Assembly (NCBI GenBank): GCA_963796455.1
Contig: CAWCLO010000010.1
Location: 731,369-795,368 of the forward strand
Reading direction: 5' to 3'
DNA: 64,000 nt
Origin: Candidatus Sulfomarinibacteraceae bacterium
GTDB lineage: Bacteria > Acidobacteriota > Thermoanaerobaculia > Thermoanaerobaculales > Sulfomarinibacteraceae
Below the pieces are notes generated by a model that was not told where the DNA came from, did no database searches, and saw nothing but the letters and a program-made list of their open reading frames with translations. Positions within the stretch are counted from its first letter, which is position 1. The number at the start of each line of letters is the position of its first letter. This document shows positions 1 through 64,000 of the stretch, piece after piece. Both the position numbers and the translations under genes were made by a program.

Positions 1-67
1 CGGTCTGCTCGAGCTGCTCGAGGAGAAGTGGTTCGATGACGGCGGTTGGCTGATCCAACTTCCCTAA
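1..67 (+). CDS. 3' end of an upstream CDS (partial), possibly a solute-binding-domain protein
   Basis: Frame 2 reads GLLELLEEKWFDDGGWLIQLP* with TAA at 65-67; too short to assign firmly. Confidence 0.45.
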   Translation, partial: GLLELLEEKWFDDGGWLIQLP

Positions 68-183
68 CAGTTTCCTCGAAGCCAAGCGCTTCAAACGAAT
101 CGCTGAAAAGCTGAATTGAGGTGGTGCAGTCGCACCACCTTTTTCTTGGGTTAAGATTCTCGGACCCAGGCAGGAGGAAGTTG

Positions 184-1512
184 ATGATGTCAAAGAATCG
201 GGCGGGCGGATTTCAAGGTTATTTCGAGTGGTTCGTCCGCTCCGAGGTCACGGGCAGTGTGCTGCTGCTGGCGTGCACTGTGGTGGCCCTCGTATGGGCC
301 AACTCGCCCTGGGCCGACACCTACTTCGACCTCCTCCACACATATGTCGGCGTTTCATGGGGCGATGCGGTCTTCAAGTTGTCGCTCCACCACTGGATCA
401 ACGACGGCCTGATGGTCATCTTCTTCTTTGTCGTCGGTCTCGAGATCAAGCGCGAGTTGGTGGTCGGCGAACTGTCGTCGATCGAAAAGGCGAGCCTGCC
501 TGTGGCGGCGGCCATCGGCGGCATGGTGGTGCCGGCGGCACTGTTCTTCTTCATCAACGCCGGGAGCGAGGGTGCACGGGGTTGGGGCATCCCGATGGCC
601 ACCGACATCGCGTTTGCGCTCGGCGTGCTGGCCATTTTCGGCTCCAGGGCACCGCTCGGGCTCAAGGTTTTTCTTACCGCCCTCGCCATCGCCGATGATC
701 TCGGTGCGGTGGCGGTGATCGCGATTTTCTATACCGAAAAGATCAACATCGCCGCCCTCGGCGTCGGGTTCGTTCTGCTGGTACTGCTCTTTGCTGCAGT
801 CCAACTCAACATTCGTCGCAGGGGATTCATCTATCTGTTGATGATCGGCGTGTGGCTCGCGGTCTTTGCCTCTGGGATTCACGCCACGGTTGCTGGAATC
901 CTGATGGCGATGATCATCCCGGTCCGACCGCGGATCGACCCGCACAGCTTTATCGACTCGACCGAAGCGCGGTTGGATCGCTTCAAACAGAAGGAACTCT
1001 CGCGAGAAAGCCTGATCAGCGATTACGAACAATTGGAAATCGTCGAGGGCATCCACAGACGAGCCGAAGACACATTGCCTACCGGTCTGGTCCTGGAGCA
1101 CTACCTGCATCCGATTCAGGTGTGGCTGATTCTGCCGCTCTTTGCCCTCGCCAACGCCGGTGTGGCCATCGGCGGTGATCTGATGGCGGTGCTGTCGAAC
1201 CCGCTCGCTCTCGGCGTCATCGTCGGTCTGGTGGTCGGCAAACCGGTCGGTATCGGCCTGCTGAGTTGGCTGGCGGTGAAAAGCGGTCGCGGCGCGTTGC
1301 CGGAGGGGGTGACCTGGCTTCAGGTCGTAGGTGCCGGTTGTCTTGCCGGCATCGGATTCACCATGTCGCTCTTCATAGCCGACCTCGCTTTTGACAACGA
1401 AACGCTCATCGCCACCGCCAAGATCGGGATCATCGCGGCGTCGCTCGTTTCGGGGGTCTTGGGATTCGTGATTTTGTCAAAATCTCTGCCGAAGGCTCCC
1501 GACTCAAAATGA
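184..1512 (+). CDS. nhaA: Na+/H+ antiporter NhaA
   Basis: Motifs WINDGLM, FFFVVGLEIKRE, GWGIPMATDIAFA, LAIADDLGA, GIGFTMSLFI; RBS AGGAGG just before ATG at 184/187. Confidence 0.96.
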   Translation: MMSKNRAGGFQGYFEWFVRSEVTGSVLLLACTVVALVWANSPWADTYFDLLHTYVGVSWGDAVFKLSLHHWINDGLMVIFFFVVGLEIKRELVVGELSSIEKASLPVAAAIGGMVVPAALFFFINAGSEGARGWGIPMATDIAFALGVLAIFGSRAPLGLKVFLTALAIADDLGAVAVIAIFYTEKINIAALGVGFVLLVLLFAAVQLNIRRRGFIYLLMIGVWLAVFASGIHATVAGILMAMIIPVRPRIDPHSFIDSTEARLDRFKQKELSRESLISDYEQLEIVEGIHRRAEDTLPTGLVLEHYLHPIQVWLILPLFALANAGVAIGGDLMAVLSNPLALGVIVGLVVGKPVGIGLLSWLAVKSGRGALPEGVTWLQVVGAGCLAGIGFTMSLFIADLAFDNETLIATAKIGIIAASLVSGVLGFVILSKSLPKAPDSK

Positions 1513-1525
1513 CCGACCCGGTTCA

Positions 1526-1560
1526 ATCGCTATCGCTATCGGAATCGCTATCGCTATCGA
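1526..1560. repeat. Hexamer tandem repeat (TATCGC-like), left arm of an inverted repeat
   Basis: atcgc tatcgc tatcgg aatcgc tatcgc tatcga; 1533-1559 is the exact reverse complement of 2042-2068. Confidence 0.95.
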
Positions 1561-1620
1561 ACTTGTACTTGAATCAGGTGCAGAGTAGGTCAGCACGGTT
1601 TGGTTCTCGAGGAGGAGCTC

Positions 1621-2013
1621 GTGGTATTCGCGCATGAAAGCCTGGATGTGTACCGGTTAGCCTTGGAGTACGTGGGTTTCGTGTTTGAGCTCTCTGATCG
1701 GCTCGAGGGGTCGGTACGCCATGCGCGAGATCAACTCCTGCGTGCGTCGCAGTCGATTCCACTCAACATCGCGGAGGGCAATGGAAAGGCGTCCGATGGC
1801 GACCGACGGAGATTTTTTGAGATTGCTCGTGGTTCAACTCTCGAGTGCGCTGCGATACAGGATGTGTTGCAGGTTCAGGGCATCCTGAGTGCGAATGAAA
1901 ATCAGGTCGCCAAGGAGACGCTTGATCGTATCGCGGCGATGTTGACGAGGCTTGGCGGAAGAGGTTACTCGGTTGGGGAAGAGATCGACGGGTACGGTGA
2001 CGCAAAGGACTGA
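1621..2013 (+). CDS. Four helix bundle protein (23S rRNA IVS-protein-like / TIGR02436-type family)
   Basis: HESLDVYRLA...DQLLRASQSIPLNIAEG...RRFFEIARGSTLEC pattern; RBS GAGGAG before GTG 1621. Confidence 0.9.
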   Translation: MVFAHESLDVYRLALEYVGFVFELSDRLEGSVRHARDQLLRASQSIPLNIAEGNGKASDGDRRRFFEIARGSTLECAAIQDVLQVQGILSANENQVAKETLDRIAAMLTRLGGRGYSVGEEIDGYGDAKD

Positions 2014-2029
2014 CCAAACGCCCTGCCAT

Positions 2030-2068
2030 TCGATCCGATAGCGATAGCGATAGCGATTCCGATAGCGA
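2030..2068. repeat. Hexamer tandem repeat (GCGATA-like), right arm of the inverted repeat
   Basis: cgatcc gatagc gatagc gatagc gattcc gatagc ga. Confidence 0.95.
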
Positions 2069-2137
2069 AGCGCCCGCACATTGCTGCGCGGGCTATGAAT
2101 GCGCGAAGAGGAGTGATGCCGTGACTGGAATCGGTTG

Positions 2138-2791
2138 TTACCAGCGGAAACCTACGTTGATCGGCATGAATGTCGAGGTGGACTCGGTTCCCACCCAGTG
2201 GTACTTGGCCTCGAGGTAGATCACCGAGTCGCTCTCGAGCCTGAAGGTGATCGCCGCGCCGATGGTGTAGCCGAAGTCGATCGACGACACGGAATCGTCG
2301 ACCACGGCGCCAGGGGTGCACCCCCACCAACACCACCAGGGATAATGGGGGTCGTAATTCGGTCCGCAGGTATAACCCGGCTCGGTCAGCTGGCCCTGGC
2401 TGTAGTAGGCGCCGAACCCTGCCTGGACGTTGAAGCCGACACGACCACCGGTCTTGAGTGCCCAGATTCCGCCCGCGGTCAGCGACCAGATCGACGCATC
2501 GCCCCCCGAAGACTCGTAAAAGTCGAGGGCGTCCCGGGTGATGCCGAAATCGTTGTATCCCAGTTCCATGACGATGCCGAGGGGCCAGTCATTTGGTTTG
2601 TAGGTCGCGCCGCCGCTGATGTTCCAGCCGCCCGAGAGAATATTGCCGGTGTCGCCCTGGGGCGACGAATAACCTGCTGCGATGTGGCCGAACCATTGTT
2701 GCCAGCTCTTGTCGAACTGGGCGTCAGCGGTTGCCGGGACCAGCACCAGCCCGAAAATCACGGCCAGAATCGGCAGACGTTTCAGATTCAT
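2138..2791 (-). CDS. Outer membrane beta-barrel protein
   Basis: Signal peptide (ADA-Q), amphipathic strands, C-terminal aromatic (GFRW), Cys/Trp-rich loop. Confidence 0.75.
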   Translation of the reverse strand: MNLKRLPILAVIFGLVLVPATADAQFDKSWQQWFGHIAAGYSSPQGDTGNILSGGWNISGGATYKPNDWPLGIVMELGYNDFGITRDALDFYESSGGDASIWSLTAGGIWALKTGGRVGFNVQAGFGAYYSQGQLTEPGYTCGPNYDPHYPWWCWWGCTPGAVVDDSVSSIDFGYTIGAAITFRLESDSVIYLEAKYHWVGTESTSTFMPINVGFRW

Positions 2792-2998
2792 CGATGCGTC
2801 CCTCCCTGTGCCAGTTCAATTCGAATTCTCGCTGATTTGGTGTCGCGAATGCAACTTCCGGCCGGGTCTGGCGGGGTGTCGCCGGGCCATGGAATCACAG
2901 GGCGCTGGCTTTTGGCTGTAATTGTGCGATAATGTCTCGACTTTTCCACGCTCGGCAGGGACAAAATTCTGCACGAGCCTGGGGGGAGAGATAGAGAT

Positions 2999-3340
2999 AT
3001 GGAAATCACCAAGCGCACTGTAGGCGACGTCACAATTTTGGATCTCAACGGAAAGCTCACCATCGGCAAGGGGGACGTGGTCCTCCGCGATGCACTGGTA
3101 GCGGAACTCGAGGGGGGCAGCAAGGCCATTCTGATCAACCTCGATACGGTGAACACCATCGACTCATCAGGTCTTGGTGAGTTGATCCGCTGCAGGGTGA
3201 CCTCGAAGTCTCACGAGGCGGAGGTCAAACTGCTCAACGTCAACATCAAAGCCCGTAAACTTCTGACCATGGCCCAGCTGGTCGGGGTCTTCGAGATGTT
3301 TGATGACGAAGAGCTGGCGGTGGCCTCTTTTTCTGCATAG
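2999..3340 (+). CDS. STAS-domain anti-sigma factor antagonist
   Basis: VTILDLNGKL...ILINLDTVNTIDSSGLG with the phosphorylatable Ser; 113 aa. Confidence 0.92.
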   Translation: MEITKRTVGDVTILDLNGKLTIGKGDVVLRDALVAELEGGSKAILINLDTVNTIDSSGLGELIRCRVTSKSHEAEVKLLNVNIKARKLLTMAQLVGVFEMFDDEELAVASFSA

Positions 3341-3358
3341 TTTCTCGATTTCGTGATC

Positions 3359-3383
3359 AAAAGCGGGGGTCAGCCCCGCTTTT
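3359..3383. terminator. Bidirectional-type intrinsic terminator after the STAS gene
   Basis: AAAAGCGGGG-gtcag-CCCCGCTTTT. Confidence 0.8.
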
Positions 3384-3618
3384 CTTGTGACCCGATGAAA
3401 ACTCCGCCTTTGCGTCTTTGCGTTTCTGTTTCAAACTGAAAATCGAACACTCCTGAAGCACTCGGTGCTTCAGTGGACGATGCAGGGATATCCGCGTCAA
3501 TCTGCGTAATCTGCGGGAAAATGCAGGAGAAACACACGCTACGAGCGCAGCCCTCGACACCGCCGGCACCATTTGGTTCTTTCGTGGTTGCGACGAGGTG
3601 GGCTGCCAACCTGGAATG

Positions 3619-3645
3619 AAAAGGCGCGCCCGGAAGGACGCGCCT
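3619..3645 (-). terminator. Intrinsic terminator after the 1031-aa gene
   Basis: Minus strand AGGCGCGTCC-TTCC-GGGCGCGCCT-TTT, about 25 nt after the stop at 3670. Confidence 0.7.
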
Positions 3646-3669
3646 GGATATTCTGGACTGAGACGTAGG

Positions 3670-6600
3670 CTAGCGGAGGTCGAGTTCGGCCGGTGCGCCT
3701 TCGTAGACCTCGATCGTTCCCTGGCGGGGACCGGCGGCGGTGCCGATCGAGATGACATACGAGTCTGCCTGCAAGGGCCCGATCCGAAGACCACCCGCGG
3801 TGGGCTGCGGCGGGCTGGCCATGAAGAGAAGGCTCGAGAGATCGACCCCATCCGTTGTCATGACGCGCACCGTCGGCATGCTTTTGGCGTTTCCATACAG
3901 CACGTCGATATAACCGCCGACGCCGAGGTCGAGGCTCGCCTGGAGTTGATCGCCGTCGTCGACGAGAAGTTCGGGGCCGCACCCGGTGGCGCCGCCGTAG
4001 GCAAATCCGCACGGCCGGTAGGCCCCGGCAGTGATGCCCGAGAAGGTGGCATGCCCGCCGGTGTCGGTGAAGCCGGTGGAGGTCTCCGGGCCCACGAGGT
4101 AGACCGGCGCGCCGCCGGCCGAACCGGCGATCGCGTTAACCGCCAACATGACGTTGCCGCCGTCAGGGGGCAGAAGCTCGAGCACGATCGGACCTTCGTT
4201 GCTACCATCGCGCAGATCGAACTCCGAGGGAATCGAGGGTGCGAACTCGGTGTGGTCAGCGGTCAGAACGAGCTTGCCCGGTTCGAGACCGCGAACCGTG
4301 AACCGTCCTTCGCCGTCGGTGAATGCCGTGGCTTCCTGAATGCCATCGCCTGCAAGGGCGACGACCGAAGCTCCGGCCACTGCGAGGCCGTCGTCGTCAA
4401 CCACAACACCTGAGACCGCCGCATCGGCGTATTGGATGGTGCACTGGAATGTGTCGACATGAGGCACATCGAGGGGCTTTGTGACCGGTGCAGAACCACC
4501 GCCGGCTGGGGTGTAGGACACATAGTATCGACCGGGAGTGAGCCCGGATCCCGCAAAGCGGCCGTCCGAGTTGACTGCAAAGGTCATCGGCTGCTGGTCG
4601 ATGCCGAAGAACTGGCGATCGGCGGTGACCCGCTGCATCATGACCACCACACCCGGGGCCTGTGAGTTTTCGGTCGTCAGGATGACGGAGCCGCCGGGCG
4701 CTCTCGAATCGCCGAGCCAGACCTCGCCCTCGATGCGCATTCCGCCGAGCATCATCTCGACGTCGACGGTCTCTCTCTCGCGACCCTCGACTCTTTCGCG
4801 TGCTTTCTCGTTGCCTCGGGTGGCCGTCAGAGACCACTTACCGACCGGCAGACGTTCGGCACGGAACCAGCCCTCGTTGTTGGTGCGAACGGTGGTCTCG
4901 GCGAAATAGGCATAGGATGCGTCTTCGGTGATTTCCACCGCGACACCGGTGATCCCACGACCGCCGCGATCGACGACCTGACCGACGATGGTCATCCCGG
5001 CGTCCATCTCCACATCGCCGATGTCTTTGCCGATGTCATCGGGCTCGACACCGTCGAGTCGCCAGGTGGCGAAGTTCGAGGCGCGAACGATGGCCCGGCA
5101 GGAGCCTTTGTCGAGCCCCTCGAGGAGGAAGAGCCCGTCGGCGTCGGTCAGGACATCGGGTACGTTTTCCACCAGGTGCGGGGCGCGAAAAACGGTTGGT
5201 GATCCGGGCTCACAACTGACCTGTGCTCCGGGGATCGGCTGCAGGGTCTCGGCGTCGAGCACGCGACCCGCAATAGCCAGCCCGCGGTCCGGAACGATCG
5301 GCGCCAGCACGATCTCCTCGCCGGTTGAAATCTCGACCCGCTCGCTGGTCATGGTGGCGGTCCCTGGAAGCCTCACCGACAATGCGTAGGTGCCGGATTC
5401 GAGGCCGCCGGCGCGGGCGACGCCACGCTCGGCATCCCATTCGCCCTTGCCCGATTTTCCTTCACGACCATTGGGGTGATATGCCTGCCAACGCACCATG
5501 ACCTCGTCGGAGCCAAAGCGTCGCGCGCTCAGCACCTGCTGTTCGATCACCGCGCCGCCGGGAACGGTGATAACGACCACGTTGCGGTCGGCAGTGAAGC
5601 TGCCCTCCCACATCCCGAAGCCACCGCCGAAGATCTGGAGCGCAACGCTCTCGCGGTTGACCAGGCCCTCGAGTTTGAGTTGACCCTGGGCGTCGGTCTC
5701 GTAAATGCGGTCGTTGGAAATGACGATGGCCTTCTGGATCCGTTCGCCGACTTCGTTCTGAACCATCATCATCACGTCTCTTCCGCGCGGCAGGTTCAGC
5801 TCGATGGGCGGTGCGGGCTCTTCCGGTTGCAGATCGACCTTGAACTCGGAACACGCAAATCCATCGGCGCAGGCGCGGACACGAATCTCTCCCGGGAGCA
5901 GACCGCTGAGACTGAAAGTGCCCTCCGCCGAGGTGGTGTCGGTCTGGGTATAACGAAAGCTGTCGAGTTCGACGATCTTGCCAAGGGCCTCGACCCTTGC
6001 TCCGGCCAGGGCTTGACCATCGGCATCCTTGACCACGCCCGCAACGGCGAGTCCGTCGGCCAAGGAGAGAGACAGTTCCTTCGGCAGACCCTGGAAGGTA
6101 CCGACGATCGGCTCCTTTCCATCTGCAGCAATCAGACCGACATAGGTGGCCTCACGATCCAGATCGTGGACCGCGATCACCCCGTCATCTTCGATTTCAT
6201 ACTTCTCGGCCACGTTCATGAACAAGGTCGTCACGTTGACCCGGTCTTCACGGGCGAGCCAGACCCTTCCGGGGGCGGCGGGTTCGAGGGTGACGGTGAG
6301 TGTTCCCTGGGGATCGAGCAATACCGTATGGCGCCGGCCGTCGGCCACGACCCGCAGATCGGCATTGGCATATCCGGGTGCAAAGACCATGAGTCTTTCC
6401 CCACCGAGGCACGCGAGATCGAGACGTCCGTTCGCCGAGACCCATTCCTCTTCGAGCAACTCTTCGGGTGCGCCAGGAACCGCCCAGCGCAGACGACCGG
6501 CGGTGATCGCCTCGCCCGAAATCGAATCCAGCACCAGAAGCTGGGTGAGCTCGAGTTGCGGCAAGCTGAGGCTTTCACCATCAAAGGCCAGTGCTGTTAC

Positions 6601-6765
6601 CGGAGCTCCCGCTCCGACCCGTGCCCACTGCGTGCCATTGTCGGCGCGTGAAGTGACGGCGTTGGCGACAATCGATCCGTCCGGCGCGGTCACAGTCGGC
6701 GCCGCGGCTGCGATCGATACAGCCATCGCGAGTGCTGCGAAGATGACAGGCGTTATGCGTCTCAT
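3670..6765 (-). CDS. Secreted carboxypeptidase regulatory-like domain repeat protein (1031 aa)
   Basis: Signal peptide; repeated G.V.D..G.P..GA.V / T..DG.F.L.GL..G.Y beta-sandwich modules; no catalytic peptidase motif seen. Confidence 0.85.
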   Translation of the reverse strand: MRRITPVIFAALAMAVSIAAAAPTVTAPDGSIVANAVTSRADNGTQWARVGAGAPVTALAFDGESLSLPQLELTQLLVLDSISGEAITAGRLRWAVPGAPEELLEEEWVSANGRLDLACLGGERLMVFAPGYANADLRVVADGRRHTVLLDPQGTLTVTLEPAAPGRVWLAREDRVNVTTLFMNVAEKYEIEDDGVIAVHDLDREATYVGLIAADGKEPIVGTFQGLPKELSLSLADGLAVAGVVKDADGQALAGARVEALGKIVELDSFRYTQTDTTSAEGTFSLSGLLPGEIRVRACADGFACSEFKVDLQPEEPAPPIELNLPRGRDVMMMVQNEVGERIQKAIVISNDRIYETDAQGQLKLEGLVNRESVALQIFGGGFGMWEGSFTADRNVVVITVPGGAVIEQQVLSARRFGSDEVMVRWQAYHPNGREGKSGKGEWDAERGVARAGGLESGTYALSVRLPGTATMTSERVEISTGEEIVLAPIVPDRGLAIAGRVLDAETLQPIPGAQVSCEPGSPTVFRAPHLVENVPDVLTDADGLFLLEGLDKGSCRAIVRASNFATWRLDGVEPDDIGKDIGDVEMDAGMTIVGQVVDRGGRGITGVAVEITEDASYAYFAETTVRTNNEGWFRAERLPVGKWSLTATRGNEKARERVEGRERETVDVEMMLGGMRIEGEVWLGDSRAPGGSVILTTENSQAPGVVVMMQRVTADRQFFGIDQQPMTFAVNSDGRFAGSGLTPGRYYVSYTPAGGGSAPVTKPLDVPHVDTFQCTIQYADAAVSGVVVDDDGLAVAGASVVALAGDGIQEATAFTDGEGRFTVRGLEPGKLVLTADHTEFAPSIPSEFDLRDGSNEGPIVLELLPPDGGNVMLAVNAIAGSAGGAPVYLVGPETSTGFTDTGGHATFSGITAGAYRPCGFAYGGATGCGPELLVDDGDQLQASLDLGVGGYIDVLYGNAKSMPTVRVMTTDGVDLSSLLFMASPPQPTAGGLRIGPLQADSYVISIGTAAGPRQGTIEVYEGAPAELDLR

Positions 6766-7845
6766 GACGACTCCTCGATCTGCTCCACCTTTGGCACTTC
6801 CACCTGCCAGACGGTCGTCTTGGCCGATGGTTCCCAGGTTTCCTGGCCAATGAGAACCAGACGACCGTTGTCGGCGTCGGCGGCGACCAGACGGCCGGCC
6901 TGGACCCCGGGAATCGGCAATCCGATCGCCACCGGTTCTCCGCTCAACCGGTACAGGTCGAGCTCATGGCGCTGTTGCAGGGTGCCGTCGGGTATCCCGA
7001 CGACGAATGCCAGAAGGTCCTCGCCAAGCACAACCGGTCGTTTGACCAGCGGTTGCGATAACTGCCACCGTGAATAACCTTCACGTCCGGAAGCATCGTG
7101 CACCTCGGGCGCTGCGGCCCAGTTCGGTGCGCGGAAGCGAGGATTGATGCCACGCCACGCCTTGGTCAGGCGGTCGCGACTGTCAAAAACATAGACTGAA
7201 TAGCTGCGCGGATCGACGAAAGACCCACCCACCGTCGGGGAGGGCGGCCAATCCGCCGCTGATGATGCCCGAAAACTGGATACGTTTCACGACCTCCGGG
7301 ATCGGCATGCTCCCGGGGTACTCCTGAAGCGGTACGACCGATCCGTCGTCATATTGAACGTAGAGATAGGAGGTCCCGCTCGATGACGCCTCGGACCGGG
7401 CGACTCCGAAAACCACGATGCGGTCATCGAAGACCAGCGGCTGGCCGCTCGCCGTACTGGTGAAGCCCGGGTATTCGTTGAGAAAGCGCCAGCTGCTGTC
7501 GAAAAAGACCCAGAAGTAGCGATCGCCGAAGACGACACACCGTTCCGATCCGCAACCGAGATGCTGCGGACCGGTGACCTCGCCACGCTGATTTCCGATC
7601 GGCAGGATCGAACGGCGATCTTTGCCGGTCCGGAGATCCACCTCACGCAGACCGCTGGTCCAGTCGGGCAGCAGGAGCGTGTCGCCGCGCACCACTGCGT
7701 CGACGATCATAATGGCGGGTTTTTCGAGGTTCAGAGCTTGTGCAGACAGGATGCTCATGGGGCTGTCGGCGGGCGCCGCCAACACCCCGGCGCAGATCAA
7801 CACAGCACCAGCAACGTACACAAGCACTCTATGAGTGCGTCTCAT
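6762..7845 (-). CDS. Secreted beta-propeller-like protein (about 360 aa); one apparent frameshift near 7218
   Basis: ORFs 7183..7845 and 6762..7232 join by removing one T (GGWVF/VDPRSY); signal peptide; GNQRGEVTGPQHL resembles the GxGPGEFxxP blade motif; ATGA overlap with the next gene. Confidence 0.65.
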
Positions 7846-7863
7846 CGATCCAACCTGGCGAGA

Positions 7864-7884
7864 CCGTCAGAACAGGTCTGACGG
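7864..7884. other. Intergenic RNA hairpin between the peptide gene and the propeller gene
   Basis: CCGTCAGA-acagg-TCTGACGG, perfect 8-bp stem with no U-tract. Confidence 0.7.
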
Positions 7885-7891
7885 ACCGCGA

Positions 7892-8092
7892 TCAGGGGCC
7901 GTCTGGGTAGACGAAGACGACGTAGCAGTCGTACGGCAGCGGGGCGCAGCCGTTGGGGTGGTTCGGCGTGTAGACCATCCATCCGATCATATGGACTTCC
8001 GCCTCGGCCACACTGGGAGCGATCAGGGCCGGCAACAAAGCGCCGAACACCATCACCGCAAGTACTAGGACACCAATTTTCCTTTTTGACAT
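7892..8092 (-). CDS. Small secreted peptide (66 aa; 35-aa mature part with two Cys)
   Basis: MSKRKIGVLVLAVMVFGALLPALIAPSVAEA/EVHMIGWMVYTPNHPNGCAPLPYDCYVVFVYPDGP; GGAGG RBS upstream; AEA signal-peptidase I site. Confidence 0.85.
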   Translation of the reverse strand: MSKRKIGVLVLAVMVFGALLPALIAPSVAEAEVHMIGWMVYTPNHPNGCAPLPYDCYVVFVYPDGP

Positions 8093-8123
8093 GACTTTGC
8101 CCTCCATCATGTTAGTTAGGGTT

Positions 8124-8152
8124 AACGTATTGGCCATCGACACCATTGTCAA
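8124..8152 (-). promoter_or_regulatory. Sigma70-type promoter of the peptide operon
   Basis: Minus strand TTGACA (8152-8147), 17-nt spacer, TACGTT (8129-8124). Confidence 0.75.
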
Positions 8153-8410
8153 GTGCTTGTCTCGATTTCACCTCCCCAAATGATCCGATCACACTCCGCC
8201 GCCATGTCGCGTGCGGCGTCGAATGACTGATTGATTTTGGCTGGGTCACAACTAGGGATCCGCCTTTGGAGGCGATTTTCTCATACCGGATCCCGCGATT
8301 ATGTGACCTAGCGCACACGGCCCCATGGATTGTTGTCAGCTTACCCTGAGGCTTCTGCGCCTCGGTCTCAAAATGATGATCGTGTTATCTTCGCGTCCGA
8401 GGAGGCCGTC

Positions 8411-8908
8411 ATGTCCCGTCGCATCCCGTTCGTGATGATTCTTGTTGTCTTGCTGGCCGCATCAACTGCTGCCTCCGTCGATTTGAATCTGGCTCTCGGG
8501 GCCAATTTCAATGGTGATTTCGATCTCGGCGATATCAGTTTCGGTTCCGACACCGGCTACACCCTCGGTCTGGAGGTAGCAGTCGATATCCCGGTCATCG
8601 AACTGGGTGCGGGCCTCGAGTACGGTTTCTCGCGGGAAGCAAGCGAAGTGGACCTCAAAGCCAGCTACTATCTGCTCTACGCGATCGGCAGGTTCTATTT
8701 CGGTCCGGTCTATATCGCCGCCCGTTTTGGTTATAACGATATTTCGGTGTCCAGCGCCCTCGAAGGAGATTTTGGCGGCGGAGGCAGCTGGGCGGTCGGA
8801 GGCGGGATCGAACTCTTTCAGAAACTCAAGTTCGAACTCCTCTTCAACCGGCTCGGTGGGGACCTCAGCTACGAAAGCTGGAATCTGCGCGCCCTCTATA
8901 CCTTTTGA
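8411..8908 (+). CDS. Small outer membrane beta-barrel protein
   Basis: RBS GGAGG, signal peptide, about 8 amphipathic strands, ends YTF. Confidence 0.8.
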   Translation: MSRRIPFVMILVVLLAASTAASVDLNLALGANFNGDFDLGDISFGSDTGYTLGLEVAVDIPVIELGAGLEYGFSREASEVDLKASYYLLYAIGRFYFGPVYIAARFGYNDISVSSALEGDFGGGGSWAVGGGIELFQKLKFELLFNRLGGDLSYESWNLRALYTF

Positions 8909-8915
8909 GTTGCGG

Positions 8916-9764
8916 TTAGAACGGAAATCCGAAGCTGAGTCGAACGCCGCGAACGTTTTTACCCCAGCGATAACCGAGGCCGATTCTCGGTAGCTTCATA
9001 ACCCACAGTTTGATCTTCGGATCGGTGCCAAAGGTCAGACCGATTTCGTGATTCGCCTCGAGGGTGAGCGGTTCGGCATCGGGCCGGTCGATGCGGGCGT
9101 CAAAATAATACCGGTAGATGTAGTAAAGGCTGAGGTTCGCCTCATTACCGGCAATTGTGAACCCGAGGGGGTGGTTGGCGTCACCACCAATTTCGAACTC
9201 GCCAAAGCGATCCTCGAGACCGAGGTCTGATTTGATGACCGACAGGAAGCCGAGCCTGGTGCCGACACTCAGATCGAATTTGTGAACCGGGTATTCGGCC
9301 AGGGTTCTGATGCCGACACCCCAGAGCCCGAACCCGAGTTGGTCGTCAAAATCCCGGATATAACCGCCCTCGGCATAAGGTTTGAGGAGCCACTCGTCGC
9401 CCACCGGGAGTAGGAATTCACCACCCAAGGTTCCGCCAAAAGAAGCAAACCTGAGCTGGTCGACGATGATGTCGTTATCGACGAAGAGATCGTAGACGCC
9501 TGCGTAGAGGGTCACCTTGAGCCGCAGCCCCCAGGAGCGGTCGTCCAACTTGAGGATCGGGACATAGAACTGAATCCGCACGTCATTGACATCGGCGTTC
9601 GCGTTACTGATGCCCCCGTTGCCGGGACCGAAGGCCAATGGGTGAAACGTGAGCGGCGATGATGAATCTCCACTCTGTGCGGCGCAGAGACCGCTCCATG
9701 CCGAAATCACTACGGCGAAAATGATGGCGGTGCGGAGCAGAGAAGCGTTTGCAGAAGAGGCCAC
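8916..9764 (-). CDS. Hypothetical outer membrane protein (start uncertain)
   Basis: Signal-like segment RTAIIFAVVISAWSGLCAA, beta-strand pattern, ends FGFPF; the longer ORF to 9920 overlaps the OmpA gene. Confidence 0.6.
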   Translation of the reverse strand: MASSANASLLRTAIIFAVVISAWSGLCAAQSGDSSSPLTFHPLAFGPGNGGISNANADVNDVRIQFYVPILKLDDRSWGLRLKVTLYAGVYDLFVDNDIIVDQLRFASFGGTLGGEFLLPVGDEWLLKPYAEGGYIRDFDDQLGFGLWGVGIRTLAEYPVHKFDLSVGTRLGFLSVIKSDLGLEDRFGEFEIGGDANHPLGFTIAGNEANLSLYYIYRYYFDARIDRPDAEPLTLEANHEIGLTFGTDPKIKLWVMKLPRIGLGYRWGKNVRGVRLSFGFPF

Positions 9765-9831
9765 CTGGGGAGTATATAGCGGCGGCGTTACGCCTCCCCA
9801 GGGTCGACCACGGTCGCGGGCTGGCGGGTTC

Positions 9832-11259
9832 CTACCGGGTGCTCGGTTTGAAATCGACGCGACGGTTCTTGGCCCGCCCTTCGGCGGTGGTATTCGGAGC
9901 GATGGGCTCGTGCGGCCCAAAGCCCTTGGTCGTCAGCCGATTCGCCGCGACGCCGTTGGTGACCAGGTATTTTTTGACCGCATCGGCCCGCTTCTGCGAA
10001 AGGTCCATATTCCACGCCATCGAACCGGTGCTGTCGGTATTGCCCTGGATCTCGACCGTGAACCGTTGGTTCTTGGCGAGGAAGTTGGCGATCTTGAGTA
10101 ATACCTCGGCGGCCTCGGGTCTGATGGTCGCGCGGTTGGTCTCGAAGAGGACCCGGCCCTGGACCGACCACTCGTCACCCGCCACGACGATGCCGGCGAC
10201 GGGACAGCCGTTCTTCGTGACCGGAACACCCGACGGGGTCCCCGGACACTTGTCGAGGTGATCCGGCACACCGTCACCATCGGAGTCGAGCGGGCAGCCT
10301 GAAGCGTCGACTGCAACTCCCCTTGGGGTTTCAGGGCATTTGTCGAGGTGGTCCGGTACGCCGTCGCCATCGGAATCGATCGGGCAACCTGAAGCATCGA
10401 CTCTCACGCCGCTCGGGGTGTCCGGACACTTGTCGAGGTAATCGGGCACCCCGTCGTTGTCGGAATCGATCGGGCAACCGACGGCGTCGACTTCAACGCC
10501 AAGTGGCGTGTCGGGACACTTGTCGAGGTGGTTGGCCACGCCGTCGGAGTCGTCGTCGGGCCACAGGAAGGCGTCAATCACGAGTTCGGACATGGCCTCA
10601 GCCGTGGTCAGAGTATTTGCCGATCTGACATAACCGCCGCCGCCGGCAGCAACCAAATCTTCGAGGAGGGCTCGACCGCGTTTGTCACCACCGATTTGAA
10701 TCGCATAGATGTCGAAGTCTTCGCCAAATGTGTTTTTCAACGCTGTGGCGGCGGCCACTTCCTTTTTGCCCATGTGGAGACCGTCACTGACGACGATCAC
10801 GACCGACGGAGACTGGTGGTCCGCCATATCGACGGCGGAGGCGTCGAGAGCAAGGTTGAGCGGCGAGCTGCCGTTGGCACACTGAAAACGTGCGATCCCG
10901 TCTTCGAATGTGGCACCGATGTGTTCTCCGAGGTCGATGATCGACACCGTTCGGCCCGTGCTCCCGCACAGACCGCGCCCGAACGTGCGCAACGCCCCCT
11001 GAAAGTCGAGCTCGGGAATCGTCTGGTTGAGGCTGATCAGGGCATCTTCTGCGACGCTCAATTTTCGGTGCCCACGGCTTCGGTCGGCCATCGAGAGCGA
11101 GCCGTCGGTGATCACGACGAACTGATCGACCTTTCGAACATATTTGGCGGCATCAATTGAGCCAGGCTCGAAAACCAAGGTGTCGCGCGACGAGGCACAG
11201 GCGGTTGAGAAGGTTAAAGCAACGACCACCATGAGCGTGTTCAGGGCGAATCTCTTCAT
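9832..11259 (-). CDS. OmpA-family lipoprotein with vWA domain and thrombospondin type 3 repeats
   Basis: Lipobox-like STAC; MIDAS DGSLS and VSDG; four 30-aa DxDxDGVxDxxDKCPxTP repeats; OmpA C-domain NMDLSQKRA...RAKNRRVD. Confidence 0.92.
   Translation of the reverse strand: MKRFALNTLMVVVALTFSTACASSRDTLVFEPGSIDAAKYVRKVDQFVVITDGSLSMADRSRGHRKLSVAEDALISLNQTIPELDFQGALRTFGRGLCGSTGRTVSIIDLGEHIGATFEDGIARFQCANGSSPLNLALDASAVDMADHQSPSVVIVVSDGLHMGKKEVAAATALKNTFGEDFDIYAIQIGGDKRGRALLEDLVAAGGGGYVRSANTLTTAEAMSELVIDAFLWPDDDSDGVANHLDKCPDTPLGVEVDAVGCPIDSDNDGVPDYLDKCPDTPSGVRVDASGCPIDSDGDGVPDHLDKCPETPRGVAVDASGCPLDSDGDGVPDHLDKCPGTPSGVPVTKNGCPVAGIVVAGDEWSVQGRVLFETNRATIRPEAAEVLLKIANFLAKNQRFTVEIQGNTDSTGSMAWNMDLSQKRADAVKKYLVTNGVAANRLTTKGFGPHEPIAPNTTAEGRAKNRRVDFKPSTR
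10201..10560 (-). repeat. Four 90-bp coding repeats (TSP3)
   Basis: Recurring ggacacttgtcgagg-like / cggaatcgatcgggcaacc-like units at a 90-bp period. Confidence 0.85.
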
Positions 11260-11467
11260 CACTCCTCCTCGGTTGCGGTACCTGTTTGGTTTTCATTTTC
11301 GACCAGTGCGTCTCGACCCTTCACGATGCTTTGATGCGACCGGAGTCTGTCACAAACGATTTCCTCGTGCAACACGGTTCAAGCTCCTCGGGAGGGATGA
11401 AGAGAATGACTGGGGAGCCGGGGCGGATGGCCTCTTTGTGAGGCCCCGGGTCTGTATGCTGTCGATC

Positions 11468-12145
11468 ATGAAGCAAGAATCCTACCGTGGTGTGCGGCTC
11501 GATTTTGACCGCCTCGGGGAAGACCAGATGCTCCAACGCGGCAGGTCCTTTCTCGATCGTCTGTCCGGGCGGCGATCGGTCAGACAATTTTCATCCGATC
11601 CTGTGCCTCGCGAGTTGATCGAGATCGCGGTCTCAGCTGCCAACACCGCCCCGTCAGGCGCCAACCGGCAGCCGTGGCATTTCGCAGCCGTATCCGATCC
11701 GCTCGTCAAGGCGGAGATCCGTCGGGCTGCGGAGGCCGAAGAAAAGGAGTTCTACGAGGGGGGGCGGGCGGGTGCCGAGTGGCTCAAAGCACTGCAACCG
11801 CTCGGAACCGAGTGGCGCAAACCTTTTCTCGAGACCGCACCGTGGTTGGTTGCCGTTTTCAAGCAGATATACCAACCGGGCGAGGACGGCTCGAAGAACA
11901 CCAACTACTACGTCAATGAGAGCGTCGGGATCGCCTGCGGGATGTTCATCACGGCGCTCAACGAGATGGGCCTCGCCACGCTCACTCATACGCCGCAACC
12001 AATGCGGTTTCTGACCAAGATCCTCGAGCGGCCGGCAGCTGAGAGACCCTTCATTCTGTTTCCGGTGGGATACCCCGCGGCCGACTGCGAGGTGCCGGCG
12101 ATTCGTAAGAAGGGGCTCGATGAGGTGAGTAGCTGGTTCGAGTGA
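11468..12145 (+). CDS. Nitroreductase family protein, iodotyrosine deiodinase-like
   Basis: RRSVRQFS, TAPSGANRQPW, EEKEFY, KPFLETAPWL, YYVNESVGIACG, LTHTP. Confidence 0.9.
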   Translation: MKQESYRGVRLDFDRLGEDQMLQRGRSFLDRLSGRRSVRQFSSDPVPRELIEIAVSAANTAPSGANRQPWHFAAVSDPLVKAEIRRAAEAEEKEFYEGGRAGAEWLKALQPLGTEWRKPFLETAPWLVAVFKQIYQPGEDGSKNTNYYVNESVGIACGMFITALNEMGLATLTHTPQPMRFLTKILERPAAERPFILFPVGYPAADCEVPAIRKKGLDEVSSWFE

Positions 12146-12150
12146 GAAAG

Positions 12151-12258
12151 GGAGCAGAGGAGCAGAGGAGCAGAGGAGCAGAGGAGCAGAGGAGCAGAGG
12201 AGCAGAGGAGCAGAGGAGCAGAGGAGCAGAGGAGCAGAGGAGCAGAGGAGCAGAGGAG
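12151..12258 (+). repeat. Perfect octamer tandem repeat (GGAGCAGA) x13.5
   Basis: 13 perfect copies at 12151-12254 plus GGAG, starting 5 nt after the stop codon. Confidence 0.98.
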
Positions 12259-12358
12259 ACCTGCTCCTTATCACGTACAGAGCTTCCGGTACGGTTCTCC
12301 CTTTCCCCTCTTTCTCCCTTTCTCCCTTTCGGGAACGGGAATCGGAACTGTCGTTCAA

Positions 12359-12479
12359 GATGTCATCCTGAGCGAAGCGCCTTCGGCGCGCAGTCGAAGG
12401 ATCTGCGGACAGGTGAGCTTCGGTTCATCTCATAGATCCTTCGACTACGCCCCTGTGGGGCTGCGCTCAGGATGACATC
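12359..12479. repeat. REP-like branched palindromic element
   Basis: GATGTCATCCTGAGCG/CGCTCAGGATGACATC (16 bp perfect) and AGTCGAAGGATCT/AGATCCTTCGACT (13 bp perfect) with small internal hairpins. Confidence 0.9.
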
Positions 12480-12676
12480 GGGAGGCGAGACTCCCATACA
12501 GGAGAAGTCGGTGACGGGTGGTTCTCCCTCTCACCCTTTCTCCCTTTCGGGAACGGGATCGGAACTGTCGCTCAGGATGACATCGGGAGGCAACATTCGC
12601 AGACGTGCGAAATCAGTACCGAATGGTTTTCCTTTCTCCCTCTGCCCCTCTGCAACAACAAGGCGTTAGATGATGT

Positions 12677-13620
12677 TTAAGGGCGTTCCTCGAACAGGAG
12701 CGTCACGAGCCCCTCGTCGGTTTCGCACGTGATCGCCAGGCGATTGGGAAAGAACCGATAGGCCACGGCGCCGCTGAGCGCAGCGAGGTATTTCTGCTCG
12801 GTCTCCATGAGCTCTTCCGGGCAGGCCATCATGGTGGTGCCGAAGTCACTGATGTTGATCCCGCTCGGCCCGGCTTCTTGGATCCCGCCGAAGTAGGAGT
12901 TGCACCCAGCCGTGCCTGTCACGCGGTCGCCCAGTACCGTCAGCGTGATGTTCGTGTCCCCAACCAACCCGTGGTCTCTCCCGAGCTCCACCAGGATCCA
13001 CTCGGGGCCCTCGAGATCGGCGAGCGAAAGAACCCCGAGCTCCTCCACCGAGCTTTGCTGCAGGCCGCCGCTGTTCATCACGAAGCTCATCGAGGCCCGA
13101 TGGGTCGGACAGCACGCGGCGTCATCGCCTTCCTGGCGCACGACCTCGATCACGATACGGCCGTCCTCTGATGGCCCCCGAACGGACCTGGACCCGGTCT
13201 CCGATCAGCATGGTTCCGGTATTGACGACCCCTTCTTCCCCGCGCTGGGCCACCGCCAAGTAGAGCCGCGTCCCGGATCCGCCTGAGCTTTCCCAGAGGA
13301 GGACGGCCGTTTCCTTCAAACCATCTCCATCGAGATCGCCGGTCAGCGAAAAATTCTCCACCAGTCCGACGGATGGACGCGAGGCGCCACCTGCAACATG
13401 GGGATCACCTTCCCACCGCCCACCGTTCAGCGCGACAGGATGGTCGAGAATTCCGTAGAAGCTCGTCTCGGCCAGCTCTGCCCTGGTTGGCGGCAGGGCC
13501 GGATCCTTCGCGGTGTGCTGGGTCTCGGAAGGCGTGGTGGCGCGCTTGGCGGCCGGGCCGCAGCCCTTGCAGCGAGACCGCCAAGATGATCAGTAGCAAC
13601 GGAACGAGTCTCGTGGCCAT
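12677..13620 (-). CDS. META domain-containing probable lipoprotein; several apparent frameshifts
   Basis: MATRLVPLLLIILAVSLQG(C) start; GDLDGDG...GGSGTRLYL segment; META motif GTAGCNSYFG...TTMMAC; split across several reading frames. Confidence 0.75.
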
Positions 13621-15252
13621 CGGAGAGGCCACTATTCTACCGCCTCCATTTCCGATGGGTCGATCATCTTCCGATGCCTCGATGATGGCCTCCACCCGTG
13701 TCATCTGCTCGGCCAACTCTCGGTAATCCTCCTCGGTAAACGAAAATATGTTGCCTCCTTCGAACCATCGCATGGCGAACTCGATTTCCGCCTTGGCCCG
13801 AGGGTAGTCCCTTATTTCCATGTGATCCTGGATGTTGTCTTGAATCGACCGTCTGACGATCGCGCGTGCTCGGTTGTCGGAGGAGTCGAGGGTGAAACCG
13901 GTGATGGCGAGGGCCAGGGCCATCCGCTCCTCCTCGGCCATGTCGTGTTGGGCTTCGAGTCCGGCAATGCGACTATCGAGTCGCAGACGGGCCGACCCTT
14001 CGGGCAGCGTTTCTCGAATCTCGATGAGTTCAACCAGGTCGTCCTGAATGCCCGTAACCCTCTCTTCAACCTGCTCGATGTATTTATAGCCTTCGGCGAC
14101 TCGTTGGTTCTCCAGCGAGGCCTGAAGACCGGCGCCAAACATCAGCGCCAGTGCGACCGCCGCCAGGGTGGTCATGGCTGCCGCCAAACCCGGGTTGTGG
14201 TGGCTCCAGTTCCAGAGCTGTTCGGCGGCGGTTGGTTGGGCCGCCGAGACCGGCAGGAACTCACGGTATTTGCGGACATCCTCGGCCAACTCATTGGCGG
14301 ATCGATAGCGACGGAACGGGTCCTTGTCGAGGGCCTTCATGGTGATGGCGGAGACGATTCGGTTGACCCTGGGGTTGAGCTTTTTGGGAGGCTCGGGGTT
14401 GTGGTACATGACCCCCTTCATGGACTCGACGACGGTTTCACCGCGAAAGGGGTTCACACCGGTGAGGATTTCGTACAGGATGATGCCGAGAGAGAAAACA
14501 TCCGCCTGCCGGTCGGATGTGGCGGAGTGGCCGGAAGCCTGTTCGGGCGCCATATAGGCGGGAGTCCCCATGACCGAGCCGACTTGAGTTCGTCCGGAGT
14601 CCGACTGATTTACATCGTCGTCCTCCACCAGCATCTTTGCCAGCCCCCAGTCCATGACGTAGACCACCCCGAGCCCATCGACCATGATGTTGTCCGGTTT
14701 GAGATCGCGATGGATCACGCCCTGGTTGTGGGCCGCGGCGACCGCCTGGCAGGCGCGGATGAAGATGTCGATGAAGTGGGCGCGGTGCGAGCGATCTTTG
14801 ATATCTGCCGGATCGCGGGCGTCAAGCAGTTCGCGTAGGGTCTGACCGCTGACCTTTTTCATCGCATAGAAGCTCTCGCCCTCCGGAAGCACCCCGGCCT
14901 CGAAGACCGGGGTCGTGCCCGGGTGATCGAGGCAGGCCAGAATCTCGGCCTCGTTGAAGAAGCGCTGACGGATTTCGTCCTTGTGGGTGAGCTCGGAGCG
15001 CAAACACTTCACGGCCACCGACCGGTTGAGATTGACATCGGCTGCCTGATGCACAACTGCCATGCCGCCTTCGCCCAGGGTTTCGCCGAGAACATATCGG
15101 TGACCGCTCGGCGAATCCTCGACTCGTTGCTGTGGCTCGACCCATTCAGGGTCGAGGTCTGCGGGTTCGTGGCTGTCGAGAAATTCGGTGACATCGGTGT
15201 TGTCAACGCTGTCGTTGCGCCGATCGCCCCGACCAGGGTCGTCGGTTGTCAT
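13405..15252 (-). CDS. Hanks-type Ser/Thr protein kinase with TM helix; true stop probably near 13660
   Basis: LGEGGMAVV, VAVK, HRDLKPDNIMV, DWG, GTPAYMAPEQ; the ORF reads into the META gene start. Confidence 0.9.
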   Translation of the reverse strand: MTTDDPGRGDRRNDSVDNTDVTEFLDSHEPADLDPEWVEPQQRVEDSPSGHRYVLGETLGEGGMAVVHQAADVNLNRSVAVKCLRSELTHKDEIRQRFFNEAEILACLDHPGTTPVFEAGVLPEGESFYAMKKVSGQTLRELLDARDPADIKDRSHRAHFIDIFIRACQAVAAAHNQGVIHRDLKPDNIMVDGLGVVYVMDWGLAKMLVEDDDVNQSDSGRTQVGSVMGTPAYMAPEQASGHSATSDRQADVFSLGIILYEILTGVNPFRGETVVESMKGVMYHNPEPPKKLNPRVNRIVSAITMKALDKDPFRRYRSANELAEDVRKYREFLPVSAAQPTAAEQLWNWSHHNPGLAAAMTTLAAVALALMFGAGLQASLENQRVAEGYKYIEQVEERVTGIQDDLVELIEIRETLPEGSARLRLDSRIAGLEAQHDMAEEERMALALAITGFTLDSSDNRARAIVRRSIQDNIQDHMEIRDYPRAKAEIEFAMRWFEGGNIFSFTEEDYRELAEQMTRVEAIIEASEDDRPIGNGGGRIVASPMATRLVPLLLIILAVSLQGLRPGRQARHHAFRDPAHREGSGPAANQGRAGRDELLRNSRPSCRAERWAVGR

Positions 15253-15460
15253 GTGACCTCCAGGGTCTGTAGCCGATCCTATAACTGTGGCCGACCTTTT
15301 GAGGGGTCGTTGCAGCGCGATCGGTCGTTGACCGTGATTGTGCGGATTGTATCAGGGGGGCCTGGCCGAAGTGGTTTGTCAGAATGGCTTCGCTTGACGT
15401 TGGTCGGGGCGGCGGCATAGGCTCGCGACAAGAACCGGCTCGCGAAAGGATGAATGCACG

Positions 15461-16693
15461 ATGGAGAAGATGGGTCAGATTTTCCAGAATATGAAAGAGT
15501 TGGCGACCAGCATCGAGTTCGCCAACCCTCTGGTGGGCGTCATTGCATCGCTGATCACTGCCGTGATTGCATTCATTCTGTATCGGATCGTGGCTGCCAT
15601 CGCCCGGCGCTCGATGGCGCGGATCGAGAGCTGGCAGGGGACTCGGATCAAGTCACTTCAGGTCCAGGAACAAGAGATTCTCTCGGCGGACGAGATCGTC
15701 GGGTTGATGACGATCATCGCCAGGGCGGTGCGGGTGATTGTGTTGGCGGCGATCGTCGTCGGCGCCGCCGAGCTGATCTTGAGTTTCTTCTCCTGGACGC
15801 GCGAGTTGGCGGCCGCGGGGTGGGGCCTTTTGCTTTCGGCGCTCCTGGATGCCGGCCGGGCGGTCGTTGGCTATATCCCGAATCTTCTCTTGGTGGTGGT
15901 CATCGCCGCCATCGCCTGGTACCTCATCCGGCTGGCGCGGCTGGTCTTCAACGGGATCGAAACCGAGCGGATCCGGTTGCGCAGCTTCTATCCCGAGTGG
16001 GCGATGCCGACCTTCAATATCGTTCGTATCCTGATCTTCGTCTTCGCCCTCGTGATGGCCTTCCCCTATCTTCCGGGAGCCGGGTCGCCCGCCTTTCGCG
16101 GTGTGTCGATCTTCGTCGGTGTGCTCTTTTCCCTCGGCTCCACCAGTGCCGTCGCCAACATGGTGGCCGGTATCGTCATCACCTACACCCGGGCCTTCAA
16201 GATCGGAGATCGGGTCAGGATCGACGAGATCGATGGCATCGTCGTCGAGCGCAGCCTTTTCGTGACCCGGCTGAGAACCCGCCGAAACGTGGAGATCGCA
16301 GCCCCGAACTCCAAGGTTCTGTCCAACCCCATCATCAACTACAGCGCCATGGCGAGAACGAAGTACCTTTTCCTCCACACCTCGGTTGGAATCGGCTACG
16401 ATGTCGATTGGCGAAAGGTCCACGAACTCATGCTCGGGGCGGCGCGCGAAACCAAGGGCATCGCCGAGGAACCGGAAGCCTTTGTCTTGCAGAGCGAGCT
16501 CGGAGATTTTGCCGTGGTCTACGAGCTCAACGCACCCATCAACCACCCGCACAAGATGGCAGCCATCACTTCCGAGCTCAACGCCAACATCCTCGACCAG
16601 TTCCATCGCGCCGGCGTCGAGATCATGTCACCGGAGTACACCGCGCTGCGTCGAGGCAACAAACCCGCCATCCCATCCGCCGAACCGGGATAG
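15461..16693 (+). CDS. MscS-family mechanosensitive ion channel
   Basis: TM segments, SLGSTSAVANMVAGIVITYTRAFKIGDRV, PNSKVLSNPIINYS, VGIGYD. Confidence 0.92.
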   Translation: MEKMGQIFQNMKELATSIEFANPLVGVIASLITAVIAFILYRIVAAIARRSMARIESWQGTRIKSLQVQEQEILSADEIVGLMTIIARAVRVIVLAAIVVGAAELILSFFSWTRELAAAGWGLLLSALLDAGRAVVGYIPNLLLVVVIAAIAWYLIRLARLVFNGIETERIRLRSFYPEWAMPTFNIVRILIFVFALVMAFPYLPGAGSPAFRGVSIFVGVLFSLGSTSAVANMVAGIVITYTRAFKIGDRVRIDEIDGIVVERSLFVTRLRTRRNVEIAAPNSKVLSNPIINYSAMARTKYLFLHTSVGIGYDVDWRKVHELMLGAARETKGIAEEPEAFVLQSELGDFAVVYELNAPINHPHKMAAITSELNANILDQFHRAGVEIMSPEYTALRRGNKPAIPSAEPG

Positions 16694-16735
16694 CAAGCTC
16701 TCGGCGATCGCCAGTGGCTTCGCCGGGCTTCGAAT

Positions 16736-16990
16736 TAGGAGAAAGCGAGGCGAAAGGGCGAAAGGGGGAAGGGAGACCAGTCACGCTCCCGCACAAATGC
16801 GGAGTCGTTCTCCCTTTCTTCCCTGCTCCCTTTCACCGATTCTCGGCTCTACTCCCCGGATCCATCTTCGTTAGGACCGTGCTGGGGCTCACGCCCCAGG
16901 GGCCCCCTACGGGGTTCCATCGATTCCGAGCTCCAAAGCCCCATAGCCTCAACGCCTCACGACCTCACCGCCCCATAGCCCCATAGCCAA
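16736..16990. repeat. Intergenic cluster of degenerate short repeats and a REP-like hairpin
   Basis: Purine arm (GAAAGGG) at 16736-16776 and pyrimidine arm at 16808-16837; CTGGGGCTCACGCCCCAGG at 16882-16900; CCCCATAG repeats near 16940-16988. Confidence 0.65.
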
Positions 16991-17042
16991 CGAACCCATT
17001 CGAAACTTGCGTCACCCTCACGACCGCGTTAGCTTCGAGCGG

Positions 17043-18432
17043 ATGAAGGACGCGGCCAAGAACAGCGACGAACGATCCGGCGTGGTGGTCCGGATCTGGC
17101 GTTCGATCTTTCCCCGCCCGATCATTCCGCGGACCGATAAAGATCGCCGTCGCGTCATCCTCGACTTTTTCGTGCTGCATATGCGGCCGGTACGGGTTCG
17201 CCGGAGCACCATCGGCTACACCCATACCTTCGGTCTCGGTGGCAGTTCGCTGGTTCTGATTGCTCGTCATGATCGCCACCGGGGTCCTGCTCATGCTGTC
17301 CTACGAGCCGACACCGGCTCGCGCCTACTCGTCCATCGTCGATATCCGGGATGGCATGCTCTTTGGCGGGCTGGTGCGAAACATCCACTACTGGAGCGCC
17401 AATCTACTGGTGGCGGTGGTTCTCCTCCACCTGCTCCGGGTCATGTTCACCGGCGCTTTTCACGGAACTCGAAGATTCAACTGGGTGATCGGTTTGGCTT
17501 TGCTGGGCGCTGTTTTGGCCTCCAATTTTACCGGTTATCTTCTGCCCTGGGACCAACTCGCCTACTGGGCCGTCACCATCGTGACCGGCATGCTTTCCTA
17601 TGTGCCGTGGATCGGTGAGTGGCTGCAGGGGGTGGCTCGCGGAGGAGCGGAGATCGGACCGGCGACCCTGGTCATTTTCTACTCCTTCCACACGACCCTG
17701 CTTCCGGTCTTCCTGGTAGTGCTCATGGGCTTCCATTTCTGGCGGGTGCGCAAGGCCGGTGGTGTGGTCGACCCGAGGCCGGTGGAAACGATCGACCAGG
17801 ACAAGCCGGAGTACGTCTCGACCTTGCCCGCGCTCCTGATGCGCGAGTTGGCTGCGGCCCTTGCATTGATCGCGATCGTGGTCGTGTTGGCGACGTTTTT
17901 CGATGCGCCCCTGGGCGCCCCGGCCAATGCCGGAATGAGCACCAACCCGGCCAAGGCGCCGTGGTACTTCGTCGGTTTCCAGGAGCTCCAGCTGCACTTT
18001 CATCCGATTTTCGCGGTGGTGGTGATCCCGCTGTTGGCAGTGATTGGTCTGGCGGCGATTCCGTATTTTCGTTACAAGCCTGAAAAGGCCGGTCCCTGGT
18101 TCCTGTCCGAGACCGGGCGCCGGTCGTCGACCATCTCGTTCCTGGTGGGTGTATTCGTTACGACACTTCTCGTTGTGGTCGATGAGCTCCTGCTCCAGCC
18201 GGGCGCAGGGCTTCCCACCGCAATCGGCCGCGGTCTGGTGCCGGTGGCGATGTTCGCAGCGGCGGTGGCGGCCTTCCGGTGGCTGATGGTGCGTCGATTC
18301 GGTCTTTCGAAATCTGAAATCGTGCAGGCCCTCTTCGTGCTCTTTTTCTCGTCCTTGGTCATCCTGACGGTCATCGGTGTCTGGTTCCGAGGCCCCGGTA
18401 TGGCGCTCGTCTGGCCGTGGGGTGTCGGATGA
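17043..18432 (+). CDS. Cytochrome b subunit of a Rieske/cytochrome b complex; apparent frameshift near 17262
   Basis: Heme His pairs [16 protein letters not shown] and [35 protein letters not shown] (PEWY equivalent). Confidence 0.92.
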
Positions 18433-18974
18433 GAAAGGGAGAAAGGGAGAGAGGGAGCAGGGGAGAAGGGGAGAGAGGGAGAGCCCCCCTCGAACCGACA
18501 CGCCGAGGATTCTTGGGTCGCCTGTGGCTCCTCCTGGGTGGGGCTGCGGTGGCGGAGGCGGTGTGGGTTGTGAGCGACTTCATCAAGCCCCGTCGGCGAG
18601 GCGCGACGCCAATCGACGATGCGACGGTGATCATCGCCGGGCCGGTAGATCGCTTTGCGCCGGGGACGGTCACCGCCTTTCCTGAAGGCCGTTTTTACCT
18701 CGCTCGTCTTGATGACGGCGGCTTCCTCGCCCTCGACCGAGAATGCACCCACCTCGGGTGTACGGTGCCGTGGGTTGCCGACGAGGGTCGGTTTGTTTGC
18801 CCCTGCCACGCTTCGGCATTCGATATAACCGGGAATGTCTTGAGCCCGCCGGCGCCCCGTCCGCTCGACATTTACCCGGTGCGCATCGAAAACCAGATCG
18901 TCAAGGTCGATACCGGCAACCGGGTTCGGCGCCGTACCGCCGACTCGGCACAGGGTGAAATCCATGACGGTTGA
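18429..18974 (+). CDS. Rieske 2Fe-2S protein with Tat-like signal
   Basis: TRRGFL, CTHLGC, CPCHAS, PAPRPL; ATGA overlap with the cytochrome b stop. Confidence 0.92.
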
Positions 18975-21069
18975 TCCTCTCGATCGCTGGCGGGTCATCG
19001 GGGTTCTTTCGACCGCGGTGATCGTGCTCTGTGTGCCGGTCTGGCTCCTCCGCCACGGACAGGCGGGCACGGCCAGCAACGACGCTGCCGGCGACGCCAC
19101 ATTCACCGGCCGCGAGGTCTGTCGCCCCTGCCACGAGATTGAGTATTCGACTTTTCAAGGTTCGGATCACGATCTCGCCATGGATGTGGCCGATGAGACG
19201 ACCGTGCTGGGGGATTTTGACGACGCCGTCTTCACCTCGAAGGGCATCGAGTCTCGGTTTTTTCGCCGCGATGGCGGGTTCTATGTCCGCACCGAGGGCC
19301 CGAGCGGAGATCTGGAAGACTTCGAGATCACCCATGTATTCGGATACGATCCGCTGCAGCAGTATCTGATCCCCTTCCCGGGGGGGCGCCTGCAATGCCT
19401 GAACATCTCCTGGGACTCTGAGCGTGGGCAGTGGTTCGACCTCGCTCAGGATCAGGTGATACCGCCAACCGACTGGTTGCATTGGACCCGTGCGGCGCAG
19501 AACTGGAACGGCATGTGCGCCGAGTGCCACTCGACCAATCTTCAGAAGAACTTCGACGCAACGACAAATTCATACGACACCACCTGGTCGGAGATCGATG
19601 TCAGCTGCGAGACCTGCCACGGCCCGGGCTCGCGGCATGTGGACTGGGCGGAGATCCAGCCGATGGCGCGACCGTTGATTGAAAACTTCGGTCTGGTTGT
19701 TCGCACCGGCGGCATCACATCGACCGAACAGGTCGAGCTCTGCGCTCCATGTCATTCCAGGCGGTCTGAGCTTGGGGATTGGGACCACAGCGGACCGGCT
19801 CTGATCCACAGCCAGCTCCCATCCCTGCTTCAGGAGGGCCTGTACCACGCCGATGGACAGATCCTGGACGAGGTCTACGTGTGGGGCTCCTTCACCCAGT
19901 CGAAGATGTATGCCAACGACGTCCGCTGCTCCGATTGCCACGATGTCCACAGCGGCAGGCTCAAATTCGAAGGCAATGATCTGTGTCTGCAGTGCCACCG
20001 CGCCGATGCCTACGACACGCGCGACCACCATTTCCACAAGAAGATCTCCGAGGGGGAGCCCTCGGCGGGTGCTTTGTGCGTGTCCTGCCACATGCCGCAA
20101 CAGCCCTACATGGTGATCGACGAGAGGGCCGACCACAGCCTGCGGGTACCACGGCCGGATCTGAGCCAGAGTCTGGGAACGCCCAACGCCTGTTCCCAGG
20201 GCGGCTGCCACGGCGACAAGCCCCTGAGCTGGTCGGTAGACGCTTTCAACCGGTGGTACGGCCTGGCGAAGAAACCGCACTATGGGCCGACCCTGGCGGC
20301 CGGTCGTGAAGGAAGACCGGAGGCGCTCGACGAGCTCATCCGTCTCGCCGGCGACGAGCTCTACCCGGCCATCGTCCGCGCCACCGCGCTGTCCTTGCTC
20401 GGGAGATACCAGGGTGAGACGAGCACGCGGGCCTTTGCGACGGCGCTTGCCGACCCGGAACCGTTGCTGCGCCACACCGCGGTTTCGAACGTAGTCGCCG
20501 CCACGCCCGAAGAGCTGGTGGAACTGGTGGCGCCTCTTCTTCTCGATCCGATGCGGGCGGTGCGCATGCAGGCGGCCGTGCAACTCGCTGATATCCCGGA
20601 TCGACTGCTCAAGCCCTACCAGCGGGAGGCGCTGGCAACAGCTCTGAGTGAATACCGCAAGGCCATGGAACACTCGCTGGACTTCGCCTTTGCCGGTCAC
20701 AACCTCGGCAACCTCGCAGCCCGCCTCGGCGATGCCGCCGATGCCGAAAAGTACTACCGGGCCGCGATCTCCATCGACGATCTCTTCATTCCGGCCACGG
20801 CCAACCTGGCGGTGATCCTCAACTCCCAGGGCCGCAACGACGAGGCCGAGGTCCTGCTGAGGTCGGTGCTCGACGCCTATCCCGAACAATACGAGACTGC
20901 CTATTCGCTGGGCCTCCTGTTGGCCGAAATGGGGCGCTACCCGGAGGCTGAGACCTATCTGGCGCGGGCAGCGACGGGCATGCCGGATCATCCGGGCGCG
21001 GCGCGCAACCTGCGGGCGGTTCGCGAATATCTCGTTCAGATCGGCGCAGGATCCGTCACTCCGGGGTGA
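18964..21069 (+). CDS. Membrane-anchored multiheme cytochrome c with HEAT-like and TPR repeats
   Basis: Seven CxxCH (CRPCH, CAECH, CETCH, CAPCH, CSDCH, CLQCH, CVSCH) plus CSQGGCH; C-terminal helical repeats. Confidence 0.92.
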
Positions 21070-21225
21070 ACCACCTGTTAGGAATCGCGTATCACCATCG
21101 AGGGAAAGCGTGAATTTTCACTTGGAGGTCCCTCGTCATCGCGTGGTATATTTTCGCTTCAATGCGTTTTCACAGAAATATGAGAGTCCCAAACACTGTT
21201 TATTAGAATGAAAAAGGAGTCAGAG

Positions 21226-21793
21226 ATGAAGAAAACACTTGGATTGATTTTTGTACTCGCCCTGATGGCGACCCCCGTGATGGCGCAGAAGGTCACCATC
21301 GACTACGCCCACGATTTTGATTTCGAATCGGTCAAGACATTCACATACGTCGACACCGAAGATACAAACGTCAAGGGCAATGATCTGATGGCCGGCCGTG
21401 TTTCGAGCATGATTCGCCAGGAGTTGATCCAGGGCGGTCTCAAAGAAGTCAAAGAAGGCGGCGATCTCTACGTGACCTATCACTTCTCATCTCAGGACAA
21501 TACCGTCTACAACACCACCAACTTCGGCTACGGTGGATACGGTAGGCGGCTGGGGTGGCTGGGGTTACGGCGGTGGCATGGGCATGGGCTCGTCGACCAC
21601 CACCGCATCCACTTACACCGAGGGCACACTGGTGATCGATGCCTACGACAAGACCGATAAAAAGATGGTGTGGCGCGGTTCGGGCACAGTGACGGTCAAA
21701 GCCAAACCCGAAAAGCAGACCAAGCAGGTCCAGAATATTCTCAAAAAGCTCGGCGACAAGTGGGACAAAATCCTCGCCGGCCAGGGCAAGTAA
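21226..21793 (+). CDS. DUF4136 domain protein; apparent frameshift near 21545
   Basis: IDYAHDFDF, Gly/Tyr/Trp-rich loop, YTEGTLVIDAYD...VWRG; paralog of 50273..50866. Confidence 0.85.
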
Positions 21794-21816
21794 ACATTCT
21801 CGCAGTAACGTTCATC

Positions 21817-21847
21817 CGCCCGGCCGAAAACGGCCGGGCGTTTTTTT
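21817..21847 (+). terminator. Rho-independent terminator
   Basis: CGCCCGGCCG-AAAA-CGGCCGGGCG-TTTTTTT. Confidence 0.93.
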
Positions 21848-21995
21848 GTGCCCCCCCGCCAAAACCCTTGACCTTTTTGAGTTGATACTGTATCTCAGGT
21901 GTAGGTTCCCCACAGTTGAAGCCCGAATATCCCCCGGCTGAGGATGTGGGAAATCGATCACGGGAGGGTCTATCCCTCCCTCTCGGAGGGCAACA

Positions 21996-23669
21996 ATGAC
22001 GAAGGTGGCGATTCTTGGTGGTGGCGTTGGAGGTATGTCCGCGGCTCATGAACTCGCGGAGCGGGGCTTCGAGGTGGAGATCTATGAACGCAACGTCCTG
22101 TGGGGCGGCAAGGCACGCTCCATGGGGGTGCCGCACACGGCCAAAGACGGCAAAAAACCCCTTCCCGGTGAGCACGGTTTCCGCTTTTTTCCAGGTTTTT
22201 ATAAGCACGTGACCAATACGCTCGAGAGGATCCCCTTTCCGGGCAACGAAAACGGGTGCCTCGACAACCTGGTCCCGACCTCGCAGATCGCGCTCTACCG
22301 CGAGGATGGCGAACCGATCGTCATGCCGTCTCACTTCCCGAAAAACATCGGCGAGTGGAAGGAGGCCTTGCACGCCGCCTTTGGCAGCCATCTCGGGATC
22401 TCCAAGAAATCCGCCGGGTTCTTTGTCCACCAGCTGCTCAAGCTGGCCACCAGTTGCGAGGAGCGCATGGTGGGTGAGTACGAGTACATCCCATGGTGGG
22501 TCTATTTGCGGGCCGAGGGCAAGAGCGACGCCTACCAACGGATGCTCGCCGAAGGTCTGACCCGGTCGCTGGTGGCCATGAAGGCCGAGATCGCCAGCAC
22601 CCGAACCGTCGGCACCATGCTGCTCCAGATGCTCTACAACATGATGACCCCAGGGGTGCAGATCGATCGCGTTCTCAATGGGCCCACCAACGAGGTGTGG
22701 ATCAAGCCCTGGCGCGACTATCTCGAGGGCGAACTTAAAGTGAAGATGCATTTGAAGTCCACCGTCAAGGACTTCACCATGGACGATGGTCGGATCTCGT
22801 CGGTGACGGTGGATGTGGATGGTTCGGAGCGGGAGGTGGTGGCCGATCACTACATCTGCGCCCTGCCGGTGGAGAAGCTCGTCAAGCTTCTGACACCGGA
22901 GATGAAGGCGGCGAGCCGATCGCTGTCGCACATCCACAAGCTCGAGGTGGAATGGATGAACGGCATCCAGTTCTATATCGATCGCGATCTCCCGCTCATC
23001 CACGGCCACGCCATCTACGTGGATTCGAAGTGGGCCCTGACCTCGGTTTCGCAACACCAGTTCTGGAAGGGTGTCGATCTGTCCGAGTACGGGGACGGCA
23101 AGGTCAAGGGGATCATCTCGCTCGACCTCTCTGACTGGACGACCCCGGGGAACAAGGTGGTCTTCAAAGCGGCTGAGGATTGTTCGCCCGAAGAGATCAA
23201 GGACGAGTGCCTGGCCCAGCTCAAGGCGCACCTCGACGAGGAGAGCCGGAAGGCGCTCGAGGGCACCCACCTGATCGCCTGGCACCTCGACCCCGACATC
23301 GTCTTTCCGCGCGCCGACAACAAAAACGACCACAATATGGAACCGCTTCTGATCAACAAGTCCGGCTCGCTCAAGTATCGGCCTTCGGCCGGCACCGAGA
23401 TTCCGAATCTCTATCTGGCCTCGGACTACGTGCACACGGTCACCGACCTCGCCTGTATGGAAGGCGCCAACGAGGCGGCGCGGCGTGCGGTGAACGCCCT
23501 GCTCGACCGCGAGGGTTCCAAAGCTGATCGTTGCAAGCTGTGGCCGTGGGATGTGCCGAAGGTGCTAAGGCTCCTGCAGAAATACGATGAACACAAGTGG
23601 CATCACGGCCACCCCCAACACACCGACTTCGACAATATGCCCGACGATCTCGAAGAGAAGATCTCGTGA
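21996..23669 (+). CDS. FAD-dependent oxidoreductase, carotenoid-desaturase / HpnE-like amino-oxidase family
   Basis: GGGVGGMSAAHEL Rossmann motif, GGKARS, EHGFRFFPGFY, NLYLASDYV, MEGANEAARRA. Confidence 0.8.
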   Translation: MTKVAILGGGVGGMSAAHELAERGFEVEIYERNVLWGGKARSMGVPHTAKDGKKPLPGEHGFRFFPGFYKHVTNTLERIPFPGNENGCLDNLVPTSQIALYREDGEPIVMPSHFPKNIGEWKEALHAAFGSHLGISKKSAGFFVHQLLKLATSCEERMVGEYEYIPWWVYLRAEGKSDAYQRMLAEGLTRSLVAMKAEIASTRTVGTMLLQMLYNMMTPGVQIDRVLNGPTNEVWIKPWRDYLEGELKVKMHLKSTVKDFTMDDGRISSVTVDVDGSEREVVADHYICALPVEKLVKLLTPEMKAASRSLSHIHKLEVEWMNGIQFYIDRDLPLIHGHAIYVDSKWALTSVSQHQFWKGVDLSEYGDGKVKGIISLDLSDWTTPGNKVVFKAAEDCSPEEIKDECLAQLKAHLDEESRKALEGTHLIAWHLDPDIVFPRADNKNDHNMEPLLINKSGSLKYRPSAGTEIPNLYLASDYVHTVTDLACMEGANEAARRAVNALLDREGSKADRCKLWPWDVPKVLRLLQKYDEHKWHHGHPQHTDFDNMPDDLEEKIS

Positions 23670-24515
23670 CCACCGAAGCGGTCATCGAGTACTACGACAG
23701 CTGCCACGTGGACTACAAGATCCTGTGGCGGTCGCACCGCAATTTGTGCATCCACTTCGGCTATTTCGACAACGAGCACGACAACCACCACGAGGCTCTT
23801 CCCAATATGAATCGGGTGCTCGCCGACCGGGCCGGGATCAGCTCCTCGGACACGGTGCTCGATGCCGGATGCGGTGTCGGTGGAAGTTCGATGTGGCTGG
23901 CCGAGAACCGCGGTGCGACGGCGTGCGGGATCAACATCCAACCACTCCACCTCAAGCTCGCTCGCGAGGAAGCCGCCCGGCGCGGTCTCGACCACCTGGT
24001 TCGATTCGAGGAGCGCAACTACTGCGATTCCGGTCTCCCGGCAGGATCCTTCGATGTGGTCTGGGGTCTGGAGAGCATCTGTCACTGCGAAGACAAACAG
24101 GCTTTCATCAACGAGGCCTTCCGGGTTCTCAAACCCGGCGGGCGGATCATGGTGGCTGATTTTTTCCAGTTCAAACCCGAAATGGACGCCGACGAAACAC
24201 TCGAGGATGCAGCTGTGGCTCGACGGCTGGGCCCTGCCCAATCTCGCGCAGGTGGATGACTTCGAAACAGGCCTGAAAAGTGCCGGCTTTGAGTCAGTCG
24301 GTCAGGAGGACATCACCGCCAACGTGCTGCGTTCTTCGCGCCGGATCTGGAAGGCGAGCCTGATCATGATGCCGCTGTCGAAGCCGCTCGAGCTGATCGG
24401 CGTCAGCACCAAGCGGCAAACCGCCAACGTGGTGGCGTCGTATCACCAGTACACGACGATTCGTGAGGGGCTGTGGGGTTATTCGGTGTTCACGGCGACG
24501 AAGCCCGCGAACTGA
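23666..24515 (+). CDS. Class I SAM-dependent methyltransferase (tocopherol/sterol methyltransferase-like); apparent frameshift near 24200
   Basis: IHFGYF, VLDAGCGVGG, FDVVWGLESICH, LKPGGR; GTGA overlap with the upstream stop. Confidence 0.85.
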
Positions 24516-24525
24516 CGTCGGCAGA

Positions 24526-24843
24526 TCTGTCGCCCCTCCGGGGCTTATCAGATATTTGACCCTCGTCTCCTGGGGCTCACGCCCCACGCTACGGAGCTTT
24601 CGCAGCTCCGCGGCTTCTTGTGGTCGAGGTTCCCAGTCCGCTGACGACGCGGTCCGTCTGCCTACTCATTGAAATCTCTGTGTCCTTCTCCGTGCCTCTG
24701 TGTCTCTGTGGTTGTCCGGATGGATGCTTTGCGGGAACTCGCCGGAACGACGAAACCCCGAAGGGGTGACAGATCATGAGCCTGGGGCGTGAGCCCAGGT
24801 TCACGGATCCACTGCAAATTCCGAGCCCCGGAGAGGCGACAGA
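24526..24843. repeat. Inverted doublet of REP-like palindromic units
   Basis: TCTGTCGCCCCTCCGGGGCT (24526) versus AGCCCCGGAGAGGCGACAGA (24824), 1 mismatch; inner CCTGGGGCTCACGCCCCA versus CCTGGGGCGTGAGCCCAGG. Confidence 0.85.
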
Positions 24844-24934
24844 AATCGTGGGCAGGAAGGAAAGGGGGACCACCAACCCTCCCGTGAGTTCGAGGGCTCG
24901 ATCTCCCTTTCTCCCTCTGCTCCCCTTCTCCCTT

Positions 24935-27900
24935 TCACCCTACCTCGAACCCCGGCGCATTGACCGCAACCATGGCCTCGAGGTTCTGAACCCGTTGTTC
25001 ACGGGCCCAGCGCTCCACCGGCGCGATGAGCTCGCGGCCTTCGTCGCCGCCGATGAGGTGGCCAAGCCTGAAACGTGCGCAGTTCGCATACAGGCCCAAA
25101 CGGTCGGATTCGAACTCGCGGACCGCTTTTTCGAGCTCGCTTACGGCGCGCACAGCGTTTCGCTCGCGGTGGGCCAGGGCGGCGCGGATGAAATGACCGC
25201 CGCCCCGGGCGAAATGGGGTTTCATGCGAGAAAGGATCCGGGCGCTCCTGCGAGCCTGATCGAGAGCCTCCTCTGCCCGGCCGGCCTGGGACGCCGTTGC
25301 CAAGGCGGCGCGGCCGCGAAGAAAGTTCATATAGACCCGGACGATCTCCACGTGGAGCAGCAGAGCCCGCCGCAGCAGCGGCCACTCGGTTGTGACGGAC
25401 TCCAGGGCGTCGGACGATCGTCCCTCGTAGAGGGCGATCTCGCTCTTCGCGCTCAGCAGGGTGAAGTGGTAGACCTGGTACTCCACATCCCGCCAGTGAT
25501 CCTCGACGTCGGCGATGGCCTCCCGGGCACCTTGAGGGTCGTCTGCGGCGAGCCAGACAAAGGGCCCGCCAAAGGTCGTGAGCTGGCTCTCGGCCAGCAC
25601 CGCACCACGCTCGCGGGTGGTGGCGAGAAGCGAGTCCTGACGGTCGGCGAGTTCGGCGAGGTCGCCCATGTAGTAACAGTCCCAGTAGGGGAACGAGTGG
25701 CTCTGGTCCAGCTCCCACGCCGCACCGATGCACTCGTCGCGAAAGATCCTTGCTGCGGCATCACCGTGGCGCCGCGAGGTCTCGAAGTCGCAGAGGAAGA
25801 ATGCCGCGACGCTGCGCGCCAGATCCACCGTGCCCCGTGCCATGGGCTCATCGAGCTCGCGCGCGAGTTGGCCGGCCTTGTCGAGCAGGCGGTCAACCGT
25901 CCCTCGAAATCGTTGACCCACCATGGCCACGTGCGAGGCCTCCCACGCAAGGGCGCGGGAAATCCGAAAGGGTTCGCCCGCCTTGAGCGAAAGGAGCAGA
26001 TTGTGGTTCTGCAGATCGGCGGCAGGAATGGGGTCGATCATGGTGATGCCGCCGGCAACCTCCCACGACAAATCGATGCGGTCGAGCTTCTCCTGCGGGA
26101 TCTGTGTCGGCTCTCGGCGGCGAAAGCGGGTGCCGCGGAGCATGAGGGCAAAGCGCCTGCGGATCAGCGAAAAGAGAGCGGCCCGCCGGGTCGGGGGCAG
26201 CTTGAGCCCGATGTGATCGAGCACCCCGCGAAAGGCCTGGCGCCCCTCGTCGATATGACCGGCGACGCAATACTGATAGCCGGCCCGTTCGAGCAGCCGG
26301 AAGGCCTCGTCACCCTCGATCCCCTCGGCGGCCTCGAGATACTCCCTGGCCGCCTCGGCTCCGCGCCCGGCGTTGGCCAGGGCGTCGGCGAGCTTGCTGC
26401 GGAGCCTTCGCTCTTCGTCCGGGCCGAGATCGCGAAGCGCGATCGTCTCGCGATACAGGGTTGCCGCCCGGTCGAAGGCCAGGGCCCTGGCGGCCTGTTC
26501 CGCCGCCTGCTCGTAGAAACCACCGGCCAGAGCCAGTTCGCCGGCCCCGTGGTAGTGGTTCGCGATGGTTTCAGGGTCTGCCTTGCCTATGGCCTCGAGA
26601 GAACGTGCCAGACCCAGGTGGTGTCGGCGGCGGGTCACCTCGTCGAGATGCTCGACCACGCTCTCGCGGATCCGGTCGTGGAAGGCCTCGATGTCGTCGT
26701 TCAGCCCGGGACCGGTTCGACGAATGAGATGACCGGCGCGGAGGGTGGCGATTCCCGGCTGGCCCGATGCATTGATGCCTGAAGCGTCGTAGGCGTGGCG
26801 CAGCGGCATCGGTCGGCCGGCGACGGCGATCACCTCGAGCATTCGGCGGGGAGTTTCCGGCAATCGTTGAACCCGCGCCCACAGGGCCTCGTCGAGATCG
26901 ACCTGGCTGAGAGCGGTGTCGCCGCCGTCGTGTTGGAGATCCAAGCGGGCCTGGCTGGTCAACTCGTAGACGAAATAGGGGTTGCCGCCGGACTCGCGCG
27001 CAATCGATTCGGCGCGTCCGCGGATGTTGTCGCCGGTGTCCCCGAGGAGGTCGACGGCGAGCGCCAGGGAATCCTCTGCCGACAAAGGCCCAACCTCGAT
27101 CTCGTCGATCACGACCTTTTCGTTGTCAGATGATCCGGGTGAAGGCAGCGCCAGAAGGCAGGGGCTCGTCTCTCGATACTCGCTGCGATAGCTGGCGAGA
27201 AAGAGCAGGCGCGGTGGAAACCGCGCCTGGACGGCGTCTCTGAGAAAAACCGCGCTGTCGGCGTCGCCCCACTGGAGATCATCGATGTAGACCACCAGTC
27301 GTTTCCGTTCGCCGATTCGGCGCAGCAATTCCGCCAGGGCGTCAAAAGCGACTCTCCGAAGCTCAAAAGGATCGGGGATGTTGCGCGGCGGCGCGAGCCT
27401 GACCCCATCGACGCGTTCGAGAACCGGGAAAATGCGAGCCAGGGCGGCGACGTCGGAAGGCAGGACCTCGCGACTCTCATGATCGGGCAACGGTGAGCAG
27501 GAGACGGCTCAGCGAATCGATCAGGCTGTCGAGTGCTTTGTAGGGAACCGATTCCTGTTCGTAGCACCGGCCTGCGAGGACGACGGTGTCATCCGCTTCC
27601 TCGACGCTGGTCAGGAAGCGGTTGATCAGTGCGCTCTTGCCGGCGCCCGAACGGCCGTGGATGTGGAGCATGTGAGCCATGGCCGTCGTGCACCTCGGCC
27701 ATCGCGCGGTGCAGGGTGTCGAGTTGATGCTGGCGGCCGATAAACGGCAGCCTGACTCTCGGTATCGGTGCCTTCGGCCTCCACATCGGGCATCTCGACG
27801 CGCAGAGCCTCCAGCAGTTCGTCGCCCGAGGGGCGGTCTTCCGGTTCGCGGGAGAGCAGGGCGGAACAGATTCGGGCCAGGTCCTCCGGGAGCTTCGGCA

Positions 27901-28702
27901 CCAGATCTGTCGGTCGGGGCGGGTCCTTTTTCTGCTTGCCCAGCAGCACTTCTTCGGCGGTGCCGTTGAACGGTCGGCTGCCGGTCAGTGCCTCGAAGAG
28001 CACCACCCCGACGGCGTACCAGTCCGAGGCTTCAGTCAGCGTGCCGCCGGCCGCCTGTTCGGGCGCCATGTAGGGAATCGAGCCCACGACCCGCCCATCT
28101 GTTGCGATGGATTCCATGTAGTAATCGGTGCCGAGGTAGTCGCGAATGTCGCGGTCCTTGGATTCGGTGTCATCGGCAAGGTCTTTGACGAGGCCGAAAT
28201 CGAGCAGCAAGACCCGCCCATCGCCGCGGACCAGGACGTTGGAAGGCTTGATGTCGCGGTGGAGCTTGCCCCGTCGATGGAGGGTGTGAACTCCCTCGAC
28301 GAGCTGAAACGTTGCCTTCCGCAGGCGTTCATAGTCCATGATGTCGCCGAGAGAATCAGCCCGAATCGACATGGTCGGGTCGTCCTCGACCACATCGATT
28401 TCCGGCATCGGGCGGACGTGGGCGAGAAAGTCCTGACCATCGACCAACTCCATCGTGTAGAACCACTCGCGACCGTCGGAGACCAGTTCATAGAGGCGGA
28501 TGAGATTCGGGTGGACGATATTGGCGAGCGACCGGAATTCCTGTTTGAAACGATAAAGCTCGAGCGGCCGCAGACGTTGCATCGTTTTGAGGGCGACCCG
28601 GGTGTCCTGTTCGAGATCGACCGCCTCGAAGACCACACCCATCCCACCGGCGCCGATCTCGCGCACGATCTCAAAACGTTCGCTGCCTTCGAATCCGGAC
28701 AT
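24935..28702 (-). CDS. Ser/Thr kinase fused to AAA (STAND-like) ATPase and TPR-like region; apparent frameshifts near 27490 and 27680-27750
   Basis: [30 protein letters not shown]-loop [24 protein letters not shown]. Confidence 0.88.
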
Positions 28703-28908
28703 GAACGAGCGGTGCCCCCCATCAGTTCTTTTCTTATCGCGAGTCGATGCCTCTCAATGTATTGCCGGTCGCAACTGAAATCAAGTATCAAGCTCAACTA
28801 TTGCAACATCCGAGGGGCGATCGATAATCCCGACGACCGTGGGCTCTGGTGTATCGTGACGGGAACAGATCATGGTGGTTCGAGGCCCCGGAGAGAAAGG
28901 TCGATCTC

Positions 28909-29436
28909 ATGAGCGCACGGCAGAAACTGATCCACGAACTCATCGATATGACGGTCCTTTGGCTCTACTTTGTCGTCTGGATCGGTGTTTTCATTGTGCT
29001 CAAGAAGCTGATTCTGCGCGAGTACCACATCGAGTTCACCGGGCTTTCCGCGGTGATCATCGGTGCCCTCATTCTCGCCAAGGTCGTGCTGATCCTCCGT
29101 AACGTCCCGCTCGGCAGGTGGACCACCAACCGGCCGGCCTGGGTGGATGTGGTTTTGCGGACCGCCCTGTATGGGATCGGGGTTCTGATCATGCTCCTCC
29201 TCGAAAAGGGATTCGAAGGCCGGCACGAGTACGGTGGTTTTGCGGCCTCTCTGAAATCGGTCTTTCAACATGCGGATATCGGGCATGTCTGGGCAAATGC
29301 CATCTGCATCACCGCATCGTTGTTGGTTTACAACGCGTTCTCGGTGGTCAGCGAACAGCTCGGCGAGGGCGGGCTACGGCGATTGTTTCTCGAGCCCCTT
29401 CCCGAGGCCGTTGACGAGGAGCACGAAACCGCCTGA
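28909..29436 (+). CDS. Hypothetical membrane protein (about 4 TM)
   Basis: Four hydrophobic segments; ALILAKV motif; AGAAAGG upstream. Confidence 0.75.
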   Translation: MSARQKLIHELIDMTVLWLYFVVWIGVFIVLKKLILREYHIEFTGLSAVIIGALILAKVVLILRNVPLGRWTTNRPAWVDVVLRTALYGIGVLIMLLLEKGFEGRHEYGGFAASLKSVFQHADIGHVWANAICITASLLVYNAFSVVSEQLGEGGLRRLFLEPLPEAVDEEHETA

Positions 29437-29469
29437 TCCGGTCGATTGAGGTCGTGAGAGAATGACCCG

Positions 29470-31443
29470 ATGACGACCCGCACGACAAACGTGACGCCTG
29501 ATCTGCAGGAACGACTGCGTTTCGAGACGATGCTCTCGGACCTTTCGTCGCGGTTCGTCAATTTCGAGCCGGGCGATGTGGATCGCGAAATCGAGCAGGC
29601 TCAGCGGCGAGTCTGCGAGTGCCTGGACCTGGACATCGCAGCGCTCTGGCAGCTTTCGCCCGACGAGCCCGGTGTCATGAGAATGACCCACATCTACCGC
29701 AGATTTGACGGGCCGCCGGTTCCCGAGGATTTCGATGCGCGGGAGTACAACCCGTGGGCGATCGGACGGGTGTTTTCGGGAGACGTGGTCGCGCTTCCAC
29801 GGATCGAAGACTCGCCGGGCGAGGCGGCGGTGGATCGAGAGACCTGGCGGTACTTCGACATCAAATCGGTGTATCTCTTTCCGCTTGCCACCGGGGGAGT
29901 ACCGGTCTTCGGCGCCATGAGCTTTCACGCCGTCCGCAACGAGGCTCGGTACTCCGACGACATCGTTCAGAGGCTGCAGCTGGTCTGTCAGATCTTCTCC
30001 AACGCCCTGCTCAGGAAACGTTCGGACGCCGCATTGCGGGAGAGCCAGGAACGGCTGGAGCTGGCGGCGGACGCCGGTGAGGTCGGAATCTGGGTGCTCG
30101 AGCTCGAGCATCGGCGGTTCTGGGCCACCCACCGGGCACGAGAGATCTTCGGCTACGAGGCGGATTTAGAAATCACCTTCGAACGGTTCATGGATTCGCT
30201 GCACCCAAGATGCCGGGAGACCGTCGCCGAGGCCGTGCGGCGGTCGGTCGAAGAGGGGCACGAGATCGATATCGAGTACCGGATCGTGCACGCCGGTGGC
30301 GGCGAGCGATGGGTCCATTCGCGAGGGAGGATGCAGGGGCCGTCGGCCACCGCGCCCGAGCGAATACTCGGTGCGACGATCGACATCACCACGCAGAAAC
30401 GGGCGTTCAAAGAGGTTCAGAGACTCCGGGATCAGCTCGAGCTCGAGAACGCCTATCTCAAGCGTGAACACCGGCTTCAGCACGGACAGGGTCGGATCGT
30501 CGGCGAGAGTCCGGCCATTTTGGAACTCCTCGAGGTGGTCGAGCAGGTGGCTCCGGAGAAGACGACCGTCCTGATCGAGGGCGAGACCGGAACCGGCAAG
30601 GAGTTGATTGCCCAACGGCTTCATGAATTGAGCGCCCAGCATGACCGGCCCATGGTCAAGGTCAACTGCGCCGCGTTGCCCTCGACCCTGGTCGAAAGCG
30701 AGCTCTTCGGACGTGAAAAGGGCGCATACACCGGGGCCATTTCGCGGGAACCCGGGCGCTTCGAGGTGGCCAACGGTTCAACACTCTTTCTCGACGAAAT
30801 CGCCGAGTTGCCATTCCAACTCCAGGCAAAGCTGCTCCGCGTGCTCGAGGAGGGTCAATACGAACGGGTGGGCAGCTCACGGACGCTGACGACCGACGTC
30901 CGGGTGATCGCCGCCACCAACCGAGACCTCGAGGCCGAGGTGAAAGCGGGACGTTTCCGTCAAGACCTCTTCTTCCGTCTCGCTGTCTTTCCCATCACGG
31001 TACCGCCGCTGCGTGAGCGCAGGGGCGACGTGCCCCTCCTCGTCTGGTCGATCGTTCAGGAGCTCAGCGTCGGCATGAACAAGTCGGTTGAGACCATCCG
31101 GCGGCAGGACATGGAGAGGCTCCAGGGCTATGGCTGGCCGGGCAACGTGCGAGAGCTTCGCAATGTGGTCGAACGCGCGATGATTCTCTGCACCGGGCCG
31201 GTTTTGCGGGTCCAGCCGCCGTCCGGTTCGGCGGGCGAAGCCGGCGACGAAGGTGGGCCGCTTTCCATGGATGAGGTCCAGCGGCGTCACATCCTCAAGG
31301 TGCTCGAGATGGCTGGGGGGCAAATCCGCGGCTCCGGTGGAGCAGCCGAGATGTTGGGTCTCAAACCCACCACCCTGCGGTCGAGGATGCAGCGACTCGG
31401 GATCGACCCACGACGATTGCGGGACGACCGATCGTCCATGTGA
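29470..31443 (+). CDS. Sigma54-dependent activator, FhlA-like (GAF-PAS-AAA-HTH)
   Basis: [57 protein letters not shown]. Confidence 0.95.
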   Translation: MTTRTTNVTPDLQERLRFETMLSDLSSRFVNFEPGDVDREIEQAQRRVCECLDLDIAALWQLSPDEPGVMRMTHIYRRFDGPPVPEDFDAREYNPWAIGRVFSGDVVALPRIEDSPGEAAVDRETWRYFDIKSVYLFPLATGGVPVFGAMSFHAVRNEARYSDDIVQRLQLVCQIFSNALLRKRSDAALRESQERLELAADAGEVGIWVLELEHRRFWATHRAREIFGYEADLEITFERFMDSLHPRCRETVAEAVRRSVEEGHEIDIEYRIVHAGGGERWVHSRGRMQGPSATAPERILGATIDITTQKRAFKEVQRLRDQLELENAYLKREHRLQHGQGRIVGESPAILELLEVVEQVAPEKTTVLIEGETGTGKELIAQRLHELSAQHDRPMVKVNCAALPSTLVESELFGREKGAYTGAISREPGRFEVANGSTLFLDEIAELPFQLQAKLLRVLEEGQYERVGSSRTLTTDVRVIAATNRDLEAEVKAGRFRQDLFFRLAVFPITVPPLRERRGDVPLLVWSIVQELSVGMNKSVETIRRQDMERLQGYGWPGNVRELRNVVERAMILCTGPVLRVQPPSGSAGEAGDEGGPLSMDEVQRRHILKVLEMAGGQIRGSGGAAEMLGLKPTTLRSRMQRLGIDPRRLRDDRSSM

Positions 31444-31455
31444 CGATATTTCGTC
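31442..31455. promoter_or_regulatory. Candidate upstream activator site
   Basis: Palindrome GACGA-tatt-TCGTC about 100 bp upstream of the -24/-12 promoter. Confidence 0.4.
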
Positions 31456-31554
31456 TCCGGCGAGGCACCCTTTTCGGAATCGTTGTCTGAATTGACGGCA
31501 TCGATTCCCCAAAAACCCAACAACAACACAACAAACCCGATGGGCACGACGTGG

Positions 31555-31570
31555 TGGCACGCGTTGTGCA
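31555..31570 (+). promoter_or_regulatory. Sigma54 (-24/-12) promoter
   Basis: TGGCACGCGTTGTGCA = GG-N10-GC, directly downstream of the activator gene. Confidence 0.85.
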
Positions 31571-31673
31571 ATCCGCTTCGTCATCTTGACCCGTGGCCCG
31601 GGAGACGAATGGTTCGCATTCGGACCCTGTCCGAAGGGCTCGGGCCGATTCGAAACATCATAAGGAGGCAACG

Positions 31674-32511
31674 ATGTTGAGTTCAGATTCGTGGTTTGCT
31701 CGAGGAAAACCCGCAGTCCGGACGATGGCGGGCATCGGAGGTATCGCGATGGTCCTGGCCGTCGTGCTCGCTTCGGCGGCGCCGGTCGCCGCGGGCGAGG
31801 GCCAGACGGCCGGAAAATGGGGTGGTCCCATCGACCCCGAGGCCTTGCAGATTCTCAAAGGCATGACGGATTACATGGGCAGCCTGCAAAAGTTTTCCAT
31901 GCACACCGAGAACACCTACGAGGACGTTCTGGCGACCGGCCAGAAGATTCAGTTCCAGTTCTCCTCGAGCATCGTCGCCCAACGGCCCAACAAGATTCGC
32001 GCGAAACGCTCGGACGGAATGGTGAAGACGCTTTTTGTATACGACGGTGAGACGCTTCACCATGTACGACGGAGGGAGCGACTTCTATTCATTCATCGCT
32101 GTTCCGGACAACATCGATGATTTCCTGCATTTCGCCCGCGATACGCTGGATCTCGTTCCGCCGGCGGGAGACATGGTTTTCACCAACGCCTTCGAGTTGC
32201 TGACCGCCTCCGTCACTTCGGGTTTTGTGGTTGGCCCGGCGGTCATCGACGGCGTCAGCTGCCACCATCTCGCCTTCACGACGCCGGTCGTTGATTGGCA
32301 GGTTTGGATCGCCGACGGCGACCAACCGCTCCCCTACAAGTATGTGCTGACCACCAGGGACGATCCGGCTCAGCCGCAGTTCGTGACCATGATCAGCAAC
32401 TGGAATACCGAGCCGAAGATCGACGCAAAAACCTTCGAGTTCGAGGCACCGGAGACCGCGATGGAGATCGATTTCGTCCTCGCCGGGGCCGGCGCCGCGG
32501 CGGCTCAGTGA
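31674..32511 (+). CDS. DUF2092 domain periplasmic protein; apparent frameshift near 32060
   Basis: ILKGMTDYM, GQKIQF, RPNKIRA, YDG, CHHLAF...DWQVWI, P.KYVLT, PQF. Confidence 0.85.
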
Positions 32512-32530
32512 ACGGAGAGGGAGGTACATC

Positions 32531-32977
32531 ATGAAGTTATTTGTCAGGATCCTCGGGGTAGCAGCAGTTTTTGCTCTCCTTTTCGTTTTCGATATCATTT
32601 CTCTTGGCCTCGTACCCGAGGCTGACGCGATCGCCGGTGTTCGGCGCAGGACGGCCCGCCGGACCGCCGTCGTAGTAGGAAGCGCTTCCGCCTCACAGAA
32701 CGCCGCCGCCCAACAGCAGGTCGCCACCGCCAATGCGGAGACTGCGGCCGCCCAACAGGAGGCTGCCGCAGCCAACGCCGAGGCTGAGGCCTATAAGCAA
32801 CAGGCCGCGGCCACTCAACAACAGGCTGCCGCACCGGCGCCCGCGCCGACGGCGATGGTCGCCTCACTGCCGGCAGGTTGTGTTTCGGCAGGCGCCGTCT
32901 TCCAATGCGGAAACGTCTACTACAAGCCCTTTATGTCGGGCTCCCAGGTTGTCTACGGCGTCGTACCGGGACCGTAG
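32531..32977 (+). CDS. Small secreted hypothetical protein with AGVRRRTARRT motif
   Basis: Signal peptide (ADA), Arg motif, Ala/Gln coiled coil, C-terminal LPAGC...QCGNVYYKP. Confidence 0.8.
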   Translation: MKLFVRILGVAAVFALLFVFDIISLGLVPEADAIAGVRRRTARRTAVVVGSASASQNAAAQQQVATANAETAAAQQEAAAANAEAEAYKQQAAATQQQAAAPAPAPTAMVASLPAGCVSAGAVFQCGNVYYKPFMSGSQVVYGVVPGP

Positions 32978-33054
32978 GAGCTCCGGGAACACGCGGATTC
33001 GGGTTCGTCATTTGCTTTCGGTACGACACGAGATGACAACGGGAGGAGTGTGCC

Positions 33055-33879
33055 GTGTTTTCAAATAGAGAAACGCTGTCGATTTCGACAGGCTGTCGCC
33101 CAAGTGCCCTTTTGCTTCCCACCGCGCTGATGGTGGTGATGGCTCTTGGGGCGGTCGGTGCGGGTGCTGAGGAACCGCTCGACGATGCGTATTTGATCCT
33201 CAGGGCAATGTCAGAGTACGTCGCCGGCCAACAGACCATCGAGCTGACCTTTGACAGCGACATCGAGGTCATCACGCCCGAGCTCGAGAAGATCCAGTTC
33301 ACCAACTCGGGGGGAGCGTTGTTAAGCCGACCGGACAAGCTGTACGCACACCGGGTGGGCGGCTTTTCGGAGGTTGAGCTTTACTTCGATGGCACCACCG
33401 CCGGCATCAACGGCAAGAGCGTCAACGGCTACGTGAAGATCGATGCCGTCGGAACGGTCGACGATCTGATCCACGCGCTCAGGGACGGCCACGGAGTGGC
33501 GCTGCCCGGAGCGGATTTGCTGCTGTCGAACTCGTATGAAGTTCTGATCAAGGATGTCCTCGAAGCCAAGCACCTCGGAACGGGCGTGATCGGTGGGGTG
33601 GAGTGCGAACACCTCGCCTTCCGAAACTTCGAGACCGACTGGCAGCTCTGGGTGGAGGTCGGTGACCGACCGATCCCCCGCAAAATGGTGATCACCAGCA
33701 AAACCGTGAACAGCGCGCCGCAGTACACCATTCGCATTACCGGTTGGAACACCGACGTCGAGCCGAACGCGGACGCGTTTTCGTTCACCCCACCGGAAGG
33801 TGCGGAAGAACTCCACCCGCACGCGCTCATCGACCTCGATGAGCTGCCGCAAGAGCTCCCGATTGGAGGCAAGCAATGA
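33055..33879 (+). CDS. DUF2092 domain periplasmic protein
   Basis: ILRAMSEYV, EKIQF, RPDKL, LPGADLL, CEHLAFR...DWQLWV, P.KMVITSK, PQY. Confidence 0.9.
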   Translation: MFSNRETLSISTGCRPSALLLPTALMVVMALGAVGAGAEEPLDDAYLILRAMSEYVAGQQTIELTFDSDIEVITPELEKIQFTNSGGALLSRPDKLYAHRVGGFSEVELYFDGTTAGINGKSVNGYVKIDAVGTVDDLIHALRDGHGVALPGADLLLSNSYEVLIKDVLEAKHLGTGVIGGVECEHLAFRNFETDWQLWVEVGDRPIPRKMVITSKTVNSAPQYTIRITGWNTDVEPNADAFSFTPPEGAEELHPHALIDLDELPQELPIGGKQ

Positions 33880-34269
33880 AACGCTTTACGAACCGGTGGC
33901 TGATCGTTTTTGGATTCACCGCAGTCGGATTGATTTGTTTCGGCGCCGCCGTCGCTGAGGCACGAGGTTACGCGGGGGTCGCCCGCCGGAGCACCGTGGG
34001 CGCCGGAGCACCCGGGGCCGGAGTCGCGAACGCCGGGTGTGGGAGCACCCGGAGTAGGTGCGACGCCGGGTGTCGGTGTGGGAGCCCCGGGTGCGGGAGC
34101 GGCCCCTGGTGTCGGAACTCCCGGCGTCGGAGCGGGAGCTCCTGGCGCGGGAGCGGCCCCTGGTGTCGGAACTCCCGGCGCTGGAGCGGGCGCCCCGGGT
34201 GTAGGCGTCACACCCACGGCCGGTGTGAACGCCGGTGGACCGGTCAACCGGGTCGGGGTGCGGCGCTGA
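33876..34269 (+). CDS. Secreted Gly/Pro/Ala/Val-rich repeat protein; apparent frameshift near 34030
   Basis: Signal (AEA), RGYAGVARRST, many xPGVG/xPGAG units, ends NAGGPVNRVGVRR; 34-bp perfect DNA repeat at 34093 and 34147. Confidence 0.75.
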
Positions 34270-34287
34270 GGCAGGAGAGCTGAAGCT

Positions 34288-35463
34288 ATGACCGATCGAG
34301 GCACAGGACCCCCGGAACCCGATCTCGAGGCGTTGTTCGCTCTGGGTGGAGGCCGGGTTACCCGGGGATTGGAGCGGCTGCAGCTTGCACGCGATGCCCG
34401 ACTTCGTGTAGGGCGGATAGCGCTGTTGTTGGCGGCTGCCACGTGGCTTCCTCTGCTGGTCCTGGCGGCCATCGAAGGTGTCGCCTGGGGCAACGCGGTG
34501 CAAGTGCCTCTGGTGCGTGATTACCTGCCCTATGGGCAGCTTCTGATCGCGATTCCGGTCCTCGTTCTCGGCGAGCTCATCGTCGGGCGCAACCTCTTGC
34601 GTGCGGTGACGGAACTGCGGACCTCCGAGGTCCTCGATACGAAGGACTCACCGATGCTGGAAGAGGTCCTTGCGACGACGGTCCAGCGCTGGCGCGGTCG
34701 AAGCGTCAACGTCGTGTTGATATTCTTGACCTGTGCCGCCAGCGTGGTTTCGTTGTGGGGTGCGAAGGAATGGCTCACCGGCGGGTGGCAGGTAGCCGGG
34801 GACGAAATGACGGTGGCGGGGTGGTGGTACATGCTGGTCAGTCTGCCGGTGATGCGCTTCCTGGCCCTGCGTTGGTTGTGGCGGATGCTGCTGTGGGCGT
34901 GGGTATTGTGGAAGGTCTCACGCCTCGAGCTGCATCCACGGCCCGCCCATCCCGACCGCGCGGGTGGGCTTGCCTTTCTGGGAGGGACGCAGGCGGCTTT
35001 CGGAATCGTCGTCTTCGCATTCGGGGTGCAGCTTTCGTGCCTTGCGGCCGATGCGGTGCATTTCCGGGGAGCGGAACTGACAGCCTTCCGCGGGGAGATG
35101 ATTGCCTTTGTCGTGATCGCGGTGATGGCGTTACTGCTGCCGTTGGTGGTCTTCGCACCGAAGCTTGTCCGGGCGCGCGAGGAGTATCTGCTTTTTTTGA
35201 GTGGCAGCGCCCACCGCGGGGCGGGCGACCTTGAGCGGAAATTGCGTTCGAATCAAGACGGAGAGCTGCCGGCGGATGCGGTTTCGGGGCTCTCCGATTT
35301 CGGCACCCTGTACGAGAACGCCCGCCTCATGAGACCGGTGCCGATGGAGATGCAGCACGTGCTGGGATTGGTGTTGGCTGCGGCGGTGCCTTTCCTGCCT
35401 CTGGTCTTCCTGGTCATGCCGGCGCGCGAGGTGTTGCGCACCTTGGCAAGGTTGCTCATATGA
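34288..35463 (+). CDS. Hypothetical multi-pass membrane protein
   Basis: About 7 hydrophobic segments; motif HPDRAGGLAFL. Confidence 0.8.
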   Translation: MTDRGTGPPEPDLEALFALGGGRVTRGLERLQLARDARLRVGRIALLLAAATWLPLLVLAAIEGVAWGNAVQVPLVRDYLPYGQLLIAIPVLVLGELIVGRNLLRAVTELRTSEVLDTKDSPMLEEVLATTVQRWRGRSVNVVLIFLTCAASVVSLWGAKEWLTGGWQVAGDEMTVAGWWYMLVSLPVMRFLALRWLWRMLLWAWVLWKVSRLELHPRPAHPDRAGGLAFLGGTQAAFGIVVFAFGVQLSCLAADAVHFRGAELTAFRGEMIAFVVIAVMALLLPLVVFAPKLVRAREEYLLFLSGSAHRGAGDLERKLRSNQDGELPADAVSGLSDFGTLYENARLMRPVPMEMQHVLGLVLAAAVPFLPLVFLVMPAREVLRTLARLLI

Positions 35464-35536
35464 CGGGCACGAACCGTGCTCCGGGAACGATTCCGCTTCG
35501 ATCGACCGATTTTGATGATTTCGAGGAGGTACGGAA

Positions 35537-36299
35537 ATGAAGACCAGGTTGCTTGCGGCTTTGTTCGCCGCAGTCTTTGTCATTTTGGCCGCGCCCCAGG
35601 CGGCGGCCCAATCGAGCTCGAATGAATGGCAGTTCGCCATCGCGCCTTATGTGTGGTTGGCGGGTATGGACGGCTCCCTGACCATCGGGGGGCACGAGGC
35701 GGGAGATGGCAGTGTCGACTTCGACAACATCATCGACAGCCTGGACTTCGCCTTCATGGGTCACTTCGACATGCGGAACGAGCACTGGGTGATTTCGTCG
35801 GATCTCCTATTCATGGATCTGGGTGGAAGCAGGGATTACACCGAAGGAGATGACATCGACGGCACGGTGTCGGCGGGCTTCGACGCGACCCTCTTCGAGC
35901 TCGTCGGCGGCTACCGCGTTTCGCCGGCTGTGACCCTCCTCGCCGGCGCCCGCTTTGTCGACATGGGCGTGAGCATCGCCTGGGACGGAACCCTGGAGGA
36001 CCGGCGACTCGATGCGAACAAGAGTTTTGTTGATCCGCTTGGTGGGCGTGCACGTTTTTGCGCCCCTCTCGGAGAAATGGTGGTTCGGCTTCCGTGGAGA
36101 CGTGGGTGGCTTCGGCGTGGGCTCGGAGCTGACCTGGCAGGCCTACGCCGACATCGGATTCCGGATCTCGCACGTCGTGTCCATTCTGGCCGGCTACCAC
36201 GTTCTCGACATGGACTACGAATCCGGGGTGGATGTGGTCACTGTCGACCTCAACGTGATGGTCTCGGGTCCGCAGCTCGCCGTGGCCTTTACCTTCTGA
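35537..36299 (+). CDS. Outer membrane beta-barrel protein; apparent frameshift near 36040
   Basis: WQFAIAPYVWLAGMDG, GDVGGFGVGSELTWQ, ends AFTF. Confidence 0.82.
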
Positions 36300-36339
36300 G
36301 GCCTTTCGGAAGCGCAGAGCAGAAAGGAGGCGCTGCGAC

Positions 36340-36696
36340 ATGCTCACCTTTCGGTTGCACATGGAGTTCACGCCGCACACCTTTGAGGAGGCTGCAGCGG
36401 TTCTCCGCTCCCTCGTCGGGCCGGTTCGGTCCGAGCCCGGTTGCAGCGCAACGAGGCTGTTGAAGGACACCGAGGACGGTTCGAGGCTCACCTGGGTCGA
36501 GGAATGGCGTGCTGTCGAGGACTTCGAGAGGCACCTTCGCGCGGCGGCCTTTCGTCAGATCCTGGCGGTCATCGAGCTGGCTTCCGGTCCGCCTCAGGTC
36601 GAGGTCGACGACGTCAACTCACGGAAAGGATTCGAGATCATCGAGGAGATCCTCGCCCGGCCCAAGACGCAAACCACCGGGTGCGAACCCGGCTGA
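36340..36696 (+). CDS. Antibiotic biosynthesis monooxygenase (ABM)-like protein
   Basis: VRSEPGC, WVEEW...DFERHLR. Confidence 0.8.
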   Translation: MLTFRLHMEFTPHTFEEAAAVLRSLVGPVRSEPGCSATRLLKDTEDGSRLTWVEEWRAVEDFERHLRAAAFRQILAVIELASGPPQVEVDDVNSRKGFEIIEEILARPKTQTTGCEPG

Positions 36697-36804
36697 CATG
36701 ATGACAATAAGTCGAAGAAGAGACCGGAAATGGGAGCATCCCCTTGTTTTCGAACCGGAGCTCCGTCACCGAGGTTTCTTTCATACCGAACAAGGAGGAG
36801 TGGC

Positions 36805-39354
36805 ATGAACATGTTTCGCAGCGTGGATGAGACCGGCAATGGCTGGTGCGTCAAAACGACAACCGTGATCCTGGCCGCTCTTGCCCTCGGCCTCGCCATC
36901 ACGCCAGCAGCCGATGCGCAGCAGATCGAGGGCAAGCCCGGTTCGCCGTCTGCAACCACAACCATCGACGGCAAACAGCTACCGCCACCTCCTGACAAGG
37001 CATTTGGTGGCAAGATCGAGCGCAGCGTCCTTGATTCGATACCCTACTGGCCGCCTCGTGTGGTGCCGCCGAAAGGTGCGCCCAACATTCTTCTGATCAT
37101 GACCGACGACGCGGGTTATGGGGTGTCCGGCACCTTCGGGGGCGTCATCCCCACGCCGGCGATGGACCGCATTGCCGACAACGGTCTCCGTTATACCCAC
37201 TTCCATTCCACATCGGTGTGCTCGCCGACGCGGGCGGCGCTCATCACGGGGCGCAACCATCACCGGGTCGGCTCGGGGATCATCCCGGAATTGTCGAACG
37301 GCTTCCCGGGCTACAACAGCCTCATGACCAAAGACAATGCAACCATCGCCAAAATTCTCAAGGAAAACGGCTACGTGACCTCCTGGTTCGGCAAGAACCA
37401 CAATACGCCGGACCAGGTGACCTCCAGGATCGGGCCGTTTGACCAGTGGCCAACCGGTCTGGGTTTCGAATATTTTTACGGTTTCATGGGCGGTGACACC
37501 AGCCAGTGGCAGCCGGGCAACCTGTACCGCGACACCACTCAAATCCACCCATACGATGACGATCCCGACTTCAACCTGGTCACAGCGATGGCGGACGACG
37601 CGATTGGGTACATGAAGACCGTCGACGCGTTGAGTCCTGATCAGCCCTTCTTTATTTACTATGCGCCCGGCGCAACCCATGCGCCGCATCACCCGACACC
37701 GGAGTGGATCGAAAAGATCAGCGAGATGCACCTTTTCGACGACGGCTGGCACAAACTGCGTGAAACGATTTTCGCCAACCAGCAAGAGCTCGGTGTGATC
37801 CCGGCGGACGCCAAGCTGACGCCGTGGCCCGAGGATCTGATCAAGCAGTGGGACCAGCTCTCAGACGCGGAAAAGAAGCTATTCATCAGACAGGCGGATG
37901 TGTTCGCCGCCTACGTGGCCTACACCGACCATGAAATCGGCCGCGTGATACAAACGGTCGAAGACCTGGGCAAGCTCGACAACACCCTGATCATCTATAT
38001 CACCGGCGACAACGGCACCAGCTCGGAAGGTGGGCCGACCGGCACGCCGAACGAAGTCGCATCGGTCCAAGGCGTGCATCTCCCGGTGGAAGCGCAAATG
38101 CAGTTCTATGACGTGTGGGGCTCGGACAGGACCTACCCGCACATGTCGGTGGGCTGGACCTGGGCCTTTGGCACGCCGTTCTCGTGGACCAAGATGGTGA
38201 GTTCGCATTTCGGCGGTACCAAACAGGGTATGGCCATCTCCTGGCCGAAGGTCATCAAGGACAAGGGCGGAATCCGCAACCAGTTCCATCATGTCGTTGA
38301 CATTGCGCCGACCCTTCTCGAAGTGACCGGAATTCCTCTGCCCGAGGTGGTTGATGGCATCAAGCAGAACCCAATGGACGGCGTCAGCATGGCCTATACC
38401 TTCGATGAGACGAACGTGGATGCGCCGTCTGAGCACACAACCCAATACTTCGAAATCGGCGGCGATCACGCGATCTACCACGATGGCTGGATCCTCAGCA
38501 CCAAGGTCGTGCGTGTGCCGTGGGACAACAGTGGAACGGCCGACAAACATCCTGAAACGTGGCCGTGGGAGCTTTATGATCTGAGCAAGGACTGGACCCA
38601 ATACAACGACGTGGCTGATCAGTATCCTGAGAAGGTCGAAGAACTGGAGAAAATGTTCTGGGAGGAAGCCGATCGAAACCAGGTGTTGCCGATGGATTCC
38701 ACCACCTTCACCCGTTCGCTCCTGCCCCGGCCGAACCTGGCGGCCGGTCGTACTGTGTTCAACTATTCCGGTGAGGTCACCGGCACGCCGAACGGCAACG
38801 CGCCAAATATCCTGGCCTCCTCCTACAACATCAAGGCCGAGGTCGAGATCCCCGACGGTGGTGCTGAAGGCATGCTGGTGACGCACGGCGGCCGCTTTGC
38901 CGGCTACGGTTTCTATGTGCTGAAAGGCAAACCGGTCTATACGTGGAACCTGGTCGGTCTCAAGCTGGTGAAGTGGGAAGGCCCGGACGTGCTGGCCCCC
39001 GGCAAGCACACGCTCGAGTTCGACTTCAAATACGATGGTTTGGGTGCCGCCACCCTGCAGTATGGAAGTCCCAGCGGTCTGGGCCGCAGCGGAACCGGCT
39101 ACCTGAAGGTTGACGGGAAAGTTGTTGCTGAGCAGAAGATGGAGAAGACCGTCCCCATGCTCCTGCAATGGTGTGAAAGCTTCGACGTGGGCGCCGATAC
39201 CGGCTCACCGGTCGCCGACGAGGATTATCAGGTTCCATTCCGTTTCACCGGCACGCTCGAAAAGCTGACCTTGACCATCGACCGCCCGGAGCTTTCGGAA
39301 GAAGACATCAAGAAGCTTCAGGCAGCCATGCACGCCAATCCGGCGAGCGATTAG
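36805..39354 (+). CDS. Secreted arylsulfatase (Cys-type)
   Basis: PNILLIMTDD, CSPTRAALITGR (CxPxR), GKNH, HAPHH, GDNG; C-terminal beta-sandwich extension. Confidence 0.95.
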   Translation: MNMFRSVDETGNGWCVKTTTVILAALALGLAITPAADAQQIEGKPGSPSATTTIDGKQLPPPPDKAFGGKIERSVLDSIPYWPPRVVPPKGAPNILLIMTDDAGYGVSGTFGGVIPTPAMDRIADNGLRYTHFHSTSVCSPTRAALITGRNHHRVGSGIIPELSNGFPGYNSLMTKDNATIAKILKENGYVTSWFGKNHNTPDQVTSRIGPFDQWPTGLGFEYFYGFMGGDTSQWQPGNLYRDTTQIHPYDDDPDFNLVTAMADDAIGYMKTVDALSPDQPFFIYYAPGATHAPHHPTPEWIEKISEMHLFDDGWHKLRETIFANQQELGVIPADAKLTPWPEDLIKQWDQLSDAEKKLFIRQADVFAAYVAYTDHEIGRVIQTVEDLGKLDNTLIIYITGDNGTSSEGGPTGTPNEVASVQGVHLPVEAQMQFYDVWGSDRTYPHMSVGWTWAFGTPFSWTKMVSSHFGGTKQGMAISWPKVIKDKGGIRNQFHHVVDIAPTLLEVTGIPLPEVVDGIKQNPMDGVSMAYTFDETNVDAPSEHTTQYFEIGGDHAIYHDGWILSTKVVRVPWDNSGTADKHPETWPWELYDLSKDWTQYNDVADQYPEKVEELEKMFWEEADRNQVLPMDSTTFTRSLLPRPNLAAGRTVFNYSGEVTGTPNGNAPNILASSYNIKAEVEIPDGGAEGMLVTHGGRFAGYGFYVLKGKPVYTWNLVGLKLVKWEGPDVLAPGKHTLEFDFKYDGLGAATLQYGSPSGLGRSGTGYLKVDGKVVAEQKMEKTVPMLLQWCESFDVGADTGSPVADEDYQVPFRFTGTLEKLTLTIDRPELSEEDIKKLQAAMHANPASD

Positions 39355-39378
39355 GGGCTGATCGAACGGAGGTGATTT

Positions 39379-40002
39379 ATGTGGGGTGAGCGCGTGAATA
39401 TGACGTCATGCCGGTTGCCTCCGATTGATCTGGAGGGCTGGCGGCGCGGCGCCTTGGTGCTGCTCATGTTCCTGGTGGTGTGCGCCGCCGTGCCTCTCGT
39501 GGACGCGACGGAGACCAAACGATCGCGGGCCGACGACGACGTGAGTGCGGAGAAAGCCGGCGAAACCAACCAGAAGGAGGAGAAGGACGAGAAGGCTGAC
39601 GGCGAGAAAAAAGGGCCGCCCTTCATCGCCATTCCGATCTTCATCACCGAACCGGCAATCGGGTACGGCCTGGGCGGAGCCGTAGGGTACTTCCACAAAA
39701 AGAAGCATGCGACCGAATCGGGGAAGGAATCACACCCCCCGGCATTCACAGCGGAAACCGCCGCCAATGTGGGCAAGCACCAGAAAGTTCCGCCCACCAT
39801 CACCGGATTTGGCGGCGCGTACACCGAGAATGGGACCTGGGGCGCCGCCCTCGCCCACACGGCATCGTGGAAGAAGGACAAGATCCGATATACCGGTGCG
39901 ATCGGCTACGCCCACGTGGTTTCCACCGTCTACTTGGGGGATCAGCCCTACGACTTCAAGCTCGACACCGTCCTTTATGTCGTGATGGGACACAAATGGT
40001 GA
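39379..40002 (+). pseudogene. Short BamA/TamA-like barrel gene, probably internally deleted
   Basis: IPIFITEPAIGYGLGG N-terminal motif, only 207 aa, jumps to a terminal-strand-like LYVVMGHKW*. Confidence 0.5.
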
Positions 40003-40044
40003 TGCCGGAATTCGAAGATCATGAGTGAAACACGGAGGTAGACG

Positions 40045-40767
40045 ATGAAACGACCGATCATTCTCGCGTTCGCAGTGACGGTGAGCCTGACTTTTGGCGC
40101 GACAGGTGTTTCTGCCCAGCAGCACATCCAGGCCCCTCAGCCGACTGTTCCGGAAATCTATACGCTCGAAGGAGAGTTCACCCGCATCGCCTACAACAAC
40201 GAGGGGTGGGTGACTCTCGGCTACCGCACGGCGAACAGCTTTCAGGGCAAGGACTGGATGCTGCTTGAGACCGGTGTGACGGTGCGGGACAAACATGCCA
40301 GTCAGGATCTGACCCGCGACAGCTTCAAGCTCAAGCTGCCCGATGGTTCGCTGGTGCCGCTCGCCACCCAGACCGAGTTCCAGGAAGCCGGTTATCTGCG
40401 GGAGATGAACCGCAACGCCGACAACTCGAAGGACTCGATCAACTACTTCCCGTCCAAGGCTAACCAGGCTTTCAAGATCCCCCTCTTCTCCTTGCCCGGG
40501 CAGCAAATCATGGCGATCGACAAGTTCGAGGTCAACTGGACCCGCGCCGGTCTCGGCCGGATCTTCTTCAACCTCCCCGAGGGCACCACCGTCCAACCCG
40601 GCCAGTACTGGTTGGTGGTGACCTTCAAGGGCGGCCCGGTGGAGGTGCCCTTCCGGATCCTGACCGAGGACGAGGAGAAGTTCCTCAGCAAAAACTGGAA
40701 AGACATCAAGAAGCAGTACGAGGATCATTTGAAGCAGGAGGCCGAGAAAGCCAAGCAGAAGCAGTGA
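40045..40767 (+). CDS. Secreted hypothetical protein
   Basis: RBS GGAGG, signal peptide (VSA-Q), typical codon usage. Confidence 0.8.
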   Translation: MKRPIILAFAVTVSLTFGATGVSAQQHIQAPQPTVPEIYTLEGEFTRIAYNNEGWVTLGYRTANSFQGKDWMLLETGVTVRDKHASQDLTRDSFKLKLPDGSLVPLATQTEFQEAGYLREMNRNADNSKDSINYFPSKANQAFKIPLFSLPGQQIMAIDKFEVNWTRAGLGRIFFNLPEGTTVQPGQYWLVVTFKGGPVEVPFRILTEDEEKFLSKNWKDIKKQYEDHLKQEAEKAKQKQ

Positions 40768-40829
40768 GCGCGTAGCTGTTCTCTCTGGACAAGAGAAGAC
40801 ACCGGGTCCGGCCTCGTGCCGGGCCCCTT

Positions 40830-43800
40830 CTATTCTTGCGAGTTCGTTGCGGGAGTGCTGGCGCCGTGGCCGATCTTCTCGAGCGCCTTTTGGCAGACAT
40901 CTTTCCCTGCAGTGACGCGGTCCCACATTCCCTTGGCCAAAAGCGAGATCCCCATGGTGGCCACCGCGACTCCTGTCGAGGCCACCGCCTGTATGGGTTT
41001 GAGTTCGATCGCCGGTTTGGCGAGAGTGCCGCCGAGCTTGATATAGGGGTTGGTGATCATACTGGCTGAGATGCCGATGCCCTTGCGTGGTTTGGTCACC
41101 CACGCGAGATCCAGCTCCTCGGTGCCGAGGTCGACCCTGCCGTCGCCGAGCATGGTCATCTTGTCGCTCTGCAGGGCCATCGGGTCCAAGGTCACCAGGC
41201 CCTGGTCGAATCGGAGGAGAATGACCGCGCACTCGAGTTCGGTCGCGGCTTCCTCCTTGGAAAAGGGATTGAAGGCCTTGAGCAGGGTGAGCAGGATGTC
41301 AGCCGAGATAATGTCGAAGACCCGGTTGTCCATCACTCCCGCCCCGGCGATGATCTGAATCGACCCGTTGCTGGAACCGGCGAATTCGTGCGCGGTCGAG
41401 CCCTGCGCCTGCAAGCGGATGTCGATATCGATGGGTGGCTTGTCGCCGGCGGAAACCTCCTCCAGATCCGGCGGATTGAGACGAATTCCGTTGATATCCA
41501 GAGCGAGGTCGGTGCGGTAGGCGCCGCCGTTCGGTTCCAGGACAAATGAACCGGATCCGTTCCCGCCGCGCGAACCCTTCATTGCGAGGCGGTGGATATC
41601 GAGCCGGCCTTCGACCAGGTTCGCATTCAACTCGACATCGCGAAAGCGTTCGACCGGCATCTGGAGTGTGGCGATCGAGATTTGGACATCGGCGTTCGCC
41701 CGGTGCAGCCAAGCAAAATCGATGGGTCTTTCGAAAACACCAATTGACCCTTCGATTTCTCAGACGCAGCAGGCTCGTCTGCTGTCGTGTCTCCTCGTCG
41801 CGGAAAACCGGGCACCAACGCCGCAAATCGAGGTGTTTGGATGAGATGCGGGCGGTGATTTCGGGTTTGCCCCGGGTATCCACTTCGAGCGAGCCCTTGA
41901 TATCGGAATCGCCGAGAGTGATCTCGAGCCCGTCGGCGATGAATTCTTCCGGAGTGGCCTCGAAGGAGCCTCCGATCTCGAAAGGCTCGTCCGGGAGTTT
42001 GTCAAAACCGGTGAGCGCCGCGATGAGAGCGGTCCCGGGCCCCGAGGCGTGGAGATCCAGATCGGTGCCGATCAGATGCGGTCTCTCGCCGAGGTTGCCG
42101 TGGAAATCGACCGCGTGCCCGGCGAGCCGAATCGCCACCCGGTCGAATACAAAGGCCGACTCGGTACGTTTGATGGTGCCGCTGATCTTGAAGGGTTCCA
42201 CCGGAACCTCGACGCCCGTCAGGGCCCTGAAGAGGGAGGCATCGGGGCCATCGCCCTCGATGGTGAGGTCGGTTCCGATGAGGCCGGGCAGGACGCCGAT
42301 GCGGCCATCGATCCTGATTTCCGCCTTGTCGAGGGTGGCCCGCAGATCATCGATCTCATACCCGGACTCGACGATATGGAGACGGGTGGTCAGCATGAAC
42401 GGTTGAGACGGCAGGTCAGGCAGCGTCGCGAGGTCTGCGAGGAGCCGGCCTGTCGATCCGAGATCGGGCGCTGATGTCTCGATGTGGATGTCGGTTCCCA
42501 CCAGATCTTTGCCGGGAATCACCGTGCCGTTGACCGTGGCGCGGGTTTGCTCGACTGTGGCGTCCACTTCGCTGAGGTGGTAGGCGCCGTCTTCTATTTT
42601 CACATTTCCGGCGATCGAGAAGGGTGCCGCCGGCAGCCCTGAGAAACTGAAATACGGACCGAGGGATGACAACAGCGGACCGTGGACCGAGAAATGGCCT
42701 TGTGTGCCTTCGAGACCAGTGGCCGTAGCGATCAAGCCATTCGCCGCCACATCGATGTCGCCTGCCGAACCGGTGGTGCTGTCGAGCCGATTCCCTCGGG
42801 CTCGACTCGCAGTCTGCCATCGACAGCTGCGGCGACATCAGGAAAGCCGGCCACCCCGAATATAGACATCGCATGCGACAGATCGAGGTCCTCGACTTTG
42901 ATCTGGAGATCGGAACCGACAAGACCACTCGCCGTCGACAGGCGACCGTCACCGTGTGTCTCGAGGCTGCCGACCGTGGCCGATACGCCATCGAGCCGGA
43001 GCGCGGAATCGAGGATGGCGAGGCCGCCGTCGACGGACCACGCTTCGGGAGGCAGGTTGTCGAGTCCTATCAGGTCTCGAAAAATGGTGGCGTCCGGCCC
43101 CTGTCCAACGATTTGCAGGGTCGATCCGGAGAGGCCGTTCGCGGTCTTCAGGGTTCCGTCGACCTGGAGTCCGATCAGACCGATCCGGGCATTGACGCCG
43201 TCGAGTGTCAGGGCCTGCTCACCCGTGCCGAGCCGGCCTTCGATAGTGAACGGTTCTGCGGGGAGCTCGAGCCCGACGAGGTGATCGAAAAGCGCGATGT
43301 TCGGTCCCTCGGCGTGGATGCTCAGGGTCGTGCCGGTATGGTCCGGGGGGTCGCCTACTCTGCCATTCGCCGAACGAGGGTCTTCGTCCGATCTTGGCCT
43401 CGAGATGATCCACCTCGAATCCTCCTTCGACCCGGACCACGCGGCCCGTGAGCGAAAAACTTTCGTGGGGCAGGTCGATTCCCACGAGGGCGCCGATAGT
43501 GGAAACATCGGGGCCATTCCCGCGAAGCTAGAAATCGGTTCCCAGCATGGTGGGCGGAGCTCCGAGAACTCCGTCAACAAAGAGATTGTCGCCGACCGTG
43601 ATCTCGATCTCTTTGAAGGTGACAGGGTAGCCCTCCCAACGGACCCCGCCCGCAACCGAGAATTCTTCGTCCGGGAGGTCCGCGACGCCGGTCAGTGCGC
43701 TCACCGTGCGGATGCTCGCTCCCGATGCTTTCACCGTGGCGTCGAGACTTGTCCATCGGGTCAACGAATCGACGACTCCGGTCATGCGGGCGGTCATGCC

Positions 43801-44696
43801 GGCGGCTCCGAGGTCGAGATCGATGCTCGAGCCCGATGCCGCCGGTCGGACCGATGCGTTGGCTTGAAAAGGACCCTCGATGACGGGATCGAGGCCAAAG
43901 ATGTTGAGGAACTGTCCAGTCTCGGAACCGCTGACCGAAGCGATGCTATCAACCCCGGTCAAGGACGACAAGTCGTCGATTGATCCTTTGAGAGAGAATT
44001 CGGTGTCGGCGAGGTGACCATTAAGGTCGTGTTCCACTGAATTGGCATTGATCAGACCGGTGAAGGTGCCGATTCTGCCGGAGATCTCCAGGGGTTTTTG
44101 TTCGAGGGTGCCACTGAGATCCAGATCGAGTATGCCGGTGCCGTCGTCCGTGAACCCGAGACGATCCAGGTGCGCCTCGAACACGGCACGGCCGGCCTGG
44201 GAGTAGATGAGCTCTGCATCCGACAGCTCAGCGTTCTCAATGACCATCTCGAACTCGCCATCACCCGGACTGGCGGTCGGCGGATGGTTTTCCGTCGCCG
44301 AGGTTCCAGTTGAAGCGATGCTCCGAATCCGCCTCGAAGAGGACCCGGGCGCCGGTGATTTCGATATTCCGAAGTGTCAGAGGACCGAAGAAAATCGACA
44401 GCAGGTCGATCTCGCCGGACAGGCGATCCACGAACCACCATGCGGGGCTCCTCGCTCCACTCCGGGTTGGCCATGGAGAGTTCGGTCGCGTGGACTCGCG
44501 TGGAAAAACCGATCTCCGGCTCGAATTCACCATCGATCCGCAGCTCCCGGCCGATCGCGTCGGATGCGATCCGTGCCACCGTGTCTCGCCACCCACTGAG
44601 GTCGGCGAAGTTGAGGTAGAGGCATAGGCTTGCCACCAGGAGCAGCGGCACTCCGAAAATGACCCCGAGAACGATGAGCCTGCGGCGTTTCTGCAA
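40830..44696 (-). CDS. AsmA family protein; several apparent frameshifts
   Basis: N-terminal TM then SDAIGRELRIDG...ANPEWS; repeated GPD...LP.EPF.I.G units; C-terminal ECAV...G.VDLGTEELDL...IKLGGTLAKP. Confidence 0.82.
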
Positions 44697-44703
44697 TTGT
44701 CCC

Positions 44704-46398
44704 TCAGGTCGTCGGGGCCGGGTTCGCGGGTTGATCGACCGCATAGTGGATCTCGGTGGGCAGCGCCAGCCGGGTGCCCGCGCGCTCGACGATTCCCATG
44801 ACCTCGACGAGGATGCCCTCGCGAATTTCGAGAAACTCGGGCCAGTCACTGGTCATCGCATAGGCGAAGACCTCGATTTCCAGGAAATGGTCTCCGAAGC
44901 CGGTGAAACGGACCCGCACCGAGTCGTCGGAGATTTGAGGGTGCCCGACGAGCAGGGCCCTGAAACCTTCAAGAACCTGTTGGAGTTGGTCACGGGTGGT
45001 TTCGTAACGCAGACACAACTCCTCGCGCAGAAGGACCTGGTCCCTTTCGGTCAGATTCTCGAGGTGGATCTTGGCGAAATCCGCGTTGGGAATGGTCACG
45101 ATGGTTCGGTCGAGAGTCCTGATCTTGACCGAACGGAGCCCCACATCCTCGACGGTTCCCCGTTGGCCCCCGAAGCGGCAAACGTCCCCCACTTTCACCG
45201 GTTGATCGGCGTAGAGGATGATGCCGCCTATGAAGTTCTCGAGGGTGCCCTGGGCCGCGAGGGCGATGGCCAGACCACCGACGCCGAGACCGGCGATGAG
45301 GCCCGCCACAGGCACCCCCAGAAGCTGGAGGGCCTTGAGCGTGATCGCCGTGACGACAATGATCGTAGCGACGCGAAAAACCACCCGAACCAGTTGTTTT
45401 TTCAGTGGGCGGGCCCGGCGAAAACCGAAGCGCACGACCAGTTCGCCGAATCGCGTGACCCCCACCGCCGCCAACCAGGCCAGGCCGATGTAGCCGATCA
45501 TCGAAAAGACGAGCTGCAGGATGAGGGCCGGGGCGCCCGGAAGCTGGAACATCCGCCTCAGAATGACACTGCTGGCGATCGGAATCATCATCAGGGCCAG
45601 CGGCGGAAGGAAGGCCCCCAGGCCGCGGCCGAACAGGAGGCTATTCTCCCAGCGGCGGCCGATCCAAGTGATCGCTGCAACCGCCAGGGTCAGCACAAGC
45701 ACCATGAATGCGAGACCGAACCACTGCCACACGAACATTCCACCGATTTTCGAACGAAACCACGACGGCATCAGCTCGGTGAGTTTGCGCAGCACGATGG
45801 CGTCGGTGCCGGAACGAAGCTCTTCGACATGGCCTCCCTGACGGCCCGGTTTGTAGGGCAGGTGCTTGGTCTTCTGGTAAAAGCTGTCAGCCTCGGCGAC
45901 GGTCCGGGTCGAAAAAAGCCACTCGCCCTGGAAGTCTCCCTCTTTTTGCAAAACGAGCGAGATCTCGGTGTGCGGGATCGTCCACTGCGAAATGGATTGT
46001 TCGGCAACCGCTGCGGCATCGGGGATCAGCTCCACGGGTGGCAACTCGATCCGATCGAGCACATCCTTGAGTAACAGCGCGGTCTCCGCCGAAACCTCCT
46101 GAAAGACCAGGGGTGGGATCGAGCTGAGATCCAGGCACCCCCTGGCGTCGAGGAAAGGCTCCTGAAACGACGGGTCTCCGGTGGAGTACAAATCCCACGC
46201 CCGATCAACCGAAACCAGAAATGTCTCGATCGTTGCCCGCGGGCTCGAGCGATCCGGCGGCTCGAGGGGGTGATCGGCTGTTTCCGGCATTGCCGTCGCG
46301 AGGGTGGAGAAAGCGGCGATGAAAACCGCCATGAGGGCGGGTATCCGGAAGCGTGGTGCATTGCGAATGATCATTCTTCTCTCCTGAATCAGGCTCAT
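44704..46398 (-). CDS. MscS-family channel with periplasmic N-terminal domain
   Basis: SSPRATIETF, LIAGLGVGGLAIALAAQGTLENF, DQPVKVGD, GLRSVKIRT, IPNADF. Confidence 0.92.
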   Translation of the reverse strand: MSLIQERRMIIRNAPRFRIPALMAVFIAAFSTLATAMPETADHPLEPPDRSSPRATIETFLVSVDRAWDLYSTGDPSFQEPFLDARGCLDLSSIPPLVFQEVSAETALLLKDVLDRIELPPVELIPDAAAVAEQSISQWTIPHTEISLVLQKEGDFQGEWLFSTRTVAEADSFYQKTKHLPYKPGRQGGHVEELRSGTDAIVLRKLTELMPSWFRSKIGGMFVWQWFGLAFMVLVLTLAVAAITWIGRRWENSLLFGRGLGAFLPPLALMMIPIASSVILRRMFQLPGAPALILQLVFSMIGYIGLAWLAAVGVTRFGELVVRFGFRRARPLKKQLVRVVFRVATIIVVTAITLKALQLLGVPVAGLIAGLGVGGLAIALAAQGTLENFIGGIILYADQPVKVGDVCRFGGQRGTVEDVGLRSVKIRTLDRTIVTIPNADFAKIHLENLTERDQVLLREELCLRYETTRDQLQQVLEGFRALLVGHPQISDDSVRVRFTGFGDHFLEIEVFAYAMTSDWPEFLEIREGILVEVMGIVERAGTRLALPTEIHYAVDQPANPAPTT

Positions 46399-46473
46399 GC
46401 TAGCAGAGGATGAGGGTGAAGCGTTTTCGGCGTTGCGCTAGAGTGAACGGGTGATCCCCGGAGCCTCGACACC

Positions 46474-48654
46474 GTGACGCCCCTTTTCATTGCTTTGGTG
46501 GCCACAGCAGCCACGTGTGTGGTTGTAGGTCTGCAACACCTCGTGACGGCGGTTCGGGTCGAGGACCGCCGACTGCAATTGTGGTTTTCAGCCGCGGCAT
46601 TTGCGGTGGCGGGCGATGCTCTGTTCGAGCGCCGGCTCTACAGCTCCCCCACCGCCGAGGAGTTTCTGGTCTGGATGCCGTGGACGGCGTTGTGCATCGC
46701 AGCTGCCATTGTCACGCTCTCGTGGTATATCGCGCTGCGTACCGGCGCCGTGCGCCGCTGGTTGTTGTGGGGCGTCACCGGGCTCGCAGTTGCCACGGTG
46801 ATATTGGATTTTGCGGTCGGGATCGCCTATCGCGGACCGGTGGCGCTCGGCGAGACGACCCTGCCATGGGGAGAAACCATCGCTTTTGTTTCCGGTGCGA
46901 CCAATCCGCTCCGCTTGATCGGTGATCTGGTATTGCTGGGTTTTCTACTGGTTCTCCTCGATGGCACGGTCCGAATGGCCAGAAATGGCGAGCCAAGGAC
47001 GGCATGGCTACTAGGTGGGAGCTTGGTGATCTATGCCCTGGCCCTGTTGGCGATCATCCCTTCCGATCTCGGCTGGTTTCGTCTTCCCTGCACCCACACT
47101 TTCGCCTTTCTTCTGATCATTGCCGCGATGAGTTGGGATCTTTCGGAGGACCTGATTCGTGCGTCTCGATTGTCCCGCGAGGTGCTCGCTAATGAAGGCC
47201 GGTGGCGGCAGTTGCTCGACAGCATTCAGCTTCTGGTGGTGGAAATCGACCAGGCGGGGCGAATCAACTTCATGAACCCCTTCGCCTCGCAGGTGTCCGG
47301 GTACCCGGCGGGCGAGATGGTTGGTCGGAGCTACCTGGAGTTCGTCAACCCGGAGGAGCATGAGGAGATCAAGTCGGCGGTGGAAGAGGGTCTGGGCGGC
47401 AATCCAGCGTCCGACAACGAACGCACGCTGATCACCCGTGACAGTCAGAAAAGGGTCATTCGCTGGCGAAGCGTCGTGCTTCGTGACGCGGACGGCGAGC
47501 CGGAAGGTCTTCTCAGTGTGGGAGCTGACGTCACAGAACGCCGGGATTCCGAGGCCCAGCTCGAGCGGGTGGCCGGTGAACTCGAACGCGCCGTTACCGA
47601 GCTCGAGGTTCTCAAGGAACGGCTCGAGGAAGAAAATGTCTACCTCAGGGAGGAAATACTCGCCGAACACGGTTTTGCAAACATCGTCGGCGGTTCTGAC
47701 CCGTTGCTCTACGTCCTCCACAAGGTGAGGCAGGTCGCACCGGGTGATACCTCGGTGTTGATCCTCGGCGAGACCGGTGTCGGCAAAGAGCTCATTGCGC
47801 GCACCATCCATGCGGAAAGCGCTCGTGCCGACGGCCCGTTTGTGGTGGTCAACTGCGCAGCCCTGCCGCCCAACCTCATTGAAAGCGAACTCTTTGGCCA
47901 CGAAAAGGGTGCGTTCACCGGCGCCGAAGCACGCCGGCGCGGTCGATTCGAGCTTGCCGCCGGGGGAACACTCTTGCTCGACGAGATCGGTGAATTGCCG
48001 CTCGAGATGCAGCCAAAACTGCTTCGAGTGCTCCAGGAAGGGGAAATGGAGCGGGTCGGTGGGACCGAGACCGTCGCCGTCGATGTCAGGGTGATTGCAG
48101 CCACCAACCGCGACCTCAACGCTGAGATGGAGGCCGGCCGTTTTCGTGAAGACCTGTTCTACCGCATCGCCGTCTACCCCATCACGGTTCCGCGGCTGAG
48201 CGACCGGCGCGAGGATATCCCTCTCCTGGTCGAGCATTTTGTTCAACACTTCGCGCAGCGCCGTGGTCGGCGGATTGACGAGATTCCAGCCGAGGTGATG
48301 CGGAGCCTTCGGGCATATGACTGGCCGGGCAACGTCCGCGAGTTGCAAAATGTGATCGAGCGTGCGGTCCTGACGACCTCAGATAGGATGCTGCGCCTGG
48401 CCGAACCATTGGAGGGCAAGACACCCGGAAAGGCAGACCCTCGCGAGATAGGTTTTGACGCTTCCGGGTTGACTCTCGATGAGGTCGAACAACGCTACAT
48501 CGTCCAGGTCCTCGAGGCCACCGATGGCCAGGTTTCGGGGACCGGTGGCGCCGCAGAAATCCTCGGACTCCACGCCAACACCCTTCGCTATCGGATGAAG
48601 AAACTGGGCATCACCGTGGCCAAGAAAACGGGCACAGTCGTCATCGAATCCTGA
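46474..48654 (+). CDS. Sigma54-dependent activator with N-terminal multi-TM sensor and PAS domain
   Basis: About 7 TM segments, [28 protein letters not shown]. Confidence 0.95.
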
Positions 48655-48685
48655 TCCGTAGTTTCCATTCGGTTCCCAATATTCG

Positions 48686-48701
48686 TCACCAATATTGGTG
48701 A
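48686..48701. promoter_or_regulatory. Perfect palindrome, candidate activator binding site
   Basis: TCACCAATATTGGTGA, preceded by a partial copy CCCAATATTCG. Confidence 0.55.
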
Positions 48702-48807
48702 AACTGCGGCATGTTGTGTTTTTCCGAAGCATACACGTTCGCCGATTTTCAATCTATCTCCCTTTTTACCTGTGTTTTAGGTCGATTCTTCGTGAAAGCG
48801 ATAGCCT

Positions 48808-48823
48808 TGGCATGGATCGTGAA
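48808..48823 (+). promoter_or_regulatory. Probable non-canonical sigma54 promoter
   Basis: TGGCATGGATCGTGAA = GG-N10-GA (GA instead of GC at -12), about 105 bp after the palindrome. Confidence 0.5.
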
Positions 48824-48857
48824 ATGAGCAACGCATAACCATGGAGAAAGGAAGCTG

Positions 48858-49208
48858 ATGATTGGACTCGAACTCGCAGTGACGTCGGATGACAGCCACC
48901 GCACAGAGCTCCTCCAGACCCTCGAAAACCTCTCCCGCGACCAGACTCGAACAGGCGACTGCCTCGAGTGTCGGGTTTACGAACGCATCCCACAATCGAA
49001 TGACTTCATGTGGCACCAGTGGTGGCGTTCCGAGCGGCAGCTAGAAGGACACTTTGGGTCGGTCGCCTTTCGCACCCTGCTCGGCGCGATCAAGGTACTC
49101 GGAACACTCGAATCGGCGCGGGTCGTCGAGCTCCAGGACTCCACATCAATCCTGGGAGCGTTCTTGACCGACCGGGTGCAGATCTCAGAATCATTGCCCG
49201 AAACCTGA
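48858..49208 (+). CDS. ABM-like (putative quinol monooxygenase-like) protein
   Basis: RTELLQTL...CLECRVYE...W.SERQLEGHFGS..F..LLGA. Confidence 0.7.
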   Translation: MIGLELAVTSDDSHRTELLQTLENLSRDQTRTGDCLECRVYERIPQSNDFMWHQWWRSERQLEGHFGSVAFRTLLGAIKVLGTLESARVVELQDSTSILGAFLTDRVQISESLPET

Positions 49209-49291
49209 GAGACCATCCCATGGATGGACCACCACCCAAGAAAGACTGTGGCGGAAGCCATTTGCTTCGGACAAAAAAGGAGAAACGGACG

Positions 49292-50188
49292 ATGAAACCT
49301 AAAACTACTCAAAAGCAGATTGACCGCAAGGCGTGGCCGTTGGTAGCTGGTGTCGCCGCCATGGTCGTTCTGTTCGTATTTGCTGCCGGACCGGCGTTGG
49401 CGCAGCAGGAAGAAGGAACTGATGGCAGCGACACCCCCGGTGGCCAAAGCCTCGAGTCGGCCGCCAACGACGCCACTGCCTCCATGTGGACCTTCCAGCT
49501 CTCACTGGAGGGGCGAACCTGGTTGGACGAGGATGGACCCAGCGGCCAGCCCCGGCCCGAGGGCAACCGCGACCAGTTCATGCTCCGTTTTGTGGCTCCG
49601 GTGCCGCTGGGCAAGAACCTCAAGCTCATCAACCGGTTCACCATGCGCAACAACGAGGCGGTCGACAAGTCATCCGGCGCGGGCGACGCCGAGTACTTTG
49701 CGCTCTTTATCCCCTTCGAGTGGGCCACCGGCCGTTGGGGAATCGGACCGCAAATAAACTTCCCAGCCGAGAACTCGAAGTTTGGCAGCGAGAAGTGGAG
49801 ATACGGATTTGCCTCGGCCTGGTTGGAGCGCGTCGGGGACAAAGTAATGACCGGCATCCTGGTACAGCAGGTCTGGGGCAAGACCGACCCAAACGACCCC
49901 GACCGCCAGGTGGCACAACCCGTTTCCATCCAGCCGGTCTTCAACTACTCGCTCAAGAACGGTTACTACCTCAACATCGGCGAGACCGCCTTCAGTTACA
50001 ACTGGGACGCCAATGCCTGGCTGATTCCTCTCGGAGTTCGCTTCGGTAAGGTCTTTATCAACCAAAACGGGTCGATTTGGAACCTCTATGGCGAAATCCG
50101 AAAGACCGTGTATCACGGGAGCGACTGGCCGGGAAGTGTCATGGACACCGCCGTCCGGGTCAATCTTTCGTACGCGTTTCCGATGTAG
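49292..50188 (+). CDS. Outer membrane beta-barrel transporter-like protein
   Basis: Signal peptide, WGIGPQINFPA, GSEKW, IQPVFNY, WLIPLG. Confidence 0.8.
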   Translation: MKPKTTQKQIDRKAWPLVAGVAAMVVLFVFAAGPALAQQEEGTDGSDTPGGQSLESAANDATASMWTFQLSLEGRTWLDEDGPSGQPRPEGNRDQFMLRFVAPVPLGKNLKLINRFTMRNNEAVDKSSGAGDAEYFALFIPFEWATGRWGIGPQINFPAENSKFGSEKWRYGFASAWLERVGDKVMTGILVQQVWGKTDPNDPDRQVAQPVSIQPVFNYSLKNGYYLNIGETAFSYNWDANAWLIPLGVRFGKVFINQNGSIWNLYGEIRKTVYHGSDWPGSVMDTAVRVNLSYAFPM

Positions 50189-50278
50189 GGCATCTTTCGA
50201 GAATTAGGAATTAGGAATTAGGAATGACGCAATTGGTTGTGAACTACTAACCCGAATGCCAAGGAGAGTGACATGAGG
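50147..50278 (+). repeat. Direct repeat copy 1 (gene 3' end, GAATTAG heptamers, RBS)
   Basis: Matches 50870-51018, including shared CATCTTT, GGAATTAGGAATGA and GAGTGACATGAG. Confidence 0.85.
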
Positions 50279-50866
50279 AGAGTTTTCGGAATCGCCGTTG
50301 TCGCGATATTGATCGCCCTGCCTGGCTTCGCACAGACGATCCAGATCGACTACGCCCACGATTTCGACTTCGGAGGCGTCGCGACGTTTCAGTATGTCGT
50401 GAACGAGGAGAGCGGCATCAAGGACAATGCATTGATGGCCGACCGGGTGGTCGACCTGATCAAGAAGGAACTCGGCGAGGGCGGTCTCCGGGAGGTCCAA
50501 CAAGATCCGGACCTCTACGTGACCTACCACTTCACGAGCGAGGAACAGAAGAGCCTCAGCACCACCTCGTCGGGTTTTGGAGGCTACGGCGGCTTTGGCG
50601 GCTACGGGGATGGCTGGGACGGCTGGGGCGGGTATGACGCCTTCGGCGGTCCCATGATGGGATCTTCGGTCACCCGAGAGTACTCCTACGAAGTGGGAAC
50701 CCTGATCATCGACGCCTACGATTCCAAGGAGAAGAAGCTGGTTTGGCGCGGTTGGGGTACGGTGACCGTCAAAGACAAGCCCGACAAGCAGGTCAAACAG
50801 ATCGAGAAGATCCTCAAGAAGCTCGGCAGCAAGTGGGACAAGATCCTGGCCGGCAAGGGGAAGTGA
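50273..50866 (+). CDS. DUF4136 domain protein
   Basis: IDYAHDFDF, PDLYVTYH, Gly-rich loop, YEVGTLIIDAYD...VWRG. Confidence 0.88.
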   Translation: MRRVFGIAVVAILIALPGFAQTIQIDYAHDFDFGGVATFQYVVNEESGIKDNALMADRVVDLIKKELGEGGLREVQQDPDLYVTYHFTSEEQKSLSTTSSGFGGYGGFGGYGDGWDGWGGYDAFGGPMMGSSVTREYSYEVGTLIIDAYDSKEKKLVWRGWGTVTVKDKPDKQVKQIEKILKKLGSKWDKILAGKGK

Positions 50867-50869
50867 GGC

Positions 50870-51018
50870 ACCGCGGTGCGGGTGAATCTGTCGTATGCTT
50901 TTCCGATGTAGAACATCTTTGAGTTAGGTATCAGGAATTAGGAATGATCGCGAAATTTGGAATTCGGAATTCGGTTTTTCAATTGTGAATCCGAAATTGA
51001 AAGGGGAGTGACATGAGA
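50870..51018 (+). repeat. Direct repeat copy 2, containing an orphan TAVRVNLSYAFPM* 3' end
   Basis: 42 nt at 50870-50911 encode the same 13 residues plus stop as 50147-50188, with six third-position differences. Confidence 0.9.
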
Positions 51019-52549
51019 TCGAATGTATTGAGAATTCGCTGTTATCGCTGTGATGGCGATTGCGCTCGCCGGCACCGCTGCGGCGCAGGACAAACCCAAT
51101 ATCCTGGTGATCTGGGGTGACGACATCGGCCAGTTCAACATCTCCGCCTACAACATGGGGATTATGGGCTACAAGACCCCGAACATCGACCGCATCGCGG
51201 CCGAGGGCGCGGTGTTCACCGACTGGTACGGTCAGCAGAGCTGCACCGCCGGCCGCGCCGCCTTCATCACCGGGCAGTCGCCGATGCGAACGGGTCTGAC
51301 CAAGGTTGGGCTGCCCGGCGCACCGGAAGGGATGAAAAAGGAAGACCCGACCATCGCGGGCCTGCTCAAACCGCACGGCTACATGACCGGTCAGTTCGGC
51401 AAGAACCACCTCGGGGACCGCGACGAGATGCTGCCGACCAACCACGGATTCGACGAGTTTTTTGGCAACCTCTACCACCTGAATGCCGAGCAGGAGCCGG
51501 AACACCCCGATTATCCGAAGGATCCGGAGTTTCGTAAGAATTTTGGCCCACGCGGCGTGATCCACTCCTATGCGGACGGCCGTATCGAGGACACCGGACC
51601 ACTCACCAAAAAGCGAATGGAAACGGTAGATGAGGAAACCACCGCCGCCGCACTGGACTTCATGGACAGGGCAACCAAGGCTGACAAACCGTTCTTCCTC
51701 TGGTGGAACTCGACCCGGATGCACATCTGGACGCACCTCAAGGCCGAGTCCGAGGGCGTCACAGGTCTCGGCGTGTATGCCGACGGCATGGTCGAGCACG
51801 ACGGGATGGTCGGCCAGCTGCTCGACAAGCTCGACGAGCTTGGCATTGCCGACAACACCATCGTCATGTACTCAACCGATAACGGAGCGGAGTTCTTCAG
51901 TTGGCCCGACGGCGGCACCACCATGTTCCGCAACGAGAAGGCCACCCAGTGGGAGGGCGGCTTCCGCGTGCCGACGGCCATCCGCTGGCCGGGCGTGATC
52001 AAACCCGGAACGGTCAACAATGAAATCGGCGCCCATGAAGACATGCTGTCCACGCTGCTCGCGGCGGCGGGCGATGCCAACGTGAAGGAAGATCTTCTGA
52101 AGGGCAAAACGGTCGGCGACATGACCTATAAGGTCCACCTCGACGGCTACAACCTGCTGCCCGCGCTCAAGGGTGAAGCGGAGTGGCCACGTGAAGACTT
52201 CTTCTACTGGACCGACGACGGCAGCGTTGCCGCCCTGCGCTACAAGAACTGGAAGATCACATTCCTGAAGCAGGAAGCCGTGGGCATTGACGTCTGGCGG
52301 CATCCATACACGGCACTGCGTGCGCCGATGGTGGCCAACCTACGCATGGATCCGTTCGAGCGCGCCGAGCACGAGAGCATTGGCTACGACACATGGTGGG
52401 TGGATCACATGTTTGTATTCGCCCCTGCCGGAGCCTATGTTGGCCGATGGCTGCAGAGCTTCCGCGAGTTTCCACCGCGCCAGAAGCCCGGCAGCTTCAA
52501 CCTCGACAACGTGATGGCAGCGATAGCCAAGGGCGCGGGCGACAAATAA
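51013..52549 (+). CDS. Secreted arylsulfatase (Cys-type, CxAxR); likely 1-bp error in the signal peptide (in-frame ORF from 51050)
   Basis: PNILVIWGDDIG, QQSCTAGRAAFITG, GKNHLGD, STDNG, WEGGFRVP. Confidence 0.95.
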
Positions 52550-52560
52550 CGATTGAACAC

Positions 52561-52588
52561 ACCCGGGGGCCGCGAGGCCCCCGGGTTT
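52561..52588 (+). terminator. Intrinsic terminator or stabilising hairpin
   Basis: ACCCGGGGGCC-GCGA-GGCCCCCGGGT-TT. Confidence 0.8.
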
Positions 52589-52660
52589 GATGCTTTCGGC
52601 GTCGATTCGGACTCGGTTCGAACCGTTGCCGAGGCCCGACTCTGAGGGAAGGAAGAACAC

Positions 52661-53515
52661 GTGAAATCAGTGATAGCTGCCCTGCTTCTCGCCACGCTGT
52701 CCATGCTGCCGGCTCTGCCCGGCTGGTCGGACGAGCCGACGTCGAGCGACGGTTCCCACGCTTCCGAGGACACGACCGACCACGCCGAGCCGAATCGAGG
52801 CTTCCGGCTTGGACGGCAGGCAAGCTGGATATTCGGCAGCTTCCTGGAGGACGAAAGCGGCGACAACCTCACCCTCGGGCTCGAGTTCGAATCGTACTTC
52901 GGTCTCGGGGGCTACGAGGTCAAGAACATCTCCTACTTCGAGGTCGCGCATTACGCACGGGGCGTGCCGGGTCAACCGGCGGGAACCCCCGAGCCCAGCA
53001 TCGAGGCGGCCGACGGCATCAACGATCTGCTGTCGGCGTTCTGGTTCTCGAAAAAGGGCGCGCACCACGGCAAACACCATTTCTCGCTGGGCTTCGCAGC
53101 GCAGTTCCCGACCGCCTCCAGCGACACTCTGGGCAGCGGCAAGTGGTCACTCGGCCCCAGCTTCGACTACGAGTATAAGAGCGGCCGCTGGTTCGCCGGC
53201 GCCATCGCACTGCAGGTCTGGTCGGTGGCCGGCGACGACGATCGCAAGGACGTCAGCATGCTGATGGTCAAACCGTTCGCCTACTATACGATCAACAAAA
53301 AGTGGGACCTGATGTACGTGCCCTACGGCATCCAGGTCTACTGGAACAAACCGTCGGGAGAACAGGTGTACCTGCCCGTTGGCGGCGGCGTCCAGCGGAA
53401 GATCAACCTCGGATCGACACTGATGGATCTGGGCCTGGCCGCTTACTACAACATCGTTCGGCCGACGGGCGGCACCGTATGGGACGTCCGTTTGCTCGTC
53501 GAGTTCAACCTCTGA
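52661..53515 (+). CDS. Outer membrane beta-barrel transporter-like protein
   Basis: FPTASSDTLGSGKWSLGP, YLPVGGG; signal peptide. Confidence 0.8.
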   Translation: MKSVIAALLLATLSMLPALPGWSDEPTSSDGSHASEDTTDHAEPNRGFRLGRQASWIFGSFLEDESGDNLTLGLEFESYFGLGGYEVKNISYFEVAHYARGVPGQPAGTPEPSIEAADGINDLLSAFWFSKKGAHHGKHHFSLGFAAQFPTASSDTLGSGKWSLGPSFDYEYKSGRWFAGAIALQVWSVAGDDDRKDVSMLMVKPFAYYTINKKWDLMYVPYGIQVYWNKPSGEQVYLPVGGGVQRKINLGSTLMDLGLAAYYNIVRPTGGTVWDVRLLVEFNL

Positions 53516-53525
53516 AGGAGAGTTT

Positions 53526-54368
53526 ATGGCCCCACGCATCGCGCATTATTCCTTCTCGGCCGTCGTCATACGCTGGTTTGCGGTGCTGTCGGCTTTTCTG
53601 GTGCTTGGGGTCGTTCCCGCCGAGGGGGAGGACGATCCGGCGCGCATCTGGGTGCTGCCATTCGAGATCGACGCCGATTTCGGCGCCGCCAACGGCGATG
53701 CCGTCATTGGTCGATTCATGCCGATCAACACGATCAAGATTACCGAGCGCTGGAAGCTCGTCAACATCGCCATGGTGCAGATTGCCCATGCGCCGGGTGG
53801 ACGCCCCGGAGGCCCCGGAAATCCCGAGCCGGTCCCTGGTCCGAAGGTCTTCGGGCTGGGGGACCTCACCGACGCCGTGGTGCTCTCACCGAACAACAGC
53901 CGTTCATTTCAGTGGGGCGTCGGCCTCGCGGTCGGTGTGCCGACCGCCACCGATCCCTCCCTGGGCAGCGGAAAGTGGCAGATCGGCCCGGCCTTTCGCC
54001 TGAGTTGGGTGACCGATCTGTGGCGCGTCGGCGTCCTCGCGGCCGATCGTTGGTCCGTCGCCGGCGATCCGGATCGCGCCGAAACCCATCAGCTCCTGGC
54101 GCGTGGCCTGATCCGTCGCCGCCTCGGCGAACGGTGGTTCTTCATCTCGGCCCCGATCATCACCGCCAACTGGAATGCCCCATCCGGCCAGCGTTGGCTC
54201 GTGCCGCTCGGTGGCGGTGTGGGGCGCAGCTTCGATTTTCGACCGACGCGGATGAACCTGTCCTTCGAGGTCTTCGCCAATGTCATCAAGCCGGATGGTG
54301 CTCCGGATTGGGTGGCCCGGTTCGGGATGACCTTCCCGTTCAGAATTCCTGAGCGGGGCGGCCGATGA
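53526..54368 (+). CDS. Outer membrane beta-barrel transporter-like protein
   Basis: GLGDL, PTATDPSLGSGKWQIGP, PIITANW, WLVPLGGG. Confidence 0.82.
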   Translation: MAPRIAHYSFSAVVIRWFAVLSAFLVLGVVPAEGEDDPARIWVLPFEIDADFGAANGDAVIGRFMPINTIKITERWKLVNIAMVQIAHAPGGRPGGPGNPEPVPGPKVFGLGDLTDAVVLSPNNSRSFQWGVGLAVGVPTATDPSLGSGKWQIGPAFRLSWVTDLWRVGVLAADRWSVAGDPDRAETHQLLARGLIRRRLGERWFFISAPIITANWNAPSGQRWLVPLGGGVGRSFDFRPTRMNLSFEVFANVIKPDGAPDWVARFGMTFPFRIPERGGR

Positions 54369-54467
54369 GACGGAGTCACCGGGTTCTGTCGGCTGGACGG
54401 GCTCGTCGCTATCAGCAGGAGGGGAGTACGAGATGACTGTGACCAGGGGAATGCACTCAGGGACCGC

Positions 54468-54822
54468 ACGAAGTCAAGAACATCTCCTACTTCGACGTCA
54501 ACCAGCTCCTGATCGGCGGGCAGATTCGGCGGCGGCTGAAAAACCGGTGGTATTTCACTTCCAGTCCCATGATCACCGCCAACTGGAACGCGTCGGCCGA
54601 CCAACGCTGGCTGGTGCCGTTGGGAGGCGGGATCGGCAGGCCCTTCACCGTAGGCGGGAGCCCGATGGCGGTGTCGCTGCAAGCCTTTGCCAACGTGATC
54701 AAACCGGACGGCGCTCCCGACGGGCTGGTCCGGATCGCTGGGCCGAACTGAGCCTGGGCTTTGCTCTGTGCCGTGACGGCCTCGAACAGTCTCCCATCGA
54801 TCTCACCGGTGCGGTGCCGATG
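54468..54822 (+). pseudogene. Mosaic remnant: barrel-gene fragments plus an alpha-carbonic anhydrase N-terminal fragment
   Basis: 28-nt near-copy of 52914-52941; paralog of the 3' part of 53526..54368 (PMITANWN...VIKPDGAPD); then WAELSLGFALCRDGLEQSPIDL. Confidence 0.7.
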
Positions 54823-54945
54823 CGAGGACTCCGGAATCGAGCGACGTCTCGGGACCGAGGGCTTGAACTTTGAACAGCGTGTCCGGCATCCGATATCAAA
54901 GATCCAACATCCATCCAGCATCAAATATCCGACCGGGAGGACGCC

Positions 54946-55582
54946 ATGTCTGAACAGGCCTATACGGCAACCGCCAAGAGTCAGCTCGAACGGCTGGCCA
55001 CCCTCACCGACGTCGTCTACGGCGTGGCCCTGGTGTTGGTGGTGACCTGGCTGCCGTTGCCCGAGGAGAGCCATGCCGGTAGTGTCGTCTGGCTTGCCGA
55101 TCTGTGGGCCGAATACTCGAACAACATCGTCGCGGTCGTCATCGGTCTGGTCTTCACCATCATCTACTGGATCCGTTCTAACACCCTGATGACCGCGCTC
55201 GACCGTACCGATGGTGTTCACACCGGGCTTTCCATTGCCTCGGTCTTCTTCCTGCTTTTGCTGCTCTACATCGTGCGGGTGAGCGCCGAGGTTGCGGCGC
55301 CGAGCCGTCGGGCGGGTGAAAGCATTGCCGTGGCACTGATCGGGATTGCCGCCGGCGCTGCCTGGTGGTGGGCGCGACGAGAACGCTCTGGTGCGCGATG
55401 GTATTACAAGAGAAGAGAAGCTCGGTGTGCAAATCGAAGCATTTGCCGAGCCCCTCGCGGCGCTGGTAACGCTGCCATTCGCATTTGTCGGTGAGCTCGC
55501 GTGGAATCTCGCCTGGTTTGCCTATATTCCGATCGCGGCCTTTCTCAGACGCCGCGATAGATCGGCCGTGAACGATGTATGA
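54946..55582 (+). CDS. TMEM175 (DUF1211) family membrane protein; apparent frameshift near 55380
   Basis: RLATLTDVVYGVALVLVV resembles RLxxFSDxVFAIAxTLLV; IYW motif; about 6 TM. Confidence 0.72.
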
Positions 55583-55610
55583 TGTCGAGTTACGGACAAC
55601 AAAGGAGAAT

Positions 55611-56468
55611 ATGATGTCGACGACAGATTCGTTTTTCAATCGTAGCATTGTGCTCGCAGCGGCCGTCCTCATGACGGCGGCCCCGGCCGAGGCCCAGCGC
55701 GAGTGCGAGCCGCTCTTTGATAAGTTCAACTTCAAGGCTCGAGTTCAGTTTGGTCGAATTTCGAACACCGAGATCCGGCTCGATTCGGAGGCTCTAGGGG
55801 AAGGAACCACCCTCAATTTCGAGGACGACCTCGACCTCGAGCAATCGAGAGTCCATTCCGACCCTGGCCTTCGAGTGGCAGATCGCCAAGCGGCACCGCC
55901 TCGGGGTGCGTTGGCAGGACATCACCCGCGGCTTCCAACGCGCAGGCGCTGACCGAGATCCAGTGGGGCGACGAAACGATCCCCATCGACGCCGACATCA
56001 CCCTCGGATTCGACATCACCCAGACCTTCATCGATTACGCCTACTACCCATGGGTCAAGGACAAGTGGGCGGCCGGGTTCGGGCTCGGCCTCCGCTGGAT
56101 GGACGTCAGGGCGACGCTTCGTATCGCGGCAACGAAGAGAAGTCGAGGGAAGCACCGACGTCAAGGGCACGGGTCCTCTGCCGTATCTCTACTTCGAGTA
56201 CCGCCGGCTTTTCTCCGAGAAATGGCGCTTCATCGCCGGTCTCGGGTGGCTGTATATCAGCATCGAGGACATCAGCGGCGGCCAGTGGATCGGCCGGCTC
56301 GGCATCGAGTATCTGGTGGGTAAGCGGTGGAGCTTTGGCGCCGCCATCAACTTCGCCACCATCGATGTCGACTGGGATGCCATCAAGACCGAAGACGGTG
56401 GACTGCTCACCATGGCCCTCAAAATGGACATCAACGACTTTTCGTTCTTTGTCCGGGTGAGGTTCTAA
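55611..56468 (+). CDS. Outer membrane beta-barrel protein, paralog 1 of 3; multiple frameshifts (errors or decay)
   Basis: AEAQRECEPLFDKFNF...TEIRLDSE...ends VRVRF; strongly similar to the 59593 and 60562 genes. Confidence 0.75.
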
Positions 56469-56587
56469 CCCAACTACCCACCCAGATAACGAGATGCGAA
56501 GATGGAATTTACCCGATAAAGCCTCCCTCGGGTGGGAGGGTGGATCTCGTATCTCATCCTCGTATCTGCGCCGACCGCTGGTTTCTG

Positions 56588-56859
56588 ATGAAGAATCCTG
56601 GATCTGCGCTCGTTGTCTTCGTGTTCTGTCTCCTGGTGGTCATTCCTGGGGCGGTCGGCGCACAGGGAAATCGAGCCCCGTGTCTACGCCAACACCCCGG
56701 GTGGGTCTGAACTCCTGGCCGTCGGTCACAGCTACTCCAGCGGCAATATATTCATGGGACCCGTCGCTGCCGATCGAGGATCTCGATGGGCGCGTCAACA
56801 TTGCGCTCAGGCGGGACCCGATTTCGATTGTCGCGGTCGCCTATCAGTTCGCGTGGTGA
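56588..56859 (+). pseudogene. Internally deleted transporter-type (SphA/MetA-pathway-like) barrel gene
   Basis: Signal peptide, EIEPRVYANTP...SYSSGN..DPSLPIEDL joined directly to a terminal strand VAYQFAW*. Confidence 0.6.
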
Positions 56860-56907
56860 GCGTGGTGAAATGCCCCGCCTGCTTTGAAATCAAAAGGAGA
56901 GTGTTCG

Positions 56908-57453
56908 ATGTTTAAGAATATTTGGAAGTGGATGCCGGCGATAGTTCTGGTGTGTTTTGGAGTCGGGTGCGGCCAGGTGGCGCCGCTTGAAGACACCCCT
57001 GAGAATCGGCTCGAACAGGCCCGCGCGTTGACCGCCGCCGAGGTGGCATCGGGTGCACTCGACGACATGCTCGACGAGGGCGCTGCGCTGGCCACGGAGG
57101 CTACCGCCGACATGCTCATGCTCGAGCTCGAGCGCGAGCCCTCCGAGGAGGATCTCGCACAGCTCGAGGCGGTGATGCGCGCCAGTTTGGCGGATTTCCT
57201 CACTGCGGACCTGTGGCAGGAAGCGGTCGCCAACGTCTATGCCGACAACTTCACCGCAGCGGAGCTCAAAGAGACGGTGGACTTCTATACGTCGCCCGCC
57301 GGCGGTAAGATCCTCGGGCTTCAGCGATCGCTCGACACGGCGGTCGGGGACGCGGTGGAAGCCGCGCTCGAGAAGCACCAGGACGAATTTGCTGCGCGAG
57401 TGGATGCGGCATTGGCCGAACGATTTCCGGAGCTGGCCGAAGGAGCGTCGTGA
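56908..57453 (+). CDS. DUF2059 domain lipoprotein
   Basis: Lipobox-like GVGC; YADNFTAAELKETVDFYTSPAGGKI. Confidence 0.82.
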   Translation: MFKNIWKWMPAIVLVCFGVGCGQVAPLEDTPENRLEQARALTAAEVASGALDDMLDEGAALATEATADMLMLELEREPSEEDLAQLEAVMRASLADFLTADLWQEAVANVYADNFTAAELKETVDFYTSPAGGKILGLQRSLDTAVGDAVEAALEKHQDEFAARVDAALAERFPELAEGAS

Positions 57454-57929
57454 TGACCGACCTCAAAACCAGGCGCACGCTGACCCTGTGGGTGGTCGTC
57501 GCGGCGGTGGTTGTGACGGTTGCCTCTCTACCGACGCTCCCGGCCGCTGCCCAGTCCCAAACCATGCAGCGAATTCTCTATGGCGAGATACTGTCCGCCG
57601 AACGGATCACCATTCGCGATCAGGCGACGGGTCGCGGCGCCCAGGCCGGGTCGACCGTAGGTGCCGTTGCGGGATACGCCCTTGCCGACGGGCGGGACCG
57701 ATGGCTGGGTGCGCTGGTTGGTGGGGTTCTCGGGGGTGCCGCCGGCAACGCGGCCGAGAAGGCGAAGAAAAAGAAACCGGGCTGGGACCTCATCATCCGT
57801 CTCGAAAACGGCGAGGAGGTCGGCATCCAGGTGCCGATGAAGAAACGCAGCAAAGTGGTTTTTTCGCCGGGTGACAAGGTTCGATTGACGTCCGGGCCAA
57901 ACGGCGAAACCCGGGTGACCAAGGTCTGA
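57450..57929 (+). CDS. Glycine zipper 2TM domain protein (SlyB-like)
   Basis: GSTVGAVAG...GALVGGVLGGAAGNA, IRLENG, FSPGDKV. Confidence 0.8.
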   Translation: MMTDLKTRRTLTLWVVVAAVVVTVASLPTLPAAAQSQTMQRILYGEILSAERITIRDQATGRGAQAGSTVGAVAGYALADGRDRWLGALVGGVLGGAAGNAAEKAKKKKPGWDLIIRLENGEEVGIQVPMKKRSKVVFSPGDKVRLTSGPNGETRVTKV

Positions 57930-58088
57930 CAGAAAGGCTAAACTGCTGCTGTATTGATCCGCCCATATATCGCAGGGCTCTTCAGGTTCTAGCGATCGCG
58001 TCGCACACAGTGGGCGGCGGATCGCGACGTTGAGGCGGCGACAGTTCGGTCTCTCGGACCAGCCGGTGGGGACGAAAGGGGAGCGATC

Positions 58089-59479
58089 ATGGGACGAAAC
58101 ATCAACCGCCGATCATTCATTATCCTGCTGATATGCATAGCGGTGCTGGTGACCGTCTCTGGTACCGGCGATGCCGCAAAGAAAAAGGTCTCGCAGCAGT
58201 ACGTGCTGACCGCCGCCGAGCTCCAGCTCGAGCTCATGAGCTACGCGGACCGCTACGCCGCGACGGTTGTCCAGGCCTCGGAAGACGTGGAACGTCTGGA
58301 ATTCTCCGCCGGAGGTGCGGCGCGCCGTCGTCGGAGACGTGGTCTTCTCAGCGGCGGCAGCCTATACCATCGCCGCGGATTCCGATCCGCAGCTCGCTCT
58401 GCTCGACATGGTGGTCATGACCACACTGGGCCGGATGGTCTACCAGGAATACTGGCCGGAGCATCTCGGAGACGCCACCGTGCCCATGATCGCGGCATTC
58501 GAGAAGCTGGAGCGCGATATCTGGAACGTCGCATCGCCGATTCTCGATTCCCAACAGCAAGAGGAGCTGCGGGAAAGGATCGAACTGTTTCGCGGAGAAC
58601 AACCCGGAGCTCAGCACCTTCAGCCATCTGCGTTTTGCCGACTTCCCCTCCAAACGGCCCGATTCGACCCTTCAAAAGAAGAAATCGGGAGGCATCTTTT
58701 CATCGGTCAAGAACATCACCGAGCAGGTGGAGCAGACCCGGATCTTGGCCGAGAGGGCCATCTTCTTGTCGACCCGGCTGCCGCTGCTCACCGGCGGATT
58801 TGCCGACATCTGGGTCACCCGATTGACCTTCAACCCAGCAGTCGAGGAGCTCAGAGGGGACATCAACACCTTTGCCGAGGTGTCGGATCGTCTCGCCACG
58901 GTGGCCGAGCAGCTGCCCGAGACCATCAACGCCGAACGCAAGGAGACCATCGAGCAGGTGGCGAGAGAGGCGGATACCCTCAGGTACGAAGCCATCGAAC
59001 AGGTGTTCGAGGGTGTTGCCGAGGAGCGCCGGGCGATCCTCGCGCAGCTCATCGAAGAGGAAAAACGGTTGGGAGGCCTGATCGCCGAGCTGCGAGCAAC
59101 ACTGGCAGAGGCCAACACGCTGACGGTGTCTGCGGACGCGCTTGCCCAGAGACTCGAGATCGGGGCGCCGCTTGAACCCGGGGAGAAACCATTCGATATC
59201 GAGGACTATCGCGCCGCCCTGATTGATGCGAGAACCATGATTACCGAGGCCAACGGACTGCTCCAGACGACCAATGAGCTCCTCAACTCGCCGGGTGCCA
59301 ACCGGTTGGTGCCGAGCCTGGTCGAGGCGATCAACGAGGCGGGTGAGACCAGCGAGGAGCTGGTTGACCACAGCTTCCTCCGCGCTGCTCTCCTGATCCT
59401 GCTAGCCCTGGTCGGTTATGTCGTCGCCAGGCTCAGCTATCGCTGGCTCGATTTGAAGTTCTTTGGCAGCGCTCCCTGA
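58089..59479 (+). CDS. Hypothetical helical/coiled-coil protein with C-terminal TM; apparent frameshifts near 58305 and 58600
   Basis: Three consecutive overlapping ORFs; signal peptide, LQLELMSYADRY, ALLDMVV..TL.R, terminal TM. Confidence 0.7.
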
Positions 59480-59592
59480 AGCGATTCTCCTCGTGATTGA
59501 TTGGGGATCGGTGGGTGTCCGCGGGCGGATCAGAAACGGTCCGGACGCGTTATGATGGCTCACAGACAGAGATCCAAGGAGGAATGAAAGTT

Positions 59593-60441
59593 ATGAGTCG
59601 CTTCCGGAATGCCATTGTTATTGGTGCGATGTGCGTTGTGTTCATGTCGCTGGCAGCGGCTCCGGCCGAGGCGCAGCGCGAGTACAACCCGCTCTTCGAT
59701 AAATTCAACTTCCAGGTCGAAGCCAGCTGGATCAACCTCTCGACCGAGATCCGGCTCGATTCCGAGATCCTCGGTACGGGCACGACCATAGATTTCGAGA
59801 ACCTCGGTCTGGCGGCTGACAAGACCATCCCCACCCTCGCCTTCCAGTGGCAGATCGCCAAGCGGCACCGGGTCGGCGTCCGCTGGCAGGACATCGATCG
59901 CAGCTCGACGACGCATGTGGAAGACGAGATCCACTGGGGCGACGAGATCATACCCGTGGATGCCACGCTCGGCCTGGACGTCGGCATCACTCAAACATTT
60001 ATCGACTACGCCTTCTATCCGTGGGTCAAGGAGCGCTGGGCGGCCGGGTTCGGTCTTGGCCTCCGCTGGATGGACCTCTCGACGACGTTTGCGTGGGATG
60101 GTGCGAACGTCGAGGAAGGCGGGAGGAGCACGGCCGCCGCGTCCGGCCCGCTGCCGTACCTCTACTTCGAATATCGACGCTTGTTTTCCGAAAACTGGCG
60201 CTTCATGGCAGGTCTCGGCTGGCTCGGCCTCAAGGTCGGGGACATCGACGGGACCCAGTGGGTCGCCCACGCGGGTATCGAGTACCTGATTGGCAAACGG
60301 TGGTCGGTTGGTGCCGGATTCAATTTTGCGGTCGTGGATGTCGACTGGGTGGGTATCGAAACTGACCAGGGCAGCTTGCTCGACGGAGCCCTCAATTTCG
60401 ACATCAACGACTTCAGCATCAACGCACGGGTGAGGTTTTAG
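59593..60441 (+). CDS. Outer membrane beta-barrel protein, paralog 2 of 3
   Basis: Signal (AEA-Q), REYNPLFDKFNF, ends ARVRF. Confidence 0.85.
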   Translation: MSRFRNAIVIGAMCVVFMSLAAAPAEAQREYNPLFDKFNFQVEASWINLSTEIRLDSEILGTGTTIDFENLGLAADKTIPTLAFQWQIAKRHRVGVRWQDIDRSSTTHVEDEIHWGDEIIPVDATLGLDVGITQTFIDYAFYPWVKERWAAGFGLGLRWMDLSTTFAWDGANVEEGGRSTAAASGPLPYLYFEYRRLFSENWRFMAGLGWLGLKVGDIDGTQWVAHAGIEYLIGKRWSVGAGFNFAVVDVDWVGIETDQGSLLDGALNFDINDFSINARVRF

Positions 60442-60447
60442 ACAGGC

Positions 60448-60498
60448 GCACCGATGCTCGGTGCTCGATACTGGATACTAGATGCTGGATGCTGGATG
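60448..60498 (+). repeat. GATRCTR heptamer array, duplicated after paralog 3
   Basis: CGCACCGATGCTCGGTGCTCGATACTGGAT is identical after both genes, followed by GATGCTG units. Confidence 0.85.
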
Positions 60499-60561
60499 AC
60501 CGCTGGGGTGACCTTGTGATGAGTGCGGGCTAGAATACGGCTGCGCGTTTATCGGGGGGGC

Positions 60562-61422
60562 ATGATGGCGCTGAATCCAGAGCGGAGTTTTCTCGCGGTA
60601 GCATTATTTTTCGGGTGTCTGGTCGTGGCGGCTCCGGCGACGGTCGAAGCGCAGCGCGAGTACCAGCCCCTCTTCGACAAATTCAACTTCAAGCTTGAAG
60701 GCAGCTGGGTCGGACTGAATACCGAGATCAGGCTCGACTCCGAGCTGCTCGGCAAGGGCACGACCCTCAACTTCGAGGACGACCTCGATCTCGGCAACCG
60801 AGAGCAGATCCCGACCCTCGCCTTCGAATGGCAGATCGCGCGCAAGCACAAGCTGGCGGTGCGGTGGCAGGACATCGACCGCGGCTCGAACACCCAGGCG
60901 CTGACTGAAATCCGGTGGGGCAACGAGATCATTCCTGTCGACGCCGACATAACCCTCGGGTTCGACATCACGCAGACCTTTGTCGACTATGCCTACTACC
61001 CCTGGTCGAAGGAGCGGTGGGCGGCCGGGTTCGGCCTCGGCTTCCGCTGGATGGACCTTCAGGCGACATTGGCCTATCACGACGAAGGAAACGACGTCGA
61101 AGGCAGCTCCGATGTCAGAGGCTCCGCTCCTTTGCCCTACGTCTATTTTGAGTACAGGCGTCTCCTTTCCGACCGTTGGCGGATGATCACCGGCCTAGGG
61201 TTCTTCTACTTGAAAATCGACGACATCGAGGGCGGCCAGTGGATTGCGCGCGGCGGCGTCGAGTACCTGGCCGGCAAGAGATGGGCCTTTGGTGCGGCCG
61301 TCAATCTGTCGGACATCAACGTCGACTGGAACGCGATTTCGACCGAGGATGAGGATGTTCTCAATCTCGCTCTCAACATGGCCATCAACGATTTCAGTCT
61401 CTTTGTGCGGGTGAGGTTTTAA
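60562..61422 (+). CDS. Outer membrane beta-barrel protein, paralog 3 of 3
   Basis: Signal (VEA-Q), REYQPLFDKFNF, ends VRVRF. Confidence 0.85.
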   Translation: MMALNPERSFLAVALFFGCLVVAAPATVEAQREYQPLFDKFNFKLEGSWVGLNTEIRLDSELLGKGTTLNFEDDLDLGNREQIPTLAFEWQIARKHKLAVRWQDIDRGSNTQALTEIRWGNEIIPVDADITLGFDITQTFVDYAYYPWSKERWAAGFGLGFRWMDLQATLAYHDEGNDVEGSSDVRGSAPLPYVYFEYRRLLSDRWRMITGLGFFYLKIDDIEGGQWIARGGVEYLAGKRWAFGAAVNLSDINVDWNAISTEDEDVLNLALNMAINDFSLFVRVRF

Positions 61423-61427
61423 ACGGC

Positions 61428-61492
61428 CGCACCGATGCTCGGTGCTCGATACTGGATGCCAGATACTAGATGCTGGATGCTGGATGCTGGAT
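61428..61492 (+). repeat. GATRCTR heptamer array, second and longer copy
   Basis: gatgctc ggtgctc gatactg gatgcca gatacta gatgctg gatgctg gatgctg gat. Confidence 0.85.
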
Positions 61493-61704
61493 CGGGCCAC
61501 TCCATGGATCCCTCCGCTCGCTCGTAGGACTCCCTCGGTCGAAATGACAGACTTTCTGTTCGCTGTTCGCTGTTGGCTGTCGCCAGCCGCTGCCCCGGAA
61601 CGCTGTCGCTGGTTGTTTTCCCTGCCGCGGTGATTCGGGTTCGCGCCGTTCGTAGCTCAGCCCTTTGCGACCGAGTACTATGACTGTTCAGGAGGCAACC
61701 CACA

Positions 61705-62573
61705 GTGATGCGCGATCTCATCAAGAACCCAGTTATTCGGGTGCTGTTCCTCGGCGTGATCGTGGCCGGCGCCATTCTCGTGACCCGAGGGCCGTCCTCA
61801 GGGGACGAAGACCGGCGTGTTGTGATCTCCGGTGGCGACCTGCTGCAGCTGCGAGCCGCTTTCACGCGCACATGGCAGCGCGAGCCGACCGGTGAGGAGC
61901 TCGGGGAGCTCTTGAACAGCATATCCGCCAGGAGGTGCTCTACCGCGAGGCACTGGCCCGCGGTTACGACCGGGACGACCAGGTTGTCCGGCGCGCCATG
62001 CAGCAGAAGATGGAGTTCCTCGCCGCCTCGCAGGCGCTGGAGGAGCCGCCCACCGAGGATGAGATCGAGGCCTTCTTCTCGCTCCGCCAGGAGCGCTACA
62101 GATTGCCGGTGGAGCTGGCGTTCTCTCAGGTCTATATCAGCACCGACGTTCGTGGCGCCCGGACTGAGAATGACGCGGCGGAGGTGCTGGCACGTTTGCG
62201 GGCCGAGGATCCCGAATCGTCGCAGCTCGAGACATGGGGTGATCCGATCATGTTGAGCACGACCTTCTCCGGTCAGACCGAGCAGGAGGTCAGCGCCGCC
62301 TTCGGCGGCGATTTCGCAAACCAGCTGGTCGTTATGCCGGTTGGATCGTGGGAGGGCCCCGTGGTCTCGGGCTACGGCCTTCACCTGGTCAGAATAGACC
62401 GCAGGGTGGAATCACGCGTCCCCAACTGGCAGGAGGTTGGAGGCCGGGTCATCAGCGACATGGAGTTCGAAGCCAAGGCGTCGTCGAGGGACCAGCTCTA
62501 TCAGGAAATTGCCCAGAATTACGAGATCGTCTTCGACGGCCAGGTGCGCGACCTGCTGGAGACCATTGAATGA
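61705..62573 (+). CDS. PpiC-type peptidyl-prolyl isomerase-like protein; apparent frameshift near 61920
   Basis: FTRTWQREPT..EL, LYREALARG.D..D.VVRR, FGGDFA, WEGPVVSGYGLHLV. Confidence 0.85.
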
Positions 62574-64000
62574 GGGGAGTGAAGATCGCGGCCGCGCTGG
62601 TCTGCGGTCGTGTTGCTGGCCGCCTCATCGGCAGGAGCGGACATCGCGTTCCCGGCAAGGCTCGATGTCGCGGAGAACGACGAGGGTGTTTACACGATCA
62701 CCTTCACCTTGCCGATCATCGAGGGGCGCAAGCTGCGGGCCGAACCACTCCTGCCACCCACATGTGTCGAGATTTCATCCAGAGAATCGGGTTTCAGTGC
62801 CGGGGGTCTGACCACGATCTGGAGCGTCCGTTGCGAACCGGCATCGCTGGCGGGTGAAGCGATTCTCGTTCAAGGCCTCCTCGGGGGCCAGACCGATCTC
62901 GCCTTTTCGCTGACCACCCTCGATGGGCGCAGCTACTCACAGATCCTGCGCCCCTCGCGGCCCGGTTTTCTGGTTCCTGAACCGCCGTCGCCGGCCGCTT
63001 TAGCCGGAGCGACGGCCCTCGAGGGCGCCCGCAGAGCGTTGAGGCACGTCAGCCTGTGGTTGCTGTTGGCCGTGGCCGCCCTGAGGGGCGAGAGAAACCG
63101 TGCTCTGGTGTCGGCTGCCGGGGCCTTTGCGCTCGGCCTCTTCGCCGCCCAGTGGCTCGCCGGCCGCGGTTGGATGGAAGTTGTGCCGCAGACGCGGGAC
63201 ATTTTGGTCTGGGTGACCATCGCGGTCCCCGCCATCCGGCTCGCCGGAGGCGGCGAGGGTTGGAAAGACTGGGTGCGCCCACTGTGGCCCACGACGGTCC
63301 TCCTCGGGCTGCTCTTCGGCGCGGCACAGCCCGAAGCTCTTGCAATCGAAGGTCTATCGAATGCCGAACAGTTGGCGTCCCAGTTGGTCTTTGGATTCGG
63401 AGCGGGTATCGCCATGCTCTTGATGTCCGCTGCGGCGGGGGAGTTGCGGGCGGTTTTCGATCTTGCCTGGGAAGGGCGCTTCAAGGAACGGGCAACCAGG
63501 TTCTTCGGAACCGGAGTCGGCGCCCTCTCCACCGGAGTGGTCCTGGCCTCCGTGGTCGGTCTGGCAATGGGGGCGGGTGGCGGTCCGCGCGCACCTCTGG
63601 AGTTGACTTTGCTGGCGCTGGCCCTCGCCCCGAGCTTCGCGCTTGCCGGCATCGGACGAGGCCCGGCGATGGCCGTGTTCGTGGGGCTTGCAGCAGCCGG
63701 CGTGACTCCGGGCCTCTTGGGGATCCACCTGCCGGTGCCCGGTCTGCTTGTCCTGGGCTCGCTCTTCCTGCTGGGCTGTGCGCTGGCTGTCAATCGGACT
63801 CTGCCCGGACGTTGGGCCCGGACGGTGGCCGCTGTCGCAGTGCCTGCTGCAGCCTGGGGCGCTGCCGAGGCGTTGGTAGCCGATGTTTCCCGAGCCACTG
63901 CCGTCACCATGGGTGTGGTGTTGGTTGCCGTCTGTGCGTTCTTCGGCGCTCACGCAATGACGCAAGATCTCCGCCCGGGTGGGCTGAAACTCCCCGCTCG
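62570..64000 (+). CDS. HupE/UreJ-like membrane protein lacking the family His motifs (partial; frameshift near 62605)
   Basis: Frame open to the window end, so absent from the ORF track: DIAFPARLDV...LPPTC...WSVRC...GLLGGQTDL...DGR...LRP then many TM helices; ATGA overlap with the rotamase gene. Confidence 0.7.

Follow-up and report, generated by a model that had tools for sequence, protein, structure and literature searches.

In Bacteroidota, NVEALA peptides (PF14055) are paired with six-bladed β-propellers of the DUF5128 family (PF17170). NHL-type propellers use their top face for ligand binding, and the amidating lyase PAL carries conserved His zinc ligands and catalytic Tyr/Arg. Among exported systems, curli and Fap combine a small Sec-exported, β-rich subunit with dedicated exported helper proteins, and unmodified bacteriocins typically have a cationic mature peptide. 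Thermoanaerobaculia are widespread, mostly uncultured Acidobacteriota of sediment and soil.

Here, we analyzed a 64,000-nucleotide stretch (the window) from a member of this class, a Candidatus Sulfomarinibacteraceae bacterium, in which three genes encode a small cysteine peptide, a predicted six-bladed propeller and a large β-sandwich protein termed the arm. This three-gene operon is real and conserved, and likely builds an undescribed, non-enzymatic cell-envelope assembly. As in NVEALA loci, a small signal-bearing Cys peptide adjoins a six-bladed propeller; however, PF14055 matched none of 35 peptides (E ≤ 0.1), the leader motif is absent from the class-wide peptide alignment, and the source genome has no NVEALA match at E ≤ 1. 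Profile comparison relates the propeller distantly to DUF5128, with the same modelled fold, detectable homology to members from other Acidobacteriota (hhalign 95%, E 2.4e-8, 170 columns) and Atlas neighbours among DUF5128/NHL clusters at 0.91-0.93, whereas the Pfam model matched 0 of 129 propellers (E ≤ 0.01) and nothing in the source genome. The analogy with Bacteroidota loci drawn in the initial annotation holds loosely at best, as a distant DUF5128 relationship without membership of either family. At 30 DUF5128 loci, a convincing signal-plus-Cys small ORF was present at three within the DNA retrieved, and none of these short loci matched the arm profile, while the module described here has its own dedicated, apparently coupled, sometimes fused, 12-domain arm.

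Architecture of the locus

The elements of the locus, in window coordinates, are as follows.

8124..8152, minus strand: sigma-70-type promoter TTGACA-17-TACGTT, read from the sequence (TTGACA 8152-8147, TACGTT 8129-8124)
8100..8105, minus strand: ribosome-binding site GGAGGG, read from the sequence
7892..8092, minus strand: 66-aa peptide gene; Sec-type signal, predicted cleavage after AEA (residue 31), 35-aa acidic mature part, C49-x6-C56
7864..7884, minus strand: intergenic inverted repeat CCGTCAGA / TCTGACGG, a possible RNA hairpin 3' of the peptide gene
6762..7845, minus strand: gene for a secreted, predicted six-bladed NHL-like β-propeller (~360 aa), split in the assembly by an extra base at 7218
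6762..6765, minus strand: ATGA stop/start overlap of the propeller and arm genes, read from the sequence
3670..6765, minus strand: gene for the 1031-aa secreted arm protein; about 12 predicted β-sandwich domains, namely a small family-specific N-terminal domain and 11 prealbumin-like repeats
3618..3645, minus strand: intrinsic terminator, 10-pair stem (3645-3622) plus T-tail

The promoter, ribosome-binding site, 66-aa frame, hairpin, ATGA overlap, 1031-aa frame and terminator of the initial annotation all lie where it had placed them. Its middle gene, described as a ~360-aa secreted protein, is also there, but reads as 220 aa plus 156 aa in two frames in the present assembly. The base at 7218 is absent from a run X2 contig (otherwise identical over 153 nt) and from two run X4 contigs, the gene is a single open frame in 33 of 34 relatives' loci (the 34th is truncated by a contig end), and the extra base is probably an assembly error.

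A TTGAC[AG]-17-TAnnnT promoter is kept in all 24 loci examined, with variable spacer sequence; a consensus scanner did not list the promoter in the window, whose -10 box agrees with TATAAT at three of six positions. Where relatives' loci were displayed with the promoter, GGAGGG lies 3-10 nt upstream of the start. The intergenic hairpin retains a 5-pair core in 10-12 of 12 sequences, among which no compensatory change, and hence no covariation support, was found. The identical 4-nt ATGA overlap recurs in 14 of 30 distant loci (starts picked automatically) and likely couples translation of the propeller and the large protein, and several same-genus loci also have a hairpin-plus-T tail 3' of the large gene. 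Signal peptides, called by eye and by a hydrophobicity rule rather than by a trained predictor, are present on the products of all three genes.

The propeller

An intact relative (L050) was modelled as an NHL-like propeller (pLDDT 92, pTM 0.89), with six blades and velcro closure read off the strands of the model, in agreement with the fold first suggested for the middle protein. Structure comparisons relied on Foldseek and a second look with VIA. The best matches are NHL propellers (Brat, Mei-P26, TRIM2/3/71, with PAL in the same group; Z 19-23 over ~250 residues), the Brat NHL domain aligning at Z 22.8 and rmsd 3.0 over 250 residues; the Bacteroides propellers BVU_1028 (3s9j) and BF0058 (4raa) follow at Z 18.0 and 17.3. 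Unlike the cytosolic NHL propellers, to which it is 10-13% identical, the module's propeller is secreted and has two helical insertions. No Pfam or NCBIfam family matched it, and a PDB sequence search returned generic propeller matches only.

Two further candidates were discarded. A disulfide joining propeller to arm was rejected, the half-conserved Cys of the propeller having a same-chain partner ~50 residues on, and a weak propeller match on contig C4, in front of a 4602-aa gene, proved to be an unrelated repeat propeller.

The peptide

The peptide is under purifying selection within the genus (pN/pS 0.12), and its core is almost unchanging between two genera (pN/pS 0.12 and 0.30). Across these genera, the mature peptide is 69% identical, compared with 29% for the signal peptide, 63% for the propeller and 49% for the arm. 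Across the class, peptides are highly diverse around a common C-x6-C core, whose C49 and C56 are invariant in the alignment of 35 sequences. Neither Pfam nor NCBIfam holds a matching family, and PDB sequence searches with the peptides returned nothing significant. Formation of the disulfide is not assured, the host genome (90.5% complete) having yielded neither a DsbB nor a VKOR gene.

Two RNA contigs also cover this gene or a relative's version of it: run X17 has one from a relative that overlies the peptide core at depth 134, the other pieces reaching 2-8, and in run X20 one exact 195-nt contig spans the gene. These contigs cannot rank the genes, because they come from runs found with the window at shares 0.15 and 0.10, and they carry no weight in the interpretation.

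The arm and its natural fusions

The arm matches PF13620 in six stretches (185.8 bits against a cut-off of 32.3), and its model (pLDDT 82, pTM 0.68), from whose strands the domain bounds were taken, is almost wholly β. It thus resembles PF13620 repeat proteins, including NOMO-like proteins and SdrD-B/CnaB-type stalks, in its tandem prealbumin-like sandwiches, and its Atlas neighbours are PF13620/PF22904 repeat proteins. It differs from them by its own N-terminal region and by having no peptidase domain, wall anchor or invariant isopeptide Lys/Asn: Pfam and NCBIfam scans (E ≤ 1) revealed no peptidase family and no catalytic or anchor domain, which sets it apart from M14 carboxypeptidases, and alignments of 21 and 43 arms contain no invariant Lys or Asn, which, with the missing sortase anchor, distinguishes it from MSCRAMMs and CnaB pilins. 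The C-terminus is a plain β-strand with neither anchor nor export signal. In Foldseek, no solved structure matched the whole model.

The N-terminal region, W-x-W-S-x-x-x-x-P-x-R, occurs almost only alongside the propeller: of the 94 class genomes (out of 401) in which it is strong, 91 also encode the propeller. In two lineages, L105/P0079 and P0070, propeller and arm occur as a natural fusion protein with a single signal peptide, the one in P0070 having a different junction and different nearest relatives. These fusions back the propeller-scaffold partnership originally proposed.

Distribution and gene neighborhood

The module family is much larger than the single locus first described, and one complete locus (L209) comes from outside the class. 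The propeller is present in 107 of 401 Thermoanaerobaculia genomes, with up to five matches per genome in a patchy, multi-copy distribution; mostly there is one locus per genome, as in the source genome, and 22 of 24 same-genus genomes have it in a common gene neighborhood. A signal-bearing Cys peptide adjoins the propeller in 85 of 113 scorable loci but occurs at just 1 of the 494 sites used as control; with stricter and looser detectors, the figures were 72/113 against 6/494, and 11/398 at control sites. The large gene is present at 97 of the 113 loci and both partners at 78, so that the small secreted ORF and the synteny anticipated by the initial annotation do recur elsewhere, although the co-occurrence count is partly circular, both profiles having been built from the same loci. 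Seven loci have peptide and propeller without an adjoining large gene, which makes this pair the core. No peptide was detected in the remaining 28 loci, at least four of which (L052, L062, L173, L197) have frameshifted peptide genes, others showing none.

Peptide architecture, with 2-Cys, 4-Cys and 6-Cys types, clusters by propeller clade (five groups need six changes, whereas shuffling gives a mean of 44.6), which is co-inheritance and not co-evolution. The propeller tree, from a quick IQ-TREE search leaving out 15 loci, mostly near-duplicates, does not mirror host families; its labels were set by eye per locus, L184_1 being labelled despite having no adjacent peptide and 19 of 99 rows being unlabelled.

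All-against-all clustering of neighbors turned up no gene for an enzyme, a transporter or a sensor that is common to loci of different lineages, nor any recurring exporter, protease or modifying enzyme among 1495 neighbor frames (flanks of 2.5-5 kb, clustered by blastp). STAS, OmpA-like, small OMP and mechanosensitive-channel-like neighbors, common to the two nearest genera only, were rejected as module parts: being absent beside the module in distant lineages, they are chromosomal context.

Proposed role and alternatives

Our best reading, which we hold tentatively, is that propeller and arm together hold an abundant peptide subunit and set it in place in the envelope. It draws on observed co-occurrence, gene order, promoter, purifying selection on the peptide and propeller-arm fusions, and on the predicted folds of propeller and arm. 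All three products would cross the inner membrane via Sec, and the C-x6-C pair would close a disulfide loop between two hydrophobic β-strands. The peptide may be made in excess as a structural subunit, as suggested by its first position, its own ribosome-binding site and the inverted repeat downstream, while propeller and arm would be translationally coupled at ~1:1. The propeller, likely attached at the front of the 12-domain arm, would serve the peptide as a dedicated binding partner or chaperone, and the arm may act as an accessory spacer that positions the two in the periplasm or on the surface. This reading is weakened by the fact that the excess rests on gene layout, with a hairpin showing no compensatory changes, by the lack of a dedicated outer-membrane pore in the operon, by the uncertain disulfide, by the partly circular co-occurrence count and by the 28 loci without a detected peptide.

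The three proteins may instead form a fixed 1:1:1 adhesin or lectin, with the arm as stalk, the propeller as binding head and the peptide as a permanent plug completing the head. The fusions provide such a head-plus-stalk layout, the tandem prealbumin-like repeats are like adhesin stalks (Foldseek lists pilin/adhesin chains, at TM-score ≤ 0.10 over the query), and the peptide is strongly conserved inside a lineage. We nevertheless regard this as unlikely: the arm C-terminus offers no means of anchoring or export, seven loci dispense with the arm, and a peptide-propeller fusion has not been seen, the word-index search for longer propellers having yielded 0 among 7986 scored candidates, which is weak evidence.

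A bolder version of the placement reading, also unlikely in our estimation, would make the module a novel type of system for building filaments or a surface coat, in which the disulfide-looped mini-protein would polymerise through β-strand stacking, the propeller would act as chaperone or nucleator and the arm would span the periplasm, DUF5128-type loci being arm-less versions. As in curli and Fap, a small, Sec-exported, predicted β-rich subunit is encoded first and the exported helpers are dedicated; in contrast, the operon has no outer-membrane pore, the host's one CsgG-family gene being on another contig (C3 of genome G000), and the subunits are Cys-looped rather than built of Gln/Asn repeats.

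A reading of the peptide as an antibacterial toxin released from the cell, with the propeller as periplasmic immunity protein, takes up the immunity role raised in the initial annotation; it is disfavored and appears improbable. The order from peptide to partner, the patchy multi-copy distribution, the independence of propeller clades from host families and the very high class-wide peptide diversity would fit. However, the mature peptide is as conserved between genera as its partners and is never cationic: unlike unmodified bacteriocins, none of 74 short mature peptides has a net charge above 0 (median -3). Moreover, most genomes have a single locus in a shared neighborhood, no exporter recurs in the clustered flanks, PADLOC gave no match, and the coupled 1000-aa protein would be left unexplained.

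A diffusible peptide signal, perceived by a periplasmic propeller-arm receptor relaying to an unlinked sensor, would agree with lineage-specific peptide classes following propeller clades and with ligand binding by NHL-type propellers; yet the loci of different lineages have no kinase, sigma factor or membrane component in common, both proteins are without a membrane anchor and the conserved promoter is sigma-70-like, which together make this reading improbable.

Still less probable is a peptide-processing propeller, such as a PAL-like amidating lyase with the peptide as substrate. PAL appears at rank 17 (Z 18.3) in the best 50 structural matches shown, some peptides end in Gly, and several arginines are 53-89% conserved in distant propellers. 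A terminal Gly is found in only 8 of 87 peptides, however, that of the window terminating in Pro, and no partner monooxygenase recurs among neighbors. Across 129 propellers, three glycines are the only residues at least 90% conserved, so there is no universal catalytic set and no PAL-like conserved metal ligands; the sole His (51%) and Tyr (62%) of distant propellers are replaced by Leu and Phe in the window's clade, which lacks most of the partly conserved residues. Finally, a periplasmic metal chaperone, its cysteines binding metal to be handed to the propeller-arm pair, is suggested by the C-x-G-x-G-x-G-C-x-x-C motif of many members, by peptide acidity and by the missing DsbB/VKOR gene, but is most improbable given that the window's clade retains two cysteines only and that cysteines, in peptides and propellers alike, are even-numbered and gained or lost pairwise, as disulfides are.

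Significance

The genus of the closest named relatives has been implicated in seafloor sulfur cycling (PMC8528874). The module is found in about one quarter of the class genomes searched, sometimes in several copies, and annotation misses it because peptide and propeller have no family model. If the filament reading were true, the larger set of uncharacterised Cys-peptide/DUF5128-type loci in other phyla would be the same machine without the arm. Because nature supplies dozens of cognate peptide-propeller pairs, along with two fusions and versions lacking the arm, the module provides a tractable entry to the role of Cys peptides beside six-bladed propellers.

Organization of the operon

All the elements listed in the initial annotation, which had proposed an operon encoding a secreted peptide, a propeller and a scaffold, were found on the minus strand.

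Elements of the three-gene operon (promoter boxes and ribosome-binding site read from the sequence)
8152-8147, minus: -35 box TTGACA, 17-nt spacer to the -10 box
8129-8124, minus: -10 box TACGTT
8105-8100, minus: ribosome-binding site GGAGGG
8092-7892, minus: ORF of the 66-aa peptide
7884-7864, minus: intergenic inverted repeat
7845-6762, minus: middle (propeller) gene
6765-3670, minus: ORF of the 1031-aa large protein, with an ATGA overlap with the middle gene
3645-3622, minus: terminator of 10 pairs

The pattern TTGAC[AG]-17-TAnnnT, with a variable spacer sequence, was found in all 24 loci examined, 28-37 nt 5' of the peptide start; the operon promoter was absent from the output of a generic promoter scanner. 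The sequence of the intergenic repeat is conserved among relatives, with no compensatory pair changes, and the automatically chosen start of the large gene overlaps the propeller stop by the identical four bases in 14 of 30 distant loci. Just beyond the terminator, a segment at ~3400-3525 recruits many loosely matching high-depth contigs from several sequencing runs, as a dispersed repeat would.

The middle gene, expected to encode a protein of ~360 aa, is indeed present, but not as a single ORF: in the window it reads as 220 aa and 156 aa in two frames. This break at 7218 is probably an assembly error. The base at that position is missing from one contig of the public run X2, otherwise identical across 153 nt, and from two contigs of run X4. 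Relatives keep the gene in one frame at 33 of 34 loci, the remaining locus being truncated by a contig end. Frame breaks are common in these assemblies, since the large gene is split in 7 of 36 family-level loci. The break may otherwise be a strain-specific mutation.

Distribution of the module

The module is single-copy in the host genome (5.0 Mb, 90.5% complete), in which the window forms the end of contig C10. Relatives of the large protein (47-73% identity) come from records mostly named Ca. Sulfomarinibacter, Sulfomarinibacteraceae, Thermoanaerobaculia or Acidobacteriota (2 of 25 are otherwise named), and the runs containing at least one fifth of the window's words are metagenomes of sediment, marine and salt-marsh origin. 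These records and runs point to a member of the Thermoanaerobaculia from the Ca. Sulfomarinibacter group as the probable host. The large protein occurs in 22 of the 24 remaining genomes of its genus, 10 of the 12 from a second genus and 36 of 77 of the family overall, and near relatives retain the order peptide, propeller, large gene.

A propeller profile retrieved 299 cluster representatives (E ≤ 0.001). With a deeper profile, built from 129 sequences, 115 of the 401 genomes of the class matched at E ≤ 1e-6; for 107 of these the E-value was no higher than 1e-10. A profile of the N-terminal 215 residues of the large protein had strong matches (E < 1e-18) in 94 of the 401 genomes, and 91 of the 94 also have the propeller; among the three others, one retains a remnant of the propeller ahead of the large gene, one has none, and in the last the large gene reaches the contig end. 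Neither gene was found in 291 genomes (G080, flagged as unpublished, being counted only here). Single genomes have up to five propeller matches. In the phylum sample outside the class, five genomes match the propeller profile, all weakly; among the four loci fetched, L209 has the complete peptide-propeller-repeat layout, and L210, also outside the class, a propeller and a repeat protein.

We examined 116 propeller genes from the family search and the class searches (169 matches), of which three without flanking DNA were dropped. The small secreted ORF predicted upstream at homologous loci was recovered as a signal-bearing Cys peptide adjoining the propeller in 85 of these 113 loci, many of them kin (75 upstream, 10 downstream only). 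The large gene is present in 97, and synteny of all three genes extends to 78, many being kin and thus not independent. Seven loci have peptide and propeller with no adjacent large gene, and nine have neither partner. Across 494 control sites in the host genome, the peptide detector gave a single hit; a stricter motif was found at 72 of the 113 loci vs 6 of the 494 sites. Among 80 distant loci, 55 have the peptide, 64 the large gene and 48 both. The module is a real, conserved, class-wide set of three genes.

Several loci vary in layout. L167 (2548-6170) has a near-exact tandem duplication of the propeller-peptide unit with no large gene, and L108 has two different tandem peptide genes ahead of one propeller. 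In genus g52, genomes have several copies, with long C-terminal tails on the peptides. Some of these copies have a tandem pair of large genes (L205, L206); L184 and L185 each have a second propeller oriented towards the first, and after it a gene resembling a BlaI/MecI-type repressor. Upstream of the propeller of L163 (minus strand, stop ~1236 nt before the propeller's stop), a short ORF has a leader ending in LLEAVGG and a Cys-rich core, similar to a lanthipeptide-type precursor.

The peptide family

Across 18 loci, the 26-codon peptide core gave a pN/pS of 0.12 within the first genus (66 pairs) and 0.30 within the second (15 pairs). Between the two genera, identity is 69% for the mature peptide, 29% for its signal, 63% for the propeller and 49% for the large protein. 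Because of the low pN/pS and the identity of the mature part, the peptide gene is, on these sequence comparisons, real and strongly constrained.

Class-wide, the peptides range from ~57 to 170 aa; all have a signal peptide and paired cysteines, the spacing of which is usually C-x6-C. C49 and C56 of the window's peptide are the invariant columns in an alignment of 35 sequences (consensus C-x-x-Y...C-x-G-x-G-x-G-C-x-x-C). Two-, four-, six-to-eight-cysteine and long-tailed types are grouped by propeller clade, with 6 type changes on a quick propeller tree vs a shuffled mean of 44.6; this grouping shows co-inheritance only. The propeller clades do not match host families. Net charge is above 0 in none of 74 short mature peptides (median -3, with the mature part delimited by rule); Gly is the last residue of 8 of 87 peptides. 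No Pfam or NCBIfam family passed for the peptides, and among 83 database relatives the named ones are hypothetical proteins except for two automatic mislabels.

The propeller and the large protein

The middle protein had been described as propeller-like, and the model of an intact relative from the same genus (sharing 75% and 83% identity with the window's two pieces; pLDDT 92, pTM 0.89) agrees, with six predicted four-stranded blades, a velcro closure and two helical insertions, as counted from the model. Its top structural matches are NHL domains (Z 22.8, rmsd 3.0 across 250 residues), followed by PAL (Z 18.3) and the Bacteroides proteins BVU_1028 (Z 18.0) and BF0058 (Z 17.3). Pfam gave one stray match over 129 members, the Atlas places the propeller beside DUF5128/NHL clusters, and profile comparison with 24 DUF5128-locus proteins reached 95% probability over 170 columns. 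Only three glycines are conserved at ≥90% in the family, which speaks against an active site common to its members. Near DUF5128 propellers of other Acidobacteriota lie small signal-bearing Cys ORFs (L219, 39-302; L220, 1173-1496; L247, minus strand, 1191-1361), with no profile relation to the module's peptides.

Pfam assigns six stretches of the large protein to PF13620 and detects no catalytic domain in it. Its model (pLDDT 82, pTM 0.68) is nearly all beta and reads as a small domain at the N-terminus followed by 11 prealbumin-like repeats; a hydrophobic insertion at ~700-720 is conserved but poorly ordered. Among solved structures, none resembles the model globally (TM at most 0.10). In L105 and P0079 (72-78% mutually identical), propeller and large protein form one chain with a single signal peptide, as they do in a separate fusion, P0070. 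These natural fusions are the strongest sign that propeller and large protein (the arm) would work together as one unit, the arm carrying the propeller at its front end. Elsewhere in the host genome, the minus strand of contig C4 (1164366-1181541) has a 4602-codon frame whose secreted product is weakly similar to prealbumin repeats (E 5e-29); a leucine-rich-repeat gene and a repeat-propeller gene lie ahead of this frame.

Neighbouring genes

Divergent from the operon lies an OMP_b-brl-like gene (8330-8908, plus; 27.8 bits, slightly below the cut-off), which has relatives in 15 loci of the same genus. Beside it are a second barrel-like gene (8916-9920, minus) and an OmpA-like gene (9832-11262, minus). 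Convergent on the operon end, a STAS-domain (anti-sigma antagonist-like) gene (2999-3340, plus) occurs at 23 loci, all from the two nearest genera, and at no distant locus. At 2138-2791 (minus), a 217-aa signal-peptide protein looks like a small outer-membrane beta-barrel, with a C-terminal Trp and an inserted Cys- and Trp-rich loop, and has no Pfam match at E ≤ 1. A short tandem repeat at ~12142-12300 reads SRGAEEQR several times.

Proposed working and standing of the module

We infer a mechanism in which all three products are likely exported by Sec into the periplasm. The gene layout (promoter, ribosome-binding site, peptide, inverted repeat, coupled pair) suggests that the peptide would be plentiful and propeller and arm about equal, both scarcer. 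Peptide and propeller would form the core pair, the arm being an accessory that some lineages have lost and others have doubled. Since neither an exporter or sensor at the loci nor catalytic residues in the propeller are in view, a structural assembly is tentatively favoured, with the propeller-arm unit as a putative binder and positioner of the peptide. A fixed three-part adhesin seems rather unlikely. A toxin-immunity pair and a signalling system are both improbable, peptide processing by the propeller more so, and metal delivery is the least probable of all. Surface export and disulfide formation remain putative because the host's two secretin genes and one CsgG-family gene are all unlinked to the operon, and its genome, 90.5% complete, gave no DsbB or VKOR match.

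The full-text literature, with most subscription papers outside its scope, returned nothing on NVEALA or DUF5128 and nothing joining Thermoanaerobaculia with carboxypeptidase regulatory proteins; other combinations gave nothing or unrelated work. The main text of PMC8528874 does not contain 'carboxypeptidase', 'propeller' or 'adhesion', and its supplements may list module genes. To our knowledge, Cys-peptide/six-bladed-propeller loci are uncharacterised. The three-gene module, apparently undescribed, resembles them but lies outside their Pfam families, and adds to peptide and propeller a dedicated, sometimes fused 12-domain partner.
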